A stretch of DNA of 20,667 nt from Candidatus Rifleibacteriota bacterium (GTDB taxonomy: Bacteria > Muiribacteriota > Ozemobacteria > Ozemobacterales > Ozemobacteraceae). The notes beneath the pieces are model-generated. The model searched no databases and was not told the DNA's origin. It worked only from the letters and a program-made list of their open reading frames with translations. The position numbers were made by a program, and so were the translations under genes. This document shows positions 1-20,667 of this stretch, one piece after another (the first letter of the stretch is position 1; every line of letters starts with the position of its first letter). The DNA lies in the NCBI GenBank assembly GCA_905236675.1, contig CAJOND010000051.1, positions 1 to 20,667 on the forward strand. The letters run 5' to 3'.

Positions 1-23
1 ATTTTTAAAAATTTAAATCAAAA

Positions 24-93
24 TTGCAGGACTAAATGCAATTTCTATTTTTGCAGAACTAAACGCAATTTAACTTGCATTTACTTTTGCAAT
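24..93. promoter_or_regulatory. Array of three palindromic TTGCA-N8-TGCAA sites (24-41, 51-68 with one mismatch, 76-93) upstream of the first CDS; candidate operator array for a dimeric transcription factor
   Basis: Seen directly: ttgcaGGACTAAAtgcaa, ttgcaGAACTAAAcgcaa, ttgcaTTTACTTTtgcaa; start-to-start spacing 27 and 25 bp. The first two copies extend to a 21-nt direct repeat (19/21 identical). Confidence 0.45.
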
Positions 94-186
94 TAACAAA
101 GAACAATTAGACTAATTTTAACTCTTGCTATGTGTACGAAAAATAATTATAATTATAAGACAATCTTACATTTTGGGGTAAAAATT

Positions 187-1296
187 ATGTTTGATTTAAA
201 AAAGACAATAATAACTTTAACTATAATTGGTATCGTTGCTAATCCTGTTTCTGCTAAAAAACAGAAAGAAGAAAGCGAATTCAAAAAATGGATAAAATAC
301 AATTATGAAGCTGAACATTATCAACAGGACGGTTTAAAATTAGTAGACCCGAAAGGTGATGCTTACCTTATTCGTAAAATTGATACTGTTCCCATGAAAC
401 TGTTGTCTTCTTTAGTTAAGAGTTCTTACCCCCAGGCTGAAATAGAAAAAGAAAAACAGCTTGCAGAACTTGAATCATCCATGAAAAACGGAACTGTTCC
501 TTATCAAATAGGTAAAACTGTTCCAATAGATGTTGACAGACTAATCAATAAATGCCGTCATATTATGCGTCATTACTATCCTGATATTACCCCAACAATG
601 GGTGAAGAACATGATTGGTCTCCAGAAGCTAAAAAATACCTTCTTTATGGTTTCTGGCATCGCTTAGGTCGTCATATTTTTGGTAAACAAAAAGAATTTC
701 CTAGTCCTTTATTCTTGAGAAGCAAACTTTTCTTATGCCTAGCTTGCGGTTGGACTTCACGCTATTGTGTAACTGGTCAGGAAGAAGCATTAAAAGAACG
801 TCTAATGAAATATCCTGATCGAAGAGTTCAAATTCACCATATGTTTGCAGAAAGTTACAGATTAAATAAAGGTAATATTTATCTGACTTTCTTGACCTGC
901 GAAAATATTCTTGCCGGTGACCCATACAGAGAAGACCGTGAAAACGATCCACTTCAGAAAAAACTTGCTTATATCCGCCATGATTCTAAAGATATAGGCG
1001 ATAACTATGGTGCCTGGTATCATTTCTTTGGTATTTCTCTTTATGGTTTAATTAGAGCTGGCGTAGTCAGTCGCTCAGTTGCCGAAATAGAAAGTGTTGG
1101 TTCTTTCTTCTTGGAAGGAGCCGACAAACAGGAAGATTACATAAACCGCTATGGTGCTATATTTGGCAAAAAATTCAAAAAAATGATGAAAAAAGAAACT
1201 TGGAAAGTTCCTCTTCAATCAACTGACAGAACAGATTATATGCTTCCAAATGTTCTGCAGCCAGATAATAAAAACTACAAGAAGGCTTCTTTCTGA
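187..1296 (+). CDS. Hypothetical secreted protein (Sec signal peptide, cleavage after VSA)
   Basis: ORF track 130..1296. The internal ATG at 187 gives MFDLKKTIITLTIIGIVANPVSA|KK, a classic n-h-c signal peptide, and has a GGGG-containing SD 9 nt upstream. An alternative start is at 130. No recognisable catalytic motif. Confidence 0.6.
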   Translation: MFDLKKTIITLTIIGIVANPVSAKKQKEESEFKKWIKYNYEAEHYQQDGLKLVDPKGDAYLIRKIDTVPMKLLSSLVKSSYPQAEIEKEKQLAELESSMKNGTVPYQIGKTVPIDVDRLINKCRHIMRHYYPDITPTMGEEHDWSPEAKKYLLYGFWHRLGRHIFGKQKEFPSPLFLRSKLFLCLACGWTSRYCVTGQEEALKERLMKYPDRRVQIHHMFAESYRLNKGNIYLTFLTCENILAGDPYREDRENDPLQKKLAYIRHDSKDIGDNYGAWYHFFGISLYGLIRAGVVSRSVAEIESVGSFFLEGADKQEDYINRYGAIFGKKFKKMMKKETWKVPLQSTDRTDYMLPNVLQPDNKNYKKASF

Positions 1297-1364
1297 AATA
1301 GAAGATCAAAACTGGAGAAATAAAATACAAGATTAAAGTTTTTGTTGTTTTGGGTTAATAAAAG

Positions 1365-1392
1365 TTATTTTATCAAAGCTTTGATAAAATAA
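1365..1392. promoter_or_regulatory. Perfect 28-bp AT-rich palindrome ttattttatcaaag|ctttgataaaataa; operator-like or weak hairpin
   Basis: Seen directly; perfect 14+14 inverted repeat between the secreted-protein gene and the ClC gene. No T-run follows on the + strand. Confidence 0.35.
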
Positions 1393-1461
1393 ACCACTAC
1401 AAAACCTACTACAATAAAAACTTTTTTATATTTTAATCTTCCATCTTCAATCTAAAAAACA

Positions 1462-2745
1462 ATGTCCTCTCTACATATTTCTGATCATTTAAAACACTCT
1501 TTACAATCCAATACACTAGCCTTATTTAAATGGCTGGTGTTATCTGTTTTTATAGGTATTGTCGTAGGATTGGTCGGAGTCAGTTTTCACTTCACCTTAG
1601 AATACGTTACTGAATTAAGACAGGAAAAGCCTTGGCTTCTATTATTAATGCCATTGGCTGGGTTAATAATTGTAGCTTTATATCATTATTCTGGAATGGA
1701 AGATGATACTGGTACAGAAACTGTTATAACTTCTGTGCGCAACGGCGCTTTAGTACGTTTGCGTATGGCTTCCCTCATTTATATTTCTACTATATTAACT
1801 CATTTAACAGGTGGCAGTGCCGGTCGAGAAGGAGCCGCTCTTCAACTTGGAGGAAGCATATCATCTGCCATTGGACGTTATCTGAAACTTGACGACCGAG
1901 ATCAAAGAGTTATAACAATGTGCGGCATGGCTACAGGTTTTTCAGCTCTATTTGGAACCCCTTTAGCTGCTGCTGTTTTTGCTATGGAAGTAGAAACAGT
2001 TGGAGTTATGTATTATGCAGCTTTGGTCCCCTGTATCCTTGGAGCTTTAACCGCACGTCAAGTGGCAGGCTGGTTCAATGCTTCAGGAACTTCTTTTAAT
2101 ATTTTAAAAGCTCCAGAATTAGCTACACCTCAAGATACCATTTCGCTAATAATATTAGGTGTTCTTTGCGGAATATTAGCAAATATATTTTGCAGAATAT
2201 TAGAATATTTTGGAAAGATGTATAAAAAAAGATTTCCCAATAGATGGTATAGAATTCTGATAGGTTCTATCACAGTAATTTTCTTTTCTATTATGGTTAG
2301 AAGCAACACCTATAATGGAGCGGGTATATGGGTTATACAAAAAGCAATGGAAGGAAACTCTGAGCCACTAGCATTTTTCTTTAAAATGCTATTAACAGCT
2401 TTAACATTGAATTGTGGCTTCAAAGGAGGAGAAATAGTACCTGCGTTTTTTGTAGGCGCAACTTTTGGTTGTTTTATTGGACCAATAATAGGATTAGACG
2501 CTTCTTTTGCTGCAGGTGTCGGACTTGTTAGCGTTTTCTGCGGAGTAACCAATGCTCCGATGACTTCTATTATGCTTTCGTATGAACTTTTCGGTGGCGT
2601 TGGAGTTAAATTTATGGCTTTAGCTATTGCTATCAGTTATATGACCTCTGGTTATCACAGCCTTTTCCACAGCCAAAAAATAGCCTATTCTAAAATTAAA
2701 GCAAAATATATAGATGTTTTCTCTGACGATAATACCGACGAATAA
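1462..2745 (+). CDS. ClC-family voltage-gated chloride channel / H+-Cl- antiporter
   Basis: Polytopic membrane protein. ClC-type motifs GGSAGREGAALQLGG (GxEGP-like), FGTPLAAAVFAMEV (GxPxxGxxFxxEx) and GGEIVPAFFVGATFG (GxFxP) are present. Confidence 0.8.
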   Translation: MSSLHISDHLKHSLQSNTLALFKWLVLSVFIGIVVGLVGVSFHFTLEYVTELRQEKPWLLLLMPLAGLIIVALYHYSGMEDDTGTETVITSVRNGALVRLRMASLIYISTILTHLTGGSAGREGAALQLGGSISSAIGRYLKLDDRDQRVITMCGMATGFSALFGTPLAAAVFAMEVETVGVMYYAALVPCILGALTARQVAGWFNASGTSFNILKAPELATPQDTISLIILGVLCGILANIFCRILEYFGKMYKKRFPNRWYRILIGSITVIFFSIMVRSNTYNGAGIWVIQKAMEGNSEPLAFFFKMLLTALTLNCGFKGGEIVPAFFVGATFGCFIGPIIGLDASFAAGVGLVSVFCGVTNAPMTSIMLSYELFGGVGVKFMALAIAISYMTSGYHSLFHSQKIAYSKIKAKYIDVFSDDNTDE

Positions 2746-2754
2746 AATGTAAGC

Positions 2755-2782
2755 AAAAAAAAGAGCCGCGCTATGCGGCTCT
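2755..2782 (-). terminator. Rho-independent terminator for the convergent minus-strand gene (may also act weakly for ClC)
   Basis: Stem agagccgc/gcggctct (8 bp, loop gctat) preceded on + by A8, which is a U-run after the hairpin on the minus strand. Confidence 0.6.
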
Positions 2783-2872
2783 AGCCCTAGTAAAATATAT
2801 CCCAAATTCCCTTTCAAGAGGAGTAATAATCAATTTTAGAAATTACCACTCACAATCAACAACCACCACATA

Positions 2873-4168
2873 TCAGATAATTGATACAGTTATTTTAGTA
2901 TCAACGTTTTTAACAATATTATCATCATCCTGACCCTTTATAGAGTTAAGAATCATTTCTTTGAACAGATCCATAATATGATTTTTTCGTTTAAAGGCTT
3001 CTACATATAAATTATTATCAGAATTATTGCTAGCTAATTTAATTTCAACTTCCGGATTTTCTTCAGAAACTGTAGAATCTGTTGCTACCACTACATTTGA
3101 AGCATCAGAAGAGTTGGAAGATCCATTGTTTGTAGAACTACTAGAACTTGCTGTAGCAATGCTTTTACTTGAAGAATCACCTATTTCAACACCTGTTGAA
3201 GCCACTCCAGTAGTAGCATTCCCTTTGGTGTCAACCATCTTCAAACCACCTGCTGCTGTAGTTTCTATTTCAGAACTCTTTATAATAGATAGGTTTCTAC
3301 CTGCATATCTATTTGTATTAAGACTTGTTCCAATTCCATAAGAATAATTTGAAGTTCCACCAAGCAATGCAGCTAATTGAGTATTAGCAGCATCTATAGC
3401 TGAATAACCTGCCAAACTAGAAGAATTAGAATAGTTAGTCATAGAAGAAGTCAAGCTCGAAAGTAAGCTGGATGCTAAAGAATTTCCTGAACCTCCCAAA
3501 AGGCTTGAAGAGCTTAATAAGCTTGAATTACTTAATAAATTCGAGTAATCGGTTAGCGAGTTCCCTAATAAATTAGAAGAACCGAGAAGAGTAGAATTTA
3601 AACCGCTGACTGATGATTTTAAAGCGAGAAACATATTATCTAAGTAAGAACTTATATAGCTTTTTAGTTCTTCGGTCTGTGAAGAAATCATATCATCAGT
3701 TTTCTTCATATATGCAGTTAAAAGATTTTCGTTGTGAGATTTGTCCGCTCTTAGTGCGTCTGCAAAAGCCAATGTTGTATCTCTGAATTTTCCGCCCATG
3801 ACATGACCTACTTCAGTAGTAATGCGAGTGCTGATTTTAATAAACATTGTGAAGCAGGAACCGGCAGTAAGTTTTTCTTCTTCTGTAGCTTCGCTATCAT
3901 CTGCTTCGTCCAATTCAGAAACAGCGGAAGAAGCTTCCAATTCTTCGACTTCCTCAGTTTCATCAACACTTTCTTCAATATGTTGATTACCACAGCAGCA
4001 GACATGTTCTGGTCTTTTGCCATTACAGTTTCTAAGAGCCTGTAACATAACAGAATCAAAATCTTCAGTAGTATTTTCAGTAGGATTGTTTGCCGAAACA
4101 GAACTAGAATTTTGAGTAGTAAGGCCTGAAGTTACCATATTGCTATTTAATTCATTTATTGTGGACAT
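2873..4168 (-). CDS. Hypothetical 431-aa protein: N-terminal Ser/Thr/Asn-rich segment, HVCCCGNQH cysteine cluster, poly-acidic (E/D) stretch, central putative folded region, long Ser/Leu/Asn/Gly low-complexity repeats (LLGSSNLLGNS...), no signal peptide
   Basis: The ORF track gives 2873..4258 using a TTG start. An ATG at 4168 with a perfect AAGGAGG SD 6 nt upstream is the likely real start (MSTINELNS...). No family recognised by eye. Confidence 0.6.
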   Translation of the reverse strand: MSTINELNSNMVTSGLTTQNSSSVSANNPTENTTEDFDSVMLQALRNCNGKRPEHVCCCGNQHIEESVDETEEVEELEASSAVSELDEADDSEATEEEKLTAGSCFTMFIKISTRITTEVGHVMGGKFRDTTLAFADALRADKSHNENLLTAYMKKTDDMISSQTEELKSYISSYLDNMFLALKSSVSGLNSTLLGSSNLLGNSLTDYSNLLSNSSLLSSSSLLGGSGNSLASSLLSSLTSSMTNYSNSSSLAGYSAIDAANTQLAALLGGTSNYSYGIGTSLNTNRYAGRNLSIIKSSEIETTAAGGLKMVDTKGNATTGVASTGVEIGDSSSKSIATASSSSSTNNGSSNSSDASNVVVATDSTVSEENPEVEIKLASNNSDNNLYVEAFKRKNHIMDLFKEMILNSIKGQDDDNIVKNVDTKITVSII

Positions 4169-4182
4169 ATCTGCCTCCTTAT

Positions 4183-4317
4183 TTATCTTTCTATATTTAT
4201 CTGAACTAAGCGTTCTGGGAAGAACACTGTAGTGAATAGAGGTTTCGAGACGAACCAAACAATGCCGTCATAGAGATCGTTAGTTTTTATTTTGTTTGCT
4301 TTATTTATATTTTTCAT
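4183..4317 (-). CDS. Candidate 44-codon upstream ORF / leader peptide (MKNINKANKIKTNDLYDGIVWFVSKPLFTTVFFPERLVQINIER)
   Basis: ATG at 4317 with an AAGGAG SD 9 nt upstream. Its TAA stop (4183-4185) sits 3 nt before the AAGGAGG SD of the 431-aa gene. Not in the ORF track (below its length cutoff). It could be a chance ORF in AT-rich DNA. Confidence 0.2.
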   Translation of the reverse strand: MKNINKANKIKTNDLYDGIVWFVSKPLFTTVFFPERLVQINIER

Positions 4318-4577
4318 TTAGGTTTGCTCCTTAATTTTTCAGGCCAAGAGGGGGCTTATCCGATTCGTCTTAGTCCTCATAGTATATCCTTCGGTGAATC
4401 AAATACGAAATTACAAGATGATTTTAGGAGATTATAGCTATTTTTAATAAAAATACTGCTAATTTCTTAAAATTTCTGTTAAATTTCACTACTTTATATT
4501 TTTTTAATTATTTTTATATTTTTTGTTCACGAAAAAATATATTGTGAAAAGTCAAAACTTTAGATTAGAATAATCTT

Positions 4578-4838
4578 ATGTGGATAGTAATACTTAATTT
4601 TTGTCTCTTCGTTCTGTTAATCGGATTCATGTTCTATGGTTTGAGTAAATGGACAAAACTTATAACTGAATATAATGATGGCAGCGAAGAACAAACAAAT
4701 GAATCCAAAGAAACCGATTCAGATTCTTTTAATAACGTAGTAGATGCAACATATTACAGGCTTCCATTATGGTTCTTGTTTGTAGGTATTGGAATTAGCC
4801 AGATAATATCTTTAATACAGTATCTGTTAGGTTATTAA
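4578..4838 (+). CDS. Small hypothetical membrane protein (two predicted TM helices flanking an acidic linker)
   Basis: ORF track. Hydrophobic N- and C-terminal segments. No clear SD. Ends 20 nt upstream of the peptidase gene. Confidence 0.4.
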   Translation: MWIVILNFCLFVLLIGFMFYGLSKWTKLITEYNDGSEEQTNESKETDSDSFNNVVDATYYRLPLWFLFVGIGISQIISLIQYLLGY

Positions 4839-4858
4839 TAAAAAGGGGGAATAATAAG

Positions 4859-5755
4859 TTGAGTAATTTTGCAAGTGAAAACAAAAGATTTTCAGGTTTA
4901 AAAGCTGAACATTTTCAGCACAAATGGGATCAGCAAGCAGTTACTGCATTGCAAGCAATACCAGGTTTCGAATTTCTTGTTAAAAAGCTTATGGAAATAG
5001 GTTTTGAACAGTTTTTTAGAATAACCAATCTTGCCAGTAATGTTCATGTTACAGGTAAAATGCTACCTGATCTGCAAGATAAGCTAAAAACAGCTTGCGA
5101 AATACTTGATGTTGCTATTCCTGATTTATATATTAGCACCAACCCTGTTCCTAATGCTTTTACATATGGCGACACCAAACCTTTTATCGTTCTCACTTCA
5201 GGATTATTAGAATCAATGAGCGAAGAAGAAATACTATTCGTTCTAGGTCATGAAATAGGTCATATTAAATGTGGTCATGTTTTATATAAAACTATGGCAA
5301 GACACTTTGCTCTTGTTCTAGAAATAATTGCCAATGCAACATTCGGTTTTTCTCGCATATTAGGCGCTGGACTAGAAATGGCAATATATGACTGGGAAAG
5401 AAAATCCGAACTTTCTGCTGATAGAGCAGGTCTTATAGTTACTCAAAGTTTGCCTATTGCTAACAGAAGTTTTATGAAAATGGCAGCCTCAGCACCAAGT
5501 ATATATTCTCAAATGGATGAAAATGAATTTCTAAAACAGGTTGAAACCTATGAAGACGCATCTGAAGCCTCTTTTATAAATCAAGCATATATTGCTCTAA
5601 TAACAGCTAAGATGTCTCATCCATTCACTATTCTAAGAGCTAAAAAGCTGGTTGACTGGGTTAAAAAAGGTGAATTCACTCAGGTTACAGGGATAACTGT
5701 AGAAGAAGTCCAAGCCAGATTCGCCACAAAAAAACCAGATACCAAAGAACAGTGA
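4859..5755 (+). CDS. M48-family (HtpX/Ste24-like) zinc metallopeptidase, apparently soluble
   Basis: HEIGH (HExxH) in LGHEIGHIKCGH plus a downstream ExxSADRAG third-ligand-like motif. TTG start with a GGGGG SD 9 nt upstream. Confidence 0.6.
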   Translation: MSNFASENKRFSGLKAEHFQHKWDQQAVTALQAIPGFEFLVKKLMEIGFEQFFRITNLASNVHVTGKMLPDLQDKLKTACEILDVAIPDLYISTNPVPNAFTYGDTKPFIVLTSGLLESMSEEEILFVLGHEIGHIKCGHVLYKTMARHFALVLEIIANATFGFSRILGAGLEMAIYDWERKSELSADRAGLIVTQSLPIANRSFMKMAASAPSIYSQMDENEFLKQVETYEDASEASFINQAYIALITAKMSHPFTILRAKKLVDWVKKGEFTQVTGITVEEVQARFATKKPDTKEQ

Positions 5756-5780
5756 AAATATAGTGTTAAGAAAAGTAAAA

Positions 5781-5821
5781 ATTGAGATGAGAGAATAAAA
5801 ACCTCTTATCTCAATTTTTAT
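5781..5821 (+). terminator. Rho-independent terminator after the peptidase gene
   Basis: attgagatgagag...ctcttatctcaat (13-bp stem, one mismatch) followed by TTTTT. Confidence 0.6.
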
Positions 5822-6057
5822 TCATAATTATCTATAAACTTCAAGCAATATTAAACAAATTAAATAAATCAATAAAAACTATTATAAATAAAAAGATAAC
5901 CACGTTTTTTATTTAAATAATAAATATTAATTATTGTTTTCAAATATGTGAGCTATATTCAATAAAGAAATTAGACATTTGTCACAAGAGTTTTTAGTCA
6001 ATTTTTCATCATAACCTATATTCTCATTAATACAATTTTTATTTACTCTGATATTTT

Positions 6058-6714
6058 CTATCTCAGGTTTAGCTTCAATAATTCTTGAGCAAACTTCATC
6101 TGTAATAATCCCTTTAAATAAATATGGATCAGCATCGGATAAAATAACATATTTTTTTTAAATAATTGGTTTTTAATATTATATGAATCTTGGTTCCTTA
6201 TTTTTTTTAACTTTTTTGATCCCGAAGATAAAAGACAATATGTAAAATAGCCTATTATTAAAATAACTAAAAATGAGATAAGAGAAAACAGATATGCTTC
6301 AATTTTTCCTTGAAATAACGCAAAAAAACAAGGTATTGAATAAAATAATATCAAACATAATAAAATACTACCTATTGCAATATCTACATTGGCAGCATTT
6401 TTAGCTGAAATAATTGTAGTAATTTCAAAATCAGGGTAATTATCTTTCATTTTAAGGGAACCAAATGATATCCAACGAGAAGTATCATTTTTCCTATGTG
6501 TAATATGATAGTATTCGATTATACAATAATCATAACCCTCTTTTTGACCAGTTATAATGTTACTATCCTTCATCTCATCTTTATAATCTAGATTAAATAC
6601 ATCTTTTAATGATTCGGCCCCGTATACATAATTAGCATTCATTTCTTTACATAATTCTCTTACAGCTTCAATCCTTTTGGTTACCATTTCCTTAGAACCA
6701 TCGAAAAGTCCCAT
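6058..6714 (-). CDS. Hypothetical membrane protein (about 110-aa cytoplasmic N-domain, two TM helices, basic C-tail)
   Basis: ORF track. AGGAGA SD upstream of the ATG at 6714. The 3' part contains A9 and A8 homopolymer runs on the coding strand. Confidence 0.5.
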   Translation of the reverse strand: MGLFDGSKEMVTKRIEAVRELCKEMNANYVYGAESLKDVFNLDYKDEMKDSNIITGQKEGYDYCIIEYYHITHRKNDTSRWISFGSLKMKDNYPDFEITTIISAKNAANVDIAIGSILLCLILFYSIPCFFALFQGKIEAYLFSLISFLVILIIGYFTYCLLSSGSKKLKKIRNQDSYNIKNQLFKKNMLFYPMLIHIYLKGLLQMKFAQELLKLNLR

Positions 6715-6846
6715 ATAATCTCCTATCTATCAATATAGTAAAACTATTAATATGTAAGTAACTAAAAATACAAAATATGATTACAATGATATATTTTGTA
6801 TTCTAATTTGCCGGACTGAATAAAATATTGGTTTCCATTTTTTCTA

Positions 6847-7407
6847 CTATCCCTTCAAAATTTCTATGACTTTCTCATTTTTTTGTGAAATAGCCAAATC
6901 TAAAGGGGTTTGACCATCAACACTTTTAATTGTTGGGTCACAACCTGCTTTTAATAAAACTTTCACTGCTTCTGGATGATTCTGCTGTGCAGCCAGGTGA
7001 AGTGGGGTCCAACCGTCATTATCACCTAGATTCAATTCTATATCATAATTCAGAAGCTGATTTATTACCGGAACACAACCTCTAAAACCTGCCCAGTGCA
7101 AAGGAGTCCAACCGTCTCTTTCAATCTTTCGAGGGTCTGCCCCATGAGCCAATAAAATAGCAAAAGTTTCCGGCTTTTCTCTAGCAGCAGTAAGATGTAA
7201 AGGAGATACCCCATCCATATTTAAAGCGTCAACTTCAGCCCCTTTTTCTAATAGCAAATTTGTTGCTTTAACCATACCAAGCTTAGAAGCAAGATGCAGA
7301 GGAGTAACTCCTGTAGGATCTTTTTCCATAACATTTTCACCCGAGTTTATTAATTCAACAGCAAGATTTTCATCATTTTTATTTAAAGCTTCTAATAGTT
7401 TATTCAT
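6847..7407 (-). CDS. Ankyrin-repeat protein (about 5 ANK repeats)
   Basis: Repeated TPLH(L/W)A...G....V..LL..GA(D/E) units (TPLHLASKLG, SPLHLTAARE, TPLHWAGFRG, TPLHLAAQQN, TPLDLAISQK). AAGGAG SD 7 nt before the ATG. Confidence 0.85.
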   Translation of the reverse strand: MNKLLEALNKNDENLAVELINSGENVMEKDPTGVTPLHLASKLGMVKATNLLLEKGAEVDALNMDGVSPLHLTAAREKPETFAILLAHGADPRKIERDGWTPLHWAGFRGCVPVINQLLNYDIELNLGDNDGWTPLHLAAQQNHPEAVKVLLKAGCDPTIKSVDGQTPLDLAISQKNEKVIEILKG

Positions 7408-7417
7408 AGTAAACTCC

Positions 7418-7446
7418 TTGATATAATTCTAAAAATCTATTATACT
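7418..7446 (+). promoter_or_regulatory. Sigma70-type promoter TTGATA-17-TATACT for the SPFH gene
   Basis: Seen directly: -35 at 7418-7423 and -10 at 7441-7446 with a 17-nt spacer. A GGAGGG SD follows at about 7473. Confidence 0.5.
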
Positions 7447-7488
7447 ATTCTTTAGTTAATTTCATTTATTTTTTTTTGGAGGGAAATT

Positions 7489-8598
7489 ATGGGTTTTTGG
7501 GCTAATCAAACTAGATCTGTTATAGAATGGAAAGATGCATCTCCAGATGTTTTAATATGGCGTTGGGATGGTACTAATGATGAATTGAAAAATGGTTCAA
7601 AGCTTATAGTTAATCCCGGTCAAGCTGCAATTTTCTTGTATGAAGGCGAAATAAAAGCTATTCATGATTATCCAGGAAAATTTGAACTAGGCACTGGCAA
7701 CGTTCCTTTCCTTACTACCTTAAAGAATATTATGCAGAATTTCACTTCTGAACATAAAGCTAATATTTATTTCGTAAGAACAACCGAATTCGTTGACCAG
7801 AAATGGGGCACTACTGGACCAATCAAATACGACGATCCAAAATACAGATTCCCAGTAGGAATGATTGCACACGGCAATTTCTCTTTCCATATTACCGATA
7901 TAAGAAACTTCTTTGTAAATTTCTCAAGCAATACCGATGTAGTTACCATTGCAAGCATTAGAAAGAACATTATCGGTCGTATTCTTGCTCCAATGACTTC
8001 AGTTTTCGCAAAGAGCGGCTACAGTTATTCAGAAATAGACAGTCATATCCAGGAACTTTCTGACACTCTTTCTCAGGCAGTTGCTCCAGACTTTGCAAAA
8101 CTTGGTTTCGAAATGTCTGATTTCAGAATCGAACGCACTGACTTCGATGAAAAGACTCATGAAAGAATAGATAAGATTGCTGATAAAATGGCTGAAGCTC
8201 AAGGCGATGCGGCAAAAGTTAATGAATTTGCGAACATCAACAATGCTGGTATAGCTAATTATGCAACAATGGAACAATTAAGAGCTCTTAATTCTGCCGC
8301 AGCTAATCCAAATGGTATGGCTGGAATGGGTGTAGGCATGGGCTTTGGTGCTGGTCTTGGTGCTGGTATGGGCTTTGGTGGCATGAATATGATGAATAAT
8401 CAAATGCAGCAGCCACAAGCAGCTCCTCAAGTTCCACAGGTACCAACCGTAGCTTGCAAAGCTTGTGGTGCTCAAATCAAAGCTACTGCAAAATTCTGTC
8501 CAGAATGTGGCAAACCTCAAAATCAGGTTCAGAAATGCCCAGAATGTGGCGCTGAAGTAGAAGGCAAATTCTGCCCAGAATGTGGTCACAAAATGTAA
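7489..8598 (+). CDS. SPFH/band-7 domain protein with a Gly/Met-rich linker and C-terminal triple zinc ribbon (COG4260-like)
   Basis: N-terminal SPFH-like region; low-complexity GMAGMGVGMGFGAGLGAGMGFGG linker; C-terminus has CKACG...CPECG...CPECG...CPECGHKM zinc-ribbon motifs. Confidence 0.65.
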   Translation: MGFWANQTRSVIEWKDASPDVLIWRWDGTNDELKNGSKLIVNPGQAAIFLYEGEIKAIHDYPGKFELGTGNVPFLTTLKNIMQNFTSEHKANIYFVRTTEFVDQKWGTTGPIKYDDPKYRFPVGMIAHGNFSFHITDIRNFFVNFSSNTDVVTIASIRKNIIGRILAPMTSVFAKSGYSYSEIDSHIQELSDTLSQAVAPDFAKLGFEMSDFRIERTDFDEKTHERIDKIADKMAEAQGDAAKVNEFANINNAGIANYATMEQLRALNSAAANPNGMAGMGVGMGFGAGLGAGMGFGGMNMMNNQMQQPQAAPQVPQVPTVACKACGAQIKATAKFCPECGKPQNQVQKCPECGAEVEGKFCPECGHKM

Positions 8599-8632
8599 AT
8601 AATTAGTTATTTCCTTTAGATTGAATTTTTTA

Positions 8633-8662
8633 ACTCCTCTGAAAACCAGAGGAGTTTTTTTA
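8633..8662 (+). terminator. Rho-independent terminator after the SPFH gene
   Basis: actcctctg-aaaacc-cagaggagt followed by TTTTTTT. Confidence 0.75.
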
Positions 8663-8820
8663 CTCCTCTTCCCTCCTGCTTTCTGCTCTTTCGCTCTAAG
8701 AGGCTTTAGCCTCGTCTGCTCTACTGCTCTTCGCTCTTTTGCTCTCTTCTATCTTCAATCTTCAATCTCCATATTTGGTCTTATATCTTATATCTTCCTT
8801 CTTCAATCTTTTATCTTAAA
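8661..8820. repeat. About 160-nt polypyrimidine (CT-rich) low-complexity tract with short tandem motifs (GCTCT, TCTTCAA, TCTTATA)
   Basis: Seen directly; strong strand purine/pyrimidine asymmetry; contains CCTCC and UCCC-type motifs. Confidence 0.6.
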
Positions 8821-8884
8821 CATTGCAAAATCATATGCCGATAGTTAATATGAAATAGATAAATTTTAGGATGGAGCCGCAAAC

Positions 8885-9748
8885 ATGAAAAAAGCCGTTA
8901 AAAGAATTTTCCTTTTCATAATGCTTCTATGTTGCTGTATAGTTTTCACTGGCTGTGGTGGTAATAGCAACAGTTATGATGATGCTGATGTTAGTAATTT
9001 GCATATTACTGTTTACAATAACGTTATTAATACCGAAACAAATTCTTATTCAACAAGAGCTTCTATCAACAATAGCGATTTAAGATTGTTCTTTAATGAT
9101 ATAGAGTTTCAAGGCCATAGTTCTGATAGCGAAAATAATTATGTTTTCACTAATGTAATGTATACCTCTAAAGCCTATGAAATGACTAATGCAGATGCTT
9201 CTTCAACAATTATTATAGCTTTAACTACTGGAGAAACATTATATAAAATAGAATTTGCCAACATAGATTTACCAGTAAATTTATCTATTAGATCAGAAAA
9301 TGGCAAAATAGTCATGTATAACGGAGCTAATCCTGTTCATATTCTTAAAGTTAATGATAAAACTGATGGTTATACAGATTTAACTGAAGTTATAGAAGTA
9401 AAAATTGAAAAATACAATAGCACAACTGCTAAAGTAACTTTTTATAATGTATTAAAACAAGGAATTAAGCTTGATTATACTTATTGGAAAATTTCAGCAT
9501 TAAATTCTGAATTAGATCCTATCGAATCATGGACAAACGAAGAAAATTCTTCCTCTACAAAACTAAATATTTCTAAGCCACAAGGAACAGATAATTATTA
9601 TCTCATATCACTGACAGAATCAGGTCTAGCATCAGCTCATTCTCACAATCTTGCCAATACAATTGTCGGAATAGACTACATCACAGATTCTAATCACAAA
9701 GATTTGGTTTCCACATATGTATTAAGACAAGGCATATATAGACCTTAA
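8885..9748 (+). CDS. Hypothetical lipoprotein (lipobox FTGC)
   Basis: MKKAVKRIFLFIMLLCCCIVFTG|CGG signal peptide with lipobox; Asn/Ser/Thr-rich mature protein. Confidence 0.65.
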   Translation: MKKAVKRIFLFIMLLCCCIVFTGCGGNSNSYDDADVSNLHITVYNNVINTETNSYSTRASINNSDLRLFFNDIEFQGHSSDSENNYVFTNVMYTSKAYEMTNADASSTIIIALTTGETLYKIEFANIDLPVNLSIRSENGKIVMYNGANPVHILKVNDKTDGYTDLTEVIEVKIEKYNSTTAKVTFYNVLKQGIKLDYTYWKISALNSELDPIESWTNEENSSSTKLNISKPQGTDNYYLISLTESGLASAHSHNLANTIVGIDYITDSNHKDLVSTYVLRQGIYRP

Positions 9749-9766
9749 CTAAAGAACTCCTCAAAC

Positions 9767-9800
9767 ACCGCTGGTTTTTCAAAGCTGGCGGTATTTTTTT
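9767..9800 (+). terminator. Rho-independent terminator after the lipoprotein gene
   Basis: accgctgg...ctggcggt (8 bp including two G-U wobbles) followed by T7. Confidence 0.55.
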
Positions 9801-9862
9801 GCTCTATGTTTTATTATTTTATAAAAAAATATATAAATATAGGGCTAAAAAAATATCTTTTC

Positions 9863-9891
9863 TTGACTTTATTTAAAGGCAAATCTATAAT
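9863..9891 (+). promoter_or_regulatory. Consensus sigma70 promoter TTGACT-17-TATAAT for the PTS operon
   Basis: Seen directly: -35 at 9863-9868 and -10 at 9886-9891 with a 17-nt spacer, about 30 nt upstream of the first operon gene. Confidence 0.6.
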
Positions 9892-9918
9892 TGAAACAAT
9901 TATTGCAATCGAAAACGG

Positions 9919-10377
9919 GTGTACATGATTCAAATAGAAGACGTATTACAACAGAATGGAACAGTTTCATTATCTAAGGCTGCTTTGCTATGCAGTATGA
10001 TAGACAACGAACTTGATGACGAGTTAGTTGAACATCTGAAAAAGCACAATATCTATGCTGTAATAACCAGAGCCGGAGGTTGTGGAGATAACCTGAAAGG
10101 TAAAATTCTCCGCAATACTTTTGGAGCTGCTGAAAATAGCGGTTTGTTAACCATCAACATGAAAAACCGACATGTTATTACTTCATTGGTAGAAGGTGTT
10201 CTTTCTTCCTTTGACAGTTCTCTTATGAGCGTTTCTGGCGGAGGTTTAAAAATAGGTTTGGCAGTCCGTGATAATGATATTGCTATGGGAATCTATGGAA
10301 GTATAGGACTTCCTGGTCTAGATGTTGACCATGAGATTTCAGCTTGTCGTATTCTCTATCATTGTCTGGAGGACTAA
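9919..10377 (+). CDS. Hypothetical 152-aa protein, first gene of the PTS operon (Gly-rich motifs AGGCGDNLKGK and VSGGGLKIG)
   Basis: ORF track (GTG at 9919; alternative ATG at 9925). Its stop is 3 nt before EIIA. No family recognised. Confidence 0.5.
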   Translation: MYMIQIEDVLQQNGTVSLSKAALLCSMIDNELDDELVEHLKKHNIYAVITRAGGCGDNLKGKILRNTFGAAENSGLLTINMKNRHVITSLVEGVLSSFDSSLMSVSGGGLKIGLAVRDNDIAMGIYGSIGLPGLDVDHEISACRILYHCLED

Positions 10378-10380
10378 AAC

Positions 10381-10797
10381 GTGATAGGAATAGTAGTTGT
10401 TTCTCACGGTCTTCTTTCGGAACATTTAGTATCAGCTGCTTCTCTTATATTAGGAGAAACTAAAAATATCAAAGCTGTTACTTTTATGGCGAGAGAATCC
10501 TTAGAAGATTTACGCAAAAAAACAACTGATGCTGCTAATGAGTTTACAGACGATGGTTGTATTATTTTCACCGATATAATGGGTGGAAGTGCCACTAATG
10601 TCAGTATAGAAATCATGAAGAGTCGTAATGATGTCTATGTAGTTACAGGTGTTAATCTTCCAATGCTTATTGAAGCTATTAATAGCCGTGAAAATACTAG
10701 TTTGAAAGATTTGGCAAACCAAGTTTCAAACTCAGGCGTAAGAAGTATTATTAATTTAAAAGAATATTTTGAAAAAAGAGCAGCAAAACGAGTATGA
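10381..10797 (+). CDS. PTS mannose/fructose/sorbose-family EIIA component
   Basis: MIGIVVVSHGLLSEHL... aligns with the EIIA-Man N-terminus (conserved His in VSHG) and the VTGVNLPML region. GTG start with a GGAGG SD 8 nt upstream. Confidence 0.8.
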   Translation: MIGIVVVSHGLLSEHLVSAASLILGETKNIKAVTFMARESLEDLRKKTTDAANEFTDDGCIIFTDIMGGSATNVSIEIMKSRNDVYVVTGVNLPMLIEAINSRENTSLKDLANQVSNSGVRSIINLKEYFEKRAAKRV

Positions 10798-11255
10798 CAA
10801 ATATTGCATTTTTAAGAATAGATGATAGACTAGTTCATGGTCAGGTTATAGTCGGTTGGCTACCCGAAATAAAGCCTGAAAACCTTGTTGTTGTAAACGA
10901 TAGCGTAGCTGAAGATTCAATGCGCCAAGATCTTATGTCTTTAAGCGTTCCGCCTGATGTAGATCTGGAATTCTTTTCCACTTCTGACATTTCAGACGAA
11001 GATGTTGGCGAAAGTTCTTTTGTTTTAGTTTCTTCCCCTAAGGATGCTTGGGAATGTCTACAGAAAGATATTAAACCATTACGTTTTAATGTCGGTGGTA
11101 TGCATTCTAAAGACGGCAAGGAAGAAATATTTGAGGCATTACACGTTGATGATGAAGATCGAAAATATTTTGATTTAATCATCAAATCTGGTGTTGAACC
11201 TATTTTTCAACCAACTCCACAAAATCAACCCATGCCATTGGGTGGTATTCTGTAA
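10794..11255 (+). CDS. PTS mannose-family EIIB component
   Basis: LRIDDRLVHGQV signature of EIIB-Man (phospho-His). ATGA overlap with EIIA. Confidence 0.85.
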   Translation: MTNIAFLRIDDRLVHGQVIVGWLPEIKPENLVVVNDSVAEDSMRQDLMSLSVPPDVDLEFFSTSDISDEDVGESSFVLVSSPKDAWECLQKDIKPLRFNVGGMHSKDGKEEIFEALHVDDEDRKYFDLIIKSGVEPIFQPTPQNQPMPLGGIL

Positions 11256-11269
11256 AGCGAGGACAAAAC

Positions 11270-12388
11270 ATGGCTTCAATTACTTTCAGCAAAGTAGTGA
11301 AACAGTATGAAGGGGCAAAAGAACCTACTGTTAAGGGGATTGACCTTTTCATCAAAGACAAAGAGTTTGTCGTTCTTGTTGGTGGTTCAGGATGTGGTAA
11401 AAGTACAAGCTTACGTATGATTGCCGGTCTTGAAGACATAACTGGCGGCGAAATCAAAATTGGTGATACAGTTGTAAACAATTTGCCACCAAAAGATCGT
11501 GATATTGCTATGGTTTTTCAGAACTATGCTCTCTATCCGCATATGACTGTTAGAGAAAACCTTTCTTTTGGTTTAAAACTTCGCAAACTTCCACAAGACG
11601 AAATCGACAAACGTGTTGATGAAGCTGCAAAAATGCTTGAAATTTCTGATTATCTTGAAAGACTACCAAAACAGCTTTCAGGTGGTCAGCGTCAGCGTGT
11701 TGCATTAGGTAGAACTATAGTTCGTGAACCAAAGGTCTTCCTTATGGACGAACCATTATCTAACCTTGATGCTAAATTGCGTGTTCAAATGCGTGCCGTT
11801 ATTAAAAAGCTTCATCAGCGATTAAAAACAACCTTTGTCTATGTTACACATGATCAGGTTGAAGCAATGACAATGGCTGACCGTATTGTTATTCTCCATC
11901 AGGGAATTATCCAGCAATACGATATTCCTTCTGTTATCTATGAAAAGCCAGCTAACGTATTTGTTGCACAATTTATCGGTTCACCGCCAATGAATGTTAT
12001 GAAAGTCAAGAAAACCGATAAAGGATTGACTTTATTACCTGGCACTGGTTCTGACAAAAATATCGACTGGGAAATCAAACTTTCAGATTATTTCAAAGAT
12101 GATTTCGAAGATGATATGTCTATAGGAATAAGACCTGAACATTTATTGATTGATAAACAAGCCGAAGGTGTTCCTTGTCTAAAAGTTCCTTGTAAAGTAG
12201 ATTTGATTGAACCTATGGGAGCAGAAACCTATCTATACTTAGATTGTAACGGTTTGAGCCTCAACGCTAAGGTTCCACCTACAATTAAGCCCGAAGTTGG
12301 CGATAGCGTTGTTGCAAATATCCCAATAGAAAAGTTCCATCTCTTTAAGCAGTCAGATACAACAAGAATTGGACGCAAAGGCGAATAA
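11270..12388 (+). CDS. Sugar ABC transporter ATP-binding protein, MalK/UgpC/MsmX type (with C-terminal TOBE-like domain)
   Basis: Walker A GGSGCGKST, signature LSGGQRQRVALGR, Walker B FLMDEPLSNLDAKLR, H-loop YVTHDQ; about 130-aa C-terminal extension typical of MalK. Confidence 0.85.
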   Translation: MASITFSKVVKQYEGAKEPTVKGIDLFIKDKEFVVLVGGSGCGKSTSLRMIAGLEDITGGEIKIGDTVVNNLPPKDRDIAMVFQNYALYPHMTVRENLSFGLKLRKLPQDEIDKRVDEAAKMLEISDYLERLPKQLSGGQRQRVALGRTIVREPKVFLMDEPLSNLDAKLRVQMRAVIKKLHQRLKTTFVYVTHDQVEAMTMADRIVILHQGIIQQYDIPSVIYEKPANVFVAQFIGSPPMNVMKVKKTDKGLTLLPGTGSDKNIDWEIKLSDYFKDDFEDDMSIGIRPEHLLIDKQAEGVPCLKVPCKVDLIEPMGAETYLYLDCNGLSLNAKVPPTIKPEVGDSVVANIPIEKFHLFKQSDTTRIGRKGE

Positions 12389-12405
12389 TTCATGAACTAA
12401 ATTAG

Positions 12406-12441
12406 ACTCTCCTCGTAATACTTTATTGCGAGGAGAGTTTT
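12406..12441 (+). terminator. Intra-operon terminator-like hairpin (10-bp stem, 13-nt loop, TTTT)
   Basis: actctcctcg...cgaggagagt followed by TTTT, between the ABC ATPase and the SBP gene. Confidence 0.45.
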
Positions 12442-12475
12442 ACTAATTACCTTAAATCTTCGTGGTAAATCGATA

Positions 12476-13756
12476 ATGAATAAAGCTTTAAAAACTTTTC
12501 CAAAGATTTTATTTATTTTAGGCTCTTTTGTCCTAGTATTAATTCTAGGCTGTTGTGACTCTACTTCAAATTCCACAGACAATAATTCTTCTGGTGCAAA
12601 AATAGTTCTAGAATTTTGGAACACAATGGAAGGTAGAGAAGCCGCAGTAATGCCAGATGTTTTTAAGGCTTTCAACGAAAAATATCCTAACATCACTATT
12701 AAAGAAACTACTATCGATTTTTATGAATGCAAGGATAACTTTATTAAAGCTTCATCAGAAGGCAAAGCACCAGATTTAATAAGAACCGATAGATTCTGGC
12801 TAGCCTCTTTCGTTAGCAAAGGTCTTCTTAATGAAATAAAAGAAAATGAAATTACAGAAGAACTTGCCGATATGGTTCCAGTCGCAAGAGATTTTGTTAC
12901 ATTAGATAAAAAAATATGGGCAATTCCATTGTCTGTAGACAGTTTGGCAATGTTTTACAACAAAGCCCATTTCAGAGAAAAATCACTTCACACTCCCAAA
13001 GATTTTGATGAATTTTCAAAAGCCTGTGAAAAACTGACTGATCCAGCCAACAACAGATACGGATTTTTTATCTACCCTAACGGCTGGTATTTTGAACCTT
13101 TTTTCTTTGGCTTTGGTGGTCAATATTTCGATGAAAATGGAAAGCTTTATATCAAATCAGATGCTGGGAAAAAAGCATTAGAATTTCTTATGCACTTAAA
13201 ATCAGAAATTAAAGCTGTTCCTCCAATACCATATACAAATAAACTTTATGGCACTATGATCAAAAGTTTTTCAAGCGGTCAAACAAGCATAATATTTACA
13301 GGCCCCTGGGCAATTCGAGATATTATTGCAGGAAGTGCTTTTAAAGATAATAATTCTAATCTTGGTGTAGAACAAATTCCAGCTGGTCCAAGAGGAACAT
13401 TTTCTCCCATTGGCTGCCAGTCAATTGCTATTTCAAGTAAGACAAAACATAGAGATGCCGCTTTAAAGTTTGCTAAATTTATGTTTGATTACGAAATACA
13501 AAAGAATTTTACAATGGCAAATTATGGGCTCCCTGCAAGAAGAAAAGTATTTGCCGCTCCAGAATTAAAACAGGATCCATATCTGCAAACATTTATTAGA
13601 CAGCTTCAAATGAGTTGTAAAGCTTATACTCATCCTGATCAGGGTGATATTTATGCTCCGTTGGGCGACAAAATAATAAAAGTTCTTAACGGTGATTTAA
13701 CTATCGAGTATGCTCTGTCAGATGTTGAATCAGAATGGGGAGCGACACACCATTGA
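12476..13756 (+). CDS. Extracellular solute-binding lipoprotein, family 1 (CUT1 sugar ABC type)
   Basis: Signal peptide with lipobox ILGC|CDS; N-terminal region ...KIVLEFWNTMEG...PDV...APDLIRTD..W...GLL resembles MalE/MsmE-type SBPs. Confidence 0.7.
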   Translation: MNKALKTFPKILFILGSFVLVLILGCCDSTSNSTDNNSSGAKIVLEFWNTMEGREAAVMPDVFKAFNEKYPNITIKETTIDFYECKDNFIKASSEGKAPDLIRTDRFWLASFVSKGLLNEIKENEITEELADMVPVARDFVTLDKKIWAIPLSVDSLAMFYNKAHFREKSLHTPKDFDEFSKACEKLTDPANNRYGFFIYPNGWYFEPFFFGFGGQYFDENGKLYIKSDAGKKALEFLMHLKSEIKAVPPIPYTNKLYGTMIKSFSSGQTSIIFTGPWAIRDIIAGSAFKDNNSNLGVEQIPAGPRGTFSPIGCQSIAISSKTKHRDAALKFAKFMFDYEIQKNFTMANYGLPARRKVFAAPELKQDPYLQTFIRQLQMSCKAYTHPDQGDIYAPLGDKIIKVLNGDLTIEYALSDVESEWGATHH

Positions 13757-13770
13757 TTTGGTAACTTTTA

Positions 13771-14604
13771 ATGGAACACCTAAACCTATCTCTTATTGTT
13801 GCATTATTAGGCGGTATAGTTGATTTAGATTCAACCGCCGCAGTACAATGCATGATTTCACAGCCAATAGTCGCTGCTCCTTTAACAGGTCTAATTGTTG
13901 GCTCAATGCTAGATGATTCATCATCAGGTCTGACCCTTGGTTTGATGATTGGTTTAATCCTCCAGCTTACTTGGATAGAACAACTTCCTCTAGGAATGAA
14001 CGTTCCTCCTGACGCAGCTTTAGCTTCTGTTTTATCTGTTGCATTAGGTTTTTGTGCAGGTCATGAATTTGATTATGCAAAGAGAGAAGCTTGCTACACT
14101 ATTGGATTATTGGTTTCTGTTGCCTTGGGATTGATTGGTAGAAGTCTGGATATGTTTGTCCGACGATTAAACACCAGTATTGATTCTTGGGTTAATTTGC
14201 AAATAGAAGACAATAAATTTAACTCAATCATATTTGGTCATATAAGTGGTGGTTTTATAACCTTTATTAAGGCATTTATTTTTTGTTTTCTTGTTATATG
14301 GTTTGGAGTTGAACCTCTTAAAACTTTTACTAGTCTTATGAGTGTTTTTCATTGTGGCGGTTTTGTTGTCTTACAAGGTCTTTTACCTGCCGTAGGATTT
14401 TCAGTTCTTGCCAGCATGTATTTAAAAACAAAAAAAGAAACTATATATTTTGCAGCTGCTATTATCGGATTTACTCTAATTAATGCTTTTATTAATATAG
14501 AATCTTATTTTTATATAACTATAGCTTTATTAATTTCCCTTATAACTATGTGTATAACGGGCTATACGTCTACAAAAACCAGATCGAAGAGAGGTAAGAA
14601 ATGA
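13771..14604 (+). CDS. PTS mannose-family EIIC component
   Basis: Aligns by eye with ManY: ...QPIVAAPLTGLIVGS...PPDAALASV... Polytopic. Confidence 0.8.
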   Translation: MEHLNLSLIVALLGGIVDLDSTAAVQCMISQPIVAAPLTGLIVGSMLDDSSSGLTLGLMIGLILQLTWIEQLPLGMNVPPDAALASVLSVALGFCAGHEFDYAKREACYTIGLLVSVALGLIGRSLDMFVRRLNTSIDSWVNLQIEDNKFNSIIFGHISGGFITFIKAFIFCFLVIWFGVEPLKTFTSLMSVFHCGGFVVLQGLLPAVGFSVLASMYLKTKKETIYFAAAIIGFTLINAFINIESYFYITIALLISLITMCITGYTSTKTRSKRGKK

Positions 14605-15428
14605 CCTTATCGAAATGGTTGTTATTTAAAGTAGCTTTAAGAAGCTTCCTGCTTCAAGCATCATGGAATTACCGAGGCATGATGAGCATGGGGTTTCTTT
14701 ATTCTATAGCCCCTGGACTAGACCACATTTATGAAGATAAAAATGAAAGAGAATTGGCCTATATGCGTCATTTCGAGTATTTTAATACTAATCCCTATTT
14801 TTCTTCTATTGTAATGGGGGTAACCTTGTCGTTAGAAGAAAAATATAAAAATGGAGATAATAAAGTAGATCCTGAAATAATTCATAATACCAAAGAAGCT
14901 CTTATGACCTCTCTTGCAGCAATTGGTGACGGTTTTTTCTGGGATAGCTGGAGACCATTTGTAGCTGTTTTTGCAATAGTTTTTGCCGCAGCAAATTATA
15001 GCTTTGTTCCTTTTCTCTTCTTAATCTTATATAACTTACCTCATCTGTATTTCAGATTTGCAGGAATATATTGGGGATATGAAGATGGAATGAATGTTAT
15101 CCGCAAATTAAAAGGGTTCAAAATTCCTCAAATTCGACAAACGTTAAGAATGGGAACCCTAGTTTTATTAGCCTATCTTATTCCTAATAATGTCAGTGTT
15201 AAAACACCTTTTTACATAAAAGTTATGGAATATATACAAGATTTGTCAGCAAAAAAAATATCGTTGGAATATGGTATTTTTTTTAATAAAATAGTTCAAG
15301 GGGTAATTGCATTATTACTAGTTTCTTTAGGCACATTTGCTTATAGAAAAAAAGTAAATGTTTTATTAATCTCTTTTCTTCTTCTAATTTTAGCCCTAAT
15401 GTTTTATCATTGGGGTATATTTATTTAA
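14601..15428 (+). CDS. PTS mannose-family EIID component
   Basis: LLQASWNYRGMMSMGF...RHFEYFNTNPYFSSIVMGVTLSLEE aligns with ManZ (LFQGSWNFERMQALGF...RHLEFFNTQP...GVTLALEE). ATGA overlap with EIIC. Confidence 0.85.
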   Translation: MTLSKWLLFKVALRSFLLQASWNYRGMMSMGFLYSIAPGLDHIYEDKNERELAYMRHFEYFNTNPYFSSIVMGVTLSLEEKYKNGDNKVDPEIIHNTKEALMTSLAAIGDGFFWDSWRPFVAVFAIVFAAANYSFVPFLFLILYNLPHLYFRFAGIYWGYEDGMNVIRKLKGFKIPQIRQTLRMGTLVLLAYLIPNNVSVKTPFYIKVMEYIQDLSAKKISLEYGIFFNKIVQGVIALLLVSLGTFAYRKKVNVLLISFLLLILALMFYHWGIFI

Positions 15429-15438
15429 GGACCTGAGA

Positions 15439-15711
15439 ATGAAACGAAAAGAAGTCGAAATTAAAAACAAACTTGGGTTACACGCTAGACCAGCATCACT
15501 GCTTGTGAAACTGGCTAGTAAATATTCTTCTGAAATCGATTTGATAAAAGAAGATACTGAAGTTAATGCCAAAAGTATTCTTGGTGTTATGATGCTTGCG
15601 GCTGGACCTGGTCAAAGACTTACTATCACTGCAGAAGGAGCCGATGAAGTAGAAGCTGTAGAAGCTTTGGCTGCTCTTATCGATAGTGGATTCGGTGAGG
15701 AATTAGTATAA
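15439..15711 (+). CDS. ptsH: Phosphocarrier protein HPr
   Basis: GLHARPA with His15 and a conserved KSILGV Ser46 region; 90 aa. Confidence 0.9.
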   Translation: MKRKEVEIKNKLGLHARPASLLVKLASKYSSEIDLIKEDTEVNAKSILGVMMLAAGPGQRLTITAEGADEVEAVEALAALIDSGFGEELV

Positions 15712-17412
15712 ATGAGTATAAAATTGCAAAATCAATGCTTTGAAACAGGCATTATTGGTTCTTCAGGAACCTCTGTCGCTCGTTGCTATGTTTTCCAAAA
15801 ACGCATAGAAGTAGAGCGACGTTCCATTACAGAAGAACAAATAGCTGATGAAATAAAAAGACTTGATTTTGCAATTAAAAAGACTGCTGACGACATACAA
15901 AACTTCCGCAAAAGAGCAGAAGAACGTCACGGTGAAAAATATGCCGCAATATTTGATTCCCACTTATTAATGCTAGAAGACCCTCAATTTAAGCCCAAAT
16001 TAATCGCACGAATGGAAAAAGATAAAATAAATATTGAAAGTGCGGTTAGGGAACGAATAGATGAAATTCATAAAAGTTTTTCAGCTATCGCAGACCCTTA
16101 TTTACGAGAAAGGGCCATAGACATAAAAGATGTTGGCGATAGACTATTACGACATTTATTAGGTTTGGAAGAACCTGGAGACGATATAGACAATAAACCC
16201 TATATACTTATTGCTCAAGAAGTAACCCCAAGCGAATTGTTAAATTTTACTCGAGGTGAACTTAGAGGAATATGCTTAGATACTGGTGGAGCTACTTCTC
16301 ATGTTGCAATTCTTTCTGACGCATTAGGTATTCCTTCTATATTCGGATTAAATGATTTCTCCGAAAAGGTTTCTACAGGCGATATTTTACTTATGGATAC
16401 CAGAACAACTCCCAAAATAATAGTCAATCCCAAATCAGATGTAATAATTGCCTTTGAAGATAGCTTAGAAAAAAACAATTTTTCATCAAAAAAATCAGAA
16501 ACTACTGCAGATGGAATAGAATTACATATAGGAGCTAATGTAGCCCGAGTCGAAGAAATACCCGTATTGCAAAAACTTTGTGTTAAAAATATCAGCCTTT
16601 TCAGAAGTGAATTTGTTTTTATGGAAAGTCTTGACTCTCCGTCAGAAAAATACCAGACCGAAGTCTATACCCAGTTAGTAAAAGGAGTTACAGGAACAGT
16701 TGTTTTAAGAACCTTAGATGTAGGTTCAGATAAACCATTAAAATACCTGCCTTTAAACGATGAAAATAATCCTGCCATGGGCTTTAGGTCGGTCAGATTT
16801 TCTATTTCCAGACCAGATGTTTTAGAACCCCAATTAAGAGCAATGATTAATGCAGCACAGCACGGAAATGTTAAAATAATATTCCCAATGGTTTCTGTTC
16901 CATCTGAATTAAAAAAGATTTCCGAATTATTTAATAAAGTTGTCGATGAATTAAAGCCCCAAAAGGTTCCTGAATGGGGAATAATGCTTGAAGTTCCATC
17001 GGCTGTTTTTATGCTTGAAGAAATATCAAAATATACAAAATACATTAGTCTTGGAACAAATGATCTGGTTCAGTTTTTCTTTGCAATAGACAGAACCAAT
17101 GAAAAATTGTCGGGCTATGCAGATTATTTATCTATGCCATTCTTAAAATTTTTAGAACAATGTGTAAATGAAGCAAATAGGCTTGGAATAGAAATTGGAG
17201 TCTGTGGCGAAATGGCTTCTGATCAAGCTGGTTTCGTTGCACTTTTAGGTCTGGGGATACAAAGTTTTGGTATGAGACCAGCAGTAATTGAAAAAATGAG
17301 AGAACTAATTCCAAATTTAAATAAAAAGAACATAAAAGGTTTTATCAAAAATATTATGAAACGTAACGAACAGATTAATGTCAGACAATTAATCGAATTA
17401 ACATATTTATAA
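15712..17412 (+). CDS. ptsI: PTS Enzyme I (phosphoenolpyruvate-protein phosphotransferase)
   Basis: 566 aa; GGATSHVAIL phospho-His motif; C-terminal PEP-utilizing domain with GVCGEMA; lies immediately after ptsH. Confidence 0.9.
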   Translation: MSIKLQNQCFETGIIGSSGTSVARCYVFQKRIEVERRSITEEQIADEIKRLDFAIKKTADDIQNFRKRAEERHGEKYAAIFDSHLLMLEDPQFKPKLIARMEKDKINIESAVRERIDEIHKSFSAIADPYLRERAIDIKDVGDRLLRHLLGLEEPGDDIDNKPYILIAQEVTPSELLNFTRGELRGICLDTGGATSHVAILSDALGIPSIFGLNDFSEKVSTGDILLMDTRTTPKIIVNPKSDVIIAFEDSLEKNNFSSKKSETTADGIELHIGANVARVEEIPVLQKLCVKNISLFRSEFVFMESLDSPSEKYQTEVYTQLVKGVTGTVVLRTLDVGSDKPLKYLPLNDENNPAMGFRSVRFSISRPDVLEPQLRAMINAAQHGNVKIIFPMVSVPSELKKISELFNKVVDELKPQKVPEWGIMLEVPSAVFMLEEISKYTKYISLGTNDLVQFFFAIDRTNEKLSGYADYLSMPFLKFLEQCVNEANRLGIEIGVCGEMASDQAGFVALLGLGIQSFGMRPAVIEKMRELIPNLNKKNIKGFIKNIMKRNEQINVRQLIELTYL

Positions 17413-17446
17413 AAGGCCTAAACGCAATTTTTGAATAGGAGCCAGC

Positions 17447-20164
17447 ATGAAATTTAATGGTTTAACAGATAAAGAAGTATTAGAAGCAAGAAAAAAATAC
17501 GGAAGCAATGTGATTCCTGATTCTGAACCAACAACATTCTGGGAAGAATTCTTAGAAACATTTTCTGACCCAATGATAAAAATATTACTGTTTATAGTCA
17601 TATTAATGACTATAATGTATTTTTTTGGCAAGTCAGCAATATATGAGCCTATTGGAACGGCAATTGCAATTCTTATCGTAGCTTTTGTTTCTGCTAAAAC
17701 CGGGGTTGCAAGCGACACAAAATATAGAGAACTTAAAGATAGCGTCAAAAAAGATACTTGTAAAGTTTATAGAAACGGTATCGTATCTGTTATAACCGTT
17801 GATGACGTAGTTGTTGGTGATAAAGTGCTATTGCAGGCTGGTGACAAAGTTCCAGCAGATGGAATATTGATTGATGGCTCTATTTCTGTTAATAATGCTG
17901 TTTTAAATGGAGAAGCAGAAGAATGTTATAAAGATGCAGCAACAGAAGCTTTGGTTTTGAGTGATGAAATAACAGGAGACACTTTCGTAGACAAACATTC
18001 GGTATTCAGAGGTGCCGTATTGTTTGATGGCACAGGTGTCTTGGATGTTCAAAAAGTTGGATTAAAAACCATGATGGGCAAAATGGCTGAAACAATGCAA
18101 GCAGAACAGCCTGATTCCCCATTAAAAGTTAAACTGGCAAAATTAGCAAAACAGATTTCTAATTTCGGTTACATCGGTGGTATTTCTATAGTTCTAATCT
18201 ATATGATTTATTTCATAAAAATCGGTGGTGGCCTTGAAAAATACTTTTTTAATGATTGGTCTTTAATATTGGGCAATTTTTTGGAAGCATTTTCTCTAGC
18301 TGTTGTAATTATAGTTTGTGCCGTTCCTGAAGGTTTGCCTTTGATGATTTCTCTAGTTCTTATGCAAAATACAGGCAAAATGCTTGCACATAATGTATTG
18401 GTAAGAAAAGACGAAGGTATCGAAACAGCAGGTTCCTTGAATATTTTGTTTAGTGATAAAACTGGCACTATTACCAAAGGAATCTTAGAAGTTGTAGAAT
18501 TTTTCACTGCTGATGGAAAAACTATACCTCTAAATGAAATAAGGAATTATTATGAATTAGAAAAATTATTACATCTTTCGATTGGTAAAAACTCTTTATC
18601 AATGTTTGATGGTGAAGGCAGAGTTATAGGCGGTAACGCTACAGATCAGGCTTTAATGAATTTTATAGGCAAAAAATGCTATGACGAATTAAATAGTCAC
18701 AAAGATTATAATGTAGGTAGTTCTCAAGCATTTAATTCTGCCAATAAATTCAGCCAGGCTTATTTACCCGAACAAAAGAAAGTATTCTATAAAGGTGCTC
18801 CAGAAAGATTCTTGGCTGTAGCTAAAAAAGCATTAAACAATAAGGGCGAAGAAATAAATTTGAATATCGATGAGCTCAACAAAAAAATCGATTCTCTAGC
18901 GAACAATTCTATGAGAGTTTTGGCTTTTGGTTATTCAAAAAAAGAAATGACTCATAGTCAAATAAATGATGATGTTGTAATTATCGGGCTGCTAGGAATT
19001 AAAGACTCGGTTAGAGCAGAAGCAGTAGAAGCAATTGCTGCTGTAAAAAAAGCAGGTATTCAAGTTGTAATGATTACTGGCGATAGATTAGAAACAGCCG
19101 TAGCTATCGCTAAAGATGCTTCTCTTATTAATAACAACGATGATATAGCTTTAACTTCGATGCAGTTAAGCAAGATGTCTGATGACGAAGTTAAAGAAAT
19201 AATACCTAAAATTAGGGTTATTGCTCGCGCTTTACCAACAGATAAATCAAGAATGGTAAGACTTTGCCAGGAAAAGAATCTTGTAGTAGGTATGACAGGC
19301 GATGGAGTAAACGATTCTCCTGCTTTGAAACTAGCAGATGTTGGTTTTGCCATGGGCAGTGGAACAGAAGCAGCCAAAGAAGCTGGCGATATAGTTATTC
19401 TTGATGATAATTTTAAATCAATAAAAGATGCTATATGGTATGGTAGAACAATTTATAATAACATTTTAAAGTTCTGTCAGTTTCAGCTTGTAATCAATGT
19501 TGGTGCTGTTTTTGTGAGTACTATTGCTTTGTTTTTCAAAATAAACAAACCTTTAACTGTTGTCCACCTGCTTTTTGTAAATCTTGTTATGGATAGTCTC
19601 GGAGCCATAATGCTTGGAAATGAACCTGCCAAAGATTCTTATATGCTTGAAAAGCCGAGACAGAGAGATGAAAGCATTATTTCCCATTATATGCTGACAT
19701 ATATTATAATAATGGCAGTATGGTTTACTACTCTTAGTATACTTTTCTTGAAATCAAGCAATATACTAAGCAGTGACTTTTTAAATAGTTTAATGCCTGG
19801 AGCAGACGCTAAATCCATGGGTATTCAGATAGCTAGTGCTTATTTTGTATTGTTTATCTGGGCTGCATTATTCAACGGCTTTAATGTCAGAGATAAAGGT
19901 TTTAAAATCTTTGAAGGCCTAAATGAAAACAAAAGCTTCTTGCTTGTATTCTTTTATATTGTATTAATACAAGCTTTGATTATTAATGCTCAGTTATTAC
20001 CTTTTGAATGGGCTAAGAAAATCGGTGATATGTTCAGTTGTACACCTTTTTCTTGGCAGATGTGGCTCTATGTAATAATTCTTGCAACAAGCATGATTCC
20101 TGTAAACATGCTTTTAAAGGTTATTTTAAAAAACAAACCAGCTAATGAACAACCAGAAAACTGA
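17447..20164 (+). CDS. P-type cation-transporting ATPase, type II (Ca2+-ATPase-like)
   Basis: DKTGTIT phosphorylation motif, KGAPE, MITGD, GDGVNDSPALKLADVGFAMG, and a PEGLP motif in TM4 typical of Ca2+ pumps. AGGAG SD. Confidence 0.85.
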   Translation: MKFNGLTDKEVLEARKKYGSNVIPDSEPTTFWEEFLETFSDPMIKILLFIVILMTIMYFFGKSAIYEPIGTAIAILIVAFVSAKTGVASDTKYRELKDSVKKDTCKVYRNGIVSVITVDDVVVGDKVLLQAGDKVPADGILIDGSISVNNAVLNGEAEECYKDAATEALVLSDEITGDTFVDKHSVFRGAVLFDGTGVLDVQKVGLKTMMGKMAETMQAEQPDSPLKVKLAKLAKQISNFGYIGGISIVLIYMIYFIKIGGGLEKYFFNDWSLILGNFLEAFSLAVVIIVCAVPEGLPLMISLVLMQNTGKMLAHNVLVRKDEGIETAGSLNILFSDKTGTITKGILEVVEFFTADGKTIPLNEIRNYYELEKLLHLSIGKNSLSMFDGEGRVIGGNATDQALMNFIGKKCYDELNSHKDYNVGSSQAFNSANKFSQAYLPEQKKVFYKGAPERFLAVAKKALNNKGEEINLNIDELNKKIDSLANNSMRVLAFGYSKKEMTHSQINDDVVIIGLLGIKDSVRAEAVEAIAAVKKAGIQVVMITGDRLETAVAIAKDASLINNNDDIALTSMQLSKMSDDEVKEIIPKIRVIARALPTDKSRMVRLCQEKNLVVGMTGDGVNDSPALKLADVGFAMGSGTEAAKEAGDIVILDDNFKSIKDAIWYGRTIYNNILKFCQFQLVINVGAVFVSTIALFFKINKPLTVVHLLFVNLVMDSLGAIMLGNEPAKDSYMLEKPRQRDESIISHYMLTYIIIMAVWFTTLSILFLKSSNILSSDFLNSLMPGADAKSMGIQIASAYFVLFIWAALFNGFNVRDKGFKIFEGLNENKSFLLVFFYIVLIQALIINAQLLPFEWAKKIGDMFSCTPFSWQMWLYVIILATSMIPVNMLLKVILKNKPANEQPEN

Positions 20165-20185
20165 GCCAAGCTTTGCTTGATTGAA

Positions 20186-20215
20186 AAAACGCCTGATTAT
20201 ATCAGGCGTTTTTTC
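20186..20215 (+). terminator. Rho-independent terminator after the P-type ATPase
   Basis: aaacgcctgat-tat-atcaggcgttt followed by TTTTT. Confidence 0.8.
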
Positions 20216-20262
20216 GTAGTTGGTAGTCGGTTTTTGTCGTCCGCAAGTGGCGCTACTTCATA

Positions 20263-20287
20263 CCAAGGGCATCGCTGATGCCCTTGG
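20263..20287. repeat. Very stable GC-rich hairpin (11-bp perfect stem ccaagggcatc/gatgcccttgg, 3-nt loop)
   Basis: Seen directly; not followed by a T-run on either strand. Confidence 0.5.
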
Positions 20288-20370
20288 GGCTTATAGTATC
20301 GTCCTGTCGGACGAGTTCTTTTATAGAGTTCTAGCCCTAGGGTGTCTTCGACACCTAGGTTATTAATGTA

Positions 20371-20539
20371 ATGTCCTGCAGGAGCTTGTCCGAAAACCAG
20401 GTTTTTAGCCTAAAATTAGCTTATTCTAATTATTTTAAAATCCCCCTTAATCCCCCTTTACGAAAGGGGGTAAGGACAATTACCAGTGCACTAAAATTTT
20501 AGTGATTTTCTAGTTTTCGGACAACCTCCTGCCGGACAT
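20371..20539. repeat. TIR-bounded about 169-bp non-coding element (27-bp terminal inverted repeats, 25/27 matching) with internal palindromes; MITE-like or structured RNA
   Basis: Left arm atgtcctgcaggagcttgtccgaaaac (20371-20397) matches the reverse complement of gttttcggacaacctcctgccggacat (20513-20539). Internal hairpins are cccccttt-acg-aaaggggg and cactaaaa|ttttagtg. Confidence 0.45.
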
Positions 20540-20639
20540 ATTCTACGCTATCGCTAAATAAGGTCGACTTGTTGTGATAAACTAAAATTGTAACATTGTT
20601 GTCCGACAGATAAAATTATCGTAAGGAGTTAATTTATTA

Positions 20640-20667
20640 TGCCGCAACAATATGAACCAGAATTCAA
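20640..20667 (+). CDS. Start of an unidentified CDS (MPQQYEPEF...), truncated by the window end
   Basis: ATG with an AAGGAG SD 10 nt upstream; only 9 codons visible. Confidence 0.35.

Follow-up and report, generated by a model that had tools for sequence, protein, structure and literature searches.

A leader, a micro-protein gene and a modular acidic protein form a conserved operon of the candidate phylum Riflebacteria

Leaders of mRNAs regulated by CsrA are marked by at least two GGA motifs, one of them overlapping the Shine-Dalgarno sequence. Classical CsrA sites often present the GGA in a hairpin, and the Bacillus subtilis hag mRNA carries a two-site CsrA arrangement. Among systems that move proteins out of the cell, type II secretion system (T2SS) substrates need Sec or Tat signals, and flagellar export substrates do not usually carry a conserved Cys pair or cluster. 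The Riflebacteria are uncultured bacteria common in rumen, gut, digesters and aquifers. In the FESNov study (PMC10849945), they are reported to have a higher density of novel gene families than any other phylum, with 26 putatively synapomorphic ones. Here, a gene in a 20,667-nucleotide stretch of DNA from a Candidatus Rifleibacteriota bacterium (contig CAJOND010000051.1; the window) is considered in light of such systems.

A protein family of constrained modules and drifting spacers

The gene lies on the minus strand at positions 2873-4168 (ATG at 4168-4166, TGA at 2875-2873) and is the second cistron of an operon. Translation confirmed the 431-residue ORF reported at this position in a first-pass annotation, and assigned it to the minus strand. 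The strong Shine-Dalgarno (SD) sequence that had been ascribed to the gene is AAGGAGG at 4180-4174, 5 nt before the ATG, and the ClC channel gene with which it had been said to converge, found at 1462-2745, indeed faces it. Between the two lies the intrinsic terminator of the operon (2762-2782, minus strand), comprising an 8-bp stem with 6 G-C pairs and a T-run.

The composition of the product is as had been described, namely acidic and rich in Ser, Asn and Leu (pI 4.46; S 17.6%, L 9.7%, N 9.3%, T 9.0%) and of low complexity, with low-entropy segments at residues 64-98, 188-252 and 331-362 accounting for 31% of the protein. Across the family, pI values fall between 4.3 and 4.9, with a single member at 5.35. 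The reported absence of a signal peptide was likewise borne out, with no Sec or Tat signal peptide, lipobox or transmembrane helix being detected in a protein whose N-terminus is polar and whose maximal 19-residue Kyte-Doolittle mean is 0.88.

The first-pass annotation had suggested looking for homologues and for length polymorphism. Such searches revealed about 45 homologues of 313-443 residues, including 28 close homologues sharing 45-100% identity and, besides these, a distant clade, two spacers being the segments that vary in length. An exhaustive HMM search of 1.84 billion representatives returned 20 clusters only. Related loci were sought with alignment A1, no stretch of the broad alignment A2 being conserved enough. 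Nearly all of the taxon-labelled members are assigned to Candidatus Riflebacteria, Rifleibacterium or Rifleibacteriota. Three metagenome-assembled genomes (MAGs) bear other labels (two Ca. Avigastranaerophilus and one Erysipelotrichia); all have the same operon and the Erysipelotrichia-labelled locus also shows the full synteny of the environmental clade, and these assignments probably stem from errors in labelling or binning. Within the public data, the family is confined to the candidate phylum Riflebacteria (Rifleibacteriota), across the whole of which the gene is present.

That the product could not be assigned to any family proved to hold when Pfam, NCBIfam, PHROGs and the PDB were consulted with the whole protein, its segments and distant members, nothing meaningful being returned; in Pfam, no match was obtained for the whole protein, nor for four isolated segments at E≤10. 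The protein is thus outside described families and, as had been surmised, not enzyme-like. No phage or plasmid relatives were found, and an origin in either was rejected for lack of matches. A 430-residue unannotated neighbour at one locus, entertained as a candidate paralogue, lacks similarity to the protein. Neither the protein nor motility in the gut clade was found described in the literature on Riflebacteria, Ozemobacter and Rifleibacterium.

The ORF is a genuine gene under selective constraint. When purifying selection was considered segment by segment, the protein was seen to consist of constrained modules (pN/pS 0.11-0.29) alternating with two freely drifting spacers, one acidic and the other S/T/N-rich (pN/pS 0.73-0.82). 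From the N- to the C-terminus, constraint falls on a terminal peptide with its helix, the Cys pair, a core of amphipathic helices, a Ser/Leu hexad module, a module rich in Gly and Thr, and a final helix and strand. The mixture of disordered and other segments that had been noted earlier would, accordingly, correspond to probably disordered acidic and S/T/N spacers combined with conserved modules.

Residues 1-46 (4031-4168, minus strand, as are all segments below) comprise a conserved N-terminal end (MS-x-I-N/D-E), a polar S/T/N stretch and a predicted short helix (F37-D-S-V-M-L-Q-A-L). In the close clade, M1, S2, I4, T13 and F37 do not vary, F37 being invariant throughout the family, and a helix spanning residues 37-47 appeared, at low confidence, in both AlphaFold2 runs. 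Residues 47-60 (3989-4030) contain the Cys motif N-C-N-G-K-R-P-E-H-V-C-C-C-G, the pN/pS of which, at 0.11, is the lowest among the segments. The HVCCCGNQH cluster reported previously is present in the translation; when Cys positions were compared over 46 members, its CCC, which had been noted as a metal-like motif, was seen to represent a Cys pair that is conserved family-wide and that appears as CxxC, CC, CCC or CCCC. In the broad alignment A2, C57 and C59 are invariant. The acidic stretch that had been described after this cluster corresponds to the spacer at residues 61-101 (3866-3988), a segment of low entropy with a net charge of -17 and pLDDT values below 35. Because this spacer drifts in both length (37-51 residues) and sequence (pN/pS 0.73), it is probably disordered.

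The conserved core at residues 102-186 (3611-3865) opens with G-S-C-F-T-M-F-I-K-I-S and continues as long amphipathic helices (period 3.7), with helical periodicity of the same value extending over residues 121-196. This core is the part common to both clades; F106, S113, F128, T132 and L139 are invariant family-wide, and the best-matching stretches of distant relatives fall mostly within profile positions ~20-270. It is followed at residues 187-255 (3404-3610) by the Ser/Leu/Asn hexad-like repeat (xLLxxS), defined by alignment A1 and by its periodicity. The periodic nature of this region, as claimed in the first-pass annotation, was upheld (period ~5.8; Leu lag-6 autocorrelation, p=0.027); its proposed length of about 150 residues was not, the repeat covering only ~65-70. 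The repeat is a shorter Ser-rich segment that has expanded in one clade: members of the distant clade lack it or have it in short form, and in the gut/rumen clade it hardly varies, has many invariant columns and ranks among the best-conserved parts of the protein. Residues 256-334 (3167-3403) form a conserved, non-repetitive module with invariant columns (AIDAANTQ, YGIGTSLNTNRYAGR, MVDTKGN and EIG) and a pN/pS of 0.28. Then comes the variable S/T/N-rich spacer at residues 335-385 (3014-3166), with a length of 40-58 residues, an amino-acid identity of 0.33 and a pN/pS of 0.82. Finally, residues 386-431 (2876-3013) comprise a C-terminal helix (R-K-N-H-I-x-D-L-F-K-E-M-I) and a terminal strand of alternating hydrophobic residues (K-I-T-V-S-I-I). 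Within the close clade, A391, K395, I398, F402, M405 and S409 do not change; F402 is also invariant or nearly so family-wide (invariant in alignment A2, ≥90% in A6). In the distant clade, the C-terminus is a conserved acidic-hydrophobic EE[VI]x[AV]. AlphaFold2 models were of low confidence, with a mean pLDDT of 41.0 when 26 sequences were used and 44.6 with 46 sequences, and a pTM of 0.18; the best confidence, about 60-67, was reached at residues 386-431. Such low confidence may reflect merely a shallow alignment.

The repetitive DNA encoding the S/L/N region had also been put forward as a site of slippage-mediated length variation. As such, it was considered whether the sequence represents a contingency locus, or even a spurious ORF, that is, a low-complexity reading frame in which repeat DNA changes length by slippage. 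The 31% of low-entropy sequence and small tandem repeats at 3503-3538 fit this reading. However, Tandem Repeats Finder (TRF) detected only a 2-copy 18-bp array and a 3-copy 9-bp array, with scores ≤51, and hence no substantial DNA tandem repeat. Moreover, the S/L/N region varies between 66 and 74 residues only and retains a pN/pS of 0.29 with synonymous sites near saturation; drift is seen instead in the acidic linker and the S/T/N spacer. The 28 full-length orthologues, which share conserved ends, also speak against a spurious ORF. The contingency or spurious-ORF reading is, therefore, effectively refuted, its probability being vanishingly small.

Leader, micro-ORF and promoter upstream of the gene

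The gene is the distal member of a fixed three-part unit consisting of a leader, a micro-protein gene and the gene itself. The three were found together in all family loci for which the upstream region was available (24 non-redundant), those of the distant clade and of Ca. Rifleibacterium amylolyticum among them. Both the micro-ORF and the leader, which lie directly upstream of the gene, were missing from the first-pass annotation; the micro-ORF is of the kind that most gene callers miss.

The micro-ORF (4183-4317, minus strand) is the first cistron and encodes 44 residues (MKNINKANKIKTNDLYDGIVWFVSKPLFTTVFFPERLVQINIER) plus a stop codon, with its own SD at 4332-4327. Orthologues occur at every family locus, with the product being basic and 40-44 residues long. 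In the conserved core, differences from one of these loci (L001) are synonymous, which argues that the micro-ORF is coding. A search for the micro-protein family yielded 22 clusters, again of 40-44 residues, the labelled members of which come nearly all from Rifleibacteria. The possibility that the micro-protein serves as a SpoVM-like amphipathic membrane anchor was rejected, given that its hydrophobic moment was no better than those of shuffled sequences. The two cistrons are separated by a gap of 14 nt (4169-4182, minus strand) that holds the AAGGAGG SD of the downstream gene. Nearly all close-clade loci share the sequence ATAAGGAGGCAGATATG without change, and gap length is 13-22 nt in nearly all loci, the exceptions being L001 (25-26 nt) and L083 (44 nt). 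This arrangement suggests that translation of the micro-ORF and of the gene is coupled.

The 5' leader (4318-4381, minus strand; …GAG GACTAAGACGAATCGGATAAGCCCCCTCTTGGCCTGAAAAATTAAGGAGCAAACCTAA) was delineated in alignments A3 and A4. Some 60 nt of this sequence are almost invariant across the phylum, while the protein has diverged to about 20% identity. A pair of GGA boxes in the leader is conserved, with a distance of about 35 nt between them, and the second box is the SD of the micro-ORF. In a metagenome-wide scan with a 17-mer, the extended leader motif was present in 18 of the 88 matches. All 18 lie at the operon considered here, save where a contig end cuts the sequence, and the remaining 70 have unrelated flanks. 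Hence, among the family loci and in the metagenome-wide scan, the leader is found only at this operon.

The leader is conserved as primary sequence and not as structure. Rfam 15 gave no match at gathering thresholds and noise only at E≤10, and RNAalifold found 0 compensatory pairs. When 20 non-redundant leaders were folded, the consensus energy was -1.9 kcal/mol, the minimum free energy folds were discordant and no contiguous covarying helix was seen. A riboswitch or other structured-RNA leader was thus rejected on the basis of Rfam, RNAalifold, ViennaRNA and an all-pairs covariation scan. The sequence bears what we take to be a resemblance to the guanidine-III motif (GGAC-AAGACG), one that Rfam does not back. 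A 13-codon ORF within the leader (ATGAGGACT…TGA in the window) was also dismissed, as its ATG is AAG or absent at other loci. The GGA boxes come without a conserved hairpin, unlike many classical CsrA sites.

Upstream of the leader lies a putative promoter region (4382-4426, minus strand), with a conserved CGA in ACCGAAGG (4395-4388) and a T-x-A-A-type box at TGTAATTT (4415-4408). The coding strand offered no σ70 site, the consensus score being no better than for shuffled sequences, and a σ54 promoter was rejected by eye. The geometry putatively fits a σ28- or ECF-type promoter and not a σ70 promoter. When all loci were scored against the σ28 consensus, the mean best score was 10.5/16, as compared to 9.16±0.18 for shuffles, a difference whose z-score overstates significance because the sequences are phylogenetically related. 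In the distant/environmental clade, matches of 10-12/16 occur at a fixed position in most loci (lower in L006), as in TAAATTTG-N12-GTCGATTA (12/16). In the clade of the window, the match is weak (9/16), about the shuffle mean. The spacer is 1 nt longer than in the canonical σ28 (FliA) promoter, TAAA-N15-GCCGATAA, and an ECF-type reading is equally compatible.

These upstream elements bear on the likeness to substrates of flagellar or type III-like export systems that had been proposed for the protein. In such a scheme, the gene would belong to the late, σ28-dependent flagellar regulon, and its product would be peculiar to the phylum and serve the flagellar type III system as an export substrate, a regulator or an accessory component, with the polar N-terminus acting as export signal and the leader being controlled like flagellin mRNAs through a CsrA/FliW-type circuit. 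An upstream region that fits the σ28 consensus better than do shuffles, and at a fixed position in the environmental clade, is consistent with this, as are the missing σ70-like site, the pair of GGA boxes, one on the SD, which recalls the two-site arrangement of B. subtilis hag mRNA, and the Sec-independent, polar, S/T/N-rich N-terminus. At least some members of the phylum, moreover, carry the flagellar-associated protein FlgV. Yet similarity to flagellar families was found neither in Pfam (segments, E≤10) nor by hhalign, in which profiles A6 and A5 were compared with 20 Escherichia coli flagellar proteins (including FlgM, FlgN, FlgB-G, FlgJ, FlgK, FlgL, FliC, FliD, FliE, FliK, FliS and FliT) and scored probabilities of ≤0.7%, the same as three unrelated controls. 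A match to a family of the FliK, FlgK or FlgM type, which the first-pass annotation had named as one that could account for the protein, was thus sought and not found. Nor did any flagellar gene appear within ±8-10 kb at about 30 loci. The promoter match is weak in the very clade of the window and is fitted equally well by an ECF-type reading, and the conserved Cys pair or cluster would be unusual for a flagellar export substrate. The likeness was, therefore, not sustained, and a role in the flagellar regulon is considered unlikely.

Neighbouring genes and a proposed role

It was also considered that the protein is a cytoplasmic regulator, such as an anti-sigma factor, an anti-adaptor or a redox or metal sensor, in which the Cys pair would act as a Zn or thiol switch, perhaps tied to a syntenic ECF σ/anti-σ pair. 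In both clades, genes for an ECF σ, a zf-HC2/FecR-like anti-σ and a HEAT protein are indeed found repeatedly within about 7-8 kb; no segment is more constrained than the Cys pair (pN/pS 0.11), which is invariant family-wide; the promoter geometry (TGTAAT/TTGAAx … CGA) is ECF-compatible; and the EE[VI]x[AV] C-terminus of the distant clade could be a degron or a TPR/Sel1 ligand. Against this, the HxxxCxxC motif of ZAS domains is absent, since the His is not conserved: a preceding His occurs solely in the close clade, where its spacing does not fit (H-V-C-C-C), and no Pfam zf-HC2/RsrA match was obtained. Furthermore, the protein is far larger and of lower complexity than known anti-sigma domains, a dedicated anti-σ already adjoins the ECF σ, the ECF cluster is missing from the window and no family match was found. 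Such a regulatory function appears improbable.

Other recurrent neighbours raise the possibility that the protein is a partner or substrate of their products, be it as the target of a methyltransferase, as part of a RiPP-like cluster with the micro-ORF encoding the precursor, or as a component of a Sel1/pseudopilin (T2SS/T4P-like) system. A gene for a class-I SAM methyltransferase lies directly downstream in 19 of 27 loci, on the same strand and 120-240 nt away in environmental-clade loci, and its best NCBIfam match is a daptide-type RiPP methyltransferase (42 bits, against a cut-off of 175). In the close clade, genes encoding Sel1, a ~690-residue protein and two N_methyl proteins lie upstream in divergent orientation; the distant clade also has them nearby. 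However, every match of the methyltransferase falls far under the curated cut-off, such that a specific identity was rejected in favour of generic class-I only, and in most close-clade loci its gene is convergent and not co-transcribed. The window has neither the methyltransferase nor the Sel1/pseudopilin genes, yet leader, micro-ORF and gene are intact. The centre of the micro-protein is conserved phylum-wide, unlike RiPP cores, with no recognised RiPP enzyme being present; the sole nearby enzyme is the generic methyltransferase. Lastly, the protein has neither of the signals that T2SS substrates require. A role as partner or substrate of these neighbours is judged improbable.

The reading preferred here, at low confidence, is that the gene encodes an assembly or adaptor protein, non-Sec and in part disordered, which acts together with the micro-protein and is subject to tight control after transcription. 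This is an argument from architecture and exclusion and is offered tentatively, as a proposal that could well prove wrong. Synthesis would be driven from an alternative-sigma promoter. A trans-acting factor, possibly a CsrA-like protein or an sRNA, would read the invariant, unstructured, GGA-containing leader and so gate the SD of the micro-ORF, with the protein and the micro-protein being made together in the cytoplasm through coupled translation. The protein would then serve as an oligomeric scaffold or adaptor, the conserved modules of which may fold only upon assembly or partner binding, and this, it is proposed, would account for the failure of AlphaFold2 to fold the monomer. Flexible tethers may be provided by the acidic spacers, and a link through a metal or a disulfide by the Cys pair. 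The conserved methyltransferase synteny (19/27 loci) and the Sel1/pseudopilin cluster, both absent in the window, are left unexplained by this model.

A bolder version would treat the leader, micro-ORF and gene as a phylum-defining module, in which the leader represents a new class of cis-regulatory element, read in trans and controlling stoichiometric co-synthesis of the basic micro-protein and the acidic, conditionally folding protein, and in which the latter builds a Riflebacteria-specific structure, possibly a novel σ28-dependent motility component. This is speculative and rather doubtful. Still, the near-unchanged leader, despite divergence of the protein, and the lock to the micro-protein make it likely that the gene encodes something central and lineage-specific, and the leader is a candidate new regulatory element. 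As a short operon with a defined leader and two small, expressible products, the unit offers a tractable entry into Riflebacteria cell biology. Should the product prove to be no more than a disordered protein, abundant yet marginal in function, the gain would be confined to annotation, with a 'hypothetical protein' becoming a defined family that comes with a micro-ORF.

Comparison with described systems

Like flagellar export substrates and regulators (FlgM, FliK, FlgK/L, FlgD, FliD and flagellin), the protein lacks a Sec signal and has a polar, probably disordered N-terminus, an S/T/N-rich composition and an acidic pI, and its gene is preceded by what may be a σ28-type promoter and by a leader with GGA boxes. 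It differs from them in lacking sequence or profile similarity and a flagellar neighbourhood and in having the conserved Cys pair or cluster; it is also 3-4 times the length of FlgM. CsrA-controlled leaders, such as that of B. subtilis hag, likewise present an unstructured, purine-rich 5' UTR with two GGA boxes, the second overlapping the SD. The leader described here, however, has no conserved GGA hairpin, and its invariant block far exceeds the length of two CsrA sites.

In terms of architecture only, the protein recalls acidic, partly disordered hubs or scaffolds such as PopZ, which also combine a short conserved helix at the N-terminus with a flexible acidic linker and helical modules at the C-terminus, while pairs of the SpoVM-SpoIVA type likewise involve a large protein co-encoded with a micro-protein of ~40 residues. 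There is no homology to either, and the protein is much larger and has Ser/Leu repeats and a Cys pair; unlike SpoVM, the micro-protein has no significant amphipathic helix. The S/L/N module, with its period of about 5.8 and units like S-N-L-L-G-N and S-S-L-L-S-S, brings to mind hexapeptide (left-handed β-helix) and pentapeptide repeat proteins, but no Pfam Hexapep or Pentapeptide match was obtained at any threshold, AlphaFold2 builds no solenoid, leaving the region unstructured, and only about 10 units are present.

A further parallel is with the FESNov synapomorphic families (PMC10849945), similarly restricted to a single uncultivated phylum, under purifying selection, in a conserved context and without a known domain. 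The Riflebacteria example described in that study, found beside pdp, dgt and mcp, does not match the present neighbourhood, and the study does not describe a conserved leader or micro-ORF. What is new here is the gene as second cistron behind a conserved leader and a micro-protein gene.

The acidic Ser-rich protein is the distal cistron of a fixed unit

Examination of the minus strand confirmed the ORF that the first-pass annotation had placed at 2873-4168 (ATG at 4168-4166, TGA at 2875-2873; 431 residues), together with its SD sequence, AAGGAGG (4180-4174, minus strand), and its convergence with the ClC channel gene (1462-2745), from which it is separated by a strong intrinsic terminator (2782-2762, minus strand). 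Overlooked in that annotation were a 44-codon micro-ORF with its own SD sequence, AAGGAG (4317-4183, minus strand), directly upstream of the gene and ending 14 nt before its ATG, and, upstream of the micro-ORF, a noncoding leader of ~60 nt (4381-4318, minus strand; GAG-GACTAAGACGAATCGGATAAGCCCCCTCTTGGCCTGAAAAATTAAGGAGCAAACC). The gene is thus the distal cistron of a fixed unit comprising leader, micro-ORF and gene.

All loci examined, both in the gut/rumen clade to which the window belongs and in a distant, environmental clade, have an orthologous micro-ORF of 39-44 codons ahead of the gene, typically with a gap of 13-22 nt to the start of the gene. Within the conserved core, the micro-ORFs of the window and of the related locus L001 differ by synonymous third-position changes, which argues that the micro-ORF is translated. 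The predicted peptides all have a basic N-terminus, carry an EP-φφ-K-x-V motif at their center and end in E/G-R, with no significant amphipathic helix being detected. A profile search returned 22 clusters, all of 40-44 residues and with nearly all labelled members assigned to Rifleibacteria, such that the basic micro-protein constitutes a separate Riflebacteria-restricted family.

Across the phylum, the leader hardly varies, even between loci whose proteins are only ~20% identical. When a metagenome collection was scanned for GACTAAGACGAATNGGA, 88 matches were obtained, of which 18 contained the extended block; on every contig of sufficient length, these 18 were followed by a micro-ORF and a family gene, while the remaining 70 had unrelated flanks and were chance matches. 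As the extended block was found only at family loci, the leader is exclusive to this operon in the metagenome-wide scan. The leader matched no Rfam family, and folding of 20 non-redundant variants gave a consensus of -1.9 kcal/mol with no contiguous covarying helix, single-sequence folds differing between the clades. The leader is, therefore, conserved as sequence and not as structure, suggesting that a protein, an sRNA or the ribosome recognizes it, and not that it folds like a riboswitch. Two GGA boxes ~35 nt apart, namely, AAU[CG]GGA[AU]A and the SD sequence AAGGAG, are conserved. A 13-codon ORF in this region (4341-4382, minus strand; ATGAGGACTAAGACG…TGA) is probably not a gene, its ATG being AAG or absent elsewhere.

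A search of 5.8 billion proteins revealed 28 homologues of the 431-residue protein (286-443 residues, 45-100% identity), all without annotation and, where named, from 'Candidatus Riflebacteria bacterium' MAGs. An exhaustive search with a family-profile HMM found only 20 representatives among 1.84 billion cluster representatives, including the environmental clade (313-410 residues, ~20-24% identity to the window protein), labelled Riflebacteria, 'Candidatus Rifleibacterium sp.' or 'Rifleibacteriota'. No match was obtained in Pfam, NCBIfam, PHROGs, PDB (by sequence or profile), or phage or plasmid records. The GTDB species representatives containing the family are goat abomasum and rumen MAGs. 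Three otherwise labelled MAGs, two of Ca. Avigastranaerophilus (a Melainabacteria label; loci L010 and L012, from GTDB representatives) and one of Erysipelotrichia, carry the same operon, with the latter (L103) showing full environmental-clade synteny, so that these deviant labels are probably artefacts of mislabelling or mis-binning. One orthologue, from rumen MAG RUG334 (L009, 1931-3097), comprises 388 rather than ~435 residues and has an altered C-terminus (…SEITAI), a frameshift or misassembly close to the 3' end being the probable cause.

Modular organization of the protein

The computed composition of the protein (pI 4.46; Ser 17.6%, Leu 9.7%, Asn 9.3%, Thr 9.0%) matches the earlier description of an acidic, Ser/Asn/Leu-rich product, as does the HVCCCG motif (residues 55-60), followed by a spacer (residues 61-101) of net charge -17; no hydrophobic stretch fitting a signal peptide or transmembrane helix was detected. 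Low entropy characterizes 31% of the sequence (residues 64-98, 188-252 and 331-362). The Ser/Leu/Asn repeat is indeed periodic (hydrophobic period ~5.8; Leu lag-6 autocorrelation p=0.027) but covers ~65-70 residues (187-255) instead of the ~150 originally proposed.

In the gut/rumen-clade alignment (A1) and in joint alignments of both clades (A2 and A6), constrained and drifting parts alternate along the protein. Codon-level comparison of 12 orthologous genes, with pS of 0.5-0.8 and synonymous sites near saturation, assigned pN/pS values of 0.11 to the Cys motif (residues 47-60; 14-15 residues in length), 0.23 to a strand and amphipathic helices (102-186; 80-85), 0.29 to the Ser/Leu/Asn module (187-255; 66-74) and 0.28 to a Gly/Thr-rich module (256-334; 76-81), as compared to 0.73 for the acidic linker (61-101; 37-51) and 0.82 for an S/T/N spacer (335-385; 40-58). 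At such near-saturated sites, a value of 0.29 places the Ser/Leu/Asn module among the best-conserved parts. Length variation resides in the two spacers and not in this module, and the DNA encoding the module is not appreciably repetitive, TRF reporting only a two-copy 18-bp and a three-copy 9-bp array; the suggestion that repetitive DNA here drives slippage-mediated length change is, accordingly, not supported. That the gene is a contingency locus or a spurious ORF is effectively refuted: it is a real, constrained and phylum-restricted gene.

Family-wide invariants are limited to M1, F37, a Cys pair, F106, S113, F128, T132, L139 and the (near-)invariant F402, with the pair appearing as CCC or CCCC in the gut/rumen clade and mostly as CxxC in the environmental clade. 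Members are acidic throughout (pI 4.3-4.9, with a single member at 5.35), and the C-terminus is short and hydrophobic. The Ser/Leu module owes its length to an expansion confined to the gut/rumen clade; at this position, members of the environmental clade possess just a short Ser-rich stretch, and instead their C-terminus is extended and terminates in EE[VI]x[AV]. Residues 121-196 show a hydrophobic period of 3.7, as expected of an amphipathic α-helix, and AlphaFold2 returned low-confidence helices only (pLDDT 41.0 with 26 sequences; 44.6, with pTM of 0.18, with 46). The protein is, in sum, modular, acidic and non-Sec, with two drifting spacers. A neighboring lipoprotein-like protein of 379 residues at another locus (L008, 442-1581, minus strand), bearing a signal peptide and LTGCS, is of extreme low complexity (Ser/Thr/Asn/Lys) over ~150 residues, showing S/T/N-rich tracts to be common in these genomes.

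Genomic neighborhood

The commonest neighbor is a class-I SAM methyltransferase (~283 residues; range ~283-324), found directly downstream in 19 of 27 loci (L001, 11588-12439; L018, 11407-12264; L101, 9231-10205; and 16 others), encoded on the family gene's own strand in the environmental clade but, for the most part, convergent with it in the gut clade; all NCBIfam matches fell far below curated cut-offs, marking the enzyme as generic. Recurring near the operon in both clades is a block (L001, 853-9533; L002, 995-9559; L004, 5621-9420; L006, 11836-20999) encoding a Sel1 protein (159 residues), a ~690-727-residue protein with an N-terminal hydrophobic segment, two prepilin-type N_methyl proteins, a Ser/Thr-rich lipoprotein (~350-380 residues), a zf-HC2/FecR-like anti-σ factor, an ECF σ factor and a HEAT_2 protein (~820 residues). 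The arrangement resembles a cluster of minor pseudopilins under ECF control of its own.

Given these associations, the protein could cooperate with the methyltransferase or pseudopilin neighbors, serve as their substrate, or belong to a RiPP-like arrangement. The window, however, lacks both the methyltransferase, replaced by the ClC gene, and the entire block, yet leader, micro-ORF and gene are intact. None of these neighbors can therefore be required in cis. Such roles are considered very unlikely. A Cys-switch regulator tied to the ECF system, in line with the invariant Cys pair and the recurrent σ/anti-σ genes, faces the same absence and is judged distinctly unlikely.

The window neighbors are instead ClC, an 86-residue ORF, an M48 peptidase, an ankyrin protein, an SPFH/zinc-ribbon protein, HutP, a mannose-type PTS and others. 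ORFs of 388 (130-1296), 86 (4578-4838) and 287 residues (8885-9748), all on the plus strand, had no significant counterpart in Pfam or NCBIfam, the last showing only weak lipoprotein-like N-terminal matches. At 9919-17412 (plus strand), genes for a HutP-like regulator, mannose-type PTS IIA and IIB, a MalK-like ABC ATPase, a solute-binding protein, PTS IIC and IID, and then HPr and Enzyme I follow one another, so that ABC and PTS components are interleaved in an unusual way. Ankyrin-repeat proteins recur (window, 6847-7407, minus strand, 186 residues; L001, 17613-21252, and L004, 13622-15310, 528-670 residues). In the environmental clade (L005, L006, L018, L101-L103), two tandem HAMP adenylate/guanylate cyclases of ~960-1020 residues lie upstream of the operon, and the flanks also hold dCache-cyclases, with up to five cyclase genes per 20 kb.

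Promoter and possible function

A promoter scan of the coding strand found no σ70-like promoter, and σ70 consensus scores were no better than those of shuffles (8.25 vs. 7.98±0.16), with inconsistent positions; the operon promoter is not σ70-like. Instead, three upstream elements lie at fixed distance from the leader, namely, CTGAAA (~-51), [CG]TT[AG]AA (~-41) and an invariant CGA[AT] (~-19), and conserved elements in the putative promoter region (4382-4426, minus strand) have a σ28/ECF-like geometry. The σ28 consensus TAAAGTTT-N11/12-GCCGATAA gave a mean best score of 10.5/16, as compared to 9.16±0.18 for shuffles, a difference whose z-score is inflated by kinship of the sequences. The match falls at one position in most environmental-clade loci (e.g., TAAATTTG-N12-GTCGATTA, 12/16), where TAAAnTTn-N12-GnCGATnA occurs at -38/-18 relative to the leader (L018, L021, L061, L083, L093, L102 and L103); the homologous site in the window's own clade, TGTAATTT-N12-ACCGAAGG, is weak (9/16). 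The phylum may possess a σ28 regulon; the geometry also fits ECF-type promoters.

Such a promoter, together with the absence of a Sec signal, is all that sustains the weaker claim that the protein, earlier likened to flagellar/type III-like export substrates, might work in the manner of one. Isolated segments matched no Pfam flagellar family even at E≤10, no flagellar gene adjoins the operon in any locus examined, and hhalign comparison of family profiles with E. coli K-12 proteins from annotated flagellar regions (FlgM, FlgN, FlgB-G, FlgJ, FlgK, FlgL, FliC, FliD, FliE, FliH, FliJ, FliK, FliS, FliT and FliZ) gave probabilities of ≤0.7% throughout, equal to those of three unrelated control proteins. 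On these comparisons, the protein belongs to none of those families, and a role under σ28 in the flagellar regulon, be it as component or as export substrate, is unlikely.

We tentatively prefer a reading in which translational coupling would yield both products jointly, the larger one serving as an oligomeric scaffold or adaptor with modules that fold upon assembly or binding, the Cys pair providing a metal or disulfide link, and a factor reading the invariant leader gating translation at the micro-ORF SD sequence.

Under the tests run, protein, micro-protein and leader could not be placed in any known family, fold or RNA class; their novelty is one by exclusion and not via a demonstrated new mechanism. 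Riflebacteria present the highest density of unknown families, including 26 putative synapomorphic ones (FESNov study, PMC10849945), of which the present family may be one; an unknown protein as such is, therefore, less surprising here. The unusual part is the pairing of a near-invariant, structure-less leader with an obligatory micro-ORF.

Follow-up and report, generated by a model that had tools for sequence, protein, structure and literature searches.

Organization of the locus

The window analyzed here, a 20,667-nt stretch of DNA from Candidatus Rifleibacteriota (GCA_905236675.1, CAJOND010000051.1:1-20667), contains nine genes arranged in a single plus-strand operon at positions 9919-17412, which ORF calls and Pfam searches identify in the order HutP-like protein, EIIA-Man, EIIB, ABC ATPase, solute-binding protein (SBP), EIIC, EIID, HPr and Enzyme I (EI). 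The operon and its signals comprise:

9767..9792, + strand: intrinsic terminator belonging to the lipoprotein gene upstream (11-bp stem, then a T-run)
9863..9891, + strand: near-consensus sigma-70 promoter, TTGACT-17-TATAAT (11/12 matches)
9919..10377, + strand: HutP-family protein, operon gene 1 (PF09021, E 6e-20, profile positions 2-122 of 128)
10381..10797, + strand: EIIA, mannose family (PF03610, E 1e-25)
10794..11255, + strand: EIIB, mannose/sorbose family, PTSIIB_sorb (PF03830, E 5e-36)
11270..12388, + strand: MsmX/MalK/UgpC-type ABC ATPase, OB/TOBE regulatory domain at the C-terminus (PF00005 + PF17912 + PF08402; ABC_tran, OB_MalK, TOBE_2)
12404..12440, + strand: hairpin between the ATPase and SBP genes (17-bp stem, then UUUUA; -27.6 kcal/mol, z = -5.2)
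12476..13756, + strand: MalE/GacH-like family-1 solute-binding lipoprotein, SBP_bac_1/8 (PF13416/PF01547)
13771..14604, + strand: EIIC, mannose family, EII-Sor (PF03609, E 5e-30)
14601..15428, + strand: EIID, mannose family, EIID-AGA (PF03613, E 2e-62)
15439..15711, + strand: HPr (PF00381, E 2e-32)
15712..17412, + strand: EI, three PEP-utilizer domains (TIGR01417, 457 bits, above cut-off)

The gene order proposed in a sequence-only reading of this DNA is matched exactly by the ORF calls and Pfam hits, and Pfam bears out all of its family assignments. The spacings between successive genes are 3, -4, 14, 87, 14, -4, 10 and 0 nt, in line with the previously described gaps of 3-15 nt or overlaps at all junctions except the 87-nt ATPase/SBP spacer. 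The same reading left the first gene, now placed in the HutP family, as an unknown, and overlooked both the spacer hairpin and the alpha-glucan theme described below.

The terminator at 9767-9792 is the upstream limit of the operon and, together with the promoter at 9863-9891, which is separated from the first gene by a leader of ~30 nt, defines the operon start. The arrangement TTTTCTTGAC-N17-CTATAAT is kept 5′ of the HutP-like gene in AT-rich and GC-rich Riflebacteria alike. This gene has a conserved ATG at 9925, embedded in a conserved GGTGTACATG start context, which is likely to represent its true start. Its product is 49-99% identical across the phylum and belongs to a clade found in Riflebacteria only. 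In B. subtilis HutP, a histidine triad binds Mg2+ and L-histidine; no invariant His is present among the 44 orthologues aligned, and the ligand of the riflebacterial protein, if any, is therefore likely to differ. The HutP-like gene is followed by a gap of only 3 nt, and in most clades the hairpin lies three genes downstream, occupying the same position with a different sequence.

The mannose-family PTS

The phosphotransferase components place the system in the mannose family (TC 4.A.6): EIID contains PF03613, a domain restricted to this family, EIIC contains PF03609, and the IIA-Man and IIB-sorbose domains retain their phosphorylatable histidines, His9 of EIIA being invariant in 45 orthologues and His15 of EIIB in 47. 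His15 and Ser46 of HPr are both invariant, as is His197 of EI, and a PEP-dependent phosphorylation chain can be predicted from the conserved EI and HPr histidines. The possibility that EIIC and EIID had been misassigned and are really ABC permeases was examined and did not hold: residues 9-238 of EIIC align to a solved mannose permease IIC, EIID aligns over its full length to ManZ of 6K1H (143 bits), and neither a motif scan nor the alignments revealed an EAA loop or a coupling-helix-like insertion in either protein. By homology, they are canonical ManY/ManZ homologues. In common with E. coli ManXYZ and PtsH/PtsI, the riflebacterial set includes IIA-Man, IIB-sorbose, IIC and IID with conserved phospho-histidines; it differs from ManXYZ in that IIA is not fused to IIB, the operon also encodes HPr and EI, the ATPase and SBP genes separate IIB from IIC, and the first gene of the transcription unit is HutP-like.

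ABC components without permeases

The ATPase belongs to the NCBIfam UgpC subfamily (475 bits, above cut-off), and, among solved structures, 7X0Q, AlgS and MsmX match it best (the last at 356 bits). It is the most conserved large protein of the operon, with 53% of its positions invariant versus 14% in the SBP, and the invariant residues include Walker A and B, the Q-loop, LSGGQ, the H-loop and Arg49. The latter is equivalent to E. coli MalK Arg47, which touches the EAA-loop glutamate in the MalFGK2 structure. The SBP carries the lipobox LILGC, with Cys26 invariant in 46 orthologues; among proteins of solved structure it comes closest to the GacH acarbose/maltose-binding protein and to maltodextrin-binding proteins, and JGI names it as arabinogalactan-oligomer/maltooligosaccharide type, i.e. 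the CycB/GanO family. Members of its clade, down to 39% identity, were met in the PTS-operon context only. A more distant MalE-like SBP (L008, 33% identity) is also located away from any permease, beside a giant amylase-like protein.

A MalK-type ATPase with a C-terminal OB/TOBE domain and a family-1 SBP are both constituents of a CUT1 ABC importer (TC 3.A.1.1), as are two EAA-loop permeases of the MalF/MalG type. No BPD_transp_1-type or EAA-loop permease could be detected in the window by Pfam searches on all large ORFs, hydropathy or an EAA-motif scan, in agreement with the earlier view of a PTS interrupted by an ATPase and an SBP without permeases, and the 10 kb around the operon likewise yielded no ABC permease, either in about 50 Riflebacteria loci or in any of the 42 species-level ones. 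Control loci show that such permeases are recovered by the motif scan: among the nearest classifiable ATPase homologues outside Riflebacteria, 13 have an EAA-loop permease within 4 kb, indicating that the scan works, and 22 do not, so that a stand-alone location is normal for this ATPase subfamily. Being MalK-like and encoded apart from permeases, the riflebacterial protein resembles multitask CUT1 ATPases such as B. subtilis MsmX (with CycB/GanS-GanPQ and others), S. pneumoniae MsmK and Streptomyces MsiK. To our knowledge, no PTS operon harbors any of the latter, and their SBPs are encoded alongside the permeases, whereas the riflebacterial SBP travels with the ATPase.

Conservation and origin of the gene order

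The 42 species-level genome loci, fetched via the SBP and almost all labelled Riflebacteria, display an identical gene order in 42 of 42 cases, as far as each contig extends, with all nine genes present in 35 loci, and the order is kept down to 39% SBP identity. Its recurrence in all of these loci and in further metagenome contigs places it far beyond chance. Flanking genes turn over freely, but the nine genes never part company, and the ATPase/SBP pair never adjoins permeases in relatives, which disposes of the possibility that the arrangement is a recent rearrangement. In nearly all loci the SBP gene ends 1-18 nt 5′ of IIC or of an intervening GH57 gene, a spacing that points to coupled translation of the SBP and the PTS membrane subunits.

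Outside the phylum, the closest IID relatives (33-38% identity) are found in Desulfuromonadales (Geoalkalibacter) and Elusimicrobia/Endomicrobiaceae, in operons of the form IIA-IIB-IIC-IID-HPr-EI without ABC genes. The description of the riflebacterial operon as a mosaic is thus apt in evolutionary terms, since its nearest counterparts are collinear with it, minus both ABC genes. The Desulfuromonadales/Elusimicrobia cluster adjoins rpoN-hpf-ptsN-hprK-rapZ and, unlike that of Riflebacteria, is preceded by hprK and rapZ and lacks not only the ATPase and SBP but also the HutP-like gene. The ancestry of the insertion slot can be followed: a cytoplasmic GH57 4-alpha-glucanotransferase of the T. litoralis type (279 bits to 1K1W) lies between IIB and IIC both in Elusimicrobia and in eight basal Riflebacteria loci, and its loss is the sole change seen in an otherwise unusually static operon. 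The presence of GH57 in this slot in both groups gives the gene cluster, as judged from the encoded families, an alpha-glucan theme. For glucose, Endomicrobiaceae rely on both a mannose-type PTS and a CUT1 ABC system (PMC11257099). We found no precedent in the literature for the placement of an ATPase and SBP inside a PTS operon.

The combination also recalls E. coli MalEFGK2 plus MalQ, in that MalE-, MalK- and, in basal lineages, MalQ-like functions are gathered in one cluster; it departs from the E. coli system in lacking MalF/MalG, in having a PTS of the mannose rather than the glucose type, and in employing GH57 rather than GH77.

Possible roles of the ABC genes

The interpretation that we favor, with a little less than an even chance of being correct, is that the operon is a co-transcribed maltodextrin/glucose module in which the ATPase, and probably the SBP as well, serve permeases encoded elsewhere, while glucose is imported and phosphorylated by the PTS. 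In this view, one operon with a strong promoter, vertically inherited since the riflebacterial ancestor, gathers soluble and membrane parts for alpha-glucan and glucose use. Its backbone is a self-contained mannose-family PTS, the related PTS of Endomicrobiaceae being read as a glucose uptake system, and phosphate would pass from PEP to EI His197, HPr His15, IIA His9 and IIB His15 and on to the sugar entering via IIC/IID. The IIB/IIC slot was occupied ancestrally by the cytoplasmic GH57 enzyme, a functional counterpart of MalQ, and at the stem of Riflebacteria it gained a MalE-like lipoprotein and an MsmX/MalK-type ATPase. The ATPase may act as a stand-alone, probably multitask, energizer, which with the SBP would power the entry of maltodextrins via EAA-loop permeases elsewhere in the genome, with glucose being taken up, or recaptured, and phosphorylated by the PTS. 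Co-transcription would set the dosage of PTS and ABC parts jointly, and may permit PTS/MalK cross-regulation. Among the three mechanisms put forward in the sequence-only reading (a binding-protein-dependent PTS, an SBP acting as a sensor, and a shared MsmX/MsmK-like energizer), the last appears to fit the ATPase best. Against the favored interpretation, no riflebacterial EAA-loop permease was seen in the 10-kb neighborhoods scanned. An SBP gene is usually found next to those of its permeases, and the separation of this one from permeases across the whole phylum is therefore unusual and also counts against it, as do the close spacing of the SBP gene to IIC or GH57 and the lack of a published precedent for the layout.

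It is rather unlikely that the PTS itself is binding-protein-dependent, with the periplasmic MalE-like lipoprotein serving as a high-affinity trap for glucose, maltose or a short maltodextrin and delivering it to the IIC/IID elevator for phosphorylation by IIB~P, and with the ATPase being either unrelated or helping to open the loaded SBP. The tight spacing of the SBP gene directly 5′ of IIC or GH57-IIC, the lack of a nearby permease at any locus and the confinement of the SBP clade to this operon would all be accounted for, and IIC/IID hold the place of MalF/MalG in malE-malF-malG operons. TRAP transporters (DctPQM) offer a functional analogy only, in that a periplasmic SBP feeds an elevator-type unit, but their SBP is of the DctP type rather than ABC family 1 and there is no phosphotransfer. 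We know of no mannose-family PTS that uses a binding protein, and an intact, highly constrained MalK-type ATPase would be left without a role. Moreover, riflebacterial IIC/IID have no distinctive periplasmic domain in comparison with SBP-less relatives or solved ManYZ, and GH57 acts on unphosphorylated cytoplasmic maltodextrins, which a PTS would not deliver. While strict synteny speaks for the proposal, rate covariation, which is a weak test, lends it no support (SBP-IIC 0.05 and SBP-IID -0.04, versus 0.71 for the IIC-IID positive control). A binding-protein-dependent group-translocation system, in which the SBP is the extracytoplasmic receptor of IIC/IID and the ATPase might bind to the membrane part of the PTS and free substrate from the closed SBP, would be a true ABC/PTS hybrid fixed throughout the phylum; this is in our estimation unlikely.

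Improbable, in our view, is a frozen accident, in which the ATPase and SBP entered a highly expressed, rarely rearranged operon in a single insertion and share nothing with the PTS beyond its promoter. The static nature of the whole operon would agree with this, as would the ability of stand-alone MsmX-type ATPases to occupy arbitrary neighborhoods, but three alpha-glucan-related genes (SBP, ATPase and GH57) would then have come by accident into one slot of a glucose-type PTS, and the nine genes stay together while their flanks do not.

In enterobacteria, PTS/MalK cross-talk is established: E. coli MalK in its idle state sequesters MalT and also binds EIIA-Glc, and inducer exclusion by EIIA-Glc acting on MalK is a known precedent for regulatory contact of this kind. 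We nevertheless consider it very improbable that the SBP and ATPase act as a sensor of substrate or flux and, via the TOBE domain or the HutP-like protein, tune PTS phosphorylation or read-through at the hairpin, since the retained OB/TOBE domain, the leading HutP-family RNA-binding-type protein, the position-conserved hairpin and the covariation of the ATPase with EI (0.59) and IIA (0.34), again in a weak test, are countered by the lack of consistent conserved NAG-repeat HutP sites beside the hairpins inspected across clades, by the absence of the hairpin from basal clades, and by a full catalytic conservation of the ATPase that a pure sensor would not need.

The PTS and SBP-dependent ABC import are regarded as distinct ways for bacteria to take up sugars, and here parts of both are locked into one transcription unit throughout the history of a phylum, with the ABC membrane subunits missing from that unit. 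If the SBP does feed the PTS, the operon would represent a new transporter class. If, as we favor, the ATPase and SBP serve distant permeases, it would offer a clean natural case of hard-wired co-expression of PTS and ABC energy coupling, possibly with cross-regulation, and GH57 would tie a little-studied mannose-type PTS lineage (Riflebacteria, Elusimicrobia and Desulfuromonadales) to alpha-glucan metabolism; the operon would still constitute a phylum-level genomic marker for Riflebacteria.

Organization of the Operon

ORF calling combined with Pfam and NCBIfam searches identified nine co-directional genes at positions 9919–17412 on the forward strand, preceded by a terminator and a promoter:

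9767–9792: terminator, 5′ of the first gene
9863–9891: promoter TTGACT-17-TATAAT, 5′ of the first gene
first gene (+): HutP-family protein (PF09021, E 6e-20)
second gene (+): EIIA-Man (Pfam)
third gene (+): EIIB-sorbose (Pfam)
fourth gene (+): ABC ATPase carrying MalK OB and TOBE domains (NCBIfam: UgpC/MalK subfamily at 475 bits, exceeding the cut-off)
12404–12440: 17-bp hairpin in the ATPase/SBP spacer (−27.6 kcal/mol, z = −5.2)
fifth gene (+): family-1 solute-binding protein (SBP) with a lipobox (Pfam)
genes six to nine (+): EIIC, EIID, HPr and EI, in that order (Pfam/NCBIfam)

The gene order is as described in the sequence-only reading, except that the first gene, listed there as unknown, belongs to the HutP family. 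Spacings along the operon are 3, −4, 14, 87, 14, −4, 10 and 0 nt; the description of gaps as 3–15 nt or overlapping stands for all other junctions, but not for the 87-nt spacer between the ATPase and SBP genes. The promoter, TTTTCTTGAC-N17-CTATAAT (region 9863–9925), is near-consensus for sigma-70 and is kept nearly base for base throughout the phylum (loci L001–L050), as is the start context GGTGTACATG in AT-rich and GC-rich members; the leader is only ~30 nt long. Retained in genomes that differ greatly in G+C content, both elements suggest an operon that is expressed strongly and probably constitutively.

Outside the operon, family matches identified a CLC channel, an M48 peptidase, an ankyrin-repeat protein, an SPFH/zinc-ribbon protein and a P-type ATPase, and several further proteins had no match; scans of the window yielded neither Rfam matches nor tRNAs. 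The 186-aa ankyrin protein (6847–7407, reverse strand) consists almost wholly of ankyrin repeats (Ank_2, E 1e-46), a type of protein not often met in free-living bacteria; its gene adjoins that for the SPFH/Band-7 protein (7489–8598), which carries a double zinc ribbon. A 461-aa ORF without a family match (2873–4258, reverse strand) is acidic in one stretch and has long low-complexity runs rich in Ser, Leu and Asn; its product may be secreted or lie at the cell surface, or the ORF may be spurious. On the 3′ side of the P-type ATPase gene (20165–20560), a terminator-like hairpin, GCCTGATTATATCAGGC, is followed by a T-run and then by further near-perfect palindromes, such as CCAAGGGCATCGCTGATGCCCTTGG, CCTAGGGTGTCTTCGACACCTAGG and CCCCCTTTACGAAAGGGGG, forming a dense hairpin run.

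Conservation across Riflebacteria

About 80 SBP homologs exceed 40% identity, and the named ones come from Candidatus Riflebacteria, Rifleibacteriota or Ozemobacteraceae. The nine genes recur in identical order, within unrelated flanks, in six homolog contexts whose SBP identity ranges from 69% down to 44%. With each GTDB species represented by one genome, an SBP profile scan yielded 42 loci; when the nine window proteins were mapped onto them with tblastn, every locus was collinear up to the contig ends, and all nine genes were present in 35. At these loci SBP identity drops to 39%, and that of the ATPase holds at 69–96%. The closest relatives of the window are rumen and gut MAGs (L009–L011, L030). 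A recent local rearrangement with no conservation of the arrangement, an outcome against which the earlier interpretation had been staked, could be rejected, as the order is kept phylum-wide with differing flanks. A scan of JGI metagenomes with the ATPase was swamped by generic MsmX-like ATPases (51–59% identity) and returned one true ortholog, L054, in the same context.

A gene for a HEAT/armadillo-repeat protein (1430–1506 aa, with an N-terminal zinc ribbon) lies downstream of EI in loci L001 (15103–19515), L003, L006, L007 and L135, and is the operon's conserved downstream neighbor in many genomes of the Ozemobacteraceae type; in the window, the P-type ATPase gene takes this place. Typical Riflebacteria operons also occur in four records titled Candidatus Avigastranaerophilus, Candidatus Methylomirabilis and Erysipelotrichia (L012, L013, L016, L025), which are probably mis-binned or mislabeled MAG contigs rather than cases of horizontal transfer. 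In L134, a single scaffold, the operon breaks off within the SBP gene (10001–10993), with half of the SBP frame running across an abrupt junction into a hydrophobic, EamA-like tail, beyond which lie unrelated genes; this locus, possibly a chimeric assembly or misassembly or a decayed copy, was given no weight.

Absence of Nearby Permeases and Identity of EIIC and EIID

A motif scan for the EAA loop, the mark of MalF/MalG-type permeases, found none in any ORF of the window or of the 50 loci fetched first. The scan was able to detect permeases, since it recovered them at 13 of 35 classifiable control loci. No ABC permease is present among the remaining window genes, and a flank screen for multi-TM ORFs gave five clusters, none of whose Pfam-tested members was a permease. 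Permeases just outside the window were rejected for ±10 kb at ~50 loci by the motif scan, the multi-TM ORF screen and Pfam together.

EIID aligns over its full length with ManZ of 6K1H (143 bits), and EIIC aligns to solved mannose IIC subunits. The suspicion that these two proteins are really misannotated ABC permeases, the other outcome named in the sequence-only reading as counting against it, was discarded in view of their Pfam and PDB matches to ManY/ManZ and the absence of the EAA motif. In alignments with SBP-less relatives, EIIC differs by an 8-aa loop and a C-terminal helix, and EIID by a short loop. A Riflebacteria-specific insertion for SBP docking, or one acting as a coupling helix, was rejected: the differences are small, and nothing resembles an EAA loop.

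Integrity and Relationships of the Components

Invariance was counted over 39–50 orthologs. In the PTS proteins, His9 of EIIA, His15 of EIIB, His15 and Ser46 of HPr and His197 of EI are invariant, as are, in the ATPase, Walker A, the Q-loop, LSGGQ, Walker B, the H-loop and Arg49 (the counterpart of MalK Arg47), and, in the SBP, the lipobox Cys26. Invariant positions account for 53% of the ATPase, 50% of HPr, 34–35% of EIIC and EIID, 29% of EI and 14% of the SBP. To judge from the sequences, all parts of the operon look functional.

The SBP is nearest to the acarbose/maltose-binding protein GacH and to maltodextrin-binding proteins of archaea and Thermotoga, and retains a DRF motif that aligns with the sugar-contacting Asp65/Arg66 of E. 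coli MalE. The nearest relatives of the ATPase are 7X0Q, AlgS, B. subtilis MsmX and mycobacterial SugC. The JGI metagenome matches doubled as a baseline for stand-alone ATPases: among the nearest non-Riflebacteria homologs (51–59% identity), 22 are stand-alone versus 13 permease-adjacent. A stand-alone location is a hallmark of multitask CUT1 energizers. On L008 (5456–11290), the gene for a distant MalE-like SBP (33% identity) is divergent from that for a giant amylase-like protein (1445 aa, with an alpha-amylase and a lamin-tail domain); here, too, no permease lies nearby.

Spacer Hairpin and HutP-Like Protein

The hairpin in the ATPase/SBP spacer is kept in position and not in sequence (L001, L003, L004, L006, L009–L032, L049), and in many lineages its arms are AAGGAGGG and CCCUCCUU, which are Shine-Dalgarno-like and anti-Shine-Dalgarno-like, respectively. 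Basal clades bearing a GH57 (4-alpha-glucanotransferase-type) gene lack it, and their SBP gene abuts the ATPase gene. Placed 3′ of the ATPase gene, the hairpin could let the genes beyond it be expressed at another level than those for the soluble proteins before it.

The HutP-like protein matches its Pfam family well and shows high conservation, and its clade was found in Riflebacteria only. The ortholog alignment contains no invariant histidine, so that the histidine/Mg2+ site of B. subtilis HutP is probably not used. There is no room for a terminator 3′ of its gene, and the one candidate for its RNA target is the spacer hairpin, which lies three genes further downstream. A search for a HutP-type leader or antiterminator turned up a short leader and no consistent NAG repeats at this hairpin. 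In the basal Riflebacteria operon L007, the EIIB/ATPase spacer (8811–8850) carries three exact direct repeats, UGACCGACAAAC, with a 14-nt period and without a stable fold (z = +1.0); they look like a putative protein-binding array and could be a target of the HutP-like protein.

Origin of the Operon

Identity among EIID homologs drops sharply from at least 49% in Riflebacteria to at most 38% in the next group, composed of Geoalkalibacter, related metagenome contigs and Elusimicrobia. In this group, EIIA-EIIB-EIIC-EIID-HPr-EI come straight after rpoN-hpf-ptsN-hprK-rapZ and, unlike in the Riflebacteria operon, are not accompanied by ATPase, SBP or HutP-like genes; the Elusimicrobia locus has a GH57 enzyme between EIIB and EIIC. 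In eight Riflebacteria loci, the SBP and EIIC genes are separated by a GH57 gene. Its product matches the T. litoralis 4-alpha-glucanotransferase 1K1W (279 bits), aligns over its full length with the Elusimicrobia enzyme, and opens directly with the catalytic domain, and thus has no signal peptide. In a neighbor-joining tree of EIIB, EIID, HPr and EI (1069 columns, no bootstrap), the operons with GH57 occupy basal, paraphyletic positions. The most economical history would begin with an EIIA-EIIB-GH57-EIIC-EIID-HPr-EI ancestor; on the Riflebacteria stem, the ATPase and SBP genes would have been inserted before GH57 and the HutP-like gene added at the head, with GH57 later lost several times, including in the lineage of the window.

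Possible Function

To our knowledge, every characterized member of the MalK-type ATPase family acts on EAA-loop permeases. Since the ATPase is intact and constrained, and EIIC and EIID lack the loop, its partner permeases would be encoded elsewhere in these genomes. Our tentative reading, to which we give slightly under an even chance, is that the ATPase and SBP serve such distant permeases and the PTS handles glucose, the ATPase, SBP and PTS genes being co-transcribed.

A PTS fed by the binding protein, with the SBP supplying EIIC/EIID, would be in line with the strict adjacency of the SBP and EIIC genes (spacers of 1–18 nt) and with the absence of local permeases, but it leaves the ATPase without a role unless this were to dock, without precedent, on the PTS complex. 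In addition, rate covariation among the nine proteins, a weak test and not a decisive one, gave 0.71 for the positive control EIIC–EIID versus 0.05 for SBP–EIIC and −0.04 for SBP–EIID, with no signal between the SBP and the ATPase either; we consider a PTS of this kind unlikely. A frozen accident appears more doubtful still, and a sensory or regulatory role of the ABC parts is quite improbable.

If the ATPase and SBP do serve distant permeases, the ATPase, probably together with the adjacent SBP, would import maltodextrins through them, and cytoplasmic glucose would be released by GH57 in those loci that have it. For the closest relatives that have been studied, the mannose-type PTS has been read as a system for glucose uptake and phosphorylation that can replace glucokinase (PMC11257099). 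The Riflebacteria PTS would supply glucose-6-phosphate, and the near-consensus promoter and co-transcription would fix the stoichiometry of both systems. A search of the accessible literature on this operon, on the PTS of Riflebacteria and on SBP-coupled mannose PTS returned nothing relevant. By family assignment, all parts of the operon are known; what is new, at the level of gene organization, is a deeply conserved architecture that unites PTS and ABC parts and leaves the ABC membrane subunits out.

Follow-up and report, generated by a model that had tools for sequence, protein, structure and literature searches.

Genomic context of the spacer

The window, that is, the whole stretch of 20,667 nt that was analysed, is an ordinary chromosomal stretch encoding a CLC channel, an M48 peptidase, an ankyrin protein, an SPFH protein, UgpC and a solute-binding protein. 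According to the gene calls made on syntenic contigs (contigs compared with the window are designated by L numbers), it also encodes mannose-type PTS genes, HPr, enzyme I and, at 17447-20164, a PMCA-type Ca-ATPase. The source names of proteins in the same 90% clusters show that the organism is a Candidatus Riflebacteria, from gut and rumen metagenomes. The ATPase gene is followed by an intrinsic terminator, by several short palindromic modules and by a unit of 169 bp bounded by inverted repeats, which is the subject of this study (Table 1). The unit had been described as lying between a strong terminator and the next gene start. The terminator is real and, since it has an A-run upstream as well as a T-run downstream, probably bidirectional; the start at 20640, however, turned out to be part of an insertion, which is described below.

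Table 1. Features of the spacer downstream of the Ca-ATPase gene; positions refer to the window unless a contig is named.
Feature	Position	Strand	Description
Ca-ATPase intrinsic terminator	20183-20215	none	perfect 15-bp stem, A-run before, T-run after
GC-rich hairpin block	20216-20294	none	48% GC; CCAAGGGCATC-gct-GATGCCCTTGG at 20263-20287, preceded by GCGCTACTTCATA
Module E	20295-20377	none	hairpins TCGTCC-tgtc-GGACGA and CCCTAGGGTGTC-ttc-GACACCTAGG; ends in GTAATGTCCT
Left arm, ATGTCCTGCAGGAGCTTGTCCGAAAACCAG	20371-20400	none	10-nt palindrome TCCTGCAGGA; recurring TGTCC motif twice
AT-rich interior	20401-20509	none	32% GC; contains tandem repeat, hairpin H and 16-bp palindrome
Right arm, CTAGTTTTCGGACAACCTCCTGCCGGACAT	20510-20539	none	inverted-repeat partner of 20371-20400
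Module B, start, TTCTACGCTATCGCTAAATAAGGTCGACT	20541-20569	none	dispersed repeat, cut by the insertion; full module at L001 5279-5372
Strain-specific insertion, left end, TGTTGTGATAAAC...	20570-20667	+	absent from L001; contig ends within the insertion
ATPase-kdsB gap	L001 4903-8255; L012 6277-7356; L044 11645-11791; L010 12731-12813; L013 10165-10166; L043 18893-18947

Three Riflebacteria relatives carry an ATPase 87-90% identical to that of the window, and the other nearest among the 120 homologues listed were all about 68-70% identical; those of the latter that had a source name were all Clostridia (Lachnospiraceae, Ruminococcaceae, Agathobacter, Flavonifractor). Such Clostridia-like neighbours hint at horizontal acquisition of the gene inside the gut community.

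Palindromes occur elsewhere in the window as well. A perfect one of 28 bp, TTATTTTATCAAAGCTTTGATAAAATAA, lies at 1365-1392, between the first ORF (130-1296) and the CLC channel gene (1462-2745). Right after the SPFH gene (7489-8598), two overlapping and mutually exclusive hairpins, AACTCCTCTG-aaaac-CAGAGGAGTT and AGAGGAGT-tttttt-ACTCCTCT, were noticed at 8632-8669; they may act as terminator and anti-terminator, or together as one bidirectional terminator. Several spacers of these genomes also bear, at gene ends, CT-rich repeats of a decamer-like type (TCTTCAATCT and variants; window 8745-8823 and 1430-1453, L001 5562-5644, L026 at about 7520-7560, L028 at about 7530-7590), which are another dispersed repeat family. 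The GC-rich perfect hairpins cluster in a few variable spacers; the other perfect hairpins are mostly of the terminator-like A-stem-T type, and a few lie within genes.

Structure and composition of the 169-bp unit

The preliminary description of this DNA had reported arms of 27 nt, at 20371-20397 and 20513-20539, that are reverse complements at 25 of 27 positions. We recovered exactly this inverted repeat with its two mismatches, and found that both arms can be extended to 30 nt (27/30 pairing), which leaves 109 nt in between. The 27-nt left arm recurs in reverse complement only once in the window, at 20513-20539, and none of 100 dinucleotide shuffles yielded such a pair. By length, the inverted repeat ranks second in the window, and it is the best among the longer ones.

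In the interior, the hairpin CCCCCTTT-acg-AAAGGGGG (hairpin H, 20452-20470) is present with a stem of 8 bp, but it is not made of G and C only, as had been stated, since five G-C pairs are joined by three A-T pairs. Its supposed half copy is a real sequence that is better described as part of a tandem direct repeat of 10 nt, in which AATCCCCCTT occurs twice (20439-20458). The perfect 16-bp palindrome CACTAAAATTTTAGTG was found at 20489-20504 as described; palindromes of this kind are unremarkable per se, three being present in the window against a shuffle mean of 0.7 and maximum of 4. The palindrome within the arm, TCCTGCAGGA, would give a stem of only 3 bp, and the arms are without a convincing REP hairpin.

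A GC content far above the window average had also been claimed. With 39.6% against 34.3%, the excess is modest (arms 53%, interior 32%); the GC-rich stretch proper is the spacer immediately upstream, at 20216-20370, with 48%. The RNA fold predicted for the 169 nt has an energy of -67.7 kcal/mol on the plus strand and -76.5 kcal/mol on the minus strand (z -8.6 and -9.8 against shuffles), and the predicted single-stranded DNA fold -38.3 kcal/mol (z -8.9 against shuffles). In its predicted shape, the unit is a single long stem bearing small internal hairpins.

The statement that the unit has no coding capacity is not literally correct, as an ORF of 43 codons starts at the ATG of the left arm (seen in the identical L001 copy, 5109-5240), but we saw no sign of coding. 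In an Rfam scan of the whole window at the gathering score, which had been proposed as a check, no family matched; at E<=10, 20100-20667 and the L001 spacer gave only terminator look-alikes and one meaningless match to a miRNA model. Neither tRNA nor tmRNA genes were found, and a T-run is absent 3' of either arm. The minus strand carries a weak match to a promoter at 20524-20496 (TTGTCC-17-TAAAAT); the number of promoter-like sites, three against a shuffle expectation of 1.2 +/- 1.2, is near chance. No target-site duplication was seen when the boundaries were shifted by up to +/-8 nt, except for TATT at asymmetric boundaries, a match at chance level in AT-rich DNA.

The insertion at 20570

The ENA contig L001 carries an identical ATPase gene and has no mismatches with the window over 5307 nt up to 20569, after which the two diverge completely. 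Beyond this point, L001 continues with about 370 nt of further hairpin-rich spacer and then with the 3' end of a convergent gene for a 764-aa Tim44/TerB-like protein. Copies of module B elsewhere continue as ...CTAG.TCGGTCACC, like L001. The window thus has the interrupted form, with an insertion starting at 20570. The insertion begins with TG and holds an RBS (AAGGAG, 20625-20630) and the ORF with its ATG at 20640, 71 nt in (MPQQYEPEF...). The ORF is consequently not a resident gene that the 169-bp unit could regulate.

The insertion is most likely an IS element on which the assembly broke, and it may be IS3-like, judged from its TG end and the N-terminal Y-x-P-E-F motif, which resembles the N-termini of OrfA proteins. 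Searches with its DNA end, the RBS-ATG stretch and the back-translated N-terminus found no copy in viral contigs, BLAST found none in any compared locus, and a distant-mode search of the plasmid collection with 20200-20667 gave no match. Its terminus, TGTTGTGATAAAC, is unrelated to that of the 169-bp unit, ATGTCCTGCAGG. The insertion also holds TTGTCCGACAG, an echo of the TGTCC motif in the spacer hairpins.

Orthologous spacers downstream of the ATPase gene

We compared the relatives with an ATPase about 87-90% identical (L010, L011, L013, L043) and found no such spacer there: kdsB directly follows the ATPase gene after 84 nt (L010/L011), 3 nt (L013) or 56 nt (L043). In L012, 15 nt that are shared right after the stop codon lead directly to the counterpart of L001 5375-5596 (91% identity). 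The 457-nt block of L001 4918-5374, which holds the terminator, small hairpins, 169-bp unit and module B, is absent; in place of the gene for the 764-aa protein, L012 has a DUF4160/DUF2442 gene pair. L044 has the same 15 nt after the ATPase gene and then yet another sequence. The insertion site is therefore just 3' of the 15-nt GCCAAGCTTTGCTTG, and, as it is found in at least four different states among the relatives, we regard it as an insertion hot spot. The content of the ATPase-kdsB gap varies by strain from nothing to the DUF4160/DUF2442 pair, the Tim44/TerB-like gene or other hairpin-rich DNA.

The 169-bp unit is part of an insertion that is about 3.35 kb long and specific to the lineage, and its confinement to this insertion excludes a conserved cis-regulatory RNA. 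On these alignments, the unit is a lineage-specific addition and no conserved regulatory region. The idea that it is a leader or riboswitch for the gene starting at 20640 fails on three counts, namely the lack of an Rfam match, the location of the downstream ORF in a strain-specific insertion and the absence of the unit from the orthologous spacers. A comparative alignment of the orthologous region, which had been suggested as a further check, gave no conservation of the unit among the relatives with an 87-90% identical ATPase.

Neighbouring repeat modules

The modules on both sides of the unit have counterparts at other loci. Module E is 74% identical to L043 20212-20293 and has a reverse match to L043 20317-20401, and the GC-rich hairpin block upstream of it is similar by eye to L043 20315-20359 (CACTACTTCAATAACCTAGGGCATCgaaGATGCCCTAGG). 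Homologues of module B are located in L004 (about 50-225, minus strand) and in L026/L027 (about 7633-7750, minus strand), and the palindromic block of L001 5375-5600 matches L012 and L028/L029. These matches show the window spacer to be pieced together, as a mosaic, from short palindromic repeat modules.

In L043, a nested imperfect palindrome of 290 nt with six small GC-rich hairpins (20154-20445; z -13.5 for the single-stranded DNA fold) sits between ybaB and a giant Big_5 gene. This palindrome is an inverted doublet of the module on the left flank of the unit in the window. The end of module E, GTAATGTCCT, overlaps the outer stem of the 169-bp unit. The L043 copy of module E ends in ...TTAATAAAGTAATGTCCT-tt-CGGACATAT, whereas the window has ...TTATTAATGTAATGTCCT, then 154 nt, then CGGACATAT. 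In other words, GTAATGTCCT and CGGACATAT pair over 6 bp around a loop of 4 nt in L043, and around about 154-155 nt in the window. This comparison indicates that the outer 6-7 bp of the putative terminal inverted repeat are the stem of the small hairpin of the adjoining module. By this alignment, the outer stem of the unit belongs to a neighbour, so that the ends of the repeat are not clean element ends. Two readings fit L043: either a palindromic unit came to lie in the loop of a REP-like hairpin, or the centre was lost symmetrically, which left the short form.

Many of the small hairpins have GTA... and ...TAC at their sides (window 20296-20315 and 20368-20376; L043 20212-20231, 20307-20327 and 20380-20401). 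As a mark of REP elements, such GTAG-like heads beside the hairpins are only suggestive. We also noticed a motif, GGATTGCCACG followed by a short hairpin and CG(A/C)AATGACG, in two unrelated spacers (L004 at about 4255-4300, L012 at about 6545-6590). The hairpin itself is not the same in the two, and the motif may represent one more small repeat family.

Partial homologues of the unit at other loci

The 169-bp unit occurs once in the window. To look further, we used an exact pattern that fits both arms, GCAGGAGNTTGTCCGAAAAC, which was run on 596 Gb of species-representative genomes and on JGI metagenomes and gave eight and nine matches, respectively. The real ones among them are L004, from a goat Riflebacteria MAG, and L023, which represent the same locus. 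The other matches we attribute to chance, as they lie inside coding regions of unrelated, mostly GC-rich organisms; that in L008 looks, by eye, like aroB (dehydroquinate synthase) in antisense, and three that extend 5-8 nt beyond the pattern were taken as coincidence because of the conserved genes in which they lie. In viral contigs, the arm pattern had two matches, both by chance.

The L004/L023 locus contains one arm (29-33 nt, 97-100% identity; L004 4414-4446, L023 756-788) and about 35 nt of the adjoining interior, and the second arm is absent. The solo arm is flanked by unrelated housekeeping genes, an epimerase gene and an AAA_14/DUF4143 gene. It agrees with the right arm at both variable positions and extends into the outer flank of that arm (ATAT.CTA). 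Since the solo arm of L004 includes the outer ATATGTCC, it was the composite unit that was copied. L004 was also considered as a full-length autonomous copy and rejected, because the 4 kb between its arm and module B consist of housekeeping genes (TPR, FGE-sulfatase, epimerase) with no second arm.

Further Riflebacteria DNA was collected through protein look-ups (about 358 kb in total, partly redundant) and searched with nhmmer. L025 7935-8055 (E 2e-7) has a diverged arm (7935-7962) followed by interior sequence with the hairpin CCCCCTTT (7963-8055). Hairpin H with its flanks is identical at 23 of 23 positions in L028 7683-7705 and in L029, and H-like variants were seen at L001 5378-5394 and L012 6451-6465. 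At the site of the L025 copy, the same genes flank module B and CT-rich repeats in L026 and L027. This second hypervariable spacer, between the TPR/polysaccharide deacetylase and M48 peptidase genes (L025 7914-8377, L026 7522-8322, L027 7495-8295), measures 465 nt in L025 and 802 nt in L026/L027, with a wholly different content of repeat modules.

These matches show that parts of the 169-bp unit are dispersed, diverged repeats common to related genomes. No second full-length copy was found in the window, in the approximately 358 kb of related loci or, with the exact arm pattern, in the 596 Gb of reference genomes and the JGI metagenomes. The few copies in these data indicate that the family is low-copy or strongly diverged, unlike classical REP/REPIN populations. 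The earlier suggestion of a REP/BIME- or MITE-like repeat is therefore upheld in kind, by the diverged parts at unrelated intergenic sites in related Riflebacteria, but not in the strict sense of a MITE.

Discussion

In our preferred reading, to which we give a probability of roughly 0.6, the unit represents a full-length inverted doublet from a family of non-coding palindromic repeats with few copies (REPIN/MITE/BIME-like), and it lies in a mosaic cluster at an insertion hot spot. It would be composed of two repeats of about 30 nt, inverted around a hairpin-forming spacer of 109 nt. The doublet could have spread, or been assembled, via single-stranded hairpin intermediates like REP doublets (REPINs) or via recombination between modules; a cut-and-paste mechanism of the TIR/TSD transposon type would be a less likely route than these two. 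The solo arms in other genomes may then be decaying half-copies, and the short hairpin of L043 could be either the uninterrupted ancestral form or a product of symmetric central deletion. The present-day effect of the unit would be passive: where read-through from the convergent 764-aa gene (minus strand) or the ATPase gene carries it into the 3' untranslated RNA, its very stable stem-loop could shield the 3' end of the mRNA or stop the read-through, and as DNA the unit may be a fragile or recombinogenic palindrome. A RAYT/IS200-like or other transposase was not seen in the compared loci, and no PF01797-type gene was present among their called genes (two syntenic neighbourhoods).

In the REPIN literature, inverted REP doublets form hairpins and singlets decay (Bertels & Rainey, PMC3337134, PMC3116915), and long palindromes arise by symmetric excision of the REPIN centre (PMC3337134). 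The 169-bp unit is like REPINs and REP/BIME clusters in that two short inverted repeats surround a hairpin-forming spacer, the whole forms a near-perfect long hairpin, and its position is extragenic, here between the ATPase stop codon and the convergent gene or the probable IS. It also resembles them in having solo repeats that look like decayed remnants, in the lack of a target-site duplication and in being clustered with other palindromic units in a mosaic, and L043 has, at the homologous position, a short palindrome similar to the products of symmetric central excision. Unlike REPINs of Proteobacteria, the unit is 169 bp long instead of about 90-110 bp, and its arms lack a convincing REP hairpin with GTAG head; furthermore, the copy number is apparently low, with few matches in related genomes, no RAYT was seen in the compared loci, and the phylum Riflebacteria is unrelated, with no similarity between the sequences.

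Other families can be compared as well. Among bacterial MITEs, Correia elements (Neisseria), RUP (Streptococcus pneumoniae) and ERIC/IRU (Enterobacteria) resemble the unit in their described properties: they, too, are non-coding imperfect palindromes of 100-200 bp with TIRs of about 26-30 bp, intergenic, often co-transcribed and variable in presence between strains. The unit differs from them in having no TA or other target duplication and no parent IS with matching ends, and in showing no sign of many copies. The spacers are like the NIMEs of Neisseria and the BIMEs of E. coli in being built from a few short modules in variable order and orientation, in adjoining variable genes and in differing between close strains. 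They differ from both in that the module sequences are unrelated, and no dRS3-like bounding repeat and no IHF- or gyrase-binding motifs were identified.

A bolder version would be that the modules make up a previously undescribed system of nested palindromic repeats in gut Riflebacteria, in which one hairpin element enters or leaves the loop of another, mobilised by a hairpin-specific enzyme (HUH-type or other), and thereby drives the turnover of cargo at hot spots such as the ATPase-kdsB junction. We consider this unlikely. If loop-targeted nesting were an active process, it would point to a hairpin-specific mobilisation enzyme in this lineage, which is speculative.

Instead of a mobile repeat, the unit might be a functional structured RNA specific to this locus, either a 3'-UTR stabiliser or processing site or a small RNA, that acts with the convergent Tim44/TerB-like gene or the ATPase gene. 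REP- and ERIC-type repeats are known to play such a part. The very high predicted stability on both strands (z -8.6 and -9.8) would fit such a role, and so would the position in L001, where the unit lies between convergent genes and, seen from the minus-strand gene, precedes the only strong terminator, so that the transcript of this gene would have to run through all of the spacer until it met the bidirectional terminator. We hold this reading to be quite unlikely, however, as there is no Rfam family, the unit is not conserved in orthologous spacers, the homologues elsewhere are half-units unable to form the long stem, and no T-run follows either arm.

A classical MITE, that is, a deletion derivative of an IS with a DDE transposase that is mobilised in trans through its 27-30-bp TIRs and has many copies in the source genome, appears rather improbable. 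The anatomy would suit it well: the unit is 169 bp long and non-coding, has an AT-rich interior between long TIRs (30-nt arms with 27/30 pairing) and is intergenic, a homologue of its arm occurs at another locus of a related genome, and what is probably an active IS lies 30 nt away in the window strain. On the other hand, no target-site duplication was seen at or close to either end, the TATT match being asymmetric and at chance level, and the neighbouring insertion has unrelated termini (TGTTGTGATAAAC compared with ATGTCCTGCAGG); no IS with matching ends was found. Moreover, a second complete copy was not found in the reference genomes, the JGI metagenomes or the approximately 358 kb of related DNA, all other homologues are one-sided, and the outermost 6-7 bp form the hairpin of the adjoining module in L043.

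Just as improbable in our view is an idiosyncratic spacer, in which a local quasi-palindrome, produced for instance by template switching or inverted duplication during repair, is immobile and without function. The single complete copy known in the reference genomes, the JGI metagenomes and the approximately 358 kb of related loci would agree with this, as would the rearrangement hot spot with at least four states among the relatives and the tandem AATCCCCCTT duplication, a sign of local slippage. Arm and interior sequences are nevertheless present at three unrelated loci in other genomes, with 70-100% identity, and a purely local origin does not account for this recurrence.

An inverton, in which a site-specific recombinase would flip the 109-bp interior and so switch a promoter, is highly improbable: invertons of gut bacteria typically have imperfect inverted repeats of 20-30 bp around 100-300 bp, and a weak minus-strand promoter-like site (TTGTCC-17-TAAAAT, 20524-20496) is present, but no recombinase gene lies in the neighbourhood, the orientation is the same in both independent assemblies (the window and L001), the count of promoter-like sites is near the shuffle expectation (3 against 1.2 +/- 1.2), and a promoter in the unit would give only antisense RNA, since in L001 it lies between the 3' ends of convergent genes. 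We also rejected a retron msr-msd, as there is no reverse transcriptase and L001 continues downstream with more spacer and the convergent Tim44/TerB-like gene, and an integron attC site, as neither the outer ends (ATGTCC...GGACAT) nor the inner ones (GAAAAC/GTTTTC) fit RYYYAAC...GTTRRRY.

The most likely reading of the 169-bp unit is thus that of one more REP/MITE-like palindromic repeat, here from Riflebacteria, a phylum known only via metagenomes. Repeats of this kind break assemblies, produce spurious small ORFs and, to a scan, look like structured RNAs. The repeat cluster to which the unit belongs marks a recombination hot spot at which the cargo genes differ between strains.
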